DNA from: a virus
Direction: 5' to 3' (one strand)
Virus record (IMG/VR): IMGVR_UViG_3300046323_000234
DNA length: 64,000 bases
Shown: piece after piece, positions 1 through 64,000 of the stretch
Layout of the letters: every line of letters starts with the position of its first letter
Numbering within the stretch: position 1 is the stretch's first letter
Notes under the pieces: generated by a model
What the model saw: only the letters and a program-made list of their open reading frames with translations
What the model was told of the DNA's origin: nothing
Database searches by the model: none
Program-made: the position numbers and the translations under genes

Positions 1-1389
1 TGGGGTAGTATTAATGGTGTATTATCTGGGCAAACTGATTTATGGAGGGTTATTAGTGGGACAACATCAAATGTTGGTGATATAACAGGTGCAACCAATG
101 GTTTAACAAAGGTTGATAAGGATATTAGATTAGGTGGTAGATTAAGTGGTACAACCACAATTATATTTGAGCAAACTGGTTCAACATATGGAAATATATC
201 ATATGTTTTAACAATTGGTGAAGAGGAAAATGCGTTTAATATAAGAACGACAAGCAATCAAGCAACAAATCCAATAACTGAGATAAAATCAAATGCATCA
301 GAAATACAGTTATCACATTCTGATGATATAACAGTTAGTACGGTTAATGTTGGCGATTCTGGTAATGAAATGTTAACGCTTGATGTTACTGGTGGTAGTT
401 ATAGTAAACAATCAACTGGCATTGATCCACAAATCAATTTACCATTTGCAAAAATGGAAACTGTTAGGAGTGATAATTCAGCAGTTAATCAAATAAGGGT
501 TATAAGAACTGGTATTACAATAACATTACAGAATTTTAATAATTCGGATTTAGTTAAATTAGAATTTTCAAATGATGGTGGAACTAAATATACCGATAAT
601 AGAATAATTAATACTGGTATTGAATATGCTGGTAATTATAGAACTGGTTTTACACAATTTACATTAGTTGATAAGGGATTTGTTGAACAATTAGTTAGTA
701 ATACATCTGGTTCAACAGTAGTATTACCATCAGCAATAACAAGAACTGAATTATTTACATATATATCATCAGCTAGTACATATACTGTAAGTACACCAGC
801 TATTGATGTTTTATTTTTAGATGTTAATGGTATTGTACAAAGAAAAAATATTGATTATAGTGTTAGTGGAAATGTAATTACATTATTATCAACATATGAT
901 AACGGTGATATCATTCAAGTCGTATATTATCAAGATTATAATCACACAATAACTGTTGAAGCTTTTTGGGGTGATATATATGGTACATTGACTGCACAAA
1001 CTGATTTGGTTAATTATATTGACCAACAAATATTAGCATCAACACCACCCTCTCCATTACCAACAATATCTGGTTATACCAATATATCAGCAGTTACATC
1101 AATAAATTTTAGTAATTATAATATATTTAAAGCAAACGTAATTGGTGATTTATCACCATTATTAACTGGTGGAACAGAAGGTTTAACATATGTTTTAAGA
1201 TTGAGAAATGAATCCACTGGAACAACATATAATTTGTTTTGGTCTGGAAATACTTATTATAGAACCGATTCAATTCCATTGTTAAATATAATAGAACCTA
1301 GTACAACTAATGATTATTATATTTTTAGACTTGATAATTATTATAAAATAAACGTAGATTATTCGATAGCCATAGTTACAACATCATGA
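1..1389 (+). CDS. Tail fibre/virion structural protein, 5' truncated by window edge
   Basis: Frame of ORF 370..1389 is open from base 1 (WGSINGVLSGQTDLW...); WGxIxGxLxxQTDL motif occurs twice; Ser/Thr/Gly-rich beta composition. Confidence 0.6.
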   Translation, partial: WGSINGVLSGQTDLWRVISGTTSNVGDITGATNGLTKVDKDIRLGGRLSGTTTIIFEQTGSTYGNISYVLTIGEEENAFNIRTTSNQATNPITEIKSNASEIQLSHSDDITVSTVNVGDSGNEMLTLDVTGGSYSKQSTGIDPQINLPFAKMETVRSDNSAVNQIRVIRTGITITLQNFNNSDLVKLEFSNDGGTKYTDNRIINTGIEYAGNYRTGFTQFTLVDKGFVEQLVSNTSGSTVVLPSAITRTELFTYISSASTYTVSTPAIDVLFLDVNGIVQRKNIDYSVSGNVITLLSTYDNGDIIQVVYYQDYNHTITVEAFWGDIYGTLTAQTDLVNYIDQQILASTPPSPLPTISGYTNISAVTSINFSNYNIFKANVIGDLSPLLTGGTEGLTYVLRLRNESTGTTYNLFWSGNTYYRTDSIPLLNIIEPSTTNDYYIFRLDNYYKINVDYSIAIVTTS

Positions 1390-1937
1390 GCATATTAGAT
1401 TCATCAGGTAATAATCTACCACCAGAAATTGGATTGGAAGGTCATTGGTTGACTAAATATGGTAAACCAATAACTAACACTGGTTTAATACCTAGTAGAG
1501 TAGGTAAAACTGACAGATTTCCTGTTAGTGGGTCGTGTATTGCTCTCGATAAAACGGACGATTATGTTAATGTTGGTAATTTAAATACATCAGCTTCAAC
1601 GATATGTGTTTGGGTTAAACCAAATAGTGTAACAGCAGTTGTAAATTATTTAATACAATTCACAACAAGACAATCAATTAATTTTATTAATGCTGTTGTA
1701 GCCCCAAGCGGTATTACAAATACAATAATATATGTTAATGGTAATTCTGGTTCAACGTTAACAACAAACTGGAATCATTTAGTGGTAACTACACCAAATC
1801 CAATAAATTTAACAGATGTTACTATTGGAAGATTTGAGGGAAATAAATATTATGGTGGACAATTATTTGATTTGATATTATATTCAGATGTAAAAACATT
1901 ATCATTTATTAACGAATTATATAATAGTTATTTGTAA
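1386..1937 (+). CDS. LamG/concanavalin-like jelly-roll virion protein
   Basis: DDYVNVG, TICVWVKP, WNHLVVT, IGR..YYGG motifs typical of LamG domains. Confidence 0.65.
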   Translation: MSILDSSGNNLPPEIGLEGHWLTKYGKPITNTGLIPSRVGKTDRFPVSGSCIALDKTDDYVNVGNLNTSASTICVWVKPNSVTAVVNYLIQFTTRQSINFINAVVAPSGITNTIIYVNGNSGSTLTTNWNHLVVTTPNPINLTDVTIGRFEGNKYYGGQLFDLILYSDVKTLSFINELYNSYL

Positions 1938-4060
1938 TGGCAGATTTAACACAAAATACTATATTAAGATTTAAATGTGATGAATCAACTGGAACGACAG
2001 TTTATGATTCATCTGGTAATGCAATACATAAAGCATTAATTGGTAACATACCAAGAACATCACAAAACATATATTCATTTGCAAATGAAGAAGGATATAC
2101 ATTAAGTGGTTCAACAAGAATACCAAAACTAAATAATTCAAATACATTGGATGTATTTGGAAATCAATTAACATATAAAGGTAAGGTAAGTTATCCAGCA
2201 GAGTTTGTTGAAAGTAATGCTCTATCATTCGACACAATCGATGATTATGCTGAATTTCCAAATCCATATTCTTTTTTAAGAACAAATGGATTTACAACAG
2301 ATTTACCTGTTAGTATTTTTGCGAGAGTTATGTTTAAGGAAAATGGATCTGATGTTATTGTATTGGGTGCTTCTGAGAATGTCGCATCAAGTGCTGATAG
2401 TGATTTTGTTGTATATACTGATTCTGCAACAAATAAACTCAGATTCTCTATATATAGTGCAAAAGCAAGTTCATCAAATCCAAATAGAATAAGTGTTTAT
2501 CAAGCTAGTTTAATACCAACATTAAATAGATATTATAATATTGTAATAACATATAATGGAAATCGTGATTCAACATCTGTAACATATTATGTTGATGGTA
2601 TTTCAACATCTGTGGATTTATATACATTTATTGGTGTTGGTCATTATACTGGAAAAACACAAGCATTAAGAAGTACTTGGCAAGTATCTAAATTTGGAAG
2701 TATAAACTTCAGTTCAAAAGAAATATCTGCACTTAGTATTTATAATTCAGTATTAACTGCACAAGAGGCTTTAAATTTACATAATGGTATATTTACAAAA
2801 CCAGCAGTAGTATTTTTTCCATTTTCAGAAGGTATTGGAAATAATACATATACGACAAGTGGAAGTATAATTACTGGCGCAACATTATTCGGTGGTGTTA
2901 CAAGATCAAAACAGGATATATATCCATATAACCAATTAAATAATCATTGGCAGTATGTATCAGGAAACACAAGTGGACAAACTGTAACATTATATAGTCC
3001 AATAGATTTAACTAATAGTGTACCAACTGGATTTACATTTAGTAGATTTGTACAAGGTTCGAGATATTATTTAAATGGAAGTGAATCCAAAGTAAATTTT
3101 AATTATTATAATGCACCCAAGACAAATTTATTGCCAACTGGATATACGCAACAAACATCACCTAGTTCATTTCTTTTTTATAGAAATATTTTGGTTAGTA
3201 GTGGTACATCCGAATTTTTATTATATCCAGTAATTAACAATGTGAAAATAGTTAATAAAATTGCTAATTATTCTAGGTTAACAAATATCACCGATAGTGA
3301 TGTTTTAAATGTTATATCTATTATGACTGGATTAACAAAAAATGAACAATATGGTTTAAATTATTTAATAACATATTTAAAATTAACTAATTTATGGAAT
3401 AAGTTAAAAGCTATTTATCCATTTATTGGGCGAACGTCAGCGAATCATAAGTTTAATATCAAAAATCCTTTAGATACTAATGGTGCTTTTAGATTAACAT
3501 TTTCTGGTGGTGTAACACATAACGAAAATGGTGTAACATTTGATGGAATAAATGGATATGCAAATACTTATTTTACACCAACTGCACAACTTACTCAAAA
3601 TAGTGAATCAATAATTTACTATTCTAGGTCTTCTGGTGTTGGTGCAGCAGGTGTACAAGATGACATTGGTACTGCAACGTCAATAATAATTCGAAGTGGT
3701 ATGATTGTTCGTAATGATGTTGGTAATTTTGTATCACAAATGAATAGCGTAACAAATGGACTTACAAGTGTATCGAATCCAGATGGTAAAGGTATTTATG
3801 TTTCTAGTAGAATTTCTTCAACATCTGGGAAATTATTCAAAAATAAAAAAGAAGTTGCATCTAATATAAATGCAAATAATGGTACATTAGGAAATTCAAA
3901 TCATTATATAGGTTGTAGAAACGTCAGTAATGTTGCCCAAAGTTTTACACCAAGAAATACAGGATTTGTTGCACTTGGTGATGGGTTAAGTGATATTGAA
4001 GCTATTAATTTAAGTAATATAATAGAAATAACACAAGTAATTTTAAATAGAAACGTATAA
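1937..4060 (+). CDS. Multi-LamG domain virion/receptor-binding protein
   Basis: DESTGTTVYDSSGN, FDTIDDY, YNIVITYNG, FSEGIGN motifs; C-terminal LWNKLKAIYPF..HKFNIK domain; TAATG overlap with previous ORF. Confidence 0.6.
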   Translation: MADLTQNTILRFKCDESTGTTVYDSSGNAIHKALIGNIPRTSQNIYSFANEEGYTLSGSTRIPKLNNSNTLDVFGNQLTYKGKVSYPAEFVESNALSFDTIDDYAEFPNPYSFLRTNGFTTDLPVSIFARVMFKENGSDVIVLGASENVASSADSDFVVYTDSATNKLRFSIYSAKASSSNPNRISVYQASLIPTLNRYYNIVITYNGNRDSTSVTYYVDGISTSVDLYTFIGVGHYTGKTQALRSTWQVSKFGSINFSSKEISALSIYNSVLTAQEALNLHNGIFTKPAVVFFPFSEGIGNNTYTTSGSIITGATLFGGVTRSKQDIYPYNQLNNHWQYVSGNTSGQTVTLYSPIDLTNSVPTGFTFSRFVQGSRYYLNGSESKVNFNYYNAPKTNLLPTGYTQQTSPSSFLFYRNILVSSGTSEFLLYPVINNVKIVNKIANYSRLTNITDSDVLNVISIMTGLTKNEQYGLNYLITYLKLTNLWNKLKAIYPFIGRTSANHKFNIKNPLDTNGAFRLTFSGGVTHNENGVTFDGINGYANTYFTPTAQLTQNSESIIYYSRSSGVGAAGVQDDIGTATSIIIRSGMIVRNDVGNFVSQMNSVTNGLTSVSNPDGKGIYVSSRISSTSGKLFKNKKEVASNINANNGTLGNSNHYIGCRNVSNVAQSFTPRNTGFVALGDGLSDIEAINLSNIIEITQVILNRNV

Positions 4061-4061
4061 T

Positions 4062-4580
4062 ATGAAAATAATTTTCCCATTAAACACGGCATTACAGAGT
4101 GGTAAATATGCAAATCTAATATTGGATTTACTAATATTTCCATCAGCACAACAGCATTACATAAATGAGAATGCTAAATCATTAGAGATTTCGGATAGAG
4201 ATTTTGGTGTATGGTGTCAATTCAATGCAACAACACCGATTACAAAAATTAAAGAAATTGCTGATGATATTATATCAGCAAATCAAACATATGGATTTAC
4301 AACACCAGATATATTAGAAATACCATTATGGATAAAAGGTGATATTGGAATATTGGATAGTGAATATATAACTGGAACAACGTATAGACAATTACATGAA
4401 TCTGATTATCCAAATGCGCCATTTGCTACCAATGGAAGTGAATGTATAATTAGAATTCCTAATTGGGAGAATTGTGATATGGATTTCTTTTTGGAATTAT
4501 ATAATAAGCAAGGTGGATTATACAATATGTCTTTATTAACAGTAACACAAATGCAAACATTAACAACAAGTTGGATATAA
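4062..4580 (+). CDS. Hypothetical protein
   Basis: 172 aa ORF in operon context. Confidence 0.5.
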   Translation: MKIIFPLNTALQSGKYANLILDLLIFPSAQQHYINENAKSLEISDRDFGVWCQFNATTPITKIKEIADDIISANQTYGFTTPDILEIPLWIKGDIGILDSEYITGTTYRQLHESDYPNAPFATNGSECIIRIPNWENCDMDFFLELYNKQGGLYNMSLLTVTQMQTLTTSWI

Positions 4581-4591
4581 ATTATAAAAAA

Positions 4592-5032
4592 ATGAAAAAT
4601 AAAACAACAAAAACACAAGAAGATAAACTATTACATTATTTTGATGAGGAAAAGAACAAAAGAATGTTCTCTTACGATAAGGATGAATATTTTATTATTG
4701 ATGGTGTAAAATATCTAGTTCCATCTCATTTAAATAATGAACGTTTCTATTTCGATGGGGCAACTGTACCAAGAATATTTTGGTGGATATTTCCACCTAC
4801 AGGTAAAGCATTTAAGGCAGCATCATTGCATGATGTATTTTATGTTAGTGGATTTATAGATCAAATAACAAAAGGTAAGGTGACTAGAAGATTTGCTGAT
4901 AAACTGTTTTTAAAACATATGTTACAAGATAAAGTTCCAGCAATTCAATCCCATACTTTTTATATTATGGTTAGAGCATTTGGTGGCATCAAATTTTGGT
5001 TAGATGAGAGAAAAAGAAATAAATCCAAATAA
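4592..5032 (+). CDS. DUF1353 family protein
   Basis: FDGATVPRIFW...AASLHDVFY...RRFADKLF motif; ATG at 4592 preferred. Confidence 0.75.
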   Translation: MKNKTTKTQEDKLLHYFDEEKNKRMFSYDKDEYFIIDGVKYLVPSHLNNERFYFDGATVPRIFWWIFPPTGKAFKAASLHDVFYVSGFIDQITKGKVTRRFADKLFLKHMLQDKVPAIQSHTFYIMVRAFGGIKFWLDERKRNKSK

Positions 5033-5058
5033 CTATTTATATATAAATATCATATTTC

Positions 5059-5889
5059 GTGAGCAACTTTACCACAAGGCCAAATTTAGACAATAGAGAC
5101 TTCACACAAACCAGTGGATCAACATTAAATTTATATGGTAACATCATTTTTGATAAATCTATCATATTAAATGGTGTTAATATAAATGCATCGACTGGTT
5201 CATCACTATTTGGATATGTTTTAACACATACAGCTAATGGTATTGAATTAAAAGCACCATCTGGATTCACATCGGGTGGTGGAAGCGGTGGTGTTGGTGA
5301 TATAACTGGTGCTACGAATATTGGTGGTGGTGTTGGAGTATTTGCACAAAAGAATAATAAAGATTTTGAATTTAAATCATTTATTCCATTAAGTGCCATG
5401 ACAATATCTGGCAATTCAGATCTAATATACTTTGGAGTAAATATTGATGAAACTAGAACACAAAACAGAAATACAGTTCCCAATAGTAAATTATTGGATG
5501 ATCAATTAATAATTATTAATACTGGTGCAACATTTAATAGATCATATCAATTACCAGTTGCATTAATTAGTGGAATATCCAGCACATATATAATAGATTT
5601 ATCACAGGGTGAATTACATACATTGTTATTGTCAGGAAATACTACATTAAATTATACTGGTCATACGATTGGTAAGACATATACGTTAATAATAAAAAAA
5701 GAAACAACAAATAAAACATTATCATTTACAACTGGTAGATATATGTTTCCGTTTGGAACAGAACCAGTTACAACCGATCCAACAGCGAATGGTAGTTCAC
5801 CAGCAAAGAGTGATGATATATTAACATTATTATGTGTTGAATCAGCAAGAATGGCAGTTGTTTCAACACCAAATCTAATAAACAATTAA
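5059..5889 (+). CDS. Virion structural/tail fibre-like protein
   Basis: GDITGATNIGGGVGVF motif; late motif at 5033; GTG start. Confidence 0.55.
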   Translation: MSNFTTRPNLDNRDFTQTSGSTLNLYGNIIFDKSIILNGVNINASTGSSLFGYVLTHTANGIELKAPSGFTSGGGSGGVGDITGATNIGGGVGVFAQKNNKDFEFKSFIPLSAMTISGNSDLIYFGVNIDETRTQNRNTVPNSKLLDDQLIIINTGATFNRSYQLPVALISGISSTYIIDLSQGELHTLLLSGNTTLNYTGHTIGKTYTLIIKKETTNKTLSFTTGRYMFPFGTEPVTTDPTANGSSPAKSDDILTLLCVESARMAVVSTPNLINN

Positions 5890-5893
5890 TAAA

Positions 5894-8131
5894 ATGTTAT
5901 TTGGATTTAGAGGACATTGGAATGGGGTTATAGATACCACCGCAAATGGTGAGGTGAGTGTTGGATTGATACAAATGAGAGTTTCAATAGCATCACCTGA
6001 TATATTTAGTGGTGTGGTTGATATTGTTCCATTTTATTATGAAGCAGATGTTAATAGTGGTGGAACACCATTGAATATTTCATTAAATGGTACATTTGTA
6101 TCAGCAGCAACCACAACAAATAGAAGTGGATTTATTAGAGAAGGAACATATTCTTTACCAACTGATGGATATGGTGCAGCAACTCTTAGTGGCAGTAGAA
6201 CGTTCGGATCACAATACGTAGAACCAATTTCACCATTAACTAGAAGAAATAGATTTAATATATCTAGACCTGATTTGATTGAAGCAATAGATATTACAAC
6301 ATTATCAAATAATGGTGGTAAATCAAATACATCAAATCAACAGAGGAATATTAATTTTGACGATTATTCTAGATTTACGAATCTAAAATATATATCATTT
6401 AATGAAGGATATATTTCAGGAATGACTGGTAATTTACCAAATAGTTTAGAATATTTAAGAATTGGTGAACAACCAGTATTAAGAAATATTCCTAAAATTA
6501 ATAATGGATTAAAACATTTTATTCTAAATGAAACAGCAATCCCAACATCAGCAATAACATACACACTATCAGGTGTTTCAACATTAGAAACATTAAATTT
6601 TATAAATTTTTCGCCATATCCAAGTGTTAATGCTAATATACAACAATTATCTAATAATCTTGATTTAATAACTAATACATCGTTAAAAAATTTATATATA
6701 ATTAATAAATCAAGTGGTGATATTTTTTTACACAATAATCATAATCAATGGGTTGATTTTTATGTGAGAAATTCAATGTACACCAATATTGGATATATAA
6801 ATAGTTTATTTACAGGTTCAACCGTTAGAGATTTATTTATTGATGGAAATGGTTTATCATGGAATAGAAATATCGATAGTGATGATATAAATAATAATAT
6901 GAGATATTGTTATTTATATAGTACCAATATTAGTGGTAATTGTATTATTACAGATAATAAACCCAATCTAATCGATTTTAGATTAGGTAATAATACATTA
7001 AGAAGTGGTGTACAACTAAATTCACATCCAATAGTAAATATTAGTGGTTTAACTGCTTGTGAAACGATTGATTTGAGTGGATGTAATGTTGAAGAATTAG
7101 AGCTACCTGTTAATACTGTTTGTACTTCTTTAATTTTGCTTGATAATAGGTTAGATATCGGTATTAATCCAAATTTAGTGGCTAAGATTAATGCGATGAC
7201 CGCATTGGTTACATTGCAATTATCGAACAGCACCAATTTTTCTGGAGGCGCAGCAACGGGGCAGAATTCTACAAATGGATTGGGCGCAAACCCCGATTTA
7301 TCAAGTCTTGTAAATGCAACCACTATTTTTATAGGCTCTTGTAAAATTACAGGAATATTAACTCTTCCAAATGTTAATAAATTAACTCAATTAACAGTTA
7401 GCGAAAATACAGGACTGACAAGTATCGCTAATATTGCACCCCATGTTTCTTTGCTTTTATTTAGAGCAATAAACTGCCCTGCATTAGTCATTGCAAATCT
7501 TGCAACGTTTCCTGTGGCTACAACATTTCAAGCAGGAAAATGCACATTTACGTTATCTGATTACTCAACAAGGACTTCTGCAACAGAAATTAACCTTGAT
7601 TTAAGAGAATGTGTATTTTCTAGTGGAGACTTTATATTTCCTTCTGTTGCTGGAAGGTTTCAAATACCGAACAATGGAAATCTATTAATAACAGATTCGC
7701 CCACATTAACCGCTTTGACGAATTCTGAATTTATAACAGTTCAATCTTTAACTAATTCAACAACATTTAATGTGTCTAATTGTGCTATAAATCAAATCAT
7801 ACCTTTTGGTCAAAATTCATTCCTGCCGAGAACAATGTTAGTACAAGGAAATGGAATGAATGTTACAAATGTTGACGGCACAATAGATTCAATTTATCAA
7901 AATAGTGCAAAATGGGATAGAACAGTTGTTCACATATTAAACATCGCTGGCACAAACGCCACACCAAGTGGTTCATATGCTGCACCATCTGGTTATATAC
8001 AAGCTGATGGCGTTACAAATGGTAATGATGGATCACCAGTAAGTGCCAAAGAACAAATGTATGTTTTAGTAAATCAAAACGTAGATTTAACAACAACAAA
8101 GAAATATAATTGGACGATAACAACAAGTTAA
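5894..8131 (+). CDS. Leucine-rich-repeat-like virion protein
   Basis: Repeated LxxLxLxxN units (LPNSLEYLRI, LKNLYI, LTQLTVSEN). Confidence 0.55.
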   Translation: MLFGFRGHWNGVIDTTANGEVSVGLIQMRVSIASPDIFSGVVDIVPFYYEADVNSGGTPLNISLNGTFVSAATTTNRSGFIREGTYSLPTDGYGAATLSGSRTFGSQYVEPISPLTRRNRFNISRPDLIEAIDITTLSNNGGKSNTSNQQRNINFDDYSRFTNLKYISFNEGYISGMTGNLPNSLEYLRIGEQPVLRNIPKINNGLKHFILNETAIPTSAITYTLSGVSTLETLNFINFSPYPSVNANIQQLSNNLDLITNTSLKNLYIINKSSGDIFLHNNHNQWVDFYVRNSMYTNIGYINSLFTGSTVRDLFIDGNGLSWNRNIDSDDINNNMRYCYLYSTNISGNCIITDNKPNLIDFRLGNNTLRSGVQLNSHPIVNISGLTACETIDLSGCNVEELELPVNTVCTSLILLDNRLDIGINPNLVAKINAMTALVTLQLSNSTNFSGGAATGQNSTNGLGANPDLSSLVNATTIFIGSCKITGILTLPNVNKLTQLTVSENTGLTSIANIAPHVSLLLFRAINCPALVIANLATFPVATTFQAGKCTFTLSDYSTRTSATEINLDLRECVFSSGDFIFPSVAGRFQIPNNGNLLITDSPTLTALTNSEFITVQSLTNSTTFNVSNCAINQIIPFGQNSFLPRTMLVQGNGMNVTNVDGTIDSIYQNSAKWDRTVVHILNIAGTNATPSGSYAAPSGYIQADGVTNGNDGSPVSAKEQMYVLVNQNVDLTTTKKYNWTITTS

Positions 8132-8132
8132 T

Positions 8133-8306
8133 ATGCAATATGCTTTTTTTCATAAGGATAAAATATTAGTAGATGTATATGAATATACTGGTGGAACAAT
8201 ATATACGGCAAATAGTTTATATATCGGCACTATTCAAGAAGCTATTAAAATATTTAAATTACAAAAGATAGATTATTCCTTATTAACGGAATTAAATCTA
8301 ATCTAA
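8133..8306 (+). CDS. Small hypothetical protein (57 aa, MQYAFFHKDK...)
   Basis: Translated by hand; fills the gap directly after 5894..8131. Confidence 0.5.
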   Translation: MQYAFFHKDKILVDVYEYTGGTIYTANSLYIGTIQEAIKIFKLQKIDYSLLTELNLI

Positions 8307-8331
8307 TAATCTATTTATAATAAAGAATTAA

Positions 8332-8730
8332 ATGAAAAAATTTTTCATAAAAAAAGATTCAACATTTCCATCATTGGAAATACCATTAACTGATATATCT
8401 GAAAGATTTGATATAACTGATGATATGTGGGAGAATTGTGCTGTTACATTTTCAATGTATGATACTGAAAAGAAAGTATATAGAATAGCAAATAAAGAAG
8501 GTCAATTAATAGTTAGAGATAGAATACAACAAATTATAAAACCATATAATTATTTTGTTGGATATACGTTTGAAACAAAAGATACAAAATATTCTGGAAT
8601 ATATCATGGTGAGTTTAAAATAGACTTCTTTGATCAATATGGAAACAATTGTTTAAAACTAACAATACCAAATGAAGATATGTTATATATCATAATTGAA
8701 GATTCTATTACAAAAACAACAGTTATTTAA
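8332..8730 (+). CDS. BppU-like baseplate upper protein N-terminal domain
   Basis: FFIKKDSTFPSL...VTFSM...DTKYSGIYHGEFKI..LTIP; late motif at 8311. Confidence 0.55.
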   Translation: MKKFFIKKDSTFPSLEIPLTDISERFDITDDMWENCAVTFSMYDTEKKVYRIANKEGQLIVRDRIQQIIKPYNYFVGYTFETKDTKYSGIYHGEFKIDFFDQYGNNCLKLTIPNEDMLYIIIEDSITKTTVI

Positions 8731-8768
8731 GATTTTTCCGTTAGGACTGTTTGCGTTACTGCAAACCA

Positions 8769-8804
8769 AACCAATCCAATTCGCTACTGGATTGGTTTTT
8801 TTTT
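8769..8804 (+). terminator. Intrinsic terminator
   Basis: AACCAATCCA-9nt-TGGATTGGTT followed by T run. Confidence 0.8.
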
Positions 8805-8849
8805 GTTAATTATATTTTTTTGGATTAGATTTACATTTTATATTAAAAA

Positions 8850-10616
8850 ATGTTTACAGTAGAAGTGGAACGTATCCCAAAAAAACAGTCATTCATATTA
8901 AAATTTAATTATAATATTGGATTGGTTGAAACCATAAAGGCTACCAAGAAAGAAGGTAGAAAATATAATGATGTCCAAAAAAATTGGATATTAACTGTAA
9001 GTAATTTATATGATGTTATATCTCACTATATAAAATCTGATAAAATATTTTTTAATTTTATTAATGAAGATGATAGGGCATTCTTTAAGAAACAGTTTTT
9101 AAGATTAAGAGCAAAAGAGGTTGAATTATTGGATAAAAAGAGAATAATTGAAGAAAGAAAAATAAAAGCTATTCAATTTAAGAAAACAATTGAGGTGAAT
9201 TATTTACAATATTATGATGAAGTCACAAAACACATAAAAGATAAATCATTTATACCATATCCACATCAGATTGCTGGTGTTAAGTTTCTTGAAGTTATAA
9301 AAAGTGGTGCATTATTGTTTGAAATGGGTTTGGGCAAGTCAATAGTGTCAATAATTCACACATTATCAATGGATTATAAAAAGATATTGGTTATAGTTCC
9401 AAACAATTTAAAGTTTAATTATTTAAATGAAATTGAGAAATTCACCAATGAAAAGGCATATATAATAGGCATTAAATCTAATAAATATGATATTAGTGAG
9501 TGTAGATATATAATTGTTAACTATGATTTTTATTCAAGGTCTAGTGGATTAGAAACCAAACTAAAGAAATATGATTTATTAAATGGTGTAGAATGTTTAA
9601 TATGTGATGAGGCACATTATTTAAAGAATAGTGATTCAAATAGATATAGAAATGTAAAAAAGTATCATAAAGGTATTGAAAATAAGGTATTCTTAACTGG
9701 AACACCAGCACCATCTAGAATTAGAGAAATATATAATATGATGAATCTAATATCCGATATTGAATTTTCAAGTAAAGAAAAATTTTATACAGAATATTTG
9801 GATTTAGTGTATAATCCAGAAGAATATGGATGGGTTAGTAAATATAATGTTTTAGATAGTGTAGAAAGTGGTGAATTTGTAAATGAGTATGCTAAAGTAT
9901 ATGAGAAATTACAACCATTTGTTTATAGAAAAACCAAAGAAGAGGTTTTAAAAGATTTACCAGATAAAGTATTTAATGATGTTATTATTGAATTATCTGA
10001 TAAAGATTATAGGGAATATTCTAGTATAGCAAGACAAATAATGGCTGAAGGTAAACCAGAAATAGCTGTCAGAGTGGCACAAAAACAGTTTACTGCTAAT
10101 TTCAAATCCAATCCAATAATAGATTTGATTGAAATAATTGTAATGGAGAATGATAAAAAATTGGTTATTGTTGATCAATTTAAAGAACCATTACGGAATT
10201 TATATAATCAATATAAAGACATATCTGCATATTTTACTGGTGATAGTACATTAGAAGAAAGAAATGCTATTGTAAAAGACTTTCAAAATCCAAATGGTAA
10301 AATAAAAATTATATTTGGAATTGAAACTGTTATAAAAGAAGGATTAACTTTAACAGAAGCATCTGATATAGTGGTTTGTACATTATCAGATGTTCCAGGT
10401 ACTTATGACCAAGTTGTAGATAGACTTCATAGGATTGGACAAAAATCATCGGTGAATGTTTATAATATTATATGTAGAGATACTGTTGATGAGAAAATAA
10501 ATGATATGTTAAAAATGAAAAGAAAAGAAATTTCACTTGGAATCGATAATAAAATTAGCGACTATAAATCCAATGATATATCTTTGTCGGAAGTTATAAC
10601 AATTAATAAAAAATAA
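8850..10616 (+). CDS. SNF2/SWI2-family helicase
   Basis: PYPHQ, EMGLGKS (Walker A), CDEAH, LTGTP, EGLTLT, QVVDRLHRIGQ. Confidence 0.92.
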   Translation: MFTVEVERIPKKQSFILKFNYNIGLVETIKATKKEGRKYNDVQKNWILTVSNLYDVISHYIKSDKIFFNFINEDDRAFFKKQFLRLRAKEVELLDKKRIIEERKIKAIQFKKTIEVNYLQYYDEVTKHIKDKSFIPYPHQIAGVKFLEVIKSGALLFEMGLGKSIVSIIHTLSMDYKKILVIVPNNLKFNYLNEIEKFTNEKAYIIGIKSNKYDISECRYIIVNYDFYSRSSGLETKLKKYDLLNGVECLICDEAHYLKNSDSNRYRNVKKYHKGIENKVFLTGTPAPSRIREIYNMMNLISDIEFSSKEKFYTEYLDLVYNPEEYGWVSKYNVLDSVESGEFVNEYAKVYEKLQPFVYRKTKEEVLKDLPDKVFNDVIIELSDKDYREYSSIARQIMAEGKPEIAVRVAQKQFTANFKSNPIIDLIEIIVMENDKKLVIVDQFKEPLRNLYNQYKDISAYFTGDSTLEERNAIVKDFQNPNGKIKIIFGIETVIKEGLTLTEASDIVVCTLSDVPGTYDQVVDRLHRIGQKSSVNVYNIICRDTVDEKINDMLKMKRKEISLGIDNKISDYKSNDISLSEVITINKK

Positions 10617-10617
10617 A

Positions 10618-13600
10618 ATGATTAGAAAAGAAGAACTAGCAGATGTACAAAAGTTTTTGGAAGGATCTTCTGATAAAAAATATATTGTTGCCATTGAAGG
10701 GTATTCATATTATAATTATGTTGAATGTGTAATACATGATCCAGAGAAAGGTAAGTACATCGAGAAGATGGAATATAAACCATTTATATGGTTAAAAGAT
10801 TTACCATCCAATGGTATTAATATATATAAGGATAAGGAGAAAAGGCAAGAAGCTTTGGATAAGTATGGTTTAACTATAAAGAAGTTAAAGACTGGTACAC
10901 AAAGAAGACTTGAACAAGGTTATAAATTTATTATACATAGCACCAAATCATTTAATGCAATAGTTTCATTCTTTAAAGATGAGAATATTGACATATATAG
11001 TGAACAATATAGAGATTTATTCTTTGCAGTAAAGCCAGAAGAACAATTCATGATTCAAAATGGAATTAGATTGTTTAAAGGTTATGAAAAATATAATGAA
11101 GTATATAAATTAACATTCGATATTGAAACCACTGGTCTTTTACCAGAGAACAGTAGGGTTTTTATGATTGGTATTAAAGATAATAAAGGATTTGAACACG
11201 TTTGTAAAATAAAAAAACCAAACGATGATGATGAAGAGAGAAAGATTATAAAACAATTCTTTTATGTATATAATAAATTAAAACCAGCCATTATAACCAC
11301 TTATAATGGTGAAAACTTTGATTTTGAATTTATATTTAAAAGATGTGAACTTTTAGGATTGGATTATATTAATGATATAACAACCACGTTAAATCCAAAC
11401 AAATCCATTAGGAGAAAAGAGAATGCAACTGTTAAATATGGTAATGAAACTGGACATTATACCCAAACAATTGCTTGGGGGTATAATATCATTGATACAA
11501 TACATGCCGCAAAGAAAACAGCAGCCATTAACAAAGAGATTAAAAATGTTAAATTAAAATATTTATGTCAATTTGAAGATATTGCCAAACCAAACCGAAT
11601 GTATATCAATGATGGTGGTAATATCTTTAAATATTGGATTAATAATAAATATTTTTTGATTAATACATCGAATAATAATTATCTACAAATACCAGATGAT
11701 TTACAAGATATTGTTAAAGAATGTATAAATAATGGCACAAATCCATTAGAACATATTGATATTAAATCAATAATTGATAATAGTGAAGAAAAATATAATT
11801 CAATAATAACAGGTTCTGAAATTGTTGATAGATATTTATTGGACGATTTGTGGGAAACTGAAATGTTGGATAACCAATATAATGAATCATCTTTTCTATT
11901 GGCCAAACTAATACCAACAACCTTTTCCAGAGTATGTACAATGGGAACTGCTGCTGTATGGAATTTAATTATGTCGGAATGGTCATATATTAACGATATA
12001 GCGATTCCAATACCTGACGTGGGTGGTAAGAGCAAGAATGAAAAATACGTTGCCATAAGCGAAGAAAGTGGGCAAGAAGATGGTGAAGAAGTTGAGGTTG
12101 ATGAATTTGCTGTACCAGCTAGAGAAGAAAGTGATAGTTTTGATAAAATATCGGGTGGATTGGCAAGGGCTTATAGGATTGGATATGCTGAATCAATCCT
12201 AAAACTTGACTTTGCATCTCTATATCCATCAATCCAATTAACACATGGTGTATTTCCAAATATCGATATAACCAATCAATTAAAGAAGATTCTTTTATAT
12301 TTGAAAATAACCAGAGATGAATATAAATATTTATCAAATGATACTTCATTGGATGACATTTCAAGACAGTTTTATAAAACAAAACAGTTACCAATTAAAA
12401 TATTAAACAACTCACTATTTGGTGCGTTGGGTTCTGGTGTGGCATTTAGATGGTCAGATAATGATGTTGCATATAGAATTACAACTACTGGTAGAGTTTA
12501 TTTAAGACAATTAATAGATTGGTTTTATAAAAGACAATTCTTGCCTTTACTTGCAGTAACCGATGGTGTTAACTTTTCAATTCCATCAATGGTGGATATT
12601 GATATAAATCTAAACAAATTGGATAAAATGATACCAATCAATGATATTATTTATATTGATAAAAATGGTAAAGAACATAAAGGTGTTAATGCATATGTTG
12701 AAAAATATAACACTGAAGTTATGAATGGTGATTTCATGAAAATTGATCACGATGGTGAATGGAAGTCAACACTAATCCTATCAAGAATTAACTATGCCAA
12801 TTTAACATATGAAAGTATCGATAAGAAAAGTGGAAAAGTAAAACCACCAAAGATTAAGCTTACTGGTAATACAATCAAATCCAATACCATGCCTGAATAT
12901 ATTGAAGATTATATTAATGTGGCTATGAAGCATATTTTGGAAAATAAGCCAGATTTATTTATTGAGCATTATTATGAATATCTTGCAAAGATATATTACA
13001 TGCAAATCCCATTAAAAAAGATTGCAAATAAGGGTAGGGTTAAGATGAGTATTAAATCTTATAAGAATAGAGGTTTAAATAAAAACGGTAAAGAGAAGGG
13101 AAAACAAGCCCATATGGAATTATTAATAAATGCTAATATACCATATGAAGTTGGTGATTTAATATATTATGTTAATACTGGAACTGTAAAATCACACGGA
13201 GATTCGAAAATCATCAAAGATAAAGTAACCAAAGAACTTAGAATGGCATCTGAAATGATTGATGGTAAACAATTGGAGCAAAATCCAACTATGTTAGGTA
13301 AATACAATATTGCAAAATATATTGATAATTTTAATAAGAGGGTTGAAAAGATTTTGGTTGGATTTAGTGAAAATGTTAGAAATACACTATTAAAATCAGA
13401 TCCTACATTAAGAGAATATTATACCGATTTGGATTTGAAGTTATATTGCCATGAAAAGGATAATATTGAAGAATCTATGTTCTTGGAACAAAAAGAAATT
13501 GAATTTTGGCAAAAAACTGGATTTAATCCATATCTAATAACCGATGTCTTTAAATTACCAGAGGGTGTTGATTTGATGTATAATGAATATGCTAAAGTAA

Positions 13601-13782
13601 TTAATTATATTAATAATAAACTTCAACCAATGGGTAAAGTGGCTGTGGATGTAAATTCAGATCCAATAGAAGATAATTTTATGGTTATAAAAAAAGGAAA
13701 TGATTATGAAATCCATTTATATAAAGAAGGATATCTTAGAAAAGTAAAACAAATTAATACTGAACCAATATTTGCAGACTAA
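10618..13782 (+). CDS. Family B DNA polymerase with 3'-5' exonuclease
   Basis: ExoI FDIETTG, ExoII YNGENFDF, ExoIII YLLDD, motif A LDFASLYPS, motif B KILNNSLFG, variant motif C AVTDG. Confidence 0.92.
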   Translation: MIRKEELADVQKFLEGSSDKKYIVAIEGYSYYNYVECVIHDPEKGKYIEKMEYKPFIWLKDLPSNGINIYKDKEKRQEALDKYGLTIKKLKTGTQRRLEQGYKFIIHSTKSFNAIVSFFKDENIDIYSEQYRDLFFAVKPEEQFMIQNGIRLFKGYEKYNEVYKLTFDIETTGLLPENSRVFMIGIKDNKGFEHVCKIKKPNDDDEERKIIKQFFYVYNKLKPAIITTYNGENFDFEFIFKRCELLGLDYINDITTTLNPNKSIRRKENATVKYGNETGHYTQTIAWGYNIIDTIHAAKKTAAINKEIKNVKLKYLCQFEDIAKPNRMYINDGGNIFKYWINNKYFLINTSNNNYLQIPDDLQDIVKECINNGTNPLEHIDIKSIIDNSEEKYNSIITGSEIVDRYLLDDLWETEMLDNQYNESSFLLAKLIPTTFSRVCTMGTAAVWNLIMSEWSYINDIAIPIPDVGGKSKNEKYVAISEESGQEDGEEVEVDEFAVPAREESDSFDKISGGLARAYRIGYAESILKLDFASLYPSIQLTHGVFPNIDITNQLKKILLYLKITRDEYKYLSNDTSLDDISRQFYKTKQLPIKILNNSLFGALGSGVAFRWSDNDVAYRITTTGRVYLRQLIDWFYKRQFLPLLAVTDGVNFSIPSMVDIDINLNKLDKMIPINDIIYIDKNGKEHKGVNAYVEKYNTEVMNGDFMKIDHDGEWKSTLILSRINYANLTYESIDKKSGKVKPPKIKLTGNTIKSNTMPEYIEDYINVAMKHILENKPDLFIEHYYEYLAKIYYMQIPLKKIANKGRVKMSIKSYKNRGLNKNGKEKGKQAHMELLINANIPYEVGDLIYYVNTGTVKSHGDSKIIKDKVTKELRMASEMIDGKQLEQNPTMLGKYNIAKYIDNFNKRVEKILVGFSENVRNTLLKSDPTLREYYTDLDLKLYCHEKDNIEESMFLEQKEIEFWQKTGFNPYLITDVFKLPEGVDLMYNEYAKVINYINNKLQPMGKVAVDVNSDPIEDNFMVIKKGNDYEIHLYKEGYLRKVKQINTEPIFAD

Positions 13783-14225
13783 TGCTTTGTGGTTATATAA
13801 ATCAAATATATGATATAATTCACCAATCATTAATTGATGATGAATTTTCATATTCAGAAAAAATAAAATCGGATATGGATGATTTATTAAACTCACTTAA
13901 AGTTGTTGTAGTTCCAGAATATCCGAGTTCAATATTTTACGTAAACGATAAAGATGTTGTTTTTGAATATGAACATAAAATTAATTTCAATTTTAGATCA
14001 GTTTGGGGCAATGATATTATATTATTTAATTCACCAGACAGTCCATTAGGCTTTTTATTAGATAATAATAAATCCAATTCTGTTATATATAGAGTTTTGG
14101 AAAAAATTATTCGGAGAATGGAATTCCAAGAATTTGATATGCTAGTTGTTAATAGGATTGATTATATTGAAATGGATAGATCATGGGAATTTATTAAATC
14201 AAAATTAGCAAACAATTCACTTTAA
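13782..14225 (+). CDS. Hypothetical protein, dispersed MLCxYINxIY paralog family
   Basis: N-terminus MLCGYINQIYDIIHQSLIDDEFSY shared with ORFs at 27597, 28145, 29121, 49325, 53794. Confidence 0.6.
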   Translation: MLCGYINQIYDIIHQSLIDDEFSYSEKIKSDMDDLLNSLKVVVVPEYPSSIFYVNDKDVVFEYEHKINFNFRSVWGNDIILFNSPDSPLGFLLDNNKSNSVIYRVLEKIIRRMEFQEFDMLVVNRIDYIEMDRSWEFIKSKLANNSL

Positions 14226-14258
14226 CAATATAAACTATTTATAAGTAAAGTTATAAAA

Positions 14259-14909
14259 ATGCGAATCAAAGAAGTTTTAGATAAGAATTTAAATTTGTCA
14301 GTTGACAACGATAAACCAGTAGCTGGTGATAATTTGGAGACAATGGCTGATAAAACAACTGATTATAATGTTGGTGTTGGTAGACAAAATTATAATGATA
14401 ATTTTATTGGTCAGTTTGGATCATATTTCTTTGAAGATGATAGTGATAAACATTCCACAAAACTAATAGACGTTTTTGCAAAGCAACAATTTGAAAGATA
14501 TAAAGAAATATTAAACTATTTTATTAAAAATATTTCAAAAGAAAATATATTGGAGTGGAAGAAAACAGCATCTAAATCATTTGATAGTTTATCCGATAAA
14601 GAAAAAGAATCTGATTATAAATGGGCAAATAAAAATGTTGAAGCTTTAATGAAATATCTTAAAGAACAACATGATGGGATTGAAGAGAAGAAAATGAATG
14701 AGGATATTGTCACTAAAAATGATAATGATTTAATCTTAAAAGATAAAATAAAATTAACATTATCTGATATAAAAAATGATAAGGTTAGAGACTCTGTTAA
14801 AAAGCTTATTAATACAATCAGAAAAGAAGGTAATGGTATCGATGTTAACCAAATCAAAGATATTATTGCCAATATAAATGATGTTGTTGAATCCAAAATG
14901 AACAAATAA
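14259..14909 (+). CDS. Hypothetical late protein
   Basis: 216 aa, late motif at 14235. Confidence 0.55.
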   Translation: MRIKEVLDKNLNLSVDNDKPVAGDNLETMADKTTDYNVGVGRQNYNDNFIGQFGSYFFEDDSDKHSTKLIDVFAKQQFERYKEILNYFIKNISKENILEWKKTASKSFDSLSDKEKESDYKWANKNVEALMKYLKEQHDGIEEKKMNEDIVTKNDNDLILKDKIKLTLSDIKNDKVRDSVKKLINTIRKEGNGIDVNQIKDIIANINDVVESKMNK

Positions 14910-14911
14910 TA

Positions 14912-15715
14912 ATGAACAAGGATCTTTATAACAATACATATTCAGTGCCAGATCATGTTCTAAAGAATATTGAATTGGCAATAAATCATCATAAACCATC
15001 TGAAGACCATGCTGGATATGAGAGGGGAAGTAATACACTAAAAGAAAAAACTTTAACATATCAAAACCTAAAGAGATTAAAAAATTATTTTGATAATATA
15101 GATAAAGAGGGTTTTGATCAAATAGAATTTGATTTGAATGGCGGTGAGAATATGAAGAATTTTATAAATGATACATTATCAACAGAAAGAAATAAAGTTA
15201 AAACAAGTAAAGAGAATAAATCCGATTATGCTCAAATGGATAATCAGTTTAGAAAAACACACACTAAAGATGGTGTGAATGAAGATTTTAATATTGGTAA
15301 AATTGTTGAAAAAATTGTAATGGAAAAAATGGATGAGGTTAAAAGGGTATCTATTGCTATTATTATTGATAATAACGATAAATATTTTTTGGCGCAAAGA
15401 GAACCAAACGATGACTGGATGCCAAGTAAGTGGGCTTTTGTCGGTGGAACTGGTGAACCAAATGAAACACCAGAACAAACACTATATAGAGAACTTAAAG
15501 AAGAAATATCTGTCACACCTAAATGGTTTGAAAAGAAAGATGCATTCCATAATCGAGAAACCAATACAATCGAAACGTTGTTCTTGGTTAAACTAAATGA
15601 AGGATATATTAAACTTGATTATGAACATACAAATTTCGGTTGGTTTACAATAAAAGAAATACACCAATTAGATACTGTACCAAAGATTTTGGATTATATT
15701 TTAAAAACTAAGTAA
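14912..15715 (+). CDS. Two-domain protein with C-terminal NUDIX hydrolase
   Basis: WAFVGGTGEPNETPEQTLYRELKEE Nudix box. Confidence 0.8.
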   Translation: MNKDLYNNTYSVPDHVLKNIELAINHHKPSEDHAGYERGSNTLKEKTLTYQNLKRLKNYFDNIDKEGFDQIEFDLNGGENMKNFINDTLSTERNKVKTSKENKSDYAQMDNQFRKTHTKDGVNEDFNIGKIVEKIVMEKMDEVKRVSIAIIIDNNDKYFLAQREPNDDWMPSKWAFVGGTGEPNETPEQTLYRELKEEISVTPKWFEKKDAFHNRETNTIETLFLVKLNEGYIKLDYEHTNFGWFTIKEIHQLDTVPKILDYILKTK

Positions 15716-15722
15716 TACCATT

Positions 15723-16232
15723 ATGAATATTAAAAATATTATTAATGAAGAACTTGGTAAGTTAAATATTGAATGCCCACTATTTGATTTAAATGATGAA
15801 GTTATTAATTATATTAAAAAGTTTAAATCAGATGAGGATTTATTAAGATCTGGTGGTTTACCAATCCAAATATTGGATAGATTGGCTTATGGTTTTTCAA
15901 GCGATGATATTAAAACATTAAATCCAAACCAATTATCAATTAAATGGAAAGAGGATTGGAGTGGTATTAAGTATGAACAACAAAAATCTGGATTATCGCC
16001 ATTGGATTGGTCAAAGAAAATAAATCTATCAGAACCAATCCAAGTATCATATCAAAACGGAAAATTTTATGTTGAAGATGGTCACCATAGAACATACGCT
16101 GCAAAAATATTGAAGAAACCATTAAATGTGGAATTGGAAATTAAAGATAATCCAATAAATAAATTAACTAATGAAAAACTTGGTTACGATGAATTTCATA
16201 GGTGCTTATTCAAACAAGTTATAAATAATTAA
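15723..16232 (+). CDS. ParB/Srx-like nuclease domain protein
   Basis: PIQV...VEDGHHRTYAA; N-terminal MNIKNIINEEL leader. Confidence 0.65.
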   Translation: MNIKNIINEELGKLNIECPLFDLNDEVINYIKKFKSDEDLLRSGGLPIQILDRLAYGFSSDDIKTLNPNQLSIKWKEDWSGIKYEQQKSGLSPLDWSKKINLSEPIQVSYQNGKFYVEDGHHRTYAAKILKKPLNVELEIKDNPINKLTNEKLGYDEFHRCLFKQVINN

Positions 16233-16254
16233 CTATTTATAATAAATAACTAAT

Positions 16255-16494
16255 ATGGCAGGTTTACAAACAACACAAAAACAATTTAGAGATGCATTAG
16301 TGGCAAAAAATACATATTCAACATCTGATGAATATAATGTAGGCCATGAAAATGCACTATCAACTGGTGATGAACTAGGTAAAGGCGAAACTAATTCGAT
16401 TGGTTCAGCAACAGATATTGCAAAAAGAAATACTCTAATTTCAAAAAATAAGTTCTCAAAATCTAGAGAATACGGAATTCAAGATACTTTATAA
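16255..16494 (+). CDS. Small late protein
   Basis: 79 aa, late motif at 16233. Confidence 0.55.
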   Translation: MAGLQTTQKQFRDALVAKNTYSTSDEYNVGHENALSTGDELGKGETNSIGSATDIAKRNTLISKNKFSKSREYGIQDTL

Positions 16495-16499
16495 TATTA

Positions 16500-17279
16500 A
16501 TGGATTTAAATGTTGACTCAATTTATAAAGTTTTATTAACTGAGGCAATAGAAAAGGGTAAGGTAATTGACGCTATAAAGACAAATACCGAAGTTACTAT
16601 TTTCTATGCTGGTGATAGAACTATTAATAAAGGTTATAGAGTTATACAACCATTCTGTTTTGGTGTAAACCAAAATGGTAATCCATGCATTAGAGCTTGG
16701 CAAAGAACTGGTACGTCTGATACACCAAATGGGAAACCAAATGATGATTTAAGTAGAATGCCAGGATGGAGAATGTTTAGATTGGATGGTATTTCAACAT
16801 TCAATAAAACATCTAATAAGTTTGATATATCAAAAAGTAGATTGGATTCAATAAGTTATAATCCAGATGATAAAGATATGGCAACGATTTACGCTGCTGT
16901 AAGTGCATCAATTGGCGGTAATGAGCCATCTGCACAGCAACCAACAAATAAGCCAGTAGCACCACAGAATAAGCCTAATCAGCCATCATTTAAACCATTG
17001 TTTAATAAAGATGGTAATAACGCTAATCAACCAGCTACACAGCAAGGAGATAACCAATCCAATAATACCAATCCAAATACAGCTAATAAGGTTGATAATA
17101 ATCCAAAAGCTGATTCATCAAATAATACTGGTCAATCAAATATGGATAATAAAGTGGATAATAAACCAAATAATAATCAGTCAAATCCAGATAGTAATCA
17201 GACTAGTCCAAATACTGGTATTGGTGGTGGATTTTTCAAGAATTTAAAAGATACTTGGAAAAGATTCTTCAAAGAATAA
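16500..17279 (+). CDS. WYL-like domain protein with low-complexity N/Q/P tail
   Basis: VTIFY...RVIQPFCFG...IRAWQ...WRMFRLDGI. Confidence 0.65.
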   Translation: MDLNVDSIYKVLLTEAIEKGKVIDAIKTNTEVTIFYAGDRTINKGYRVIQPFCFGVNQNGNPCIRAWQRTGTSDTPNGKPNDDLSRMPGWRMFRLDGISTFNKTSNKFDISKSRLDSISYNPDDKDMATIYAAVSASIGGNEPSAQQPTNKPVAPQNKPNQPSFKPLFNKDGNNANQPATQQGDNQSNNTNPNTANKVDNNPKADSSNNTGQSNMDNKVDNKPNNNQSNPDSNQTSPNTGIGGGFFKNLKDTWKRFFKE

Positions 17280-17333
17280 TTTTTTTTTCTATAAAAACAA
17301 CTATTTATAAAAAACAATAAAATTTTATAAATT

Positions 17334-17939
17334 ATGGATTTATCACAATATATGGATCAGAGAAAAAGGGAATTGGCCGAAAACCCTGTACCAACACAAG
17401 GTGCGATGAATGAAATGGTTAGTGGAGCATATGTTCCAGATGATATTAAAATAAAGGCAATGGCTGCATTAGCAAATAAGGTTAAATCAGTTATGATTGC
17501 CGTTGATGAAAAGAAAGGTGTAGCACCATCAGCAACACCAATGCAAGCACCATCATCCGAATCAACATTTGGCGCACCATTAAATAGACCAATAGGAAAA
17601 CAGTTATTAACTGAAATGCCAGAACGTGAGGATGCGTTTGAAGCTGCAATGATGAAAAGAACCAATGCTGCTGTAAATGCTAAACAAACACAACAATATT
17701 CTGCACCAGTTAATCCAATCCAAGAATATGCTAATCAAATAATGCAAAAACAAAGTCCTTCACTTGATCATAATATGATAAATGAGATAATTGATAAGAG
17801 ATTTTTAAACATGTCGGATTTGATTAAAGAAGTTGCTAAAGAAACATTGAAAGATGTGATAGTTGATATGTATGTAGAAGAAAAAATCAGAAGTGTGGTA
17901 AAAGATTATCTAATTACATTGCAGAAATCAAAAAAATAA
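17334..17939 (+). CDS. Hypothetical late protein
   Basis: 201 aa, late motif at 17301. Confidence 0.55.
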   Translation: MDLSQYMDQRKRELAENPVPTQGAMNEMVSGAYVPDDIKIKAMAALANKVKSVMIAVDEKKGVAPSATPMQAPSSESTFGAPLNRPIGKQLLTEMPEREDAFEAAMMKRTNAAVNAKQTQQYSAPVNPIQEYANQIMQKQSPSLDHNMINEIIDKRFLNMSDLIKEVAKETLKDVIVDMYVEEKIRSVVKDYLITLQKSKK

Positions 17940-17968
17940 AAACTATTTATATTTATAAAATAGTATAG

Positions 17969-19924
17969 ATGAATAATATTAGTGATTTAGTAACAAATGG
18001 TGATTTTTCAGCATTTTACGATATTTTCAAAGGAAATCAATCCAAAGATAGTCTTTTAGCTACGTTTAATAAACATAGAAATATGTTTGGATTAGCACCA
18101 TTGGAGGTATTATCAGATTCCAATAATATTATTGGTGGTAAGGCTGATAATAAATCTGTCGAAGATTTAATTAATACCTATGTTGATAAATTGAATAAAC
18201 CACATGATGTTGTATATAAATTAATTAATAAACAAATCCAATTGGGTATTGAAACTGAATTGGAGCATACTAATTCAGAAGAATTGGCTAAAGAAATAGC
18301 AATTGATCATATTAGTGAAAATCCATTATATTATACCAAATTAAAAAAATTTGGATTGGCTGATGAATTAAAAGAAACTAGTGATATTAATAAAAGAGAA
18401 ATAAATCCAATCGAATATGGGTGTTTAATGCTTAATCTTAAAGTTAAGAATTGGAATGAATTATTGGATAGGGTTAAACAAGAAGATGTATATGATGAGA
18501 TTGGATTTGGTAAAGAAGATGAACCACATATAACAGTATTATATGGCTTCCATGATAATATCGATGTAGATCTTCTATTGGAAGATGTTAAATCAATAAA
18601 AGAACCAATCCAATATAAATTAACATCTGTTTCATTATTTGAAAATGAATTATATGATGTATTGAAATTCGATGTGGAAAGTGAAGATTTGATTAGATTG
18701 AATAAACACTTCAAGGAGAATTACGAAAATACATCAACATTTCCCAATTATCATCCACATTTAACAATTGCCTATATAAAATCAGGACTTGGAAAGAAAT
18801 ATGTTTTTGATTTAAAAAAATCAATTGAAGGTAAATCTAGCGATTTAACATATTCAACAGTTAATAAGAAAAAACATCATATTAAATTGGATAAAAAAAT
18901 TGATGAAATGATTGGCATAATGCCCAATTCATCACAAGTTGAAATAAAAAAACAATGCAAACTTGGTGGTAAGTCCGACGGAACTAGTGATGCTTGCAAT
19001 CAAGGTGATATTAACAATATTGAATTAACCAAGATCGATGAAACAAATCCAATAATTGAAAAGAAAAAGAATAAAAAATATAAATCAATTCGCAGACCAA
19101 TAATGGGATTATATTATGGTGCTGGTGCTGCTTATAATAATATAAATAATTATGATGGTGTAAGTGATGGTGGTGGAATGGAAGAATCATATGAGTATAA
19201 TTTAAATAATAATATTGAAGATTCGGATATTGGATATGATTTTAAATCTAAAGATGGTTTAGAATATATGGTTAAATTTAGTAAAAAACATAATTTTGGT
19301 AAGTCTGGTGATAATACATATCTAGTATCATTTTTTACAGTAAAAAATAATGTAAAAAATTATTCAAGATTAGAAAATATTACTGATAGTATGGCAGTGA
19401 TGTCAACCATAAAAAATGTAATTAATGATTTTATTAATAAAAATGATAATCCATCATTAGTGTATTCACCAGATGCTAGTAGAAGCAAACATAGAATGGC
19501 CAAAACAAGAATCTATAATGAATTATTTAATAGATTGAACTATACTACACAAGATATTGATAATGGTTACTATATAGCATCACCAAAAAATACATCACAT
19601 CAAAAAACAATTGATGAAAATGAAACAAATAATAGATTTGATTTGGAATATGGATTTTTTGAAATATCTCCAAAATTTTCAACAAATGGTTCATTGTTTG
19701 TAACACATTTGGAATTAAATCAAGAAAGTAGAAATAGAGGTTTGTTTAAATCATTATTAAATGATATTATATCATATGCCAAAGAAAATGAATATACTAA
19801 TATCGTTCTAGAACCAGATATTACAAAAGGTAAAGACTATTATAATAAATTGGTAACATTATATAAAAAATATGGATTTAATGAGATTGAAGATGATCCA
19901 TCATTATTAAAGTTAGATTTTTAA
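17969..19924 (+). CDS. Multidomain polyprotein: DUF5661-like + 2H phosphoesterase (Acb1/T4 gp57B-like) + unknown + GNAT acetyltransferase
   Basis: GIETELEHT..AKEIAIDHISENPLYY; YGCLML..EPHITVLYG..YHPHLTIAY (two HxT); RNRGLFKSLL..LVTLYKKYGF. Confidence 0.7.
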   Translation: MNNISDLVTNGDFSAFYDIFKGNQSKDSLLATFNKHRNMFGLAPLEVLSDSNNIIGGKADNKSVEDLINTYVDKLNKPHDVVYKLINKQIQLGIETELEHTNSEELAKEIAIDHISENPLYYTKLKKFGLADELKETSDINKREINPIEYGCLMLNLKVKNWNELLDRVKQEDVYDEIGFGKEDEPHITVLYGFHDNIDVDLLLEDVKSIKEPIQYKLTSVSLFENELYDVLKFDVESEDLIRLNKHFKENYENTSTFPNYHPHLTIAYIKSGLGKKYVFDLKKSIEGKSSDLTYSTVNKKKHHIKLDKKIDEMIGIMPNSSQVEIKKQCKLGGKSDGTSDACNQGDINNIELTKIDETNPIIEKKKNKKYKSIRRPIMGLYYGAGAAYNNINNYDGVSDGGGMEESYEYNLNNNIEDSDIGYDFKSKDGLEYMVKFSKKHNFGKSGDNTYLVSFFTVKNNVKNYSRLENITDSMAVMSTIKNVINDFINKNDNPSLVYSPDASRSKHRMAKTRIYNELFNRLNYTTQDIDNGYYIASPKNTSHQKTIDENETNNRFDLEYGFFEISPKFSTNGSLFVTHLELNQESRNRGLFKSLLNDIISYAKENEYTNIVLEPDITKGKDYYNKLVTLYKKYGFNEIEDDPSLLKLDF

Positions 19925-19928
19925 ATAA

Positions 19929-21185
19929 ATGGCTAATATATATTTCAGTAAAAACGGCACATGGTATGATGCTTGCGATAGTTCAATATCCAAGAGTGGT
20001 ACTTGGTATGATTTATCATCCGTAGGTGGTTTTTCTGTATGTAAAAATGGTGTTTGGTATACTAATGAGTGTACATTCATTATACCAGCATTAGGTGGTT
20101 TTGATAATTTAATTAGAGAAATTACATATAAAAATAATAAATATTATATTGGTGGTGATTTTACAACATATAGTGGTACTACCACACCAACAGGAATAAC
20201 TAAAAATAGGTTTATTGTATTAAATTCGGATGGTAGTATTGATAATACTGTTGAAATTGGGGATGGATTTAATAATACAATTAGAACAATATCATTTGAT
20301 AATACAAAAATTTTAATCGGTGGACAATTTACTACATACAGTGGTGTAACGTATAATAGAATCATTAAATTAAATTCTAATGGTTCAATTGATAATACGT
20401 TTCAGATTGGAAATGGAATACAAGCTGGTGCAAATGCTGTTTTAAATTTTTTAAAAACTGCTGATAATGGTTATATTGTTACTGGTGACTTTGAAACATA
20501 TAGCGGCATTACTAAAGGAAATATTGTAAAAATATTTAATAATGGTGAAATTGATAGCACATTTAAAATGGGTGTTGGTGTTGATGATGCTAATGATGTA
20601 ATTAATTCAATATCTATTGATAGTTCTGATAGAATATTAGTTGCAGGTAGATTTAGTACATATAGTGGTCTTACAGTAAATAACATATTTAGAATTAATT
20701 CAGATGGTTCAATTGATAATACTTTCCCATTAAATGGTACAAATAATAGTGTTAGTAATGTTGATATTGATTCGGATGGAAATATATATCTTGCTGGTGT
20801 TTTTAGTTCATATAGTGGTATAACGTATGATAATTTAGTTAAATTAAAGTCAAATGGATATCCTGATGAAAGTTTTATTAATTATGGATTTAGTGGTACA
20901 ATTAATTCAATCAAAACACAAACCAATAATAAATTATTGGTGGGAGGTTCAATAACATCATATAGTGGTATTTCTGTAAATGGTTTGGTTAGATTAAATA
21001 GTAATGGCGATTTTGATCACACGTTAAATATTAATGATGGTTTTAATTTTGGTAGTATTGTTCGTGTAATTGAAACAATTGGTAATGACAAGATTATAAT
21101 GGGCGGTACTTTTTCTACATATAATAATGAATTAGCTAGAAATATTGTATTAATCTCATCTGGTGGTACTAGAATTTCAACATAA
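19929..21185 (+). CDS. Delta-60/DUF5122 beta-propeller repeat virion protein
   Basis: About 7 repeats of KILIGGxFTTYSG..NRIIKLNSDGSIDNTF. Confidence 0.8.
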   Translation: MANIYFSKNGTWYDACDSSISKSGTWYDLSSVGGFSVCKNGVWYTNECTFIIPALGGFDNLIREITYKNNKYYIGGDFTTYSGTTTPTGITKNRFIVLNSDGSIDNTVEIGDGFNNTIRTISFDNTKILIGGQFTTYSGVTYNRIIKLNSNGSIDNTFQIGNGIQAGANAVLNFLKTADNGYIVTGDFETYSGITKGNIVKIFNNGEIDSTFKMGVGVDDANDVINSISIDSSDRILVAGRFSTYSGLTVNNIFRINSDGSIDNTFPLNGTNNSVSNVDIDSDGNIYLAGVFSSYSGITYDNLVKLKSNGYPDESFINYGFSGTINSIKTQTNNKLLVGGSITSYSGISVNGLVRLNSNGDFDHTLNINDGFNFGSIVRVIETIGNDKIIMGGTFSTYNNELARNIVLISSGGTRIST

Positions 21186-21229
21186 TTAATAATATATTTA
21201 AAACTATTTATATAAAAGAAATTTAATTA

Positions 21230-22003
21230 ATGGAAAAGGCAGCATATACAAATATATTAAAACCAAGTCATTTACCACAGGTAACTGCACCATATTCATA
21301 TGTTGTTAATGGGTTAAAATCCAACAATATACCATCAAAGATGTTGAATTTACCAATTGCTGGTGTTAAGCCAATGCAAAAATTTATCAATTCAGATAGT
21401 GTTTCATTCTTTTTGGATAAGATAAAAGACAATGAGGTTTTAAAACCAATATACGTTTCCAAAGATAATGAAATTATTGATGGACATCATAGATATGCTG
21501 GAGCAGCATTAGATAATCCAAACGGAACAATAATGGTTATTAGGTTAGATACTGACTATGACAATAGTGTTCGTTCATTAAACAAGATTCAAGATATCTA
21601 TACACACGAAAGTGGAAAGAAAGAAGAAGAATGTACTGATTGTGAGAATGAATCAAATCCAAATACCCCAAACCAAAAAGTGATTATTGGATATAGGAAT
21701 AAACCAATGGTTGAGAATAGTAAATCAGGTAATTTCTTTAACATTAAAGACACTGAAGATAAAAAATTCCCATATAAATACGAAATTGAATTTGATAACA
21801 TATTGGAATTGGATCAAAGCTATGAGAATGAAAATGTAAAGAAGATTTGTTCGGAGTGGCATGATATGCAGAAGATAAATGAAACATCGGTAAATAAATC
21901 ATTACCATTTGATGTTTTGGTTTCAAGAATGGTTGTTGAAAGGGCAAAGAAGATGGGTTATGATGGGATTAAATACGGAGAAAAATATATACAAACTTTA
22001 TAA
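21230..22003 (+). CDS. ParB-like N-terminal domain + possible ADP-ribosyltransferase-like C-terminal domain
   Basis: PIYVSKDNEIIDGHHRY; C-terminal GYR...GNFF...GYDGIKY. Confidence 0.55.
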   Translation: MEKAAYTNILKPSHLPQVTAPYSYVVNGLKSNNIPSKMLNLPIAGVKPMQKFINSDSVSFFLDKIKDNEVLKPIYVSKDNEIIDGHHRYAGAALDNPNGTIMVIRLDTDYDNSVRSLNKIQDIYTHESGKKEEECTDCENESNPNTPNQKVIIGYRNKPMVENSKSGNFFNIKDTEDKKFPYKYEIEFDNILELDQSYENENVKKICSEWHDMQKINETSVNKSLPFDVLVSRMVVERAKKMGYDGIKYGEKYIQTL

Positions 22004-22005
22004 TA

Positions 22006-22452
22006 ATGGCATTTAAAATTAAAAATATAACAAACACATTAAACGGTAAACATCCATCGTTTAATACCACTATTGATGTTAAATATAACATTAAATTTAG
22101 GTGGTACACACAAAAGATTAGACCTGATCAAGAAACAATTTTAGCAGTTAATGATTTACCATTAGAATTGCATAAATTAAGAATTAAAGGTTTAATAAAC
22201 GTTATTCAGATCAGTGATAACGAATATGAGCAAACCAAACTAAAAAGTGAACGTTTTCTATATGGTGATACCAGAAAGAAAGTTGAAACCAAAATGGTTG
22301 ATTCACCAATCCAAAAATCGTCTGAATCGGTTGATTTTATGGAAGCTGTCAAAGAATATGTTAAGCATGAAAATGAATTAGCACAAGTTGAAGATAGTTT
22401 ACCAGAATTAGAGGCTGATAGTACAAAATCAAAGAAAAAGAAAACAGAGTAA
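22006..22452 (+). CDS. Hypothetical protein
   Basis: 148 aa ORF, operonic. Confidence 0.5.
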   Translation: MAFKIKNITNTLNGKHPSFNTTIDVKYNIKFRWYTQKIRPDQETILAVNDLPLELHKLRIKGLINVIQISDNEYEQTKLKSERFLYGDTRKKVETKMVDSPIQKSSESVDFMEAVKEYVKHENELAQVEDSLPELEADSTKSKKKKTE

Positions 22453-22455
22453 TAT

Positions 22456-22800
22456 ATGAAGACCAAGACTGGAAAAAGTAGAATGTTCCAATTAATGGAA
22501 AACATTGATCCATCATTCAAAAACAAAAAGAAATTAAATGAAAATAAAGATGATTTGATTGGTTATGATATTCCAGAATGGGCAGTATCAGCATTAATTA
22601 ATGGTGATGATAGTGGATTATCGGATGAAGATATTCAAAAATTAAATAAATTTGAGCAAGAAGTTGTATCACAATATGGTAATGCACATTTCATGGCTGG
22701 TGATATGGAGAGTGAAGATAATTTAGGATTCATGCGTAGTAACGATATCGACAATTTAGGTTCAAACGTTTACAGATTATATATAGATCCGAGAAAATAA
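22456..22800 (+). CDS. Hypothetical protein (DUF6926-like)
   Basis: YDIPEWAVSALINGDDSGLSDED motif after a basic leader ending LNE. Confidence 0.5.
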   Translation: MKTKTGKSRMFQLMENIDPSFKNKKKLNENKDDLIGYDIPEWAVSALINGDDSGLSDEDIQKLNKFEQEVVSQYGNAHFMAGDMESEDNLGFMRSNDIDNLGSNVYRLYIDPRK

Positions 22801-22876
22801 AAATATTTTATTATTTTTTATAAAATTTTATATTTTTTTATAAATACTAACTATTTATATAAAAGTATATAAATTT

Positions 22877-24223
22877 ATGTCAAAACTAAAAGTTTTATTT
22901 CATACAACAGATGAGGCTGGTGTAAAATATTTCAGAATATTAATGCCAGCATTACAATTACAAAATGATTATTCGGATGATTTTGAAGTTGAATTAAATC
23001 ACACACCAGAGTTAAATGATTTTGAATATTTAAGAAAATTCAACATCATACATTTCCATAGACAATTTTTGAATGATATTGTTAAGCAACGTGAATTGTT
23101 TGATAAATTAAAAAAAGAGGGTGTTAAACTTGTTGCTGATATTGATGATTATTGGGAATTGGATAAGACACATCCATACCATGCAATTTCTTTGCAAGAA
23201 AGAATGCCTGAGAGGGTAATTCAGTCATTGAAGATGGCCGATTTTGTAACAACAACTACTGAATTGTTTGCTGAACAAATCCGAAAACATAATAAAAATG
23301 TAGTGGTATTGTTTAATAGTGTCAATCCCGAATTGATGCCACAATTTAAGGACAATAGAAAAAAAGATTCAGATAAGTTAAGATTAATATATAGTGCTGG
23401 ATCAAGCCACTTAAATGATGTACATCAATTGGATGGTATGTCAAATATTCTACAATCTGATGAGCAAGTTAAGGATAAAATAAAATATATGCTTGCTGGT
23501 TGGGATATTAGAGGGAATACAACAACCTATAACATCAATCCACAATTGCCCGATGTATTGCAGAAGGTTGGTTTATGGACACAACAATTTATAGCTAAAT
23601 TTAATAAAGCTGGTGGTAATTTGGATTTAATTCCAGAAGTTCCACAACAAATTAAAGATGCTTTTAGAAATCAATCTATAAATCAAGAAACTAGACCAAT
23701 TAAACCAGAAGAATCAGTATATTTACAATATGAACATATTATGACAGATAATCATAAGATTATAACTGATAAATCATATTTACAATATTTGAATAAGTTT
23801 GGACAAGAGAAATATCATAGTGATGATGTACAACCATATGTAAGAAGATGGACAAGGCCAGCTAACGTATATGCTAACGTATTGAATGAAGCTGACGTAT
23901 CATTAGCACCATTGGCTGATAATATGTTTAACCGCATGAAAAGCTCGCTCAAGCAGATTGAAGTTTGGACTAGAAAGTTACCAATTATTTGTAGTGATAT
24001 TCCACCATATAATGTGGATGGACATCATATGAAAAACTGTATTTTAATTCCAGTTGGTAAAAATTCTGGAAAAGAATGGGCAAAGGCTGTTAAGAAATTA
24101 ATATTAAATCCAGCACTTGGTGAAGATTTGGGTAACCAGATGCATGAAGACTTTAAGGAGAAATATAATTTAATTCATGTAACCAAAACAAGATCAGAGT
24201 TTTATAAATCAATTACAAAATAA
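22877..24223 (+). CDS. GT-B glycosyltransferase
   Basis: GVKYFRILMP, DIDDYW, ADFVTTTT, ADVSLAPLADNMFNRMKSSLKQIE, PIICSD. Confidence 0.8.
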   Translation: MSKLKVLFHTTDEAGVKYFRILMPALQLQNDYSDDFEVELNHTPELNDFEYLRKFNIIHFHRQFLNDIVKQRELFDKLKKEGVKLVADIDDYWELDKTHPYHAISLQERMPERVIQSLKMADFVTTTTELFAEQIRKHNKNVVVLFNSVNPELMPQFKDNRKKDSDKLRLIYSAGSSHLNDVHQLDGMSNILQSDEQVKDKIKYMLAGWDIRGNTTTYNINPQLPDVLQKVGLWTQQFIAKFNKAGGNLDLIPEVPQQIKDAFRNQSINQETRPIKPEESVYLQYEHIMTDNHKIITDKSYLQYLNKFGQEKYHSDDVQPYVRRWTRPANVYANVLNEADVSLAPLADNMFNRMKSSLKQIEVWTRKLPIICSDIPPYNVDGHHMKNCILIPVGKNSGKEWAKAVKKLILNPALGEDLGNQMHEDFKEKYNLIHVTKTRSEFYKSITK

Positions 24224-24251
24224 TCAATAACTATTTATAAAAAATAATAAA

Positions 24252-24404
24252 ATGGATCAAAAACGAATCGATAAAATAAAAAGAGAATTTAAATATTTTG
24301 AATTGGATATTAAATGTGGTATTCTAATTCTTTTGATTGATATTGCTGACATTTTTGATTCATTTAAATTATTTATAACAGATTATATAATTAATGTCAA
24401 ATAG
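24252..24404 (+). CDS. Small hypothetical protein (50 aa, MDQKRIDKIK...)
   Basis: Translated by hand; late motif ends 12 nt upstream of the ATG. Confidence 0.4.
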   Translation: MDQKRIDKIKREFKYFELDIKCGILILLIDIADIFDSFKLFITDYIINVK

Positions 24405-25194
24405 TAATAATATCTCAAATGAAGATGAAAAGAAATTCCTAAAGGTTTGGGAATTTCTACCAAAAGATGTAAAAGATTTCTTTAGTTCAATAGCAATATC
24501 AGTATCAATGGGATTGAGTAATGTTGAAAAGGAAATCTTTTCACAAGATAATGGCACTGATACTGGTAACCATATGCAGCAAAACAATAGTGTTGCAAAA
24601 GATTTTCTACAAAATCTAAAAGGTGGTGTTAGAGATGAACAATATATTAAATATTTTTATGAGGTTTTACAAAAGGCTGATAACTATATCCAAAATAGTG
24701 ATAGCAATAAACTAAATGAAGCTAGGATTAAATATGGAATGATTGATGAAGGTGATAATTCATTTGAATTTGGAACAAAAAATCATACAGTAAAAGAAAA
24801 GGATGAAAATATTGAAATAGTATTTAAAAACTCATATACTGTTAGAAACCAATATGAAGTATTTATGGGAGCACCAGAAATAAGAGTATATATGCTGAAT
24901 GTAAACGGTGCTGTAAATAGATACTATACATTAGGTGAATATACTGAATATTTAGAGGTTATTAAAACATCTAATCATAATCGCAAACTTAGATTCTTTG
25001 TGCCAAAGACTTTTGGATTTGATGGAAAGAACTTTACCATGATGGATGATTTTGTTGATTGTAAATATGTTTCATTCACCAATCAAAACGGAATGAAGTA
25101 TTATTATAATGTTGATAGCTTTGTTAATATAGAATCCAATGAACTATATTATATATTATCTTTTAATGGTAATAAATTGGATGTTCAATATTAA
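24394..25194 (+). CDS. Hypothetical protein
   Basis: 266 aa ORF. Confidence 0.55.
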   Translation: MSNSNNISNEDEKKFLKVWEFLPKDVKDFFSSIAISVSMGLSNVEKEIFSQDNGTDTGNHMQQNNSVAKDFLQNLKGGVRDEQYIKYFYEVLQKADNYIQNSDSNKLNEARIKYGMIDEGDNSFEFGTKNHTVKEKDENIEIVFKNSYTVRNQYEVFMGAPEIRVYMLNVNGAVNRYYTLGEYTEYLEVIKTSNHNRKLRFFVPKTFGFDGKNFTMMDDFVDCKYVSFTNQNGMKYYYNVDSFVNIESNELYYILSFNGNKLDVQY

Positions 25195-25258
25195 AAATTT
25201 GCATTATTGGATTTGATTGGTTAATATTGTTTTTAATTTAAAACAAAATATAACAATT

Positions 25259-25696
25259 ATGGCAAAGCAGTATGAATCACCCGAAAAGGAAACATTAAAA
25301 TCATTCAATCACATCTATGATAAAACAAATCTTGATAATTTTATTAAGGTAACGGTATTGGTTGATAACTCACAAAAGGAAATTTATAAAGTAGTAAAAG
25401 AAAATGATCTACATAAATATCTTGGAGGATTTGATGTTGTAATTATTTTAAATGAAGAACTATTTGATGTTCTTGATGAAAAACAAAAAGAACAAGTATT
25501 TGATGAAGCACTATGTGGAATCTCATATAATGATGAGCGTGGTGTAGTTAAAATCACACAACCAGATTTCACAACCTTTAGAGGTATTATTGAAAAATAT
25601 GGTTATGATGAAGTGATTAGATTACAAGATAGTATTAAAATAGCCACACAACAAAATGATGAAAAAGAATTAGAAATGAACCATATTACCCAATAA
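25259..25696 (+). CDS. Putative phage metallopeptidase-like protein with degenerate HExxH
   Basis: DVVIILNEELFDVLDEKQKEQVFDEAL..I..PDF..F.GIIEKYG; DEALC replaces HELxH. Confidence 0.45.
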   Translation: MAKQYESPEKETLKSFNHIYDKTNLDNFIKVTVLVDNSQKEIYKVVKENDLHKYLGGFDVVIILNEELFDVLDEKQKEQVFDEALCGISYNDERGVVKITQPDFTTFRGIIEKYGYDEVIRLQDSIKIATQQNDEKELEMNHITQ

Positions 25697-25725
25697 TATT
25701 AAAATAATTCTATTTTAAACCACTA

Positions 25726-25758
25726 AAATCCAATAAATTAAATTTTGTTGGATTTTTT
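25726..25758 (+). terminator. Probable intrinsic terminator
   Basis: AAAATCCAA...TTGGATTTTTT hairpin after stop. Confidence 0.6.
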
Positions 25759-25816
25759 ATTTAATAATTTGCTTTAATTAACAATTAATCTGATTTTTGT
25801 TAAAACAATTAATAAA

Positions 25817-26068
25817 ATGAAAAAATACACATTTGTTGAATTTATTGCAGCTCACGAATCTGACGACTTTGATAACATTGATCAATCTTCTTTGGATTGG
25901 GCAAAAAGTTTTATATCTTATTATCCAATGTTATTGGAAACAGAATATCATTCAGGAGACTGTACAAACCAAATCCATAGTTGTCCCTTGTGTGTTCTAG
26001 AAACATATTTGGCTGACTATAGAAAATATAATTTTGACGAGGCCGAGTGGCGATATAACAACTTATAA
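25817..26068 (+). CDS. Small His/Cys metal-binding protein
   Basis: HSGDC...CPLC. Confidence 0.5.
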   Translation: MKKYTFVEFIAAHESDDFDNIDQSSLDWAKSFISYYPMLLETEYHSGDCTNQIHSCPLCVLETYLADYRKYNFDEAEWRYNNL

Positions 26069-26080
26069 TTCAATGTTACA

Positions 26081-26533
26081 ATGACCAAAAAAAATATTAA
26101 AAGATTACCAAATTATGTGATGATGGGAAATACTGCATTTAGATTGGTGTTGACCGATAATTTATTTGAATATTATCGAGATGGTGGTTGTTGGGGAATA
26201 AAAGCTAAATGGATTAATAATGAACTATATTCAGTAAATATGTATGGTCGTGATATGAAACATTTGGGTGGTAATAAATTAACTGAATGTACATTTGAGG
26301 TATGGAAAGAAAATAATGGTCAATATGCTTCTGGGATTAAAGACAAATCCAAAAGCGAATATGTTTTATTGATTGAGGAAAGAATATTAGAATATAATAA
26401 ACTATTAAATGTAACCAAACAAGGAATGGATTATTATACATTAAATGGAAAAATTGTTGATGTTCTACAAGAATTGTTAAGTGATATTCTTTATATTGAA
26501 AACGAAAAAACGGATAATGATATCCCATTTTAA
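26081..26533 (+). CDS. Hypothetical protein with SSB-like acidic tail (DNDIPF)
   Basis: 150 aa ORF ending DNDIPF. Confidence 0.5.
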   Translation: MTKKNIKRLPNYVMMGNTAFRLVLTDNLFEYYRDGGCWGIKAKWINNELYSVNMYGRDMKHLGGNKLTECTFEVWKENNGQYASGIKDKSKSEYVLLIEERILEYNKLLNVTKQGMDYYTLNGKIVDVLQELLSDILYIENEKTDNDIPF

Positions 26534-26544
26534 TAATAATAATT

Positions 26545-26760
26545 ATGTCAAAGAAACTAAAAACGCTAGAAGAAAATAATGCTCAAGCATTTCAATTCAG
26601 CAATCAATTTTCAAATGCACCACAACCTAATGGTGTTGAATGCCCACAATGCAAAAGTGAGTTATTGGATTCAAATCCAATGATGACTTTAACATCAATT
26701 CCAGCAAAAAAAAATATACATTGCAATCAGTGTGATTATGTTGGATATAGATTTGTTTAA
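26545..26760 (+). CDS. Zinc-ribbon protein
   Basis: CPQC...CNQC. Confidence 0.6.
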   Translation: MSKKLKTLEENNAQAFQFSNQFSNAPQPNGVECPQCKSELLDSNPMMTLTSIPAKKNIHCNQCDYVGYRFV

Positions 26761-26777
26761 TTAATATTATAAAAATA

Positions 26778-27590
26778 ATGAGCAATAAGATAGATGGTGG
26801 TGGACTTCGTTATAACGAAGGTAAATTAAGATATGATTTAATTCCCAATTTTGCTGAAAAAGAATTTGTTAAGGTTTTGACTTATGGTGCAAATAAGTAT
26901 GCACCTAACAATTGGAAAAGGGGTATGGATTGGAGTAAGGTACTTGCTTCATTAAAAAGACATATAGCAGCATTTGAAAATGGGGAGGATTTTGATCCTG
27001 AGACTTTTTCACATCACATGGCACACGTTATGTGTAATGCAGCATTTTTGGTTGAATACAGCAAGATATATCCACAAGGTGATAATAGACATCATAAGTA
27101 TTTAAAAATGCCCAAGATTGGACTTGATATTGATGAAGTCCTAGCGGATTGGGTTGGTCATTGGTCAAAGCATCATAAACAAGAAGTTCCAGAAACATGG
27201 AATTTTGATAGAGATATAAAATCCAAATTTGATTCATTAAAAGATGATAAGGAATTTTGGTTATCTATACCAGTTAAAACAAATCCAAACGAAATTCATT
27301 TTGAACCGCACTGCTACATCACATCAAGATCAATTCCAAAAGAGTGGACTGAAGAATGGCTCGATAAAAATGGATTTCCAACCATGCCAGTATATTGTGT
27401 TGGATTCGAACAAAGCAAGGTTGATATAGCAAAACAATCTGGGATTGACATTTTTGTTGATGATAGATTTGAAAACTTTGTTGAATTAAATAATGCAGGT
27501 ATCTGCTGTTATTTGTTTGATGCACCACATAATCAAAGATATAATGTGGGTTATAAAAGAATTAAATCATTATCAGAATTGTTTAATTAA
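26778..27590 (+). CDS. dATP/dGTP diphosphohydrolase (DUF5664-like) fused to HAD 5'-nucleotidase
   Basis: RYNEGKLRYDLIP..VLTYGANKY..NW..G..SLKRH..DPET..HHMAH; then DIDEVLAD and FVDDR HAD motifs. Confidence 0.8.
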   Translation: MSNKIDGGGLRYNEGKLRYDLIPNFAEKEFVKVLTYGANKYAPNNWKRGMDWSKVLASLKRHIAAFENGEDFDPETFSHHMAHVMCNAAFLVEYSKIYPQGDNRHHKYLKMPKIGLDIDEVLADWVGHWSKHHKQEVPETWNFDRDIKSKFDSLKDDKEFWLSIPVKTNPNEIHFEPHCYITSRSIPKEWTEEWLDKNGFPTMPVYCVGFEQSKVDIAKQSGIDIFVDDRFENFVELNNAGICCYLFDAPHNQRYNVGYKRIKSLSELFN

Positions 27591-27596
27591 TATAGT

Positions 27597-28142
27597 ATGT
27601 TAAGCAAATACATAACCAACATATACAAAGAGTATATTAATCCAGCACTATTAGGTGATGAATTATTATATTCAGAACTAATTAAAAATCTATATTTGGA
27701 TTTATGGAACAATTGTACACATATTGGAAAAAATAAATCGGATCTAGATAGATTGTTTTATGTAAAGGATAATATCATATGGTTTCAAATTTATTATCAT
27801 AAATCAGATAATTTAAACTACATATACATATATAAAGAGCCGTATGATATATTATTAAATCACGGACTACAATATAAAGAAATAAAACAATTATTTGATC
27901 AAATATTCCCATCGGATAATATACCGAAGATTGTATTGGATACGATAGATGAAATAAATCCAGCAAATATTCAATCTGATAATATCAATGAAAATATATT
28001 ACTGAATAATGCGAATGGTGGGGTCGGTTTCTCGTCCTACTACTGCGCTTTTCGGGATTCGTACTCGTTTACGGGTGGCCGTCTTTCGATTTTACGAGAA
28101 TACGAATCCCTGCAAAGCAGGGCGAATAACGTTAAGATTTAA
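27597..28142 (+). CDS. MLCxYINxIY-family protein with DGR-like variable region at C-terminus
   Basis: Family N-terminus MLSKYITNIY..DELLY; C-terminal GGVGFSSYYCAFRDSYSFTGGRL encoded by an A-poor, GC-rich segment. Confidence 0.65.
   Translation: MLSKYITNIYKEYINPALLGDELLYSELIKNLYLDLWNNCTHIGKNKSDLDRLFYVKDNIIWFQIYYHKSDNLNYIYIYKEPYDILLNHGLQYKEIKQLFDQIFPSDNIPKIVLDTIDEINPANIQSDNINENILLNNANGGVGFSSYYCAFRDSYSFTGGRLSILREYESLQSRANNVKI
28005..28122 (+). other. DGR variable repeat (VR)-like segment plus downstream hairpin CCCTGC-AAA-GCAGGG (28108-28122)
   Basis: 28016-28090 has 6 A and 41 G/C in 75 nt; NNY codons alternating with TCG/ACG; perfect 6-bp GC stem with 3-nt loop just downstream. Confidence 0.65.
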
Positions 28143-28144
28143 TT

Positions 28145-28573
28145 ATGAATATGACGATGGTTTCTGATTATATTTTTGATATTTATGTTAACCATATTAT
28201 TGATAATTTAGAAAATAATAGTGAATATAAATATAATAGATTAATAACATTACATATTGAACATTATATTAACAATAGAATTATTTCTATAAATGTTTAC
28301 GAAAATTATCCCAATTCTAAGTTTTACATGTTTTATGATGGTGATATTGGATTTGAACTAATTGACGATAGTACAATATATCTTTCATTTGATTTTGTAG
28401 AACCTACATATTTTTTAACAAAAACATATTATTATAATTGGTCAGAATATGTTGATTATTTTAAGGCGTTATTAAAATATATACCAATTATTTACGTTAC
28501 TTATCACTCAAATATCAGTTCCGTTAGATGGAGACATTGTGGTAAATTAAAATCAACAACATTAATTAAATGA
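28145..28573 (+). CDS. Hypothetical protein, divergent MLCxYINxIY family member
   Basis: MVSDYIFDIYVNHIIDNLENNSEYKY. Confidence 0.5.
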   Translation: MNMTMVSDYIFDIYVNHIIDNLENNSEYKYNRLITLHIEHYINNRIISINVYENYPNSKFYMFYDGDIGFELIDDSTIYLSFDFVEPTYFLTKTYYYNWSEYVDYFKALLKYIPIIYVTYHSNISSVRWRHCGKLKSTTLIK

Positions 28574-29115
28574 TGAATATAAATACAGATGAATTTGATT
28601 ATGATAAATATAACATTAAAATGAATTTTAAAAACAATTTAGATGATCCAAATATTCTTTCACCAGAAATATTGGAAGCGATGGACAATATTTTACTTGT
28701 TTGTCCACATGTAGTCTTTGGTGGTTCAATCGCATTAAATGCTGTTGGTTTACTAAATAGAAAAATTAATGATATTGATGTTTTTGTTTCCAGAGAACAA
28801 AGCGTTTCATATATTGGAATAATGGAAGTTGTTTCAAGCGAACATTCAAATAATAGATTTTCGGAATCGACAACTGATGTTAATGGTGAACAAATCAGAA
28901 GAGTTGGAATGATTTGGAAAAACATTAAAATATGTTGTTTTTCTGTACCCGAAGAACAATTACAACATTCAATTTTTAAATTTAAAAAAAGAGTAATAAG
29001 AATCCAAAATGTTAATAATGCAATACTAGCCAAAAGATCATATGCTGATAGAACAGCAAAACATAAACTAGATTTGGTTCAGATTGAAACTATAATTGAT
29101 GATTTACCATTTTAA
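28570..29115 (+). CDS. Nucleotidyltransferase (Pol beta superfamily)
   Basis: VFGGSIAL....NRKINDIDV (GS..DxD); KHKLD; ends DDLPF. Confidence 0.7.
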   Translation: MMNINTDEFDYDKYNIKMNFKNNLDDPNILSPEILEAMDNILLVCPHVVFGGSIALNAVGLLNRKINDIDVFVSREQSVSYIGIMEVVSSEHSNNRFSESTTDVNGEQIRRVGMIWKNIKICCFSVPEEQLQHSIFKFKKRVIRIQNVNNAILAKRSYADRTAKHKLDLVQIETIIDDLPF

Positions 29116-29120
29116 TTAAT

Positions 29121-29585
29121 ATGCTTTGTAATTACATAAATCAAATATATATTGAACATATTGGGCCAAATCTAATGGCTGATGAATTTACATATAATTA
29201 TTATATTAGAGAACATATTTTGGATTTATGGAATGATTGCACACACATTGCTGAAAAGGTAGTAAGTCCAGATCCAAAGAGTGTTTATTTTTTGAAAAAT
29301 GATACAATTCAGTTTAAGATAACAATTTACTTTGATTCAATATTTATTACTACATATGATGAACCAATATGTTCTTTAAGTATAATTTTTGGATTATCAA
29401 AACAGATAGCGGTTAAATTATTCTTAACTGTAATCCGCACAAATATTCAACACGTGATTCAAAAAACAATTGGTAATGTTAATGTTAATTTTGATCGTAT
29501 AAGAAATTCATATTATGATAGATCATATCTAGAAGATTATAACGTAAGCCTCAATCCAAATTTCATTGTTAAACCAATAGTATAA
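29121..29585 (+). CDS. Hypothetical protein, MLCxYINxIY family
   Basis: MLCNYINQIYIEHIGPNLMADEFTY..LDLWNDCTHI; close to 27597 paralog. Confidence 0.6.
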   Translation: MLCNYINQIYIEHIGPNLMADEFTYNYYIREHILDLWNDCTHIAEKVVSPDPKSVYFLKNDTIQFKITIYFDSIFITTYDEPICSLSIIFGLSKQIAVKLFLTVIRTNIQHVIQKTIGNVNVNFDRIRNSYYDRSYLEDYNVSLNPNFIVKPIV

Positions 29586-29602
29586 AATTTATAATATAAA
29601 TC

Positions 29603-29641
29603 AAATCCCTATTACTTAATTGTGGTAGGGATTTTTTATTT
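29603..29641 (+). terminator. Intrinsic terminator
   Basis: AAATCCCTA...TAGGGATTTTTT. Confidence 0.7.
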
Positions 29642-29669
29642 AGTGCTATTTATATGAAAGAATTTAATA

Positions 29670-30074
29670 ATGAAGAATATAAATATTGCATTTCCTTTTC
29701 AAGATGACAATGAGAAGAACTTTCTATTTAAGACCAATAAGTTATCCAAGGATGCTTTGAGATCTAATTTATATTTATTGTTATTAACTGATCGTGGTGA
29801 GAGATATTACATGCCAGATTATGGTATTAATCTAAAGAAATTCTTTTTTGAGCAGAAGGATGAGAATACATTTCAATCAATCCAAGAAGATTTTAAAAAC
29901 ACAATAAAAAAATACATTCCACAATTGACAATAAATAAAATATTGTTTTACACATTGGAGGATGAGAATGGAACACCAATCAAAGAAAATGAGGTTAGGA
30001 TGCAAGTTGATTTTACATATTCCGAGGATGTGTTTGAAGAAACTGATCAAATAACAATAACAGTTACAACTTAA
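29670..30074 (+). CDS. Baseplate wedge subunit, T4 gp25/GPW-like
   Basis: INIAFPF...NLYLLLLTDRGERYYMPDYG..L...FE. Confidence 0.88.
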   Translation: MKNINIAFPFQDDNEKNFLFKTNKLSKDALRSNLYLLLLTDRGERYYMPDYGINLKKFFFEQKDENTFQSIQEDFKNTIKKYIPQLTINKILFYTLEDENGTPIKENEVRMQVDFTYSEDVFEETDQITITVTT

Positions 30075-30078
30075 AAAA

Positions 30079-31923
30079 ATGGCAGATAATAGAATAAATT
30101 ATAATAAAAGAACATTTGGTCAGATAAGACAAGAATTATATGATTACATAAAACAATATTATCCAGAGACATTATCATCATTTTCTGATAGTTCAATTGG
30201 ATCATTATTAATAGATTTATGTGCTGCTGTTGGAAATAACTTATCAATCAATACCGATAGGGCTTTTCAAGAAACCCAATTGGAATATGCACAACAAAGA
30301 AAATCATTATTTGCATTGGCAAAGAATATGGGATTCAATATTCCATCAAAAAGAGCATCAGTAACTGTTGTTGATTTTTCGGTTACAGTTCCAACAAATG
30401 GTGATTCATTTGATACCGAATATTTACCAATCCTAAAAATGGGTGCTCAAATATTGGGAGGTGGAAAGACATTTGAAACGATTGATGATATTGATTTTTC
30501 TTCACCAACATCAAACTTTGGAACAGCAAATAGAACGATTGTTCCCAATTTTAATTCAAATAATATAATTCAAAATTATACATTAACAAAAAGAGAGGTT
30601 GTATATAATGGTGCAGTATCCATATTTAAAAAAGTAATTAGACCAGAAGAGTCTGTTCAATTTATGGAAGTTATATTACCAGATGATGATGTATTATCAA
30701 TTGAACAAGTTATTGTATTGAATGGTGTTAATTATAGTACAAATCCAGCATTGACTGATTTTTTCGATCCAGACAATAGATTTTATGAAGTTGATTATTT
30801 AGCTGAACAAAAGATTTTTGTTGAAAATGGTTCAATTGGTTTATCTGGTTCATCTGGAATTAAATCTGGTGTATATTTGGAAACGACAAAGAAATTTATA
30901 AAAGAATATAGTGAAAATGGATTTTGTAAATTAATATTTGGTGGTGGTAATCCAGATTTGGATTTATTTAATGAAGCAATAAATAGTGTTGGATTTGGAT
31001 CAGTTAACTTCTTGCAAAACTATCTAAACAATACTTCATTGGGTGAAATGCCAAGAGGTAATACAACAATGTTTATTAGATATAGAACTGGTGGTGGTGC
31101 AGCATCAAATGTTGGTGCTAATGTATTAACAACCACTGGAAATTATAGTATGGTTGTTAATGGTAGAAGAGAAGATTTTAATAGATTAGTTAATAGAAGT
31201 TTAAAAACAAATAATCCAATACCAGCAATTGGTGGTTCTGATGATTTGTCAATTGAACAAATCAGAAAATTGATTTCATATAATTTTTCAGCACAAAATA
31301 GATGTGTTACTATTGAAGATTATTTATCAAGGGTTTATCAGATGCCTGGGAAATTTGGTGCGCCATTTAGATTAAATGCATTTAAAGCAGATAATAAAGT
31401 GGTAATACCAATTATTGGATTGGGTGCTGATGGTACATTGGATAATAGTAGCACAACAATATTAAAACAAAATATTGCTGAATACTTAAAAAAGTATAGA
31501 ATGATAAATGATTATGTTGAAGTTAGAGATGGAAAAGTATTCAATCTATCATTTGATTTTACACTATATATAAGTGATAATAATAATCAAAATGAAATCG
31601 CCAACTTGGTTATTAGAACAATATCAAATTATTTCGATATTAATAATAGACAAATAAACGAAGATATATTTGTTGGTGATTTAATTAAAATGGTTAATGA
31701 TATTAATGGCGTTATTAACGTCATATCATATAAAATATATAATAAGGTCGGTAATGGTTACTCATTAAATGAAATAGAAATGGCTTATGTTAATGATACA
31801 ACCAGAGAAGTTCAATTAATAAATAACACAATATATTCAGTGGAAGATTCCATGTTTGAAATCAAATACCCACAAAAAGATATTAGAGTCTTTATAAATA
31901 AAAAGAATCAATTACTTGGTTAA
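30079..31923 (+). CDS. Baseplate wedge protein (T4 gp6/baseplate J-like)
   Basis: YIKQYYPET..FSDSSIG..., AQQRKSLFALAKNMG, LIFGGG, NPIPAIGG, AQNRCVTIEDY. Confidence 0.85.
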   Translation: MADNRINYNKRTFGQIRQELYDYIKQYYPETLSSFSDSSIGSLLIDLCAAVGNNLSINTDRAFQETQLEYAQQRKSLFALAKNMGFNIPSKRASVTVVDFSVTVPTNGDSFDTEYLPILKMGAQILGGGKTFETIDDIDFSSPTSNFGTANRTIVPNFNSNNIIQNYTLTKREVVYNGAVSIFKKVIRPEESVQFMEVILPDDDVLSIEQVIVLNGVNYSTNPALTDFFDPDNRFYEVDYLAEQKIFVENGSIGLSGSSGIKSGVYLETTKKFIKEYSENGFCKLIFGGGNPDLDLFNEAINSVGFGSVNFLQNYLNNTSLGEMPRGNTTMFIRYRTGGGAASNVGANVLTTTGNYSMVVNGRREDFNRLVNRSLKTNNPIPAIGGSDDLSIEQIRKLISYNFSAQNRCVTIEDYLSRVYQMPGKFGAPFRLNAFKADNKVVIPIIGLGADGTLDNSSTTILKQNIAEYLKKYRMINDYVEVRDGKVFNLSFDFTLYISDNNNQNEIANLVIRTISNYFDINNRQINEDIFVGDLIKMVNDINGVINVISYKIYNKVGNGYSLNEIEMAYVNDTTREVQLINNTIYSVEDSMFEIKYPQKDIRVFINKKNQLLG

Positions 31924-31933
31924 TTAATTTAAA

Positions 31934-32497
31934 GTGGAAATGATTAAATATGCAATTCAATATAGTTCAGGTACAACATATTATATCAATTTTGGATTAA
32001 CCCAAAAATATGATAATGTTGGGTTATTTTCAATTGTTGGTTCTGGAACAACTGGAACTACACTTGTTAATAAAATAACTGGCTATACCGATTCTAGATT
32101 GATTGAACTTGAGAAATATACAATATCTGATGATATTTCACAAAAATATGTATTAACTGGTTCATCCACTTCGGATGGTGTTGTATATAATGATTCAACA
32201 GGTTCAACAATATCTTATTGGATTGGTGGAATTAATTATGTAGATTACAGTGCAACTACCGTTTTTACCTACTATTCAAGCGGTCTGACAGCTTTAAATT
32301 CATATAGCACAAATATTGTCGTTGAAGATAAAAATGTTAACCTGACCGATGATTCTAGGGTAGATAGTGATATTGATGTTGATAGACAATCAATATCAGT
32401 GTTTGAAAACCATTATAGAATAGCCACAGCAACAAATTTAAATGATTTAATAAACTATGCTGGTGGATCTTATTTCAATATTATTGAAAATAATTAA
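31934..32497 (+). CDS. Baseplate-associated structural protein
   Basis: Follows wedge genes; Ser/Thr/Gly-rich; DIDVDRQSISVFE. Confidence 0.5.
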   Translation: MEMIKYAIQYSSGTTYYINFGLTQKYDNVGLFSIVGSGTTGTTLVNKITGYTDSRLIELEKYTISDDISQKYVLTGSSTSDGVVYNDSTGSTISYWIGGINYVDYSATTVFTYYSSGLTALNSYSTNIVVEDKNVNLTDDSRVDSDIDVDRQSISVFENHYRIATATNLNDLINYAGGSYFNIIENN

Positions 32498-32585
32498 TGA
32501 TTGTTGTATTTTTAAAAAAAATGTTTTAGATTTGGGTTTTAAAATCACACATGGGTAAAAAATATCATAAACATGAATTAAAATA

Positions 32586-32789
32586 GTGCATATGCTTGTT
32601 TTAAAAGTCGCAGAAGGTAAATTCATTTATTCTCAATATGTGAAAGAAATCTTAAATCAGATATTAATAAATATTCAATATTCTGAATTAAATGTGTCAA
32701 TAAGTAAAGGTGATCATTTTAATACATATAGATTTGATTTATCAGACAAAAAATATATTAGATTAGTTTATTTGTGGAAACCTATATAA
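32586..32789 (+). CDS. Short tandem paralog 1 (YxxYLxPILNxI family)
   Basis: IYSQYVKEILNQILINIQYSE. Confidence 0.5.
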   Translation: MHMLVLKVAEGKFIYSQYVKEILNQILINIQYSELNVSISKGDHFNTYRFDLSDKKYIRLVYLWKPI

Positions 32790-32791
32790 TA

Positions 32792-32992
32792 ATGAACAAG
32801 AGAGTAGCATATTATCAAATTTGCAATAAAGATATAGATTACGGCTATTCAATGTATTTATATCCTATATTAAATAAAATTTTAATAAATATGCCCGATG
32901 ATGAATTGGATTATGTTTTTATTAAATATAATGTTAGAACATATCGCACATTTTTTAATGATATTGAGATGGATTATCATATTATGTTTTAG
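32792..32992 (+). CDS. Short tandem paralog 2
   Basis: GYSMYLYPILNKILINMPDDE. Confidence 0.55.
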   Translation: MNKRVAYYQICNKDIDYGYSMYLYPILNKILINMPDDELDYVFIKYNVRTYRTFFNDIEMDYHIMF

Positions 32993-32994
32993 TT

Positions 32995-33180
32995 ATGGAT
33001 ACATTCTTTAAGATTTCAAAACCTGAGTATCAATATTGTCAATATTTAGAGCCAATCTTAAATTCGATTTTTGAAAATATAATGATTGATGAATTTAATA
33101 ATTTTGTTGAATATAGATATTATGTGGCATATTTTAACGATATTAGATTAAAATATAAAATAAACGATTTACCATTTTAA
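32995..33180 (+). CDS. Short tandem paralog 3
   Basis: QYCQYLEPILNSIFENIMIDE; ends NDLPF. Confidence 0.55.
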   Translation: MDTFFKISKPEYQYCQYLEPILNSIFENIMIDEFNNFVEYRYYVAYFNDIRLKYKINDLPF

Positions 33181-33191
33181 TGATATAACCA

Positions 33192-33410
33192 ATGCCTTAC
33201 AAAATTAACGAAAGTAGTTATAAGTACTCAATATATCTAAAACCCATCTTATCCAATATTTTGGAAAATATGTTAACAGATAGTGAAATTATGGAACTAT
33301 GTGATTTAGGTTCTACTTTTTATGATAATAGATTTTTGCGTAGTCAAATTGTACTTGATTATGTTTTTCACCATAATAGAGAATCCATTAATAAAGTATC
33401 CATATTATAA
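33192..33410 (+). CDS. Short tandem paralog 4
   Basis: KYSIYLKPILSNILENMLTDSE. Confidence 0.55.
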   Translation: MPYKINESSYKYSIYLKPILSNILENMLTDSEIMELCDLGSTFYDNRFLRSQIVLDYVFHHNRESINKVSIL

Positions 33411-33427
33411 ATAACAATCACTATATA

Positions 33428-33640
33428 ATGTTCAGATATCAAGTTAATAATAGAAATTTCACATATTGCCAACATTTAGTGCCAATCCTAAATAAGATAT
33501 TCACTAATATAGAAACTGGTGAATTAAGGGGTATTGTATCAGTTGACTCATTTTTCCAAATGAAATTTGGTGAAATTGATATGAAATTAGTTCAATATGT
33601 TACTTTTGAATTTGATTTTGAAATGGATGTTGAAAATTGA
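33428..33640 (+). CDS. Short tandem paralog 5
   Basis: TYCQHLVPILNKIFTNIETGE. Confidence 0.55.
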   Translation: MFRYQVNNRNFTYCQHLVPILNKIFTNIETGELRGIVSVDSFFQMKFGEIDMKLVQYVTFEFDFEMDVEN

Positions 33641-33672
33641 AACCTTTTAATTGATTGTACGTTAGATTACAC

Positions 33673-35001
33673 ATGAAAAGAATGATACAAATTGCGAGAA
33701 GGCTTAAAACAATGGGAATAACATCATATTTTGTTGGTGGTTATGTTAGAGATGGGATTATGGGCATAACCTCCGATGATATAGACATTTGTTTGATTGG
33801 AGTTAAGGATAAGGAAGCTTTAACACAGATTTTATCACATTTGTGTGACAAATTAACCATTGAAGTTGGTGAGAAGTTTCCTGTTTGGATAGCAACAATT
33901 GATGATAAGAAGATTGATTTTGCTTTAGGTAGAGCCGAATTAAAATCTGGCCAATCCAGAAAAGACTTTGATATTATTGTTGATGATGTTTCTATTGAGC
34001 AAGATTTGCTTAGAAGAGATTTCACAATCAACGCAATAGCAAAAGATATCCTATCTGGTGAATATATTGATCCATATGGTGGTATATCTGATATAACCAA
34101 AATGCGATTAACGCATGTATCTGATGCATTTGCGGAAGATAGTTTAAGAGTGTTAAGAGCAGCTAGGTTTGCAAGTAGATTTGATTTATTACCAAGTGAT
34201 GAACTTAAACAATTGTGTAAATCAATCAAACCAACTGATATATCAAACGAAAGAGTTGGTATGGAGTTGTATAAAATGCTTCATCAAGCAACAAAACCAT
34301 CAATCTTTTTTAGATTTTTGAAAGATGTTGATTGGCTTGATTATTATTTTAAAGAACTATCAGATTTGATTGGTATTCAACAAGACCCAATCTGGCATCC
34401 AGAGGGTGATGCATTTGAACATACAATGCATACATTGGATCAAGCAAGTGATTATTTGATTAGATTGGCAATGATTTGTCATGACCTTGGAAAAGCATCA
34501 ACAACGGTATTTCGAAAAGGTAGATGGACGGCCTATGGTCACGATGTTGCTGGATTAGAACCAACCCAAAAAATGCTTGAAAATCTGAAATATTTTGATG
34601 GCAAGACAATAAAACAAATATTGGTTTTGGTTGAATTTCATATGGTTCACACACAACAGAAAATATCTGATAAATATTTGAAAAAGATACTTAGAAGACT
34701 ATTGGAAGTTGGTTTAACATATGAACATCTTGTTGAAGTTTGTAGATGTGATGTATCAGGTAGACCACCGATTGAAGGTTGTACACCAGACATAAGACAA
34801 AAGGATATTGATGCAATATTGCTAAGTGATGAGTTAAGACCAATCGTAACTGGTCAGGTCTTAATTGATGAATTTGAATTAACACCATCACCATCATTTA
34901 AAACAATATTAAAACAATGTTTAGATTTGCAAGATGCAAAAAAATTAAATAAATTAAACTATGTTTGCTTTGTTAAACAGTTCATTAAACAAGTAGCATA
35001 A
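33673..35001 (+). CDS. cca: CCA-adding tRNA nucleotidyltransferase with HD phosphatase domain
   Basis: YFVGGYVRD..DIDI, DLLRRDFTINA, EDSLRVLRAARF, SNERV, WHPEGDAFEH, CHDLGK. Confidence 0.92.
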   Translation: MKRMIQIARRLKTMGITSYFVGGYVRDGIMGITSDDIDICLIGVKDKEALTQILSHLCDKLTIEVGEKFPVWIATIDDKKIDFALGRAELKSGQSRKDFDIIVDDVSIEQDLLRRDFTINAIAKDILSGEYIDPYGGISDITKMRLTHVSDAFAEDSLRVLRAARFASRFDLLPSDELKQLCKSIKPTDISNERVGMELYKMLHQATKPSIFFRFLKDVDWLDYYFKELSDLIGIQQDPIWHPEGDAFEHTMHTLDQASDYLIRLAMICHDLGKASTTVFRKGRWTAYGHDVAGLEPTQKMLENLKYFDGKTIKQILVLVEFHMVHTQQKISDKYLKKILRRLLEVGLTYEHLVEVCRCDVSGRPPIEGCTPDIRQKDIDAILLSDELRPIVTGQVLIDEFELTPSPSFKTILKQCLDLQDAKKLNKLNYVCFVKQFIKQVA

Positions 35002-35003
35002 TA

Positions 35004-35039
35004 TAATCCCCATCACATATAGTATGGGGATTTTTTTAT
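35004..35039 (+). terminator. Intrinsic terminator
   Basis: AATCCCCAT...ATGGGGATTTTTTT. Confidence 0.75.
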
Positions 35040-35065
35040 AAACTATTTATATGAAACAATTATAA

Positions 35066-35968
35066 ATGGCTACTGGTTATTTCGGAAATATAAGACCAAC
35101 AGATATATCAATAACTGATATTGATATTTTTTATACATACTCACCAGACAGAGTTACACAATCATTAACAGTTTATAGATTAGAAGCATCTGATGTATTA
35201 ACTGAACTAAATGAACCTACTGATGAGGGTACATCCATATTTGGTGGTATGTATAATCTAAAACTCCCTTCAGATATATTCAATAATCTTGGAATATATA
35301 ATATAATAATTAGACCTAAACAAATCAAAACAACGATTACTGATTGTGGTGTTTTATCTGCCATACCATCTGTAAAGGGTATATTAATTGATACTACACT
35401 TCCAGAATTAGCTGATATATCTGATAAGTTAGGGAATAATGGATTGGTTGGTTATAGAATAGAATACTTTGAAGATAATGGTGATAAAACCAGAGGTGTA
35501 TTTAGAATTGTAACATCTGCCAATAGAGTTGAACCAGTAAACGAGAACATAAATAACACAACACAAACAAGTGTTAGATATAGATTTAATGATACATCCA
35601 ATCTATTATTTTTAACATTAACACCATCAACGGCTGCAAGCGTTAAACCTAACTCAACACCATTTATTGGATCAGCAAATCAAGAAATATTATTAATAAA
35701 TACACAATTTAATCCAGTAATGTTGGAAGTTGAATTGGTTGAAAATACATTGGATACATTGGCCATTGGTATATTTGGTGAACAAATCAGAAGTGCAGAA
35801 GATGGAATTGTTACATATTATGATAAAAATAGATTAATTTATAAACAATTTGATACGTTTGAACTAAGAGATGATTTCCAAAAATTATTATATGAGGCCA
35901 AACTAAAAAGAACAACTATTGATGAAAGTAAAGATTTCGATAATATTATTACCGATGATATAGCTTAA
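35066..35968 (+). CDS. Virion structural protein (baseplate region)
   Basis: Late motif at 35043; 300 aa; lies among baseplate genes. Confidence 0.5.
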   Translation: MATGYFGNIRPTDISITDIDIFYTYSPDRVTQSLTVYRLEASDVLTELNEPTDEGTSIFGGMYNLKLPSDIFNNLGIYNIIIRPKQIKTTITDCGVLSAIPSVKGILIDTTLPELADISDKLGNNGLVGYRIEYFEDNGDKTRGVFRIVTSANRVEPVNENINNTTQTSVRYRFNDTSNLLFLTLTPSTAASVKPNSTPFIGSANQEILLINTQFNPVMLEVELVENTLDTLAIGIFGEQIRSAEDGIVTYYDKNRLIYKQFDTFELRDDFQKLLYEAKLKRTTIDESKDFDNIITDDIA

Positions 35969-35980
35969 TTTTTATATTGT

Positions 35981-38617
35981 ATGAATTTAAAGAATATAAT
36001 AGAAAGTGAGATTAAAAACTTTTTGAACGAAGATTTTAAATCAATGAAAGCACAATACCTTAAACAAGGTATTGATTCTAAAATCATTGATAACTATATT
36101 GATACATTTAAAACTATTAAAGATTTTAGAGAACTTAATGATGATATTATTGATTTTAAAATTGATAAAGATAAACGTAAAATTATAGATAACTATAAAG
36201 ATTTTCATCAGCTTGAAACTATTGTTGATTATGTTAAAGGTAAGCGTAATATAAAAAATGCTTCATTTGAAGAAGAGGATGAAGAAGATGAAACGTTAGA
36301 ATTCCCTGGGAATATTGTCCTTAAAGATGATCAGCTTGATATTAAATACGCCAATTCACCTCGTGCTTGCATTAAATATAAAGGTAAATTTCCTTATTCT
36401 TGGTGCATATCTCGTACTGATGCATCTAATATGTTTTCAACATATAGGTTCAAAGAGAATGAACCTGCATTCTATTTTATAAAAAGAATTAAAGCAACCG
36501 AAAATGAATTTGGTGTTTGGAATATGACCAAAAATGTATTTAATGGATCGTTTAAAGATAAATATCATTTTTTTGTTGTACAAGTACATAAAAACGCTAA
36601 ACTTAATAATACCACACAACAACAATATACGGTTACATCAGCACAAAATGATGGTGATAAACTAATGTCATGGAATGATATTTTAAAATTTGCACCCGAA
36701 TTAAATGGTAAACAAGAATTAATTAAACCAATACCCTTATCACCAAAGGAAAAAGAGACATTTAATAAATATAATAGTGGAATAAGTGATGAAGAGTTTG
36801 CAAAGTTAGATTATAAAGAAAAACGTAATTACTTAGATGTATATGTTAAGATGAATAAACATATAACCGATAATCAGTTTAATGCGTTACCCGATGATCT
36901 AAAAAATTTGTATATTGGATTGGGTGTACCAATAAGTAAGTATATGTTTGATTATGTGATGAGTAATGGTAAATTAAAGAAAAGATATGATGATATATTA
37001 AGTAAAAGAATTGGTGAATTAATAAAAGGCACTGCTGGTATTGGATTTGGTGTTGAAGAAGTATCATATAGTTTTCAGATTGGTTTATTGGATGGTGATA
37101 AATTGAATGCACAGAGTGTTAATATATTATTTAAAAACGCATCAATAGAACAAAAATACAATATGGTTAAACAAATAATTTCATATGTAAAAGATAAATT
37201 GAATTCAGATATAATTAATAGTTTGTTATATAAATTATCAAAAGAACAAAAGTATGATATGATTAAACAAATATTTCCATATGTGAAGGATAAATTGGAT
37301 TCTAGTATGATTAATAGGTTGTTAAATAACACACCACAAGAACAAAAGTATGATATGGTTAAGCAAATATTTCCATATGTGAAGGATAAATTGGATTCTA
37401 GTATGATTAATAGGTTGTTAGATAACACACCACAAGAACAAAAGTATGATATGGTTAAGCAAATATTTCCATATGTGAAGGATAAATTGGATTCTAGTAT
37501 GATTAATAGGTTGTTAGATAACACACCACAAGAACAAAAGTATGATATGGTTAAGCAAATATTTCCATATGTGAAGGATAAATTGAATTCTAGTATGATT
37601 AATAGGTTGTTAGATAACACACCACAAGAACAAGAATATGATATGGTTAAGCAAATATTTCCATATGTGAAGGATAAATTGGATTCTAGTATGATTAATA
37701 GGTTGTTAGATAACACACCACAAGAACAAGAATATGATATGGTTAAGCAAATATTTCCATATGTGAAGGATAAATTGAATTCAGATATAATTAATAGTTT
37801 GTTATATAAATTATCAAAAGAACAAAAGTATGATATGGTTAAGCAAATATTTCCATATGTGAAGGATAAATTGGAATGGGATGTGGTTCGTATTTTATTA
37901 TATTTTACACCACAAGAACAAAAGTATGATATGGTTAAGCAAATATTTCCATATGTAAAAGATAAATTAGATTTAGATATAATTAATAGTTTGTTAACAC
38001 ATACGCCACAAGAACATAAACAAGAGATACAATCATTAATAGATAAATATAAAAATAATCAATCAGCAATAAATGAAAGAATGATTAATAAATCAAAACA
38101 AAATATTGATATTATTAATATAATAACAGAAGAATTAAATAATATTACAAATCCAAACAAAAGTTTCAACAGAAACGAATATTTAAGATGGAAGCGTAAT
38201 AATGTTACATTGAGGGGTATTTCTGGAAATGTTGGTGAAGAAAACAATGCTGGTGCTATGTTTGGTAGTGGATTATATACAGCAGCTTTATCAAATAAAG
38301 CTATGGCTAAAAAATATGGTCAAGTTTATTTTGTTTTAAATGCGATACCAAAAAAACCAAAAGTTTTTAACGACACAAATATGGCAGAAATTTTTCAACA
38401 ACAACTTGTAACCAATTTTTGCAAAAAACATAATGTACCTAGAAGTAATCATTTCTTTAGTGAAAAGACAACAATTAGTGATGAGATGAAAAATATTGGA
38501 TATGATGGATTGGTAATAAAAGGACGTGAAATGGTTAATTATTCACCACCAGATAATGTTAAATATTTTAACAACGAAAATCAATTAATCCAATACTACG
38601 AAGATTTTGTTAAATAA
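35981..38617 (+). CDS. Polyvalent protein: leader + unknown domain + 32-aa helical repeats + ADP-ribosyltransferase-like C-terminal domain
   Basis: MNLKNIIESEIKNFLNE leader; SWCISR; repeats; TLRG...FGSGLYT...AKKYG...GYDGLVIKGREMV. Confidence 0.6.
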   Translation: MNLKNIIESEIKNFLNEDFKSMKAQYLKQGIDSKIIDNYIDTFKTIKDFRELNDDIIDFKIDKDKRKIIDNYKDFHQLETIVDYVKGKRNIKNASFEEEDEEDETLEFPGNIVLKDDQLDIKYANSPRACIKYKGKFPYSWCISRTDASNMFSTYRFKENEPAFYFIKRIKATENEFGVWNMTKNVFNGSFKDKYHFFVVQVHKNAKLNNTTQQQYTVTSAQNDGDKLMSWNDILKFAPELNGKQELIKPIPLSPKEKETFNKYNSGISDEEFAKLDYKEKRNYLDVYVKMNKHITDNQFNALPDDLKNLYIGLGVPISKYMFDYVMSNGKLKKRYDDILSKRIGELIKGTAGIGFGVEEVSYSFQIGLLDGDKLNAQSVNILFKNASIEQKYNMVKQIISYVKDKLNSDIINSLLYKLSKEQKYDMIKQIFPYVKDKLDSSMINRLLNNTPQEQKYDMVKQIFPYVKDKLDSSMINRLLDNTPQEQKYDMVKQIFPYVKDKLDSSMINRLLDNTPQEQKYDMVKQIFPYVKDKLNSSMINRLLDNTPQEQEYDMVKQIFPYVKDKLDSSMINRLLDNTPQEQEYDMVKQIFPYVKDKLNSDIINSLLYKLSKEQKYDMVKQIFPYVKDKLEWDVVRILLYFTPQEQKYDMVKQIFPYVKDKLDLDIINSLLTHTPQEHKQEIQSLIDKYKNNQSAINERMINKSKQNIDIINIITEELNNITNPNKSFNRNEYLRWKRNNVTLRGISGNVGEENNAGAMFGSGLYTAALSNKAMAKKYGQVYFVLNAIPKKPKVFNDTNMAEIFQQQLVTNFCKKHNVPRSNHFFSEKTTISDEMKNIGYDGLVIKGREMVNYSPPDNVKYFNNENQLIQYYEDFVK
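37136..38000 (+). repeat. Intragenic tandem repeat, about 9 x 96 bp (32 aa NTPQEQKYDMVKQIFPYVKDKLDSSMINRLLD)
   Basis: Unit starts at 37328 and 37424 are 96 bp apart; central copies nearly identical in DNA. Confidence 0.95.
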
Positions 38618-38653
38618 TTAATCCAAATCTATTTATATGAAAGTATATAGAAA

Positions 38654-41600
38654 TTGGCAACAAGAAGAGTCATTAATGGTAATATAAATTATGATTTGGT
38701 TGGTGGTTCTTTTAAGAATTCTCCATCACAAACCCTATTCAGTGCAGGTGATTTCTCATTAGAGACAAATCTATCAAATAGAAACATCAGAAATTATAAT
38801 AATGTTCTGGGTGTATTTCTTGAACCAATTACATTGGAGAACATCAATCTAACAGTTGATGAATCCAAAACAATCTCCACATTATCACAAAGATTATTAT
38901 TAAACTACGATAAGACAGATCTAAACAACTATGCCAAGTTTGGATCATTAGCTGAATATATTAGAATTTCTATTGAAGAGATTATAACAAAATTTCCAGC
39001 TAGTATGTATGTACCCAACATATTTGATAGACAGATGTATAATACTGTTAATGATTATTCATATGATATATATTCAAATACTGCAACATTTAGAACACCA
39101 ATTGCGCCAATCGAAAACAATTTCGGATTAATATATGATTATGGCAATAGTCAATATCCAGAGGGATTGGAGATTAGAAATTTAAATCTATCATATAACT
39201 TATATTCAATATTTAGAAACACATCAAGAACAACAGAGTATAATATTATTGGATTTACTGGATATTCAGATACTAGCATATATTTTAAAGTTAGTGGTAA
39301 TCCATTTACTGAATTAACTGTTACAACTGGATTAACAACATTATCGACAACATTTCATATTAAACCAAATTTCTCAACATATAATAAAGCAATAAAAGAT
39401 TTATCTGATTTTGAAGAATTTTTGTTAGCAAATAAATCAATTGACGGTTATATAATTAAGTTAAAAATACCACAGCAAAATGATAGGGGTGAGAGTGTAT
39501 TAATTGACACTCAAATATTATGGCCAACAAGTGATGGTTATAATATTGATATATCTGGTTCGGAATACGGTGAATTTTTACAAAGATTATATAATGTCGG
39601 AGTTCAATATGATGATTATAAAACCGATCTAATATATAGATTTTTAACACCACAATCATTAAAATCGTATGATTTAACATCAGATCAAAAAATATCAAAA
39701 TTACTTAGAGTATATGGTAGAGAATTTGATGAAATAAAACGTTTCATTGATTCAATATCATATTTAAATAAAATTAATTATGATAAGAAAAATAACATAC
39801 CAGATGTATTAATTAAAAATTTTGCAAGGGTATTTGGTTGGGATACATTTAACTTAGTTGATGAAAATGATTTATTAAAAAGATTTTTCGGTGATAGTTC
39901 TAGTGAAGATAGTGAATCATATCTACCAGCAGAAGTTGATATTGAATTATGGAGAAGAATTGTTTTAAACACTAATTACTTTTGGAAATCAAAGGGAACT
40001 AGAGAAGCTATTAGATCAATGTTCTTATTCTTAGGAATACCAGATTCATTAATATCAATCAATGAGTATGTTTATACTGTAGATGAAAAAATAAATGTTG
40101 ACACTATTGAATTGGCAATCGATATTAGATCGACATCCAATCCATATAATTCTGAAGGTTATCCAATATCACCATTAGAAGATTCTAGATTTTATTTTCA
40201 ATTAAGTGGAAATACCGATGGTGGTAATGCTTATATGGATAATTTTAGGAATGTTGGATTTAAATTAAATAGAACAGTAGATAATAAAAAATCATGGACG
40301 TATACTGGTGCGACAGTTAGGAATGATACTGAAACTAATTATACACAAAATGATAGTAAATTAATAATTAATACAAAAGAGATTGATGTATCATTTGATA
40401 TAGCTAGAGGTATTGAATATGAATTTTATAAATATAATAGTTTATATAACTATCCAATATCATCAACTGGCGTTACTATGCCATTTTTATATATAAACAT
40501 TCCTTTGGATATAACTGGTTCATCACAAACTAATTTTATTATTCCAGAAGAACAGTTAGGTGATATACAAGTAAATATAAATGGTATTACATTGGCCATC
40601 GGTACAATCCCAGGCGAAAACGATTATTATATCAATCCATTAAACGAGCAAGAAATTATATTAAACGTATCTGCATATAAAAACTATGTTGGATTTAATG
40701 ATACAATATCTGTTACATATACAGTAGATAGAAGCGGTGTATTAACATCAGCAACTGTTAAATATGTTGTAACAAAATTTGCCGTAACATCTGATGGTCA
40801 AACTGTATTTACACTACCAAAAGAACCTGCTGGTGATGTTCAATTAACATTAAATGGTGTAACATTAACAAAAGGTATTGGTGCAACTGACGGTGATTAT
40901 ATAATAAACCCATCAAATCGAAAAGAGGTTATTGTAAGATCATCAATATTGGGTGCATATTTAAAAACAACAGATACAATTGTAATAACATATTTGGAAA
41001 TTAATGATACATCAATATTGGTTGAAAAATATTCAGATTTTCATAGAGTAACATCATTGTTCGCTAGTAACTTCTATTATAATTCATTGCTTAATAAGTT
41101 TACATATATAATGCAATATAGTGCATTTAATGAATACGCAATGAAAGTTATAGTAAATGGTATAACTTTAACTAATGATGTTGATTTTACATTATCATCA
41201 ACAAATAAAAAACAAATATTTTTTAACGCACCACTTAGGATTGGTGATACAATAAATATATTTTATTATATTAATACTGGTGATGCTGGTTTAGGTGCAT
41301 ATAGTTTTAGTGATGGAAGTATTGCATCTGAGATGACGTTCTTGGAATTTATTAATAAAATAACACGAGAATTTATTGATGCAAAAGATAGAAAGATTAT
41401 TACAAATTATGAAGGTGGTTACTACCCAACATTATCAACATTGTATGATTTATACTATAATGGACAAACTCAAAGTGGTACGACATTTTTAAATAATTAT
41501 AATTTTATAAAGTTATATAAATACCTAAACAATTTTAATGGGTATTTTCAAACATTTGTATCACAATTATTGCCAGCAACAGCAATTTTAAGAAAAGGTG

Positions 41601-42802
41601 GTATATCAATCCGAAATACAATTTTTCATCAACAAAAATTCACATATAAAGCTGGATATTATGATAGTGGAAAATCAGATTATGGATCTGAATTTGTTGT
41701 AACATCACAAGATTTTATGGATTTTGGAAATGGTTTTAATAATACGGTAAATACAGCATTAAAGTTGGATGATGGTTATTTGATTGGTGGAAGTTTCACA
41801 TCATATAGTGCAAATACTGGTAACATATCAGCTAATAGATTAATAAATTTAAATAATAGAGGTTATGTTAATAATAATTTTATTATTGGTTCTGGTTTTA
41901 GTGATGGAATTGTTTATAAAATATTAAGAACACATGATAATAAGTATTTAATGTGTGGTTCATTTACATCATATAATGGCACATCATCTAATAGAATTGT
42001 AAAATTAAATATTGATGGAACTATTGATTCAACCTTCACAACTGGTAGTGGATTTGGTAATCAAGTATATGATATGTCAATCCAATCCGATGGTAAAATA
42101 CTTGTCGGTGGAGAATTTACATCATATAGTGGTGTAACTACCAGAAATAGAATCATTAGATTAAATTCTGGTGGTACAATTGATAATACGTTTCAGATTG
42201 GATCTGGTTTTGATACTATAGTTAGAACGTTAGCTATTCAATCTGATGGTAAAATACTTGTCGGTGGAGAATTTACATCATATAGTGGTGTTTCTAAAAG
42301 TAGAATTATTAGATTAAATACTGGTGGAACTATTGATGAAACTTTTCAGATTGGTACTGGTTTTAGTGGCAGTGGTTTAGTGTTAGATATTGAACAACAA
42401 TCCGATGGTAAAATACTTGTTGGTGGTAGTATTGAAAGTTATGATGTTGAACCATCATTAAATAATATTATTAGATTAAATTCAGACGGTAGTGTTGATA
42501 CAATATTTGGAGATGGTTTCGATGGTACTGTTAGAGCAATAAAACAACAATCAAATAATAAAATATTAGTTGGTGGTGATTTTCAAATATATAGTGGTAT
42601 AACATCAAATAAAATTATTAGATTAAATACTAACGGTAGTGTTGATTCAACATTTGGTGATGGATTTGCTGGCTCAGTTACAAATATTCTAATCAATTCA
42701 GATGATGAAATTATAATAATGGGTGATTATAATACATATGATGGACAGGTTGCCAATGATATTATTAGAATTAATAATGATGGAAATAAAACATCGGATT
42801 AA
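38654..42802 (+). CDS. Large baseplate/tail protein with C-terminal DUF5122 beta-propeller repeats
   Basis: WKSKGTREAIR (P2 gpI-like), NGITL Ig-like repeats, QSDGKILVGGEFTSYSG repeats; late motif at 38629; TTG start. Confidence 0.75.
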   Translation: MATRRVINGNINYDLVGGSFKNSPSQTLFSAGDFSLETNLSNRNIRNYNNVLGVFLEPITLENINLTVDESKTISTLSQRLLLNYDKTDLNNYAKFGSLAEYIRISIEEIITKFPASMYVPNIFDRQMYNTVNDYSYDIYSNTATFRTPIAPIENNFGLIYDYGNSQYPEGLEIRNLNLSYNLYSIFRNTSRTTEYNIIGFTGYSDTSIYFKVSGNPFTELTVTTGLTTLSTTFHIKPNFSTYNKAIKDLSDFEEFLLANKSIDGYIIKLKIPQQNDRGESVLIDTQILWPTSDGYNIDISGSEYGEFLQRLYNVGVQYDDYKTDLIYRFLTPQSLKSYDLTSDQKISKLLRVYGREFDEIKRFIDSISYLNKINYDKKNNIPDVLIKNFARVFGWDTFNLVDENDLLKRFFGDSSSEDSESYLPAEVDIELWRRIVLNTNYFWKSKGTREAIRSMFLFLGIPDSLISINEYVYTVDEKINVDTIELAIDIRSTSNPYNSEGYPISPLEDSRFYFQLSGNTDGGNAYMDNFRNVGFKLNRTVDNKKSWTYTGATVRNDTETNYTQNDSKLIINTKEIDVSFDIARGIEYEFYKYNSLYNYPISSTGVTMPFLYINIPLDITGSSQTNFIIPEEQLGDIQVNINGITLAIGTIPGENDYYINPLNEQEIILNVSAYKNYVGFNDTISVTYTVDRSGVLTSATVKYVVTKFAVTSDGQTVFTLPKEPAGDVQLTLNGVTLTKGIGATDGDYIINPSNRKEVIVRSSILGAYLKTTDTIVITYLEINDTSILVEKYSDFHRVTSLFASNFYYNSLLNKFTYIMQYSAFNEYAMKVIVNGITLTNDVDFTLSSTNKKQIFFNAPLRIGDTINIFYYINTGDAGLGAYSFSDGSIASEMTFLEFINKITREFIDAKDRKIITNYEGGYYPTLSTLYDLYYNGQTQSGTTFLNNYNFIKLYKYLNNFNGYFQTFVSQLLPATAILRKGGISIRNTIFHQQKFTYKAGYYDSGKSDYGSEFVVTSQDFMDFGNGFNNTVNTALKLDDGYLIGGSFTSYSANTGNISANRLINLNNRGYVNNNFIIGSGFSDGIVYKILRTHDNKYLMCGSFTSYNGTSSNRIVKLNIDGTIDSTFTTGSGFGNQVYDMSIQSDGKILVGGEFTSYSGVTTRNRIIRLNSGGTIDNTFQIGSGFDTIVRTLAIQSDGKILVGGEFTSYSGVSKSRIIRLNTGGTIDETFQIGTGFSGSGLVLDIEQQSDGKILVGGSIESYDVEPSLNNIIRLNSDGSVDTIFGDGFDGTVRAIKQQSNNKILVGGDFQIYSGITSNKIIRLNTNGSVDSTFGDGFAGSVTNILINSDDEIIIMGDYNTYDGQVANDIIRINNDGNKTSD

Positions 42803-42840
42803 TTTTTATTAAAACTATTTATATAAAATGCATTAATTAA

Positions 42841-44415
42841 ATGAGTTTTATAATAAAAGATTCACCAATAACATTAAATATTAAATTAACAACACTAGGA
42901 AGAAAAAAACTTTCCGAAGGTAATTTACAGTTTAAAAAATGGGCAATTGGTGATAGTGAAATAAATTATGAATTTGCATCAGAAACATCTTTTGATTTAA
43001 CAGATGGAATGGTTTTAAGACCTAAAGATGTAAACCCATCAATCAAATCATATATAAAGGAAAATCCAGATAGTGAATCAAATTACACAACAATATCAAG
43101 CGTTGATTCAACTGAAATTACTGTAATCAATACGGCTAGTGAAAGAGGTTTCTTTTTAAGGTCAGGTTCAACATTTACATTAGACTTAGATCAAACAAGA
43201 CAACCACATTTACTAATACGCAATCATCAATTAAATACTACTGGTAAAACTACATTATCACTTGTGCAATCATCTGCTTATGGATTGGTATTAAATGAAC
43301 CACAAGTAAATGATTTTATATTAATTGGGTGGAGAAATCCAAGATTGACTGGTACAAGTTTATTACAAAATAGTATAATAGATATTAATTCACCAATACC
43401 ATTCATATGGTATAAAATACAAGATATTATATCAGGTACATCAATTGCTTTAAATAATTTACAAATCACCGTTGATAAAAATTTACCAAACTTTAATGGT
43501 ATATCAGGTACATCATTTGCTATTGTATATCCAAATGCTAGTGGATATACATCGACAAATACATCAGAATATGATTCAATGAAAAATTATTATGATAATG
43601 TTGGTGATGTTAGAGTATGGAATATGTCAATTATTTATGGTGATACACTAGCTGGTACTTTAGCAAATTATAAAAATAAATCAACATATAAAACAAAAAA
43701 ATATTCTGGCGATATAGTTTATATTGCTCAAAGTGCATATACTGAAAATAGTTTTGCAACATATGGAACAACATTGAGAAATGTTGGAATAATCCATTAT
43801 ACAAATAGTTCAATAACAAATAACTATGGTGAATCATTAGATTCAAATACACCAGTATTGGATTTGCCAACAATAATGTGGCATTATAATACTGGTAATA
43901 CATTAGGATTAACATTAAGTTGTGGTAATGAAAGAAAAACACTTAATGGATTGGATTCATACTATTATGATTTAGGTGATGAAGATGGAAATGTTGTTGG
44001 TAAATGTTTTATTGATTTAAAAATATTTGTAATTGAAGATCAAGAACTATTACATGCAATGTCGTATAAATCCAATCGAAATTGGACTATTCCTGAATGC
44101 TCTGCTGGATTTAATATTAGTACATGTGTTAACCCTTGTTCAATTGAATTTGATTATATAAATGTAACACAACCGACAGTTATAACTGGTGGAACTATTG
44201 AAATTATTGCTAGTGGTTATAGTGGAACAATTTATTATTCAAATGATAATGGTGTTACATATCAAACAAGTAATATATTCTATAATGTGTCTGCTGGTAA
44301 TTATATGATTAGAATTAAAGATATAACCAAAGATGGATGTGTTGCCACTGCACTTGTAACATTAACAACAGATGCTGCTGATTTTAGTATTGACTTTAGT
44401 GATGACTTTGGTTAA
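42841..44415 (+). CDS. Virion structural protein
   Basis: LTTLGRKKLSEG..WAIGDSEINY; C-terminal SprB-like YSNDNG..F.NVSAGNY; late motif at 42815. Confidence 0.6.
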   Translation: MSFIIKDSPITLNIKLTTLGRKKLSEGNLQFKKWAIGDSEINYEFASETSFDLTDGMVLRPKDVNPSIKSYIKENPDSESNYTTISSVDSTEITVINTASERGFFLRSGSTFTLDLDQTRQPHLLIRNHQLNTTGKTTLSLVQSSAYGLVLNEPQVNDFILIGWRNPRLTGTSLLQNSIIDINSPIPFIWYKIQDIISGTSIALNNLQITVDKNLPNFNGISGTSFAIVYPNASGYTSTNTSEYDSMKNYYDNVGDVRVWNMSIIYGDTLAGTLANYKNKSTYKTKKYSGDIVYIAQSAYTENSFATYGTTLRNVGIIHYTNSSITNNYGESLDSNTPVLDLPTIMWHYNTGNTLGLTLSCGNERKTLNGLDSYYYDLGDEDGNVVGKCFIDLKIFVIEDQELLHAMSYKSNRNWTIPECSAGFNISTCVNPCSIEFDYINVTQPTVITGGTIEIIASGYSGTIYYSNDNGVTYQTSNIFYNVSAGNYMIRIKDITKDGCVATALVTLTTDAADFSIDFSDDFG

Positions 44416-44449
44416 AATAAATAAACTATTTATATAAAACAATAATATA

Positions 44450-44998
44450 ATGGCCCAAAAAAGCTACAACAATTTATATACAGGTATAACAAGTACAATT
44501 AAAAATAATAGTTTAAAAAGTATTAGTGGGATTACTTTACAAAATGCTTTAATCGATATTGTTGATAGTACATTTGGTGCTTTCAGTGGAAATACTGGTG
44601 GTAATAATAAAACGGCAACTGGTATAACCACAACATATGTTGATAGTTCAAGTGTTGTTAGTGAAGTAACAGTAAAAAGTAAAATATTAGAAATTGGTGA
44701 TTGGGATATGGATACTAACGATTCAAAAAGTGTCGCTAGTGGTATTTCTAGTTTAGAAACAAAATTAAGATTGGTTAGTATTATGGTTAGAAATGATTCT
44801 GCTACTGAATTAAATCCATTTTTATGTACAATAAGACAAATAGCTGGTGGTAGTTTGTATGAAGGTGAAGGTGGTATAAATATATCAACAGATGATTTAA
44901 TATATTTAAGAAGAAAAACTGCTGGAATATATGACAGCACTGAATATAATTCAACATCATATAACAGAGGTTGGATTTATATAACATATCAAGAATAA
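44450..44998 (+). CDS. Virion structural protein
   Basis: Late motif at 44426; IGDWDMD...NRGWIYITY. Confidence 0.5.
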   Translation: MAQKSYNNLYTGITSTIKNNSLKSISGITLQNALIDIVDSTFGAFSGNTGGNNKTATGITTTYVDSSSVVSEVTVKSKILEIGDWDMDTNDSKSVASGISSLETKLRLVSIMVRNDSATELNPFLCTIRQIAGGSLYEGEGGINISTDDLIYLRRKTAGIYDSTEYNSTSYNRGWIYITYQE

Positions 44999-45000
44999 AA

Positions 45001-45750
45001 ATGGCACAAGCATTACCAACAACAGTATTTATAACATATTTGTTTGAAAATGATCAAACATATTTATCTGGTTCAACATATGGATTCCAGACACCAATCC
45101 ATTGTGCGTATATTCAAAAATTAACCACAGATGATTATAGAGGGAAAAAAATAAACTTCACATTTAATGAAGATTTATTTCCATTTATGAAATCAACAAG
45201 TGAAATGAATGGATTGGGTTGGAATGCGAATAGAATTAAAGCACTTGTTCAAAAATATGATTATGTTGATGAAACACTTAGGCCAGATCCAACATTATGG
45301 AAAATAATTGATGTAACCAATCAAATATCTGGTTTTGCCACGTTTTCAGCCACTACAATCAATCCAAATGATTTGGTAGGTGTTATCTTCAGTATTAGTG
45401 ATTCGTTATACGAGAGTGCAAGTATATATGATTTAGACCAATATTTAAATCTACCTGAAACAATTGATGATGACAATAAACTAAATTTCGGTGATGAAAC
45501 ATTTTTTTATGGAAATATTACAACCGATATTAATGCAACCATACAAAGAAGTAATATTAATATATTCCTACCATTAAACACATATAATAATAGTACCAAT
45601 CCAACATGGGAACAAAATACACCAGTATATATAACAGAGATTGGTATTTATGATGATAATAATGATTTGGTTGGCATCGCTAAACTAAATTATCCAATCG
45701 ATAAAGATAATACCAAAACAAGAACTTTTGATTTTGGAATGGATTTTTAA
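45001..45750 (+). CDS. Tail/baseplate protein with tail-collar-like C-terminus
   Basis: YITEIGIYDDNNDLVGIAKLNYPIDK. Confidence 0.6.
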   Translation: MAQALPTTVFITYLFENDQTYLSGSTYGFQTPIHCAYIQKLTTDDYRGKKINFTFNEDLFPFMKSTSEMNGLGWNANRIKALVQKYDYVDETLRPDPTLWKIIDVTNQISGFATFSATTINPNDLVGVIFSISDSLYESASIYDLDQYLNLPETIDDDNKLNFGDETFFYGNITTDINATIQRSNINIFLPLNTYNNSTNPTWEQNTPVYITEIGIYDDNNDLVGIAKLNYPIDKDNTKTRTFDFGMDF

Positions 45751-45824
45751 TATTTTTTTATAAAAATTAATAAAATTTTATAAGAATTTATTTTTTCATA
45801 CTATTTATAATAAATAAATATTAT

Positions 45825-45974
45825 ATGAAAATTAAAAAATCAAAATCTGTATTAATATCAGATGATACTCACGATAAATTAAAAAAGCATTGTGACGTAA
45901 ATAACCTAAAAATTGGGCCATATGTTGAGAATGTAATAAATAAAGACATCGAGAAAACCGAAGTCAAAAATTAA
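45825..45974 (+). CDS. Small ribbon-helix-helix-like DNA-binding protein (49 aa)
   Basis: Translated by hand: MKIKKSKSVLISDDTHDKLKKHCDVNNLKIGPYVENVI; late motif at 45801. Confidence 0.6.
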   Translation: MKIKKSKSVLISDDTHDKLKKHCDVNNLKIGPYVENVINKDIEKTEVKN

Positions 45975-45998
45975 TTATTATATTTTATAAATAACAAA

Positions 45999-46607
45999 AT
46001 GGAATCACGAGATTTTTATTTAGGATTGGATATATCAACAACTAATATTGGATTGGCCTTATTTAATGATAAGGGTGCATTGGTTGAATTAAAACATTTA
46101 AAATTACACACCGATGTAAAAACTACACCAGATACAGATAGATATCTAATTAAAGGTGATCAGTTTTATAAATTCTTAATTTCATATCGTGATCATGTTA
46201 AAACAACATATGAAGCTGATATAAAAACAATATTCGTTGAAGAACCATTAATGATGTCAAATAATCAATTTACATCAGCATTGTTACAAAAATTTAATGG
46301 AGTCTGTTGTTATATAATTAAAATTATATTTGGTATATGTCCAGAGATGATTAGTGTACACGAAGCTAGATCATTATTCTGTCCAGAATTTGTAAAAACC
46401 AAAACAGTTAAAGGTAAACTCACCAAAACTTTATCATTTCCAAAAGAAATCGATAAGAAAGAATACATCTGGAAAAAGGTGGCCTCAATGGAAAGAGATA
46501 TCCAATGGATATTCAATAAGAAAGGTGATATAGCACAAGAAAATTATGATATGAGTGATGCTTATTGTGTTGGGGTCGCAAAACTTAGAGAAAAGAAAAT
46601 ATTATAA
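45999..46607 (+). CDS. RuvC-like Holliday junction resolvase
   Basis: LGLDISTTNIG, FVEEP, YDMSDAY. Confidence 0.8.
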   Translation: MESRDFYLGLDISTTNIGLALFNDKGALVELKHLKLHTDVKTTPDTDRYLIKGDQFYKFLISYRDHVKTTYEADIKTIFVEEPLMMSNNQFTSALLQKFNGVCCYIIKIIFGICPEMISVHEARSLFCPEFVKTKTVKGKLTKTLSFPKEIDKKEYIWKKVASMERDIQWIFNKKGDIAQENYDMSDAYCVGVAKLREKKIL

Positions 46608-46613
46608 TTAAAT

Positions 46614-46928
46614 TTGAAAGATATTGTTTATATTTATTTAATTAAATCTTCCATTAACAATTATTATAAGATTGGTATTGCAAAAGATATTAATAAAAGA
46701 ATGAAAACATTGCAAACAGGCAATGCTGAAGAATTAATATTAATAAATAATTATAAAACAACATCAAATGTTGTTTCTAAATTAGAATTCTCATTACATA
46801 ATTATTATAATTTGAAACATATAAAGGGAGAATGGTTTGGATTGGATGATAAAGATTTAGAAGAATTTAGTTATATTTGTGAGAAAAATGAAAGAAATTT
46901 GATTTATTTACAAGAAAACCAAATATAA
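46614..46928 (+). CDS. GIY-YIG nuclease, T5orf172/MUG113 type
   Basis: YIYLI..YKIG.AKDINKRMKTLQTGN..E..LH...KGEWF. Confidence 0.85.
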   Translation: MKDIVYIYLIKSSINNYYKIGIAKDINKRMKTLQTGNAEELILINNYKTTSNVVSKLEFSLHNYYNLKHIKGEWFGLDDKDLEEFSYICEKNERNLIYLQENQI

Positions 46929-46929
46929 A

Positions 46930-46961
46930 TTTGCATGTTATAACATAACGATATAGTTTTG
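46930..46961 (+). promoter_or_regulatory. Bacteroidota-type housekeeping promoter (-33 TTTG / -7 TAnnTTTG)
   Basis: TTTG at 46930, 20-nt spacer, TAGTTTTG at 46954. Confidence 0.55.
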
Positions 46962-47001
46962 TTTAAAATTAAATTGAAATAAATCAAATAACAGTTAAAG
47001 A

Positions 47002-48618
47002 ATGAATAATATTCCCAATAACACATTATTAAGAGCAATTGAAGTACTTGAAAAAGCAATAAGTGAAAATAAACCATATACACAAGTTTGTAGTCAATTA
47101 GGATTTTGTGGTAGAACAATTAGAAGTGTACGTAAAACACTTACTAAATATGTAAGTGAAAATAATTTACCATATCATTATGATGTATTATTTGTAAATA
47201 AATTTCTACAATTGTGTGATATTATATCCAATAGAGATAAAGCATCATCAACATATAATTATACATTAAATACTCAGCATAAAAATGTGTTAAATGAGGA
47301 TGAGGGTATTGATTTAGAAAGATCAAAAACATGGGAAGATAGAGATACATCAAATAAAATAACTAAATATAATTACCATATTTTGATTAGAGATGAAGAT
47401 CCATTTATTGGACATCTTACGACTGATCAAATGGAGCAGATTTTTGCGAACTATCCATATGTAACTAGAAATACAGTATCTAGTTATTTTCCATATCTAA
47501 CATTTCAACAGTTTAAAAGACTTCTTAGAGTATTCAATATTACCAAAGATAGATTATTTCCAAAACATATATTGGAAAATAAATCAGAAGATGAGATTGC
47601 TGAATTTGCACTAAAGGCCAAAGAACATTCAGCATTAAAGAAATATGTTGAACAAAAACCATTATTTGTTGAAAAGGTATTGAGAGATACCCAATCTGAA
47701 TTAATGGAGTTAAAAGATAAAAGAGCTTGGTATAATGGAATAGTAAAGGAAGTATTTGAGAATATTAATGATATAAATAAATTTAGTGTTACATATTCAA
47801 ATAATGCATCAGAGAAAGCACTTATTATATTTTTATCAGATCATCATATTGGTGCATCAAACAACAATGCACAATTCAGCAAACCATATAACAAAGAAGT
47901 TTATTATTCTAGATTAAAACAAATTCTATCCGAAGTTAGAGAACTTAAACAAGATAATAAAAAATTCGATAAGATTATTGTCATGAATCTTGGCGATGCA
48001 TTAGATGGTTGGAAAGCTGAAACAACAAGAGGTGGACATAAACTTCCACAAAATATGAATGATAGAGAACAATTTAAAACATATGTTGAATCAATGGTTA
48101 TGTTTTTTCAAGAATTACATGGATTTGATTTGGCAAATAATATTGAATTTGTTTCCGTTGCCGAATCCAATCACGGAGGTGATGCTGAATATAATGCCAA
48201 TTATGCATTAAAATATATATTTGATTTTAAGTTTCCAGATTTAAAATTCAAAATGTTTGAAAAGTTTGTTGAGCATATAACATACGGTGAACATACATAT
48301 ATCATTAATCACGGAAAGGATAATGATAAGATGATTAGAAATCTTCCATTACATTTAGATTTTAAAACAGAACTATTTTTTGATAACTACATTAAACACA
48401 ATAAAATAACTTCCAAATATATTTCAGTAGTTAAAGGTGACCTACACCAATACGCCAGCGAAGTTGGAAAGAAACTAAAGTACACCAATATTCCCTCAAT
48501 ATATGGGGGATCAACATGGACAGATGCAAACTTTGGATATACTTGTCCAGCATTTGTTTATCAAGTAGTATCAAAGTATACCAATAAAATAACTGAAACG
48601 TATATTGAATTGGATTAA
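47002..48618 (+). CDS. Calcineurin-like metallophosphoesterase with N-terminal HTH-like region
   Basis: SDHHIG, NLGDALDG, ESNHG, INHG, GDLH. Confidence 0.8.
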   Translation: MNNIPNNTLLRAIEVLEKAISENKPYTQVCSQLGFCGRTIRSVRKTLTKYVSENNLPYHYDVLFVNKFLQLCDIISNRDKASSTYNYTLNTQHKNVLNEDEGIDLERSKTWEDRDTSNKITKYNYHILIRDEDPFIGHLTTDQMEQIFANYPYVTRNTVSSYFPYLTFQQFKRLLRVFNITKDRLFPKHILENKSEDEIAEFALKAKEHSALKKYVEQKPLFVEKVLRDTQSELMELKDKRAWYNGIVKEVFENINDINKFSVTYSNNASEKALIIFLSDHHIGASNNNAQFSKPYNKEVYYSRLKQILSEVRELKQDNKKFDKIIVMNLGDALDGWKAETTRGGHKLPQNMNDREQFKTYVESMVMFFQELHGFDLANNIEFVSVAESNHGGDAEYNANYALKYIFDFKFPDLKFKMFEKFVEHITYGEHTYIINHGKDNDKMIRNLPLHLDFKTELFFDNYIKHNKITSKYISVVKGDLHQYASEVGKKLKYTNIPSIYGGSTWTDANFGYTCPAFVYQVVSKYTNKITETYIELD

Positions 48619-48626
48619 TTAAAAAT

Positions 48627-48830
48627 ATGGAAATAAAAACAGTAAGTTCATTTAAATTAAATGAAAGAGAAATTAAAGATGCAATTAGAAACTATTGTGT
48701 TGATAAATTAAGAGAATTTGAAAATATAGAATTGGAAAACGTTGATATACTTGGATATGATAATGATGTAAAGGCAACTGTTAATGACTTTGTTGCTATA
48801 GTAACGGTTGTTAAAACTAATGTAATATAA
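48627..48830 (+). CDS. Small hypothetical protein
   Basis: 67 aa operonic ORF. Confidence 0.5.
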   Translation: MEIKTVSSFKLNEREIKDAIRNYCVDKLREFENIELENVDILGYDNDVKATVNDFVAIVTVVKTNVI

Positions 48831-48841
48831 ATTAATTAATT

Positions 48842-49321
48842 ATGTTAAAAAATACTGATATTAAAGTTGGTAATTGGATTGGTAGTGGTGTGAAATTTGA
48901 AGACACATCACTTATTGGTAATGTTCTTGAAATTGGTAACGATGATAGGGAATTTGAACAAGTCTGGTGTCAATGCGATGAAAGTTTCGAGTGGTTTTTT
49001 AAAGATAACTATTGTGGAATTCCAATAACAAATGATTGGCATATTCTTCTTGGTGGTGTAAAAAATGGATTTAATTCATATGAATATGATATCTCTAGAT
49101 TTGAATCTGGTGAATTAAAATTATCATTTTCTGGTGATTATTTAATAATAACTGAATTTGATAAAGATAAGAAAATTCCAAACGATTTAATTGTCTTGTG
49201 GAATAAAGACATAAAGAAAGAATTTTATGTTCACGAGTTCCAAAATTTATATAAATCAATAACAGGTAAAGATTTAGTTTACAATATTGAAGATGTTTAT
49301 AAAAAGTTTGAAAAATTATAA
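48842..49321 (+). CDS. Hypothetical phage protein
   Basis: DIKVGNW..GIPITNDW..YVHEFQNLY motif common in Bacteroidota phages. Confidence 0.55.
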   Translation: MLKNTDIKVGNWIGSGVKFEDTSLIGNVLEIGNDDREFEQVWCQCDESFEWFFKDNYCGIPITNDWHILLGGVKNGFNSYEYDISRFESGELKLSFSGDYLIITEFDKDKKIPNDLIVLWNKDIKKEFYVHEFQNLYKSITGKDLVYNIEDVYKKFEKL

Positions 49322-49324
49322 GTT

Positions 49325-49696
49325 ATGTTCTGCAATTATATAAATGATATTTATAAAAACCATATTCACCCCAATCTAATAGATGATGAGTTTAAATACA
49401 CAAAACTTTTAGAGGAAACTTTTTTTGATTTATATAATCAAATATCATATAAACAACATTCAAATTGGGGTATTGAATATTGTATGAATAAAGGAACTAT
49501 ATTATTTAGATTGGTTAGAATTACAACAAAAACTGATGCATTATATTGTACCAATAGTTCATTTAATATTATGATGGATATTTTTAATAATAAAAACTGC
49601 AATATTTATCATAATATAGAATTGATTATATATAAATATCAATTATTTAATATTATTGACGGTAATTTTTTTTATGTTACAAGATTAAAATTATAA
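49325..49696 (+). CDS. Hypothetical protein, MLCxYINxIY family
   Basis: MFCNYINDIYKNHIHPNLIDDEFKY. Confidence 0.6.
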   Translation: MFCNYINDIYKNHIHPNLIDDEFKYTKLLEETFFDLYNQISYKQHSNWGIEYCMNKGTILFRLVRITTKTDALYCTNSSFNIMMDIFNNKNCNIYHNIELIIYKYQLFNIIDGNFFYVTRLKL

Positions 49697-50209
49697 TAAA
49701 ACAAAATCCTCTTTAACTGGAATGGTAATTATTCTTCTGTAATACGTGGAATAACCACCATAGGATTGGTTTAGTGATTCATTAATATAATTAGCATCAA
49801 CCACTTCATAGAAGCGTCTTCTGTTTGAACTTTGATTGTATTCGATTACATCACCTCTATTAATAGTTGTTTTTGTCTCATCAAGTTCTTTATCATAGAT
49901 ATTAAATATAAGTGACTGTACATCTTGTCTAATGATTCCAGTATCAGATAGATACTTTTGTTCTTCTGATGACATTTCAGATATCCATACATTTAATCTA
50001 ATTGCTGATTTAAACTTTTTATCGGTTGGTTTTGCTTCACCATAGAAATCATCAACAATAGATTCGATTATATTTGCACAATATAATAAAATATTAAAAT
50101 TGGTATCATTTGAGTAATAATGTCTACCATAGTTAATATCCAATCCAAACGAATCTTCGTTATAGAATAGTGATAATCTGTCGTTATATTGTTTATCTAA
50201 ATTGCTCAT
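49691..50209 (-). CDS. Head completion/neck protein (gp14-like)
   Basis: DDFYGEA..K.F..., RGDVIEY...FYEV; downstream of neck gene. Confidence 0.5.
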   Translation of the reverse strand: MSNLDKQYNDRLSLFYNEDSFGLDINYGRHYYSNDTNFNILLYCANIIESIVDDFYGEAKPTDKKFKSAIRLNVWISEMSSEEQKYLSDTGIIRQDVQSLIFNIYDKELDETKTTINRGDVIEYNQSSNRRRFYEVVDANYINESLNQSYGGYSTYYRRIITIPVKEDFVLL

Positions 50210-50222
50210 ATAATATTATATT

Positions 50223-51338
50223 TTATAAGGTGTAAAATGGATTAACATGTGGTTGATATTGTAATGCTTTATTAATATTTTCAGCAATGGCAGCTTTATC
50301 TTCTGTCATTTGTCTTAATGTTAATTTTTTTAATGTTTCATCTATTTCAGTTTTTACAGCTTCCATTTCTTTTTCACCCTCTTCCAATAGATGTCTATAA
50401 TCCATTGTCATTTGTTGATCACCAGCTTTAAGTTCACCAGTAAAGAATCCTCTAATACCACCAATAGCTTTCTTAACTTCGGCTAAGAACATTCTTCTAA
50501 CTCTTGTTTTGGATATTGAATTTAATTGTTCCCAAGTCAATGATTCGATAGGTACATCGTTTGGTAGTTTAATGATATCATTATTTGCTTCTAAGCACTT
50601 ATCTCTACCCAAACTATTAGCAGTATCATAATAAAAATACCATACCTTAGAGCCATCTAAATGCTTTCCAAATCTATCACCAATTTCATAATTATTTCCA
50701 GGAATTGGATATAAATATAATAATTTAGTACCATTAGCACCAGCAGTTATTCTATATGTCATTTCTGAATCAACAATACGTCTTTTCATTGATCTATCTT
50801 GTGCAGATAATAAAGTTGAATATGTTGGTTGCATATATTGTGCAGGTCTACCCATATAAGACCAACCGAAAGCACCAGCGTTCCAATTACTGTTTGAATG
50901 CATATCACCAATACCAGCATCAATAAATGGTGGTGTATACCATAACACTTCATTTACTTCTCTATCTGCTGGAATTGTATATACTTGTGTATTTCCTGAT
51001 ATTAATACAAAATCTTTTTTTAATTCCCATTCAGATGGTGAACCACTACCAAGACCAACTTGTTTAGAATAAGCATATGTAAATGATTTTTCAAAATCAA
51101 GTGTTTTTGTTGTTAATGCAAATGTTAATTCAGCAGTACTTAAATCCAATCCTTGAAGTGTTGACCATTGTTGTTCAATTAACCAATTATTAATAAATGA
51201 TGAATAATCCTCAAGAGATATTGAAAAATATGTATCTAACATCTCATCACTAAGTTCAAAAACCCTTAATGGATATCCTAATTGATGTTTTATTCTTAAA
51301 TAAAGAATATCTCTATCTTTTTTTGTTATTAATTGCAT
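50223..51338 (-). CDS. Neck/head-tail connector protein (T4 gp13-like)
   Basis: IKHQLGYPLRVFELSDEMLD...KKAIGGIRG...LLEEGEKE; late motif at 51360 (-). Confidence 0.65.
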   Translation of the reverse strand: MQLITKKDRDILYLRIKHQLGYPLRVFELSDEMLDTYFSISLEDYSSFINNWLIEQQWSTLQGLDLSTAELTFALTTKTLDFEKSFTYAYSKQVGLGSGSPSEWELKKDFVLISGNTQVYTIPADREVNEVLWYTPPFIDAGIGDMHSNSNWNAGAFGWSYMGRPAQYMQPTYSTLLSAQDRSMKRRIVDSEMTYRITAGANGTKLLYLYPIPGNNYEIGDRFGKHLDGSKVWYFYYDTANSLGRDKCLEANNDIIKLPNDVPIESLTWEQLNSISKTRVRRMFLAEVKKAIGGIRGFFTGELKAGDQQMTMDYRHLLEEGEKEMEAVKTEIDETLKKLTLRQMTEDKAAIAENINKALQYQPHVNPFYTL

Positions 51339-51352
51339 TTGGTATATCTTTG
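51322..51352 (+). promoter_or_regulatory. Bacteroidota-type promoter for clpP
   Basis: TTTG at 51322, 19-nt spacer, TATCTTTG at 51345. Confidence 0.55.
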
Positions 51353-51393
51353 CTTTAATTATAAATAGTTAAACAATTAAATCAAATAATTTT

Positions 51394-52161
51394 ATGAATG
51401 AACAAAAACTATGTAACGATTTTAAAAAATATGCTTTAAGTAAAGGCATCTCATCAATGAATCTTCATTATCATGAACAAAATATCGAGGCAAACATGAC
51501 TCCATACATTTTGGAAGAAAGAGAAATGAGGGTAACACAGATGGATATCTTTTCAAGGATGATGAAAGATAGAATTATGTGGGTTGCTGGCGAAGTAAAT
51601 GATCAAATGTCAACCATTGTGCAAGCCCAATTATTATTTTTGGATTCGGTTGAACATAATAGTAAATCAGCTAGAGATATATATATGTACGTAGACACCC
51701 CAGGTGGTTCTGTTAAATCTGGATTATCAATGGTTGATGTAATGAGATATATAACTTGTGATGTTGCAACAATTAATACTGGAATGGCAGCATCGATGGG
51801 TTCAGTATTATTATCATCAGGTACAAAAAAGAAAAGATCTGCATTGAATTTCTCAAAAGTGATGATTCATCAATTGTCAAGTGGTACTAGAGGACATATC
51901 GAAGATAATAGAATTAATCAAATCGAATCCGAAAAGTATAATTATGTTTTATTTAAAATTCTTGCAGAAAATTGTGGAAAAACATTTGATGAAGTGATTG
52001 AATCAGCTAGAAGAGATAAATGGTTCACTTCACAAGAAGCAAAAGATTTTGGATTGGTTGATGAAGTTTTATTAAGTAAAAAACAAGGTGTAACACCAAT
52101 AGCCGATTATTTGATTGGATTTGATGAATATCAAAGGAAAGAATTGGATAGATTAAAATAA
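51394..52161 (+). CDS. clpP: ATP-dependent Clp protease proteolytic subunit
   Basis: MDIFSRMMKDRI, YVDTPGGSV, MAASMGS (Ser), MIHQ (His), RRDKWF (Asp). Confidence 0.93.
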   Translation: MNEQKLCNDFKKYALSKGISSMNLHYHEQNIEANMTPYILEEREMRVTQMDIFSRMMKDRIMWVAGEVNDQMSTIVQAQLLFLDSVEHNSKSARDIYMYVDTPGGSVKSGLSMVDVMRYITCDVATINTGMAASMGSVLLSSGTKKKRSALNFSKVMIHQLSSGTRGHIEDNRINQIESEKYNYVLFKILAENCGKTFDEVIESARRDKWFTSQEAKDFGLVDEVLLSKKQGVTPIADYLIGFDEYQRKELDRLK

Positions 52162-52165
52162 TAAT

Positions 52166-52205
52166 ATCAATCCAATAACTTTATTTAAAATATTATTGGA
52201 TTGAT
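52166..52205. terminator. Bidirectional terminator-like hairpin between convergent genes
   Basis: ATCAATCCAATAA...TTATTGGATTGAT. Confidence 0.65.
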
Positions 52206-52213
52206 TTTAATAA

Positions 52214-52540
52214 TTAAAACACTGAATCATCATCATCATCTTTTTTAGTTGGTGATGATTTTTTTGTTGATTTAGATTCGTTTAATGAATCAATATTGGA
52301 GTTAGCATTAGGATCTTTTTTAAATGTTTTAAATCCTAATAATGTTAAAATAAAAAAACTAAGTTCACCAAACAAAACATGGTCAAATTCATGTTTATCA
52401 TGCATAATATATAAGCCAAATACTAAATACGCTATGTACATGAAGAAAGACGACATTGCCAAGAACTTGGTAATGCTAAATTTGTCCGATCCTCTATCTA
52501 ATAATAGATCAAATAATAATTTGGTTAAATAGTTTCTCAT
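52214..52540 (-). CDS. Holin-like membrane protein
   Basis: Start MRNYL 16 nt after late motif (52557-52565); two TM segments and charged C-terminus. Confidence 0.5.
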   Translation of the reverse strand: MRNYLTKLLFDLLLDRGSDKFSITKFLAMSSFFMYIAYLVFGLYIMHDKHEFDHVLFGELSFFILTLLGFKTFKKDPNANSNIDSLNESKSTKKSSPTKKDDDDDSVF

Positions 52541-52607
52541 TTTGGCTTGTTTTTTATATAAATAGTGTGTAAATTCGTGAATTAATAATTTTAAAACGTG
52601 AAATATT

Positions 52608-53075
52608 ATGACTAGAGAAGAAATGAGTAAAGACATAGCAAATAGATATGGATTTACAACTGAAATGGTTGAAAAAATGGTAAATACTTTGGGTAAACGA
52701 CATTCAGATGATGATTATTTATTTAATGAAATTATTAGATTGGAGAATCCACAAGTTATGATGGATATGATAAAAGCTGATAGAATTGCAAAATTCGATG
52801 CACCAGTTTCTAAATTAAGAAATCAATTAAGTAAAAATGGTATAACTTTCGATTTTGAATCCGATAATAATAATGTTATTGTTTTAAAAGATAATGGTCG
52901 CCTAAAAATAGCAAAAGATTGTTTCTACCGATATTCTGGTTCAGTTGCTGTTTTATATAGAACAAAAGATAATCAACAATTGGAAATAATTGATGTAACT
53001 GATGAAATGTTTATTATGAATTACATCAAAGTAAGCATTGAAATATTTTTTAACGTAAACAACAAAGCAAAATGA
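52608..53075 (+). CDS. Hypothetical protein
   Basis: 155 aa ORF. Confidence 0.5.
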   Translation: MTREEMSKDIANRYGFTTEMVEKMVNTLGKRHSDDDYLFNEIIRLENPQVMMDMIKADRIAKFDAPVSKLRNQLSKNGITFDFESDNNNVIVLKDNGRLKIAKDCFYRYSGSVAVLYRTKDNQQLEIIDVTDEMFIMNYIKVSIEIFFNVNNKAK

Positions 53076-53785
53076 ACAACATAAAAGAAATTGAAAATTT
53101 ATTATTCTTGGATATTGAATCTATTCCAGAGTATGAAACTGCTGAAGAATTTAAAGCTGAAAAGCCAATCCTATATGGTATTTTTATTGAAAAATATTAT
53201 AAGGAATCAAAAGAAAGATTAGAATTGAATATGGATGAGGATACTTTTTATAGAAAGAGATCACCATTATATGCTGAGTTTTCAAAGATAATCTGTATTT
53301 CGATTGGTAAAGTTACCTTTGATGAAAATGGTAATCATGTAAAGAATATCATTAGATCAAAAATAGGTCATGATGAAGTTGAGGTATTAAATCAATTTAT
53401 TCAAGGTCTTGAAAAAATGAATGGTATGTTCACAAAATTTGCTGGTCATAACATTATTGCATTTGATTTACCGATGATAATAAAGAAGTGTATTAAGCAT
53501 GGTATTAAATTACCAAAGATACTTCAATTACATAATCTAAAGCCTTGGGAATCACCATTGCTTGATACAATGAAGATGTGGCAGTTTAATTCATATTATA
53601 TGAGTTCATTGGAACTGGCTTGTGAATATCTTGAACTACCAAATCCAAAAGCTGGTGATGTATCAGGGAAGAACCTTGCAGAATTTTATTATAAAACAAA
53701 AGATCTAAATGCCATTAAAACATATTGTGAGGCTGATATTGAATCAACCATTCAAATGATATTAAAAATTTATAATTGTTTTTAA
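53072..53785 (+). CDS. PolB-related stand-alone 3'-5' exonuclease
   Basis: FLDIES, KIICIS, GHNIIAFDLP, LDTM, YCEADI. Confidence 0.85.
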   Translation: MNNIKEIENLLFLDIESIPEYETAEEFKAEKPILYGIFIEKYYKESKERLELNMDEDTFYRKRSPLYAEFSKIICISIGKVTFDENGNHVKNIIRSKIGHDEVEVLNQFIQGLEKMNGMFTKFAGHNIIAFDLPMIIKKCIKHGIKLPKILQLHNLKPWESPLLDTMKMWQFNSYYMSSLELACEYLELPNPKAGDVSGKNLAEFYYKTKDLNAIKTYCEADIESTIQMILKIYNCF

Positions 53786-53793
53786 ATTACATC

Positions 53794-54168
53794 ATGCTTT
53801 GTAACTATCTAAACGATATTTATCTTAATCATATTCATCCTTCTTTATTGAAGGATGAATTTATTTATTCGGCTGAAGCTAAACAAACTTTTTTGGATTT
53901 GTGGTTCTCTTGCAATAATATAAGAAGAAATTTTTCAAATAATAGTTATTATTATATGAAAAATGAATTATTATTTAAAATAATTGCTAGTTCGGATTCA
54001 AAAAAACAACTATTATATTGCCATTACGATAAGGTTTGGGGTATTTTCGAATTTAAATATCATATGCAATATGGTGACATTTATTTCTTCATACAGAACG
54101 TGGTGGAAAATACACTCAAATTAAAGTCAACAATACCATCTAGATTTGGACAACCTCCAAATAAATAA
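53794..54168 (+). CDS. Hypothetical protein, MLCxYINxIY family
   Basis: MLCNYLNDIYLNHIHPSLLKDEFIY..FLDLW. Confidence 0.6.
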   Translation: MLCNYLNDIYLNHIHPSLLKDEFIYSAEAKQTFLDLWFSCNNIRRNFSNNSYYYMKNELLFKIIASSDSKKQLLYCHYDKVWGIFEFKYHMQYGDIYFFIQNVVENTLKLKSTIPSRFGQPPNK

Positions 54169-54280
54169 TGATTGATTGCTTAGAATAGTTACAAATTAGG
54201 GCAAATAATAAAATATTATATTGATAACAATATTTTTTTAGATAGTTGATGCTATTTATAATTAAATCAACCAATCTAAA

Positions 54281-54511
54281 ATGAAAGATCTAATTAAAAA
54301 AATATTTGTCGGTAGGATGTTATTTTTTCCAAAGCAATTTATATATTTATTTTTATCATTTTTTACACTATCGTTGTCTAAGATGGTAAATGGAAGTGAA
54401 GCATTTTTTGAAGGAGAATGGGTAATTGTTTTATCCGTTGTCCTTTTTTTATTTTTCGCAGCTTCAATGATAATAACATTATTTTTTCATTTAAAACAAA
54501 AAAATAAGTAA
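54281..54511 (+). CDS. Small membrane protein
   Basis: Two hydrophobic segments; late motif at 54252. Confidence 0.5.
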   Translation: MKDLIKKIFVGRMLFFPKQFIYLFLSFFTLSLSKMVNGSEAFFEGEWVIVLSVVLFLFFAASMIITLFFHLKQKNK

Positions 54512-54957
54512 TGGATTTATCTGTATTAATTCTAGTTTTGGTGATGTCTTTGTGGATGATATTATCAGTTATTGAACATTATTTTATAATATTATTTTGG
54601 AATAATAAGGAAGGATCACAAAAGTACTGGCATATATTAACAGCAACAATTAGATTGTTATTATCCAGCTACATCTTTTATATAGTCTTTGGATTGCATT
54701 GGTTGATGATTAAAGCCCTCTATATGTTTCTCCTTATGTGGTGGATTTGTTTTGACATTTTGATCAATCTAAAGCGAAAAAAGCCACTATTTTACGTAGG
54801 ATTTAATAACTATATCGACAAGAATATTAGATTCTACACCATTAAACTAAACCAATTATTGGCTAAACTTGGAATTAAAAAATACGTTGAGGTTGTTACA
54901 GTTAATATGCTACTCAAGCTCTTTGTCGTTGGAATAAGTTTGCTTGTATTTCTGTAA
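54511..54957 (+). CDS. Membrane protein
   Basis: Several TM segments; WICFDILIN...FYVG...ID. Confidence 0.55.
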   Translation: MDLSVLILVLVMSLWMILSVIEHYFIILFWNNKEGSQKYWHILTATIRLLLSSYIFYIVFGLHWLMIKALYMFLLMWWICFDILINLKRKKPLFYVGFNNYIDKNIRFYTIKLNQLLAKLGIKKYVEVVTVNMLLKLFVVGISLLVFL

Positions 54958-55146
54958 TTCATCCAATATAACATTCACCGTAAATAAACTACAGCCGTAG
55001 TAAAATCCAATCTTATGGATTAGCGTTGTGAATGAAAAATGTTGCATTGGAGTGACCACAGTAAATATTGCAGATAGATAAAAAATAAATAATACAGCAA
55101 TTATAAAAGCCGAATTATTTATATCACTATCCATTTTAAACAAACC

Positions 55147-56445
55147 GTGAACTTACCCACCCACACTTCGTGATAGTTGGGCTTCCACGTATCACGCACA
55201 GGCTATTGCCTCACGTTGAGATACGCTAGGCTTGTTCCTAAGCCCGAAGTTTTTAATATTTATAGCTGCATTAATATCTCTATCATGCTTGGTATTGCAT
55301 TTAATGCAAATCCATTCTCTATCATTAAGTGTTAATTCTTTATTGATATATCCACAACAATTACAAGTTTTACTTGATGGCTCAAATCTACCAATTACTG
55401 ATAGATTTTTTCCTTGCCATTCAGCCTTATATTCCAGCATTGTTCTGAACTCACCCCAACCCATATCACTTATCGCTCTTGCAAGGCAATGGTTTTTAAC
55501 CATGTTCTTTACAGATAAGTCCTCAAGACAAATTGTATCATAATTATCGATAAGGTATTTGCTTATCTTGTGTAGATAATCTTGTCTTTGATTACGAACT
55601 GTTTCATGAAGCAAGGCAACAATCAATTTTTGTTTTTTGTATTGGTTACTTCCTTTCTTCTTTCTTGCAAGACTTCTTTGTTCAACTCTTAATTTTTGCA
55701 TTGTAGATTTAAAGAAATCTTTGTTCTCGAATTTCTTTCCATCTGATGTTATTGCAAAATCTTTTATTCCCAAATCAACACCAACAGCAGAAGTTTCTGT
55801 TATTGGCAATTTCTTTGGTAATTCTTGTTTGTTGTCAACTAATATGCTAACAAAATATTTATTTGTAACTGTTCGTGAAACAGTAACAGTTTTTATATCT
55901 CCTTTAAATTCTCTATGTAAATCAATTCCAACATATTTAAGTTTAGGAATAAATATTTGCTTATTATCTTCACTTAAAAATACACCTTGTGGTAGTTGAA
56001 ATGATTGTTTTCCATGTTTATTCTTAAACTTTGGAAACCCCTTTCCCTTAAAAAAATTTGTATATGCATTATCAAGATTACGTAAAACCATTTGTAAAGC
56101 TTGTGATGGTGCTTCCTTGAGCCAAGGGCATTCAGTATCTTTTAACTCCTTCACTTGCTTAATAAGGTCAAAGCAATCAATATTGGTTTTATTCCCAACA
56201 TAAGCAGTTATCTTGGTTTCTAATCCAAGATTATATACAAAACGAGTTTGTCCAAATATATTAGCAAGAAGACCTTGTTGATCTTCTGATGGGAATATTC
56301 GATATTTATATGCTTTTAACAATTTATAGATAACCTTATTTATCTATAAATAGTATAATATTTTAAAAAAGATTTAAATAATTAAAAATAATTTGTCGCT
56401 TACATCCCATCCACGTAAAAACGATGAATGGGTTTTACGCTCCGT
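55147..56445 (-). mobile_element. Non-autonomous IS200/IS605 element (tnpB only)
   Basis: tnpB flanked by left-end hairpin CCCATTCA..TGGATGGG and right end ..GTGGGTGGGTAAGTTCAC; no tnpA; left boundary approximate. Confidence 0.8.
55192..56322 (-). CDS. tnpB: TnpB RNA-guided nuclease
   Basis: MLKAYKYRIFP HTH, GVDLGIK (RuvC-I), ICLEDL (RuvC-II), CNCC..CIKC Zn finger, HDRDINAA (RuvC-III). Confidence 0.95.
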   Translation of the reverse strand: MLKAYKYRIFPSEDQQGLLANIFGQTRFVYNLGLETKITAYVGNKTNIDCFDLIKQVKELKDTECPWLKEAPSQALQMVLRNLDNAYTNFFKGKGFPKFKNKHGKQSFQLPQGVFLSEDNKQIFIPKLKYVGIDLHREFKGDIKTVTVSRTVTNKYFVSILVDNKQELPKKLPITETSAVGVDLGIKDFAITSDGKKFENKDFFKSTMQKLRVEQRSLARKKKGSNQYKKQKLIVALLHETVRNQRQDYLHKISKYLIDNYDTICLEDLSVKNMVKNHCLARAISDMGWGEFRTMLEYKAEWQGKNLSVIGRFEPSSKTCNCCGYINKELTLNDREWICIKCNTKHDRDINAAINIKNFGLRNKPSVSQREAIACA

Positions 56446-56669
56446 TATATAAAATATAATTGATAATATTAATAACGGTATTGAATTGTTATAGATATGG
56501 GCATAATCTTGATGTAGTAAATTACAAGTAAATATTCCATGTATCTGGGAGAACATTTGTGGTCTAAGTGAAAAATAATAATATATAGTTCCACTCGAAT
56601 CCAATAAGGTTATAAAATATGTAAACCACACCATTACTAACAATGTAATTGGAAAGAAATACTTTGAAA

Positions 56670-57014
56670 TCATCTATTTGTACCATTGATTCTAGCATCT
56701 ATAATTTCGAATATCTCCCAAGCATAATCTTTAACATTATCAACATAATAATAAAAATCTTCATGTCTTTTATTAATCCAAAGATCTTTTATTGTTAAAT
56801 TCCCCAATATAATTAAAATACTATGTGTTTTTTCTTTTAATAATTCAAAGTTTTTAAAAACATCATTACCATACGACTTGCAACATATATCAACTTCATT
56901 CTTAATTAAGTTCAACTTTTTTATTTGTGTATCTAGTGTTTCAATTTCTCTATGAGTTAGAACATAATTAATGTGTTTTCTTGGTTTGATTAATTCTTGA
57001 TTGCTACTGTCCAT
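56670..57014 (-). CDS. Hypothetical protein
   Basis: 114 aa ORF. Confidence 0.45.
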   Translation of the reverse strand: MDSSNQELIKPRKHINYVLTHREIETLDTQIKKLNLIKNEVDICCKSYGNDVFKNFELLKEKTHSILIILGNLTIKDLWINKRHEDFYYYVDNVKDYAWEIFEIIDARINGTNR

Positions 57015-57089
57015 ATGGTTTTTAGATTTAGTTATTATTTATAATAAAGGTTAATTTAAATATTATATTTCACAAAAACAATTTTTTAT

Positions 57090-57818
57090 TTATAAACTAG
57101 AAAATATTATTAAATATTTTTCAAGACTAGTTCCATTACCATCATATTTCCTAATTGTTTTATTATTTTTCTTGAAGTTTTCCATTGAACCATTATTGTT
57201 TAAATAATGTTTAAGGGATTCAACACCTAATAGATGTGAACTGGCAAGCATTCCCTCTAATGTAATCTTAATGCCGTTTATTTCTACGTCAATAAATCTA
57301 TCCATATTGTTATTTAATATGTATTGGAGATTGGCAGCAACAAGCATATTCATTGACACTTCTTGATAGGCACTATCTAATAGATAATCTTTGCTGGATA
57401 ATAATGTATCAAGGTAGTTGTTTTTATTTAATGAACGAAGTGTATTTATTGAAAATTGATACTTACCAATATAACCACCAGAATTAACAGCTTTATAATC
57501 ACCATGCCCTCTACTTTCTAGTAGCCACATAACCTTTTTGTAATTATATAGGGATATCTCATCAATTAATAGATCATCAAATACAGAATCTTTGATCACT
57601 CTTTTATTATTTAGAATAGATTTATCATAAATGCTATAATCTATTTTGGTGACGAATGAATCATGTAGTGTTATGTATTCATCATTGATTTTTAAGACTT
57701 TGGTTAAACTGTTGTTATCGATCTCAAATATTGGATTTGTATTCATTGAAACGTTTCGCATGAAGGGAAAAAATATCAAGAAACTGGTTAAACCAAGTGT
57801 AATTATTTTTTTAATCAT
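57090..57818 (-). CDS. Lysozyme-like/lytic transglycosylase with N-terminal signal-anchor
   Basis: LESRG..Y.AVN..GYIGKYQF...ITLEGMLASSHLLG...DGNGTS. Confidence 0.7.
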   Translation of the reverse strand: MIKKIITLGLTSFLIFFPFMRNVSMNTNPIFEIDNNSLTKVLKINDEYITLHDSFVTKIDYSIYDKSILNNKRVIKDSVFDDLLIDEISLYNYKKVMWLLESRGHGDYKAVNSGGYIGKYQFSINTLRSLNKNNYLDTLLSSKDYLLDSAYQEVSMNMLVAANLQYILNNNMDRFIDVEINGIKITLEGMLASSHLLGVESLKHYLNNNGSMENFKKNNKTIRKYDGNGTSLEKYLIIFSSL

Positions 57819-57928
57819 AATTAGTATTTTACAACATATTCTAAATCAAATAGATATTGATCTAGAATTTTTATTTAAATAGTAAACAAATATATAAAAT
57901 AAGATACACATATCCAAATATTAAATAT

Positions 57929-58837
57929 CTATTTCAGATTCAGCATATGAAAAGTGAATCCAAAATTCGTTGATGCTGAGTAAAAATCACTTACTTTATG
58001 CCATTTAATACTATCGAATGGATATTTATCAATCAATCTAAATTCGTTTTTTGTTAATTGATATATGTAATGGATTGTACCAGATTTATTTGTTAACAAT
58101 ATAGTTGTTACATTATTTTCAATATATGATCCATAGTAGACCAGATATTCTTTAATATTATAAACCTCAGATGGAAATTCATATGATTGGATTGGTTTAA
58201 TAATAATTGCACCATCGATGTCAAGTAAATATAAAAATCCATTACCGTTACTATCTAAATTTCCATATATGTCATAATTGAAATTTAGTATATCGCTATT
58301 GTTATAAATAAAAGATGTTTTGGATTTGTTCCATTGATATAGGTTATCAGTATAGAATATATGGATGGTGTCATCGTTATTTTTATATGTAAGTTTACCA
58401 GTTGAAGATATGAATGCAACATTGGCAATTGGAAAATCTTCGCTAGAGGCCAATATTTTAAACTGTAATTCAAGATTATGTACATGGATGATAGATTGCT
58501 TGCCAGTACGTAAATTAAGCCTATATAAGAAACTTTTTTTATTATAATAGGCAATTGAATCATTTGATAATCTAATATCATTAATGAATAGATTTAAATC
58601 CTTTATCTGCCAATTTACACCACAATCATATGAAATAACAGAATTAGAATTATATGTTGCATATATTGTTTTATTAAATGCAAATACATTCTCATTCCAA
58701 TTCTTTGAAATATCACCATTGTTATTCACAAATTGGATTTGATTGGTCTGTGCATTACTATTATAACCACTAGCTATAAACAATAATTGGACTATGCAAT
58801 ATAATCCAATCCAATAATTTTTATTATTTAACATCAT
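57929..58837 (-). CDS. Secreted beta-rich hypothetical protein
   Basis: Hydrophobic N-terminus; SYDCGVNW (BNR/Asp-box-like). Confidence 0.45.
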   Translation of the reverse strand: MMLNNKNYWIGLYCIVQLLFIASGYNSNAQTNQIQFVNNNGDISKNWNENVFAFNKTIYATYNSNSVISYDCGVNWQIKDLNLFINDIRLSNDSIAYYNKKSFLYRLNLRTGKQSIIHVHNLELQFKILASSEDFPIANVAFISSTGKLTYKNNDDTIHIFYTDNLYQWNKSKTSFIYNNSDILNFNYDIYGNLDSNGNGFLYLLDIDGAIIIKPIQSYEFPSEVYNIKEYLVYYGSYIENNVTTILLTNKSGTIHYIYQLTKNEFRLIDKYPFDSIKWHKVSDFYSASTNFGFTFHMLNLK

Positions 58838-58844
58838 TTATAAT

Positions 58845-59372
58845 TTATTGTAAATTAATTCTAAGACCTAATTCTTTAAACTTTAATAGTGCTTCAGCAT
58901 TACCTTTACAGTCATCAACGGGATGGTGGCTGTGTTTAGTTTTTCTATATTTTCTTTTCCATTCTTGGTTTAATGATGCATCATTTTTCATCCCACAATA
59001 TAAATCCCCAATCCTACGACCTGAGAATCCAAAAGGATTTTTACCAATAAAATTATGAAAGTACCAATTAATCCACTGCCAATCAAAAGCAAGATTATCA
59101 CTAATGAATGTTGGTTTACCAATCGAATTTTCATTTATCCAATCCAAAAATAATTGCATAACATCTTGTGGTTCATCAAATCCCAAATGTTGATCACGAC
59201 TGAAACCACTAATTGCTAAAGCTTCTGGAATCCAAATATTGGATATTGGTTTTACTTTACCGTAAAAAGTTTTTGTTAATGAAGGTTCAACAATAACAGC
59301 ACCAAAACAAACCATCGAATATTTGTGAGGAATTTCACCATCAGCTTCAACATCAACTACCATATAACTCAT
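58845..59372 (-). CDS. DEDDh 3'-5' exonuclease (Rv2179c-like)
   Basis: VVDVEADG, SDNLAFDW, HHPVDD. Confidence 0.85.
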   Translation of the reverse strand: MSYMVVDVEADGEIPHKYSMVCFGAVIVEPSLTKTFYGKVKPISNIWIPEALAISGFSRDQHLGFDEPQDVMQLFLDWINENSIGKPTFISDNLAFDWQWINWYFHNFIGKNPFGFSGRRIGDLYCGMKNDASLNQEWKRKYRKTKHSHHPVDDCKGNAEALLKFKELGLRINLQ

Positions 59373-59387
59373 GTTTAATTAATTTAA

Positions 59388-59585
59388 TTATTTTACTATC
59401 CAAGTAAATCCAAAGACACCAATCATAATAATTCTATTCATATCCGCATTTTCTGAATGTGGATTATCTAATCTTCTAACAACCAATATTGGAAATTGGT
59501 TCACCATCAAATTAAAATAGTCATGTATTCTGATATGACCACTATATTCACAATACCACAAGCAATTATTTAAATATTTTTTCAT
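59388..59585 (-). CDS. Small hypothetical protein
   Basis: 65 aa ORF. Confidence 0.45.
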   Translation of the reverse strand: MKKYLNNCLWYCEYSGHIRIHDYFNLMVNQFPILVVRRLDNPHSENADMNRIIMIGVFGFTWIVK

Positions 59586-59618
59586 AATATTCTATTAAAT
59601 TTTGTTAAAGGTAACTAA

Positions 59619-60419
59619 TTAGATTGGTAATGCAATTTTTGAAAGCATTTTTTTACTGACATGGGTATAAATTTCGGTAGTTTTTACACTTGAGTGACCA
59701 GCTAACGATTGGATAAACCTTAAATCTGTTCCCACTTCTAATAGATGTGTAAAGCAGCTATGTCGTAATTTGTGGATGCTCGATGTTTTATCAATATATT
59801 TTTTGAATATGTTTTGGCAAGATTTAACCGAATACTGTGGAAAATTTTGTCCATTAAATAAATACTCAACAGATCTATATTCTTTAAAATATATCCTTAA
59901 TAATTCCAAAACAGTTTGGGATAGTGGTACAATCCTATCTTTTCTACCTTTAGCTTGTCTAATATTGATGATCATTTGTTTTGAATCAATGTCTTCAATT
60001 TTTAGATTAACTATCTCAGAAACTCTTAATCCAACTGAATAACATAATGTTAATATAGCTTTATGTTTAATGTTTTCAATTTTGGATAATTGAGATAAGA
60101 TATGATCATTGTCAATAACTCTTGGTAATTTTTTCTCTTTTCTCGGCCTTTGAAAATCAACCTTGTCGTATTTCTTTTCCAAAACCTTTTCATAAAGAAA
60201 CTTGATTGAGTTTATTATCTGGTTCTGTTGACTAATTGATGTGAACTTATAATCATTCAGATAAGATTGAAAGTCATTGGAAGATATGTGAATAATTTGC
60301 TTATCGCCAAATGATGAAACAAATGGCTTAATATGTGATATATAATTATTTATCGTATTTATTGAGTAATTAAAATATATAAGCTTTTGTTCACAAATCT
60401 TTATAATTTTATCGTTCAT
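59619..60419 (-). CDS. Tyrosine recombinase (integron-type integrase, lacking the IntI insertion)
   Basis: SAM-like N-terminus (YSINTINNY), GLRVSE, KGRKDR, HKLRH, LAGHSS, EIYTHV; likely start MNDKII at 60419. Confidence 0.9.
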   Translation of the reverse strand: MNDKIIKICEQKLIYFNYSINTINNYISHIKPFVSSFGDKQIIHISSNDFQSYLNDYKFTSISQQNQIINSIKFLYEKVLEKKYDKVDFQRPRKEKKLPRVIDNDHILSQLSKIENIKHKAILTLCYSVGLRVSEIVNLKIEDIDSKQMIINIRQAKGRKDRIVPLSQTVLELLRIYFKEYRSVEYLFNGQNFPQYSVKSCQNIFKKYIDKTSSIHKLRHSCFTHLLEVGTDLRFIQSLAGHSSVKTTEIYTHVSKKMLSKIALPI

Positions 60420-60439
60420 TTGATTGTAAGTTATTGATT

Positions 60440-60481
60440 TATTGATATTTATATTTACTTGCGTATATATAGCAGTTAGCG
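60440..60481 (+). other. attI-like primary recombination site (core GTTAGCG at 60475)
   Basis: First GTT core, about 55 bp upstream of the integrase start, with no hairpin arm before it; complementary to TACCGCTAAC at the end of cassette 1. Confidence 0.65.
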
Positions 60482-60487
60482 GTAATA

Positions 60488-60775
60488 CTACCAACTGTTC
60501 ACAAATCGAATTTTATGCACACCTTCTGGTATTTCGGAAACGATGATTTCAAATCCTTCTGTCATATCTTCACTGTATTCATGCTTTGGTATTTTAATCT
60601 CAAGTTTTTCCTCTAAAAGATATTGTTCTGGATATTTACTACCAAAATATTCAGCGGTTTCTTTTGGAAGTTCTGAAATACCTGCTTCAATACAAGCATT
60701 TAAAACTTTGGCGTGTTTCTTATAATTTTCGTTTTCAGGTGAAACAAAACCTGTAATTCTCGTTGACATTCCCAT
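60488..60775 (-). CDS. Cassette 1 ORF, hypothetical
   Basis: 95 aa between attI and attC1. Confidence 0.7.
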   Translation of the reverse strand: MGMSTRITGFVSPENENYKKHAKVLNACIEAGISELPKETAEYFGSKYPEQYLLEEKLEIKIPKHEYSEDMTEGFEIIVSEIPEGVHKIRFVNSW

Positions 60776-60822
60776 TTTATTATAGTTTTAAATTAAAAAT
60801 TCGTTTTTCAAATCCGTACTAC

Positions 60823-60947
60823 CGCTAACAGCACATAGGCAAAAAAGCCGTTTCAGTTTCACAAGAATATTTTTCATAAGTATTAAATTTATCGTTTCAA
60901 ATTAAGTTATCGTTTCGGCTTCTTCGCCTATCTGCAAAACGTTATGT
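60823..60947 (+). repeat. attC-like site 1
   Basis: CGCTAAC-a-GCACATAGGCAAAAAAGCCG...CGGCTTCTTCGCCTATCTGC-aaaac-GTTATGT. Confidence 0.85.
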
Positions 60948-60957
60948 GTAATAAAAA

Positions 60958-61200
60958 TTATTCACATGGTTCGTTCTTTCTACCACTACCTGTTTCAACC
61001 AAGTACGCCTTTTCGATTAATTTCAAATAAGATACTGGTTTTCCTCTGTCGGTATCACAAATAACCTTTTGTCTTTGTTCACAATAATACCCTTCCGAAG
61101 TTAATCGAAATTCCTCACCGTTTGGTAATCTAACTAAATCACCATTTCTCCACGCTGATAAAACAGGGTTGTATTCTTTTATTTTTGGTAATCCATCCAT
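60958..61200 (-). CDS. Cassette 2 ORF, hypothetical (MDGLPKIKEY...)
   Basis: ATG at 61200 just inside attC2; frame stays open to 61281. Confidence 0.6.
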   Translation of the reverse strand: MDGLPKIKEYNPVLSAWRNGDLVRLPNGEEFRLTSEGYYCEQRQKVICDTDRGKPVSYLKLIEKAYLVETGSGRKNEPCE

Positions 61201-61213
61201 AATTTTTACATAC

Positions 61214-61343
61214 ACATAACAAAGAATATAAGTAATAACCGAGTTATGTGGTTTATTTAAGTTACTACCCTTTACAATCATTTATACGTAATTTTAAGTT
61301 TGTGTTTCAAGTCGGTTACTACTTATATTCTTAACCGTTAGTG
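61214..61343 (+). repeat. attC-like site 2
   Basis: ACATAAC-a-AAGAATATAAGTAATAACCGA...TCGGTTACTACTTATATTCTT-aacc-GTTAGTG. Confidence 0.85.
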
Positions 61344-61586
61344 GAAATTTGCCTTTTCAACTTCTCCGCATTTAACACACTTTCGTGGGTAAGGTTGGTT
61401 CATGCTTCTGCTATACATGTGGGAGCAAGGCAAACTATCCACTAACACAGGGTTAGAAGAAATTTTTAATGCTTCCTTTATCATCATAATACAGTCCACA
61501 TATGCACCTTTCCTTGCTCTACTTTCTTTTGTGCTATCTCCACAGTTTGCTGCTTTCAATTTTAGTTCTGCTAATAGTTTCTCCAT
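61338..61586 (-). CDS. Cassette 3 ORF, Cys/His zinc-binding tail; starts inside attC3 loop
   Basis: CSH...CVKC; stop TAA is the complement of the GTTA core. Confidence 0.6.
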   Translation of the reverse strand: MEKLLAELKLKAANCGDSTKESRARKGAYVDCIMMIKEALKISSNPVLVDSLPCSHMYSRSMNQPYPRKCVKCGEVEKANFH

Positions 61587-61649
61587 TTTAATTATATTTA
61601 GTTGTTAGTAATCGCATTAAAAACTTCTCTAACCCTGATACCGTTATGC
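61440..61649 (+). repeat. attC-like site 3 (long loop containing coding sequence)
   Basis: CACTAAC-a-CAGGGTTAGAAGAAATTTTTAATGC...GCATTAAAAACTTCTCTAACCCTG-atacc-GTTATGC. Confidence 0.8.
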
Positions 61650-61724
61650 TCCATGCCTTAGTTCAGTCCTTCAATTTGAGTTTCGTGATGAAAAACAAAA
61701 AGAATTTACCAAACGCACTGTAAA

Positions 61725-62180
61725 TTATTTTATTTCTTGTTTAAAATACAATGGTTTTTTTGAAACTACAATGGTTGCACCAATCTCATTTGGGTCATCT
61801 AATAATATTTCATTACCATCACCAAACACTTTATATAAATAATCGCCATATTTATACTTATCATATTGGTATGATAATGCTTTTATTGGTTCGTTTGATA
61901 CAAAAGTAAACCCATACCCATTTTTATTAAAAACATTATTCATTTCTTCAAAATCATCGTTTTCTAAATTTTCATCATAATCTGATATTATATCCATATA
62001 AGCACTTCTAATTAAATCAGAATAATCCGATACATTAAGTACTGATGCTTTATATAATCCATCCTTCATATCTCGTTTAGATGAATGATAACCCAAAAAT
62101 GTTTTGTTTTCGGTATTTTCATTAACAAATTGTTTAAAGTTTTTCACTTTATCAATCATTTTACGTATATCTTCACTCAT
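61725..62180 (-). CDS. Cassette 4 ORF, leader + possible ART-like domain
   Basis: MSEDIRKMIDKVKNFKQFVNE leader; GYHSS..FTFVS..YGDYLYKV; ATATTTATA 15 nt upstream. Confidence 0.65.
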   Translation of the reverse strand: MSEDIRKMIDKVKNFKQFVNENTENKTFLGYHSSKRDMKDGLYKASVLNVSDYSDLIRSAYMDIISDYDENLENDDFEEMNNVFNKNGYGFTFVSNEPIKALSYQYDKYKYGDYLYKVFGDGNEILLDDPNEIGATIVVSKKPLYFKQEIK

Positions 62181-62291
62181 AGTTTTATCTTTATATATAA
62201 ATATTCCAATTTTAAAAATCCACCCTAAAATTCTTTTTGTTTTTCTTTCGTGTTTCAAATCAGCATTATCAGTTAATAAGTCGGCACGAGA

Positions 62292-62385
62292 GCATAACAA
62301 GGTGTATAAGAAAGTTTGCTATCCACAGTAGTTGTAATTTGAAAGTTTCTACAAGCAAACCTTCTCATACACCCAACCGTTAGGC
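62292..62385 (+). repeat. attC-like site 4
   Basis: GCATAAC-a-AGGTGTATAAGAAAGTTTGCT...AGCAAACCTTCTCATACACCC-aacc-GTTAGGC. Confidence 0.85.
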
Positions 62386-62389
62386 ACAA

Positions 62390-62632
62390 TTAAGAAACTC
62401 GCCAAACCTCACTATTAGCGAAAGCAATTTGGTATTCTTCTTCAACCTTCTTTTTAAATTCATTCGTTAAATCATTTACCATTTCGCCATTCATTGGTGT
62501 TACTGCGTGAAATTCTACCTTTATACCTTTATGTATTCCAGCACTATAAGCCATTTCCATTTGTTGTTTTAAGTATCCTTCTGAATACCAAATTTCTTCT
62601 TTACCGTTTCGTTCTCTAATTAAACTATCCAT
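62390..62632 (-). CDS. Cassette 5 ORF, hypothetical (MDSLIRERNG...)
   Basis: ATG at 62632; frame open through the attC5 arm to 62677. Confidence 0.6.
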   Translation of the reverse strand: MDSLIRERNGKEEIWYSEGYLKQQMEMAYSAGIHKGIKVEFHAVTPMNGEMVNDLTNEFKKKVEEEYQIAFANSEVWRVS

Positions 62633-62647
62633 GATCAAATTAACTGT

Positions 62648-62741
62648 GCCTAACAAGCAATATAAAACAGTTGCCATCAGGCTTATTACTAAATTTGAAA
62701 CGTCTTATAAGGCAACCGTTTCATATTGCCGACCGTTATAA
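62648..62741 (+). repeat. attC-like site 5
   Basis: GCCTAAC-a-AGCAATATAAAACAGTTGCC...GGCAACCGTTTCATATTGCC-gacc-GTTATAA. Confidence 0.85.
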
Positions 62742-62797
62742 CCAATACTATATTATACGTTCCATATAGCATTTTGGTTCAAAAACTTTTAAAAATT

Positions 62798-63244
62798 TTA
62801 CCCACGCTTTTTTCTTAAAATTCTTTGAAAAAATGGTAATTCTATAAAATCATCTACACCATTTACTGTTTCAACATCATAATGTTTACCTTTATAATAT
62901 AACCAAACGTGGTCTAATTTCATCAATTTTTGAGATTCTGAACCAAATTTTGTAAATTTTTTATAATATCTCTTATTATTCTCATCAGAAAAATCAATCG
63001 CACAATCTTCACTATAATCTGGATTTGTAGCCAATAAAAACACGTCATCACCTTCCCCACCAACATCTTGCAATAAATCATAAGCAAATTCATCACAATA
63101 ACCCCTATTAATTTGATTTATTGTACATCCAATGTTTTCACGATAATCATCAATTAAATTATTTATTTTGAATGAAATATTTTCATTTAAAAACTCATTT
63201 AATGTAGTTTTAATTATCTTTCGTATTTTGCTGTTATCGTCCAT
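62798..63244 (-). CDS. Cassette 6 ORF, leader + Cys/His/Asp (papain/transglutaminase-like) domain
   Basis: MDDNSKIRKIIKTTLNEFLNE leader; INRGYCDEFA...HVWL...HYD; ATATTTATA 15 nt upstream. Confidence 0.65.
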   Translation of the reverse strand: MDDNSKIRKIIKTTLNEFLNENISFKINNLIDDYRENIGCTINQINRGYCDEFAYDLLQDVGGEGDDVFLLATNPDYSEDCAIDFSDENNKRYYKKFTKFGSESQKLMKLDHVWLYYKGKHYDVETVNGVDDFIELPFFQRILRKKRG

Positions 63245-63352
63245 AGTTTTTACTTTATATATAAATATTCAATTTTAAAATTCCCACCGCACATTTTTAA
63301 AAGTTTTTGTTCTGTGTTTCAAACAAGCATTTGTGGTAATTATCCGTACTGG

Positions 63353-63406
63353 TTATAACAGCAAATATATTGCATTAAAACGACAATATATTTGCAACCG
63401 TTATAA
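63353..63406 (+). repeat. attC-like site 6 (minimal, 54 bp)
   Basis: TTATAAC-a-GCAAATATATTG-11nt-CAATATATTTGC-aacc-GTTATAA. Confidence 0.85.
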
Positions 63407-63601
63407 GGCATTGTAAAATACACCTTCACCGACTTCTAAAATCATTTTCATTTTTCTAAGCAATCTGTAAATTGTCGGAATGGCTCTATTATACAATCTT
63501 CCTTCTGTGTCATATCCCCAACATTCGGGGTAATATTTTTTAGCTATACTCCCGACTGTAAAATCACCCTTTGGTAAATCTTCAATTTTGAAACGTGCCA
63601 T
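63401..63601 (-). CDS. Cassette 7 ORF, possible winged-helix protein
   Basis: 66 aa; stop codon overlaps the GTTA core. Confidence 0.6.
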   Translation of the reverse strand: MARFKIEDLPKGDFTVGSIAKKYYPECWGYDTEGRLYNRAIPTIYRLLRKMKMILEVGEGVFYNAL

Positions 63602-63613
63602 AAAAACAACGCC

Positions 63614-63707
63614 CTATAACATTATATTTATGCAAGTGGGCGTAATCATTTGCATAAATCATGGGTTCATTGCATTGCCCACCTGCATAAATATTTGTTC
63701 GTTATAT
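63614..63707 (+). repeat. attC-like site 7
   Basis: CTATAAC-att-ATATTTATGCAAGTGGGC...GCCCACCTGCATAAATAT-ttgttc-GTTATAT. Confidence 0.8.
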
Positions 63708-63763
63708 TCAATTTGTTTTTTTTTGCCACCGCAGAGAAAAAATTTAAAATTTGTTTTTAAAAA

Positions 63764-63973
63764 TTAAGAGGTTTTTACGTCCTGTATTCTTTCATATTCA
63801 ACTTCATCAATCCAATGTTTACAAAGCGGACAAATCGTATCACAGTAATTTTCATCAGCATCGTCAATATCGCTTTCAAAGTCATTTGACTTAAATACAC
63901 CTTTGCATTCTGGACATTCAATATCTGTATTTTCGTATTTAAATAAAAACTCTGGAAGTGGAGCGTGTTCCAT
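63764..63973 (-). CDS. Cassette 8 ORF, zinc-finger protein (5' end may extend beyond window)
   Basis: CPEC...CPLC. Confidence 0.55.
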   Translation of the reverse strand: MEHAPLPEFLFKYENTDIECPECKGVFKSNDFESDIDDADENYCDTICPLCKHWIDEVEYERIQDVKTS

Positions 63974-64000
63974 AAATTGATGGTCAAAATTAACTTCTAC

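Follow-up and report, generated by a model that had tools for sequence, protein, structure and literature searches.

A Probable Integron-Like Gene-Cassette Platform in a Freshwater Phage, Headed by a Short Xer/IntI-Like Recombinase

Inspection of a freshwater phage sequence found a short recombinase gene followed by a row of small gene units that each end in a hairpin. The window, meaning the whole 64,000-nucleotide stretch of DNA that was analysed, holds seven complete units of this kind and an eighth that is truncated by the window end. We consider it probable that this region is a phage-borne gene-cassette platform, integron-like in its working and run by a short Xer/IntI-like recombinase that lacks I2; its activity has not been observed directly. 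A first-pass annotation, made from the sequence alone, had proposed an integron-like system here, and that reading is upheld on each architectural point: an attI-like site, cassettes bounded by GTT and AAC, hairpin sites, and variation in cassettes among relatives.

Architecture of the array

Read along the plus strand, the region consists of the integrase gene (minus strand), an attI-like site that ends in G↓TTA (the arrow marks the point of division), and repeated cassettes that run on past the window end. Each cassette follows one plan: TTA, 5-6 cassette-specific bases, a small minus-strand gene and that gene's own upstream region, the complement of the specific bases, TAAC, the hairpin, and G. 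The features are as follows, with hairpins given from TAAC through GTTA.

59619-60419, minus strand: tyrosine recombinase, 266 aa, Xer/IntI-like, without the IntI-specific I2 insertions (Pfam and alignment)
60420-60478, no strand assigned: attI-like site, TATATA-rich, conserved, ending in a lone GTTA core at 60475-60478 (comparison of loci)
60476-60941, minus strand: cassette 1 (TTA...G); ORF 60488-60775 (95 aa); hairpin 60826-60944 (119 nt); ends GTTAGCGGTA / TACCGCTAAC
60942-61337, minus strand: cassette 2; ORF 60958-61200 (80 aa); hairpin 61217-61340 (124 nt); ends GTTATGTGTA / TACACATAAC
61338-61643, minus strand: cassette 3; ORF 61338-61586 (82 aa); hairpin 61443-61646 (204 nt); ends GTTAGTGGA / TCCACTAAC
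61644-62379, minus strand: cassette 4; ORF 61725-62180 (151 aa); hairpin 62295-62382 (88 nt); ends GTTATGCTC / GAGCATAAC
62380-62735, minus strand: cassette 5; ORF 62390-62677 or 62390-62632; hairpin 62651-62738 (88 nt); ends GTTAGGCAC / GTGCCTAAC
62736-63400, minus strand: cassette 6; ORF 62798-63244 (148 aa); hairpin 63356-63403 (48 nt); ends GTTATAACC / GGTTATAAC
63401-63701, minus strand: cassette 7; ORF 63401-63601 (66 aa); hairpin 63617-63704 (88 nt); ends GTTATAAGGC / GCCCTATAAC, one mismatch
63702-64000, minus strand: cassette 8, incomplete; starts GTTATATTCA; ORF from 63764 leaves the window (sequence and ORF list)

The recombinase, the lone core, and the palindromes all lie where the first-pass annotation had placed them, and its count of at least eight cassettes agrees with the seven complete ones and the one cut by the window end. 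Single small ORFs were claimed between the palindromes, and every interval between sites does contain one small ORF, on the minus strand each time. The palindrome lengths, given as 54-210 bp, are corrected here to 48-204 nt, and the listed complementary pairs of cassette ends hold for cassettes 1-6 but not fully for cassette 7, which has one mismatch. The ORF of cassette 3 begins within the loop of its own hairpin and takes its stop codon, TAA, from the core TTA; the stop codon of cassette 7 falls in the core TTA as well.

A detector run on the whole 64 kb found seven hairpin sites, all of them in the array and none elsewhere. The cores of these hairpins fit the integron consensus RYYYAAC / GTTRRRY. 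Measured over 43 arrays, complementarity between the two ends of a cassette extends past the core by a mean of 4.35 nt, compared with 0.78 nt for the two flanks of one site and 0.88 nt for random pairs. Because the detector matches only the seven array sites and because complementarity of cassette ends is well above both controls, chance is excluded as the origin of the sites.

The lone core, GTTAGCGGTA, occupies 60475-60484, with its GTTA 55 nt from the integrase ATG, and in most of 43 loci compared the same motif, ending in GTTA, keeps a constant spacing from the start codon. This attI has only the 4-nt core in common with the hairpins. The bases just past its GTTA can pair with the outer flank of the first hairpin, at the far end of the first cassette. 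Loci that share the same attI carry different first cassettes, with divergence that begins exactly at the attI core.

The DNA of the array belongs to the phage and is no assembly artefact. An independent contig from a metagenome matches 57973-62302 with no difference, connecting the backbone with the integrase and four cassettes, and the GC content is an even 26-30%; together these exclude host DNA misassembled onto the phage contig, which the first-pass annotation had named as an outcome that would refute it. The cargo proteins of the cassettes are all unannotatable ORFans, and that of cassette 1 has no family match, so the first-pass inference that the cargo is phage-type rather than host-type has no backing from annotation.

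The recombinase

The recombinase ORF spans 59619-60494 on the minus strand, but the true start is likely the ATG at 60419, a prediction that rests on the resulting length of 266 aa, since homologues have 266-267 aa. Pfam matches are Phage_integrase and SAM_4. Residues R132, K157, H216, R219, H242, and Y251 are invariant in an alignment with IntIA, XerC, and XerD, which bears out the catalytic set R-K-H-R-H-Y claimed earlier. The family is very abundant, with more than 7000 homologues, many of them in large phages.

Against the integron-integrase model TIGR02249, the protein scores 169.3 bits (cutoff 265), in a match split into two stretches. It also falls under the curated Xer cutoffs, with 181 bits for XerA_Arch (cutoff 220), 155 for XerD (330), and 149 for XerC (335), and it aligns to XerA without a break. 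At the place where VchIntIA (PDB 2a3v) has 83 residues it has 35, and both insertions of the Vibrio IntIA (I2) are missing from it in the alignment. The pattern of N-terminal indels is of the IntIA type, not the XerC or XerD type. Because the I2 insertions are absent, the phage recombinase is, as judged by alignment, not an IntI. In the current account of integron recombination, the I2 helix reads the extrahelical bases of folded attC sites (PMC7790495, PMC11641012), and it is held responsible in the literature for recognition of single-strand attC (PMC7790495). Xer enzymes have no I2 and recombine double-stranded or duplex-mimicking sites (PMC7790495).

Hairpin structure and strand preference

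The structure of the hairpins is conserved while their sequence varies. In the hairpin alignment, 98.3% of cells are paired, versus 77% in shuffles, and none of 500 shuffles reaches the observed value; this percentage is inflated, since the detector selects for stems. Compensatory changes occur in 15 of 22 pairs of the stem, a strong covariation.

Good folding of the hairpins is confined to the integrase-sense strand. Of 162 hairpins, 146 are more stable as the minus strand (p = 3e-24), and the consensus fold reaches -26.2 kcal/mol on the minus strand versus -8.4 on the plus strand. Stem mismatches are mostly A.C on the plus strand, i.e. G.T on the minus strand (213 of 271). Extra unpaired bases lie on the GTTA-side arm in all 162 phage sites, as one bulge of about 4 nt, whereas in a Vibrio control integron they lie on the TAAC-side arm (33 versus 10), as three single bases. 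The G.T wobbles and the fixed 4-nt bulge would thus leave only the minus strand as a good hairpin.

The folding strand is the mRNA sense strand too, and for this reason a role in RNA would equally fit the asymmetry, which is of G.U type. Alongside the hairpins there is a TTGAAACAC-like conserved motif, together with a 5' leader that is likewise conserved. No T-run is present in the hairpins, which do not resemble terminators; the single terminator-like match lies outside them, and sigma-70 promoter matches occur only at chance level.

Exchange of cassettes among related loci

The comparison set comprised 80 related viral, metagenome, and genome loci, which are designated individually by L-numbers. 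The array side of the integrase has 175 sites in 293 kb, of which 173 are co-oriented, while the opposite side has 7 sites in 431 kb. At least one hairpin is present in 35 of the 49 loci that have at least 1 kb on the array side, and the same module is found beside phage genes in many IMG/VR phage contigs. In 86 segments the longest ORF shares its strand with the integrase, and in 4 it does not. The cassette genes of the window point towards the integrase, and cassettes are therefore probably expressed from promoters of their own rather than from a common Pc promoter.

The first-pass annotation had suggested comparing relatives for variation in cassette order and content and for junctions at G↓TT. 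Both are found, although in assembled sequences only, with no direct recombination event. Between L015 and L017 the arrays differ although integrase and attI are shared (96%). One unit of about 150 nt, 100% identical in its copies, is found at position 7 of the L054 array and twice in that of L017, at positions 3 and 5; its bounds are exactly GTTA to GTTA. A copy of window cassette 5, 91-93% identical, is the second cassette in L081, where the homology starts exactly at GTTAGGCAC and breaks at the core; a homologue of cassette 6 in array L106 has homology that begins at GTTA↓TAACCAATACTA. An X2 contig joins the end of the cassette 6 hairpin to a diverged start of cassette 4, giving a co-occurring relative with the cassettes in the order 6 then 4. 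The cassette 2 hairpin is 93% identical to a hairpin in L037 that has different flanks, and the cassette 4 hairpin is near-identical in L006, L037, and L054, again with other flanks. The N-terminal 25-53 residues of the cassette 4 protein recur in other cassettes. The Freya phages of Polaribacter, which are in culture, encode an integrase with 36% identity to the window recombinase. They differ from each other by block indels beside the integrase, all beginning at GGGGTG↓TT; among these indels is the insertion of a 305-bp unit at attI.

The hairpin is linked to the proximal cassette, on the 5' side of its gene, in 45 pairs versus 1 by flank homology and in 24 versus 3 by 6-nt flank identity. 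The comparison shows the mobile unit, so far as it can be deduced from sequence, to run from one GTTA to the next, with exchange at the GTTA core, that of attI included; on the same footing, the hairpin travels with the gene that adjoins it towards the integrase. In 317 of 366 pairs, near-identical hairpins (the 48-nt class is one example) have unrelated cassettes on both sides, a pattern that calls for a separate explanation, as do the homogeneous attC sites of chromosomal integrons.

Direct cases of one cassette in two arrays are few, and the clearest evidence of insertion at attI comes from a distant relative with simpler sites. For this phage itself, the comparison rests on assembled contigs, with no circle, junction read, or recombination event observed.

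Mechanism and alternative explanations

The lack of I2 insertions, the placement of unpaired bases on the arm opposite to that in the Vibrio control, and the orientation of genes towards the integrase mean that the array is not a classical integron. We infer that a cassette would be excised as a circle, whose two ends pair and so add about 10 bp to the hairpin. Folding would then take place in the integrase-sense (minus) strand, the recombinase would cleave the folded strand at TAA↓C, and the cleaved hairpin would be exchanged with attI or with another hairpin, leaving replication to resolve the product in the integron style. Evidence for recombination of a folded, single-stranded bottom strand is only indirect, and consists of strand-biased folding alone.

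A broader proposal is offered tentatively, as one that may well prove wrong. Integron-type capture via folded single-stranded hairpins would need no I2; a plain Xer/IntI-like phage enzyme would do it, with strand choice set in the DNA by the fixed G.T wobbles and the 4-nt bulge beside the cleaved core. The lineage would be either the ancestral form behind bacterial integrons or an independent viral sister, and Bacteroidota phages would use it to swap small accessory genes, possibly for counter-defence.

The same cassettes and enzyme might instead work on a duplex or cruciform substrate through two strand exchanges, as in Xer/dif, a route that would involve no folded single strand and would not depend on replication for resolution of the product. 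The size of the enzyme, its unbroken alignment to XerA, and its lack of I2 all suit such a scheme, given that Xer enzymes without I2 act on double-stranded or duplex-mimicking sites (PMC7790495). However, TAAC and GTTA lie 40-200 bp apart and so cannot make one duplex core site, the hairpins conserve structure over sequence, and the strong strand bias in folding (G.T versus A.C) is not something a duplex substrate would select. We regard the duplex route as unlikely.

It is quite improbable, in our view, that the hairpins are merely regulatory stem-loops between small early genes, like the PeSLs of T4-type phages, shuffled by homologous recombination while the recombinase serves, say, lysogeny or dimer resolution. 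In favour of this reading, both shuffling through PeSLs and mini-circles have been documented (PMC2839356, PMC4122927), and members of a hairpin family in the present arrays keep 80-100% identity even where the cassettes are unrelated; the folding strand is also the sense strand, and the hairpins come with the TTGAAACAC-like motif and the conserved 5' leader. But the hairpins lack the T-run of a terminator and sigma-70 matches do not exceed chance, first cassettes differ exactly at attI even though attI shares no more than 4 nt with the hairpins, cassette-specific inverted ends would be useless to homologous exchange, and the sites are tied to the integrase in position and orientation in dozens of loci.

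We give almost no credence to capture of a classical bacterial integron or CALIN out of a host chromosome, or to misassembled host DNA: captured IntI integrons and CALINs in phages have been published (PMC9892861) and the cores fit the integron consensus, but the enzyme has no IntI insertions and only 169 bits against the 265-bit TIGR02249 cutoff, GC content is uniform, the independent contig shows no difference, the module recurs beside phage genes in many IMG/VR contigs, and hairpin asymmetry and gene orientation are reversed relative to a real Vibrio integron.

Significance

No paper describing this system was found in the literature; the nearest published cases are captured classical integrons and integrase-less attC clusters in phages (PMC9892861). 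What is added is a recombinase family without I2 that heads arrays with the comparative hallmarks of integron cassettes. Should the enzyme prove active on the hairpins, direct tests would become possible of how integrons arose and of the viral origin long speculated for them, and a large gene-shuffling system would be revealed that standard integron detection would miss because it requires an IntI-specific domain. Integrons are almost unknown in Bacteroidota (PMC9024848), the phylum whose phages carry the system. A smaller recombinase might also find use in cassette engineering.

Comparison with known systems

The phage array shares with classical integrons a recombinase gene that reads away from an attI ending in G↓TT, single-gene cassettes that each end in an imperfect palindrome with AAC/GTT cores, first bases complementary to the cassette's own inverse core, sites conserved in structure and not in sequence, better folding of the integrase-sense strand, and a cargo of highly diverse ORFans. 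It differs in its 266-aa enzyme without I2, where the Vibrio control IntIA has 320 aa; in its bulge of about 4 nt on the GTTA-side arm, where Vibrio has three single bases on the TAAC-side arm; and in the conserved G.T wobbles of its hairpins. Its genes are inverted, with the hairpin at the 5' end of the gene and the genes directed towards the integrase, there is no Pc-type expression logic in the array, and the carrier is a phage.

Qi et al. (2023) described three classical IntI integrons that temperate phages had captured and also 17 short clusters of attC sites in phages, said to be without an integrase (PMC9892861). Their phage components resemble ours in having attC-like sites with GTTRRRY cores in virulent phages, a Polaribacter phage among them, and cargo genes that may help to counter host defence, but they were not tied to an I2-less recombinase, an attI, or long native arrays (PMC9892861).

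PeSL cassettes of T4-type phages likewise place small ORFan genes between stem-loops in hyperplastic regions, with modular gain, loss, and reordering, and mini-circles have been proposed for them (PMC2839356, PMC4122927). PeSLs, however, carry sigma-70 promoters and terminators and recombine by homology without a dedicated recombinase (PMC2839356, PMC4122927), whereas the phage array has a recombinase dedicated to it and an attI, its cassette ends are inverted and cassette-specific, and its hairpins do not resemble terminators.

Xer systems share with the array an enzyme of Xer type without I2. The pdif modules on Acinetobacter plasmids are elements that exploit Xer recombination. Hairpin integration by the CTX phage demonstrates that a folded single strand can serve an I2-less Xer enzyme (PMC7790495). 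In Xer systems the two host enzymes XerC and XerD work together on a dif-like duplex of 28 bp or on its mimic, while the phage array combines a single phage-encoded enzyme with long variable hairpins, an attI, and arrays of cassettes.

Layout of the integrase and its array

GC content stays between 26 and 30% throughout the window, an AT-rich DNA that encodes a phage-type helicase, DNA polymerase, baseplate wedge protein, and exonuclease. The features of the array near its end are as follows.

59619-60494, minus strand: tyrosine recombinase ORF
60475: lone GTTAGCGGTA core, downstream of the recombinase ORF in the plus-strand reading
60826-63704, after the lone core: seven TAAC...GTTA imperfect palindromes (hairpins 1-7), of 119, 124, 204, 88, 88, 48, and 88 nt

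Homologues of 266-267 amino acids point to the ATG at 60419 as the most likely true start of the recombinase. Each interval between sites holds one small minus-strand ORF. The eighth cassette, counting outward from the integrase, extends past the window end; an exact-match search for that end among viral contigs found no match, so the distal end of the array is not visible. A detector built for the TAAC...GTTA architecture returned seven sites in 64 kb, exactly those of the array. The integrase, lone core, and seven hairpins reported in a first-pass annotation made from the sequence alone are confirmed. The seven complementary pairs of cassette ends listed there all proved real on rechecking, the pair of cassette 7 with one mismatch. 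For cassette genes 3 and 7, the GTTA core supplies the TAA stop codon through its TTA (61338-61340 and 63401-63403), and the stop therefore travels with the cassette.

Outside the array, a TnpB gene (55192-56322, minus strand) encodes OrfB_IS605 and Cas12f-like TNB domains. One contig from metagenome run X2 skips 55281-56392 in this region (1110 bp, depth 14.9), which resembles a polymorphic insertion of the IS605 family in the phage backbone.

Conservation of sites and cassette ends

The comparison covered 80 related loci drawn from collections of viral, metagenome, and genome sequences. The array side of the integrase contains 175 hairpin sites in 293 kb, 173 of them oriented as in the window, versus 7 sites in 431 kb on the opposite side. 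Of the 49 loci whose array side spans 1 kb or more, 35 have at least one hairpin with a strict detector. Over all arrays, hairpins fall into length classes of ~48, ~88, and ~125 nt, separated by steps of ~38-40 nt; a few others measure 186-219 nt.

Complementarity beyond the core was measured over 43 arrays and 180 sites. The bases after one GTTA and those before the next TAAC, which are the two ends of one cassette, average 4.35 complementary bases, and 65 of 130 such pairs reach 6; the mean is 0.78 for the two flanks of the same hairpin and 0.88 for random pairs. In all arrays the inverted repeat of the cassette ends is systematically broken at the seventh base outside the core, reading ACT-N5-TAAC on one side and GTTA-N5-AAT on the other, and complementarity never exceeds 6 bases. 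This break may be where the footprint of the recombinase ends.

In almost all loci a lone GTTA lies 48-75 nt upstream of the integrase ATG, preceded by a conserved TATATA-rich motif. The bases after this attI-like GTTA complement the first hairpin's outer flank, as a layout of attI + (gene + attC) x n predicts. The same layout fits several arrays in which the distal-most hairpin has an outer flank without a partner.

Polarity of the mobile unit

Inverted ends alone cannot identify a top strand, because the end pattern is identical on both strands. Hairpin ownership was judged instead from natural experiments, in which near-identical hairpins occur in different contexts. Among 366 pairs of near-identical hairpins, homology extends into the integrase-proximal flank only in 45, the distal flank only in 1, and both in 3. 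Where hairpins are at least 90% identical, 6-nt flank identity is proximal only in 24 pairs and distal only in 3. A 100% identical unit of ~150 nt occupies position 7 of one related locus (L054) and positions 3 and 5 of another (L017), each copy running from the GTTA of the preceding hairpin to that of its own hairpin. Because of these flank counts and GTTA-bounded copies, the mobile unit is, so far as sequence comparison can define it, TTA...gene...TAAC-hairpin-G, with crossover at the GTTA core. Its polarity relative to intI and attI is, on the same basis, classical. Genes lie on the integrase strand in 86 segments and on the other strand in 4, so each gene has its hairpin at its 5' end and faces the integrase.

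A model taking the minus strand as top, with each ORF followed by its attC and the integrase at the far end of the array, was rejected because of the attI position, the linkage ratios (45:1 and 24:3), and the GTTA-to-GTTA units. Also rejected was a reading in which the homology between the window and locus L106 spans hairpin 5, as it first seemed to, which would have favored the opposite linkage; hairpin 5 is only 72% identical, a family-level similarity.

Strand-biased folding of the hairpins

An alignment of 56 distinct sites of ~88 nt gives a minus-strand consensus of -26.2 kcal/mol, with 22 pairs, 15 of them compensatory, in a continuous helix, while the plus-strand consensus of -8.4 kcal/mol has 13 pairs and is fragmented. 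The minus-strand fold includes a fixed 4-nt bulge beside the core and G.T wobbles at two positions (54/56 and 53/56 sites). Its paired cells amount to 98.3%, versus 77% in column shuffles, none of 500 reaching the observed value; with slid partners the figure is 54% at most. Covariation scores 0.561 versus 0.161. The 162 unique hairpins contain 271 stem mismatches, of which 213 read A.C on the plus strand and hence G.T on the minus strand, and the minus strand is the more stable in 146 hairpins (p = 3e-24). The strand selected to fold is the integrase-sense strand, the same one that attI polarity predicts as the recombining bottom strand.

A duplex mechanism with exchange of two strands remains possible, but is disfavored by this strand-biased folding. 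A role of the hairpins as RNA cannot be excluded, because the folding strand is also the mRNA sense strand. As for regulatory cassettes of the PeSL type (PMC2839356), the evidence argues against them: the hairpins match no family in Rfam, apart from one sub-threshold chance match, and are not terminator-like, sigma-70 promoter matches stand at chance level, and the arrays possess a dedicated attI site and cassette-specific ends.

Cassette cargo

Searches of Pfam, PHROGs, and PADLOC gave no usable match for any of the 8 window cassette proteins, and the cassette 6 protein has only 12 metagenomic homologues. An atlas search with cassette 4 found unnamed viral clusters and a score of 0.89 to an Arr-type ADP-ribosyltransferase cluster. 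Loci L106-L113, from one lake study, carry a cassette (for example L106 4862-5242) with a weak Pfam match to ART-PolyVal, an ADP-ribosyltransferase, two genes from a homologue of cassette 6. These ADP-ribosyltransferase matches are leads only.

A conserved upstream leader (ACTTTATATATAAATATT...) is common to cassettes 4 and 6 (window 62181-62294 and 63245-63355) and to the cassette 6 homologue of L106. A TTGAAACAC-like motif upstream in cassettes 4 and 6 is found also within the loop of the 124-nt hairpin 2. The shared leader or motif may be a promoter or leader module carried by the cassette. The N-terminal 25-53 residues of cassette 4 recur in otherwise different cassettes of four related loci (L054, L036, L013, and L006).

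Comparative evidence of mobility

Related loci L015 and L017 have integrase and attI in common (96%), and their arrays beyond are entirely different; the modules common to the two all stop at a GTTA (+0 to +2), extending proximally only. Window cassette 5 is the second cassette of locus L081, at 91-93% identity, with homology beginning exactly at GTTAGGCAC. The homologue of cassette 6 lies in another array, that of L106, with specific homology from GTTA|TAACCAATACTA onward. Among loci L106-L113, which are near-identical, no population-level cassette variation is seen.

The window array is present in freshwater metagenomes from several studies. One metagenome contig covers 57973-62302 with zero differences, and thus ties the array to the phage backbone. 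Metagenome contigs branch at hairpin cores, and one passes from the end of hairpin 6 to the start of a diverged cassette 4 through a common ACCGTTA; cassette 6 thus precedes cassette 4 in a co-occurring relative. Contig joints with short sides (60801 to 63256, 61957 to 62860, and 62225 to 62294) were excluded. The comparison used contigs, which are unable to reveal circles, and uncovered bins were not interpreted.

In the Freya genomes (cultured Polaribacter phages), whose integrase is 36% identical to that of the window, sequences are otherwise 99.7-100% identical and block indels all start at GGGGTG|TT beside the integrase. At this point Freya_1 is empty, Freya_6 has an additional 2.2 kb, and Freya_9 an additional 4.6 kb; in Freya_8 a single additional unit of 305 bp sits at the attI position, with GTT on both sides. 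Freya offers the cleanest evidence of insertion at attI, but is a distant relative with simpler sites. The variation in cassette order and content among relatives that the first-pass annotation had proposed as a check is found, for example in L015 and L017, L081, Freya, and the 6-then-4 order.

Classification of the recombinase

More than 7000 proteins are homologous to the recombinase at E < 1e-20. Identity is 70-76% for hundreds of them, and some are encoded on 100-360 kb contigs with phage genes. No homologue above 60% identity was found in cultured phages, where Freya and Danklef phages are distant relatives only. The catalytic residues are complete. Scores against curated models are 181 bits for XerA_Arch (cutoff 220), 169 for IntI (TIGR02249; cutoff 265), 155 for XerD (cutoff 330), and 149 for XerC (cutoff 335). 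The match to VchIntIA (2a3v) splits around a region of 35 residues in the window enzyme versus 83 in IntI, while the match to XerA (4a8e) is continuous. Alignment with Vibrio IntIA indicates that both IntI insertions are absent, one with the WLPNALREKYP segment and the other with the FPS...RRHH segment. The N-terminal indel pattern is like that of IntIA, unlike XerC or XerD. Because it scores under every curated cutoff, the enzyme is not an IntI as defined, though it looks like an IntI-type enzyme without the IntI-specific insertions (I2).

In L002 (10001-10464), a 123-kb viral contig, the integrase homologue is apparently broken, with only fragments matching, and only two identical 48-nt hairpins are left beside it; this may be a decaying platform. 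Among Bacteroidota, recombinases 41-66% identical to that of the window occur in Lacinutrix (L005), Tenacibaculum soleae (L007), and two Bacteroidales MAGs (L004 and L006), each with at least one co-oriented hairpin upstream.

Capture of a bacterial integron, or misassembly of host DNA, is excluded by the enzyme, the uniform GC composition, the bridging contig (57973-62302), and recurrence in phage contigs, and the assignment of the array to a phage stands.

Comparison with integrons

Integrons are nearly absent from Bacteroidetes according to IntegronFinder 2.0 (PMC9024848). In phages, one Polaribacter phage included, Qi et al. 2023 described three classical integrons that had been captured and 17 attC clusters lacking an integrase, without a link to an I2-less recombinase (PMC9892861). 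We found no published description of an I2-less phage cassette system, in a literature search that left out most subscription journals.

The integron-like reading of the first-pass annotation is supported by the layout, the cassette boundaries at cores, the signs of mobility from comparison, and the conserved hairpins with their strand bias, all of which are established by analysis of sequences. The steps that would complete such a mechanism are inferred: circles of cassettes as intermediates, cleavage of a single strand at TAA|C, and resolution of the recombination product by replication.

A bona fide Vibrio IntIA integron on phage Va_90-11-286_p16 (PMC9892861), its attC sites extracted via direct repeats, served as positive control under the same procedure. 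There, extra bases lie on the TAAC-side arm (33 versus 10 overall), typically as three single bases, and genes precede their attC sites. In the phage system, by contrast, extra bases lie on the GTTA-side arm in 162/162 sites (563 versus 15), as one contiguous bulge. The evidence supports a variant of the integron kind, which differs from known integrons in its I2-less enzyme, in a site asymmetry that is on the opposite arm and of a different form, and in its inverted gene orientation.

Follow-up and report, generated by a model that had tools for sequence, protein, structure and literature searches.

The cassette array and its integrase

The window is a stretch of 64,000 nucleotides from the virus IMGVR_UViG_3300046323_000234, and it carries a tandem array of seven hairpin sites and an attI-like site adjoining an integrase gene. 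The features are as follows.

59619..60419, minus strand: integrase, a tyrosine recombinase of 266 aa (Pfam and NCBIfam matches, IntI4 alignment)
60458..60486, minus strand: attI-like site (GTTAGCGG at 60475 on the plus strand)
60818..60952, minus strand: site 1, attC-like hairpin including both 12-nt R boxes (plus strand: TAAC 60826, GTTA 60941)
61209..61348, minus strand: site 2 (plus strand: TAAC 61217, GTTA 61337)
61435..61654, minus strand: site 3 (plus strand: TAAC 61443, GTTA 61643)
62287..62390, minus strand: site 4 (plus strand: TAAC 62295, GTTA 62379)
62643..62746, minus strand: site 5 (plus strand: TAAC 62651, GTTA 62735)
63348..63411, minus strand: site 6, a 48-nt mini-site (plus strand: TAAC 63356, GTTA 63400)
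63609..63712, minus strand: site 7 (plus strand: TAAC 63617, GTTA 63701)
60488-60775, 60958-61281, 61338-61586, and 61725-62300, minus strand: cassette ORFs 1-4 (ORF listing; some starts uncertain)
62390-62677, 62798-63244, 63401-63601, and 63764-63973, minus strand: cassette ORFs 5-8 (ORF listing; some starts uncertain)

All cassette ORFs of the window lie on the minus strand, the same strand on which the sites are predicted to fold, and in related phage arrays the longest ORF was on the folding strand in 54 of 59 inter-site segments. The ORF at 60958-61281 is likely to start at 61200. Pfam and NCBIfam searches identified no family for the cassette ORF products. In a promoter scan, promoter-like matches were no commoner than in shuffled sequences and none lay at the sites. 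An Rfam scan of positions 59000-64000 yielded no family; a sub-threshold nuoG match at 61092-61113 was taken as chance.

A covariance model scored sites 4 and 5 at 90.3 and 93.3 bits on the minus strand versus 26.6 and 30.4 bits on the plus strand, respectively, and sites 1, 2, 6, and 7 at 62.9, 57.3, 43.1, and 61.6 bits on the minus strand. Site 3 was missed by the model because its loop is too long; this loop, 141 nt in length, contains the start of ORF 61338-61586, and the 3' arm of the site carries an extra T. Site 6 forms a perfect 12-bp stem, which is too short for the fixed wobble described below.

On the minus strand, the attI-like site reads ATTACCGC-TAAC|TGCTATATATACGC, in which the part up to TAAC is variable and cassette-derived and the part after it is constant. 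The motif nnnnnTAAC|TATnATATAT was kept 60-75 nt upstream of the integrase start at approximately 20 loci, among which the sequence 5' of TAAC varied.

The integrase contains the Pfam domains Phage_integrase and Phage_int_SAM_4. Its NCBIfam matches, XerA_Arch (181 bits) and integrase_gron (TIGR02249; 169 bits, in two stretches), were both below cut-off. In the alignment to IntI4 (2a3v), 36 query residues stood opposite 84 residues of IntI4, with approximately 48 residues missing. The alignment indicates that the array integrase is Xer/IntI-like and lacks the IntI-specific I2 insert, and single-strand recombination can therefore not be assumed by homology. The integrases of the relatives, 266-268 aa in length, were all labelled XerD among the nearest 120 of more than 7000 scored, and this recombinase family is very common in metagenomes.

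Strand asymmetry and anatomy of the sites

An earlier sequence-only reading had reported a biased set of mismatches in the stems, and gapped alignment of the arms reproduced it: 11 of the 12 stem mismatches were A in the left arm opposite C in the right arm on the plus strand, the remaining one being C:C, and in the end-to-end pairings of cassettes 1, 5, 6, and 7 all five mismatches were A:C on that strand. The polarity of the mismatches thus stood, and rather than being scattered substitutions the mismatches correspond to G·T pairs at fixed positions. The asymmetric spacer was also borne out, each of the seven sites having 1-3 unpaired nt downstream of TAAC and 4-6 upstream of GTTA. Extrahelical bases were largely absent, as that reading had proposed; single-base bulges within the stems were rare and positionally unconserved, the extra T of site 3 being the exception. 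When each strand of the window sites was folded alone, DNA parameters favoured the minus strand in six of the seven sites and gave a tie in the remaining one, and RNA parameters favoured it in all seven.

A strand-neutral scan covering the window and 22 related loci revealed 95 sites. Every one of them was upstream of the integrase and none was downstream of any integrase; 92 had the polarity of the window sites, and the mirror polarity was found in none. We further analyzed 88 unique sites from the window and 20 related phage contigs, which are not fully independent because many of the hairpins fall in a few sequence families. In these sites, 125 wobbles would form on the integrase-sense strand (the minus strand of the window) and four on the other: alongside 1442 Watson-Crick pairs, there were 111 G (5' arm):T (3' arm) and 14 T:G pairs versus four A:C or C:A. 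Mean energies with DNA parameters were -14.67 kcal/mol for the integrase-sense strand and -12.47 kcal/mol for the other. The integrase-sense strand folded better in 81 of the 88 sites (Wilcoxon p 3e-15), by a mean gap of 2.2 kcal/mol that is modest and derives from naked-strand models at 37 C. With RNA parameters, the means were -30.1 and -23.9, a gap of 6.1 kcal/mol. The minimum-energy folds contained 2.69 G:T pairs on the minus-type strand, which is purine-rich, versus 0.60 on the other. Polarity, wobble count, and energy bias exceed chance.

The folding strand has a uniform layout. Its 5' part consists of ATTnnnnnTAAC (R'), a spacer of approximately 5 nt (G-K-T-T-K), and the L' arm (KRTAnnnnnAGT and beyond), and its 3' part consists of the loop, the L'' arm (ATTnnnnnTAYM), 1-2 nt (T or TT), and GTTAnnnnnAGT (R''). 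TAAC and GTTA were invariant in all 88 scanned sites, and the L boxes mirror the R boxes (ATTn5TAYM, KRTAn5AGT). The stems are ungapped over 17-27 bp, with compensatory changes in 17 of 20 stem pairs and a covariation score that none of 500 shuffles reached. Between R' and L' the unpaired spacer spans 4-6 nt, and between L'' and R'' it spans 1-4 nt, most often 1-2; some of its positions are closed by G·T pairs. The (5',3') combinations were (5,2), (5,1), (4,1), or (6,x) in 92 sites. No conserved extrahelical base was found among the scanned sites, in which single-base bulges were rare and had no fixed place.

Approximately 94% of the wobbles were confined to four positions, and elsewhere the bias was weak (8 vs 3). 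A G·T pair with its T 15 nt 5' of GTTA was present in 70 of 71 stems, and a second recurrent G·T closes the TAAC/GTTA core. G(+4) occurred in 85, T(-1) in 86, T(-7) in 88, and G(+10) in 63 of the 88 sites. On these positional data, chance was rejected as the source of the mismatch bias. The predicted fold comprises two inverted 12-bp boxes, each with a T·G wobble one base inside its outer end, and between them a central region that has 7-8 nt in the 5' arm and 4 nt in the 3' arm, leaving a bulge of 3-4 nt. On the complementary strand, A·C mismatches stand in place of the wobbles and the bulge moves to the opposite arm; this strand is therefore predicted to fold approximately 2.2 kcal/mol less well and with another geometry. 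In these models, only the minus strand of the window folds well, through fixed G·T wobbles and a one-sided bulge. The G·T excess, the lower energy, the purine skew, and the side of the crossover discussed below are four independent criteria that support the earlier proposal that the minus strand is the folding strand.

Recombination site, duplex site, or transcript hairpin

We interpret the phage cassette array as integron-like and its seven hairpins as attC-like sites that would recombine as a folded single minus strand, on which the integrase and cargo genes also lie (probability approximately 0.75). We infer folding, binding, and cleavage of the sites.

Classical attC recombines as a folded single bottom strand, with the cut in the R' AAC falling between A and C. 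The conserved part of the phage attI starts at TAAC, and the cassettes shared by L008/L010 and by L014/L016 start at TAAC with the hairpin and stop at the next TAAC. ORF 61338-61586 spans the TAAC of site 3. These boundaries support a minus-strand crossover at the AAC on the hairpin's 5' side, which would resemble that of the classical bottom strand. The variable 5 nt at the two cassette ends were complementary at all five positions in 42 of 71 cassettes, compared with 2.4% of random pairs. One cassette was 99.4% identical between phages with integrase genes 68% identical, and the hairpin travels with the downstream ORF. All-against-all blastn of the arrays revealed three shared segments. In a comparison of the 120-nt flanks of similar-hairpin pairs, similar hairpins headed different cargo, L008/L010 being the only clear case.

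Conventional Xer-type recombination of duplex DNA is an unlikely alternative, in which each hairpin would be two simple sites, R'-spacer-L' and L''-spacer-R'', the T/C difference between the boxes would be half-site asymmetry, and the wobbles would be the by-product of a structure that never forms. The Xer-like, I2-less integrase would suit it, as would the arrangement of R'/L' and L''/R'' as inverted 12-bp boxes 4-8 bp apart, which resembles a core site; the fixed T and G positions could be base-specific contacts in duplex DNA, and the G-K-T-T-K spacer is conserved well enough among sites for duplex exchange between two of them to be conceivable. However, covariation extends past the 12-bp boxes, up to 27 bp with 17 of 20 pairs compensatory, which duplex recombination does not need. 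The two spacers of a single site differ by 3-4 nt, and the centre of attI (C-TATnAT) shares just the C with the site spacer (C-GKTTK), a poor homology for two-strand exchange. The energy, G:T, and purine features moreover mark the strand of classical attC that experiments have shown to fold (PMC5027507).

A reading of the hairpins as mRNA structures upstream of each cassette gene, acting in stability, processing, or translation control with G·U tolerated on the sense strand only, is more improbable still. It would account for the coincidence of folding strand and coding strand in the phage arrays and for an RNA energy gap (6.1 kcal/mol) that exceeds the DNA gap, but in bacterial relatives with the same architecture wobbles and bulge stay together on the strand opposite the genes. 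In the strand-neutral scan, all 13 bacterial sites were top-like when read on the coding strand, with 12 A:C versus four G·T; gene orientation is reversed there, yet wobbles and bulge retain their polarity relative to each other. The fixed G·T pairs recurred in 15 of 15 and 11 of 13 bacterial sites found with the covariance model, which rewards wobbles, a bias of which the strand-neutral scans are free. Furthermore, 70 of 71 stems have G·T at the key position instead of a mix of G-C, G-U, and A-U, and the same motif flanks the R box at the location of the crossover. A terminator scan found no terminator-like T-run after any of the seven window hairpins, and the Rfam scan above placed them in no family. 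The sequence-only reading had held the structure to be single-stranded, which agrees with our results, and had left open whether it was DNA or mRNA. The position of the wobbles and bulge on the non-coding strand of the bacterial arrays argues for folded bottom-strand DNA and against mRNA. An additional role at the RNA level may exist in the phage arrays because their folding strand is the mRNA strand. Near the integrase relatives of the bacterial loci L023-L027, L029, L030, L032, and L034, some of which are on short contigs, the scan located no convincing site.

A neutral mutational bias, such as C-to-T deamination of a more often single-stranded strand in the absence of selection, would fit mismatches that are mostly transitions and a bias that is weak outside the four hot positions (8 vs 3), but we consider it very improbable because both arms should be hit, the 289 G:C and 190 C:G pairs predicting approximately 60:40 where 111 G(5'):T(3') and 14 T:G were observed, and because approximately 94% of the wobbles occupy four positions, one of them nearly invariant across unrelated stems and bacteria.

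Proposed mechanism and relation to known systems

Under the attC-like reading, the I2-less integrase would bind the folded minus strand at its R and L boxes. A single cleavage in TAA^C of R' would be followed by exchange of the strand with attI or another site, and replication would then resolve the junction, as it does in integrons and when CTXphi integrates through XerCD. Strand choice and the block on second cleavage, served in classical integrons by the extrahelical bases and the I2 helix, would fall to the wobbles and the bulge. The suggestion of the sequence-only reading that the bulge replaces extrahelical bases as the strand-selection signal is plausible, and the fixed wobbles are an equally good candidate. 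The wobble T 15 nt from GTTA may correspond to the classical extrahelical T at 'position 23/24', a likeness offered as a lead only.

The sites resemble classical attC as imperfect inverted repeats R''-L''...L'-R' with AAC/GTT cores, in the R-box variable part that moves with the cassette, and in the putative crossover at AAC on the 5' side of one strand's hairpin. As in classical integrons, each cassette has a single gene and is bounded by such sites, the tandem array adjoins an integrase gene and attI, and the integrase diverges from the top-strand direction of the array. The classical attC bottom strand is purine-rich and has an advantage of 2.12 kcal/mol, compared with 2.20 here, and 1.24 versus 0.39 G:T pairs, compared with 2.69 versus 0.60 here (Nivina 2016, PMC5027507). 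A bottom-strand G:T excess of similar size has thus already been published for classical attC. New here are the absence of extrahelical bases, the fixed wobbles, the asymmetric spacer, the absence of I2 from the integrase, and the cargo on the folding strand; a full-text literature search turned up neither an I2-less phage integron nor fixed attC wobbles.

The differences concern both the sites and the enzyme. Classical sites have conserved extrahelical bases (G and T, in the L'' arm) and a central spacer of 5-6 nt on each arm, whereas the phage sites have no such bases, a spacer of approximately 5 versus 1-2 nt, G·T pairs at fixed positions of which one is nearly invariant, and 12-bp R and L boxes whose outer end is a defined ATT/AGT. 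Classical IntI reads the extrahelical bases of folded attC through its I2 insert (PMC4792948), which the phage integrase lacks. Classical cargo is on the top strand with attC downstream, whereas the phage cargo ORFs occupy the folding strand and each gene is preceded by its hairpin, and the array is hosted by a large phage. The folding strand sets the polarity of the element as a whole: integrase, attI, and site polarity, which together form the platform, follow the classical integron arrangement, and every cargo gene is reversed.

In CTXphi attP(+), a Xer-type, I2-less recombinase acts on a folded single strand (as summarised in PMC4792948). The phage sites resemble it in a stem without extrahelical bases and an unpaired centre that mimics a duplex core site, here as a predicted structure only, and in the one-strand exchange with a junction resolved by replication that is proposed here and described for CTXphi (PMC4792948). 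CTXphi, however, uses one site, the host XerCD, and chromosomal dif to integrate a whole phage genome, whereas the window has its own integrase, a conserved attI, and many hairpin cassettes. Qi et al. 2023 (PMC9892861) described attC-type sites and cassette clusters in phage genomes, including virulent phages, and found that bottom strands recombined better than top strands in assays. Those were classical attC/IntI elements detected with IntegronFinder and tested with IntI1; an I2-less integrase, fixed wobbles, and inverted cargo orientation are absent from that description.

Extrahelical bases and I2 have been regarded as a co-evolved pair essential for single-strand recombination (PMC4792948). 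If our reading of the array is correct, strand-specific hairpin sites can exist without either. A bolder view, for which the odds appear somewhat unfavourable, is that the array functions as an integron in which the features taken to define single-strand attC recombination, extrahelical bases and the I2 helix, were never present or have been lost, in which invariant G·T wobbles at the outer end of each 12-bp box and the 3-4 nt bulge set strand choice and block second cleavage, and that it represents an intermediary between Xer/CTXphi and classical systems. If true, the array would be the 'functional intermediary form' sought by Escudero et al. 2016, and its carriage by abundant large phages would be consistent with a viral origin of integrons. 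Because the fixed wobbles and the bulge are simple mutation targets, the evolution of an integron integrase from a Xer-like enzyme can be tested directly.

Because the relatives are very common in metagenomes and are labelled XerD, a large unannotated gene-shuffling system of phages and Bacteroidota-type bacteria may be hidden under that label. The insert-less bacterial arrays (L028, L031, L033, and G004 contigs; Bacteroidota-type and other) share with the phage arrays the TAAC/GTTA cores, a spacer of 5 versus 1-3 nt, the same G·T positions, and short integrases of 40-57% identity. Unlike the phage arrays, they carry their genes on the top strand in the classical cargo orientation, with each site downstream of its gene, their integrase is co-oriented with the cargo and upstream of the array, and the cargo includes restriction and other defence genes.

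The integrase, its phage and the seven window sites

The recombination module occupies the right end of the window, and its features are as follows.

59619-60419, minus strand: tyrosine recombinase of 266 aa (Pfam Phage_integrase and SAM-like N-domain)
right of this gene, in the final 4.4 kb of the window, minus strand: small ORFs parted by long imperfect hairpins
60475: hairpin-less GTTAGCGG, adjoining the integrase
site 1: TAAC 60826, GTTA 60941 (+ strand starts, as for all sites)
site 2: TAAC 61217, GTTA 61337
site 3: TAAC 61443, GTTA 61643
site 4: TAAC 62295, GTTA 62379
site 5: TAAC 62651, GTTA 62735
site 6: TAAC 63356, GTTA 63400
site 7: TAAC 63617, GTTA 63701

NCBIfam placed the recombinase between the archaeal XerA (181 bits) and the integron integrase TIGR02249 (169 bits, in two stretches), with both scores below the cut-off. 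Aligned with the solved IntI4 (2a3v), it had 36 residues opposite 84 of IntI4, which indicates that the IntI-specific I2 region is absent. More than 7000 relatives were scored; the nearest 120 were all 266-268 aa long and all labelled XerD. On IMG/VR contigs, 22 integrase relatives were found at 56-74% identity, several on contigs of 276-362 kb. Helicase, DNA polymerase, baseplate protein and exonuclease genes elsewhere in the window indicate that a large phage carries the element. An IS200/605-type transposase-like gene (phrog_506, E 7e-130; 55192-56322, minus strand) lies 3 kb from the integrase.

The sequence-only reading had derived minus-strand folding from an excess of A:C mismatches, and gapped alignment of the arms of the seven sites reproduced its counts: 11 stem mismatches set A in the left arm against C in the right arm and one was C:C, and the start and end pairings of cassettes 1, 5, 6 and 7 gave A:C in 5/5 mismatches. 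The unpaired spacers measured 1-3 nt 3' of TAAC and 4-6 nt 5' of GTTA on the + strand. When each strand was folded alone, the minus strand was the stabler at 6/7 sites with DNA parameters (one tie) and at 7/7 with RNA parameters. The observation on the window sites is thus confirmed.

Two of these sites have features of their own. The 141-nt loop of site 3 (61443-61646) includes the start of the ORF at 61338-61586, making the site partly coding, and site 3 alone among the window sites carries an extra unpaired T in the folding-strand 3' arm. Site 6 belongs to a recurrent class of 48-nt mini-sites (window 63356-63403; related loci L001:8016-8063, L005:8870-8917, L006:9121-9168 and L022:9043-9090), in which a perfect stem of 11-12 bp retains the core and bulge and stops short of the fixed wobble position described below.

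Strand asymmetry and folded anatomy across the family

We scanned the 22 related loci and the window with a hairpin search that weights G·T and A·C equally and is hence blind to strand. The results revealed 95 TAAC...GTTA hairpins, all upstream of the integrase, and none in approximately 90 kb downstream of the integrases; 92 of the 95 shared one polarity and none was a mirror image. In the 88 unique sites, the integrase-sense strand, which is the minus strand of the window, carried 111 wobbles with G in the 5' arm and T in the 3' arm and 14 of the reverse T:G type, together with 1442 Watson-Crick pairs, 16 transversions and just 4 A:C or C:A mismatches, the type that forms wobbles on the opposite strand. 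This strand was purine-rich and folded more stably at 81/88 sites with DNA parameters (means -14.67 vs -12.47 kcal/mol, p 3e-15) and at 82/88 with RNA parameters, and its minimum-energy folds contained 2.69 G:T pairs compared with 0.60 on the other strand. Compensatory changes occurred at 17/20 stem pairs of a 30-site alignment, and none of 500 shuffles matched the observed covariation score. These findings support the interpretation that the minus strand is the one that folds.

The counts held, and wobble pairs built in at fixed positions describe them better than "mismatch bias" does. The pair containing the T located 15 nt 5' of GTTA was G·T in 70/71 stems long enough to reach it; positions 10, 12 and 13 contributed 24, 12 and 11 wobbles, respectively, and all remaining positions together accounted for 8 on the integrase-sense strand vs 3 on the other. 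G lay directly 3' of TAAC in 85/88 sites and T directly 5' of GTTA in 86/88, so that an additional wobble closes the core. The asymmetric bulge that had been proposed was borne out as a pure 5'-side bulge of 3-4 nt in 46/88 minimum-energy folds. The absence of extrahelical bases held likewise, single-base bulges deeper in the stem of the 88 sites being rare and without a fixed place.

Farther out, an ATT precedes nnnnnTAAC, its T being invariant (88/88 sites), and an AGT follows GTTAnnnnn, its G present in 63/88. The folded strand may therefore be read as two inverted 12-bp boxes, R (ATTn5TAAC/GTTAn5AGT) and L (KRTAn5AGT/ATTn5TAYM). A T·G wobble adjoins the outer end of both boxes, which are separated by 7-8 nt along the 5' side and by 4 nt along the 3' side. 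In many 5' site flanks, including window 62390-62392, a cassette ORF ends in a stop codon that overlaps the R'-box ATT (TA-ATT), and given this overlap the conservation of ATT may be partly coding-related. In one related phage (L015:9522-9655), two or more sites have CAAC in place of TAAC as their 5' core, so this first T is not found throughout the wider family. Hairpins of the approximately 88-nt class have differing stems, yet their loops have in common a motif near AACTTTCAAATTA (alignment A1 columns 45-60; for example, window 62320-62350), possibly a host-factor site or part of a promoter.

Crossover side and the nature of the folded molecule

In approximately 20 loci, about 60-75 nt separate the integrase start from a conserved upstream attI site, nnnnnTAAC followed directly by TATnATATAT (in the window, within 60420-60486); the sequence 5' of TAAC varied among loci, whereas TATnATATAT was constant. 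Two shared cassettes each started with TAAC, included the hairpin and ended at the next TAAC. One, in L008 and L010, was 100% identical; the other (L014:399-893 and L016:7700-8194) was 99.4% identical over 495 nt, against just 68% for the integrase genes of the two phages, a sign of recent movement of cassettes. The window ORF at 61338-61586 runs across the TAAC of site 3, and a crossover at the other side of the hairpin would split it. The 5 variable nt after GTTA and those before the next TAAC were complementary at 5/5 positions in 42/71 cassettes (random pairs, 2.4%), whereas the two sides of one hairpin matched no better than random pairs. Together, attI, the shared cassettes, this ORF and the complementary ends locate the crossover on the minus strand, at the 5' AAC of the hairpin. 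The bottom strand of classical sites is defined by the same position (PMC5027507).

The main rival explanation is conventional Xer-type recombination of duplex DNA at R'-spacer-L' sites. Against it, the stems covary past the boxes, the spacers are of unequal length, and the attI and attC spacers lack homology.

Whether selection acts on folded DNA or on the mRNA had been left open. In the phage arrays, the folding strand was the coding strand in 54/59 inter-site segments; phage data therefore cannot separate the two. We searched five bacterial MAG assemblies; four of them, listed here, contained the same site type near short or decayed integrase relatives.

L033: Fibrobacteria chromosome contig, adjoining pyruvate:ferredoxin oxidoreductase
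L031: Sedimentibacter contig
L028 and the G004 contigs: Cytophagales genome
L025: Thermodesulfovibrionia contig

In these arrays, long ORFs lay on the opposite strand, including an ApaLI restriction-modification pair, GmrSD, GNAT and TetR. Read on the coding strand, the bacterial sites were top-like in 13/13 cases, with 12 A:C vs 4 G·T in a strand-neutral scan; the fixed G·T pairs were present in 15/15 and 11/13 model-aligned sites, in an alignment fitted to the model. The wobbles and the bulge thus stay together and track the polarity of recombination rather than that of transcription. This strand arrangement makes an mRNA role unlikely as the cause of the structure. No terminator T-run was found 3' of any window site, and no Rfam family matched the sites. 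Folded DNA is favoured over mRNA as the selected structure. Mutational bias was rejected, because it fails on the positional wobble pattern and the arm asymmetry was 111:14 vs the approximately 60:40 expected from stem composition.

The Fibrobacteria array adjoins a truncated integrase and the housekeeping oxidoreductase gene. Its defence cargo (L033:10553-19814) comprises an ApaLI-like endonuclease and methylase, GmrSD, a NucS/DUF5655 protein, a GNAT and a TetR.

Relation to classical integrons and a possible mechanism

The general principle of strand-biased folding is known for attC. Nivina et al. (2016) reported for 263 classical attC sites that the bottom strand is stabler by 2.12 kcal/mol, has more G:T mispairs (1.24 vs 0.39) and is enriched in purines, biases proposed to favour bottom-strand folding (PMC5027507). 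The effect size is nearly equal in the phage sites. However, the definition of a classical attC site in that paper includes extrahelical bases in the L'' arm and, for each arm, a 5-6-nt spacer (PMC5027507), neither of which the phage sites have. According to Escudero et al. (2016), the extrahelical bases and the I2 domain co-evolved, which poses a chicken-and-egg problem; these authors draw attention to CTXphi, in which a folded strand resembling duplex DNA is the substrate of XerCD, which lacks I2 (PMC4792948). Classical integron parts have been reported in phages (Qi et al. 2023, PMC9892861); full-text searching found no description of an I2-less phage integron or of fixed attC wobbles. What is new is the variant, which combines fixed wobbles, a one-sided bulge, cargo on the folding strand and the lack of both extrahelical bases and I2, in abundant large phages.

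In the mechanism that we propose, the short integrase would bind both boxes, R and L, once the minus strand has folded and would make a single cut, at TAA^C of R'. The cut strand would be exchanged with attI or a second site, leaving a junction for replication to resolve. In the complementary strand, three or four fixed positions would instead hold A·C mismatches and the bulge would lie on the wrong arm, so that this strand should have lower stability as well as the wrong shape. Cleavage by the L-box monomer may also be prevented by the unequal central region, a role that falls to extrahelical bases and I2 in classical integrons. Since the cargo genes have the folding strand as their non-template strand, we speculate that it could be exposed by transcription or lagging-strand synthesis.
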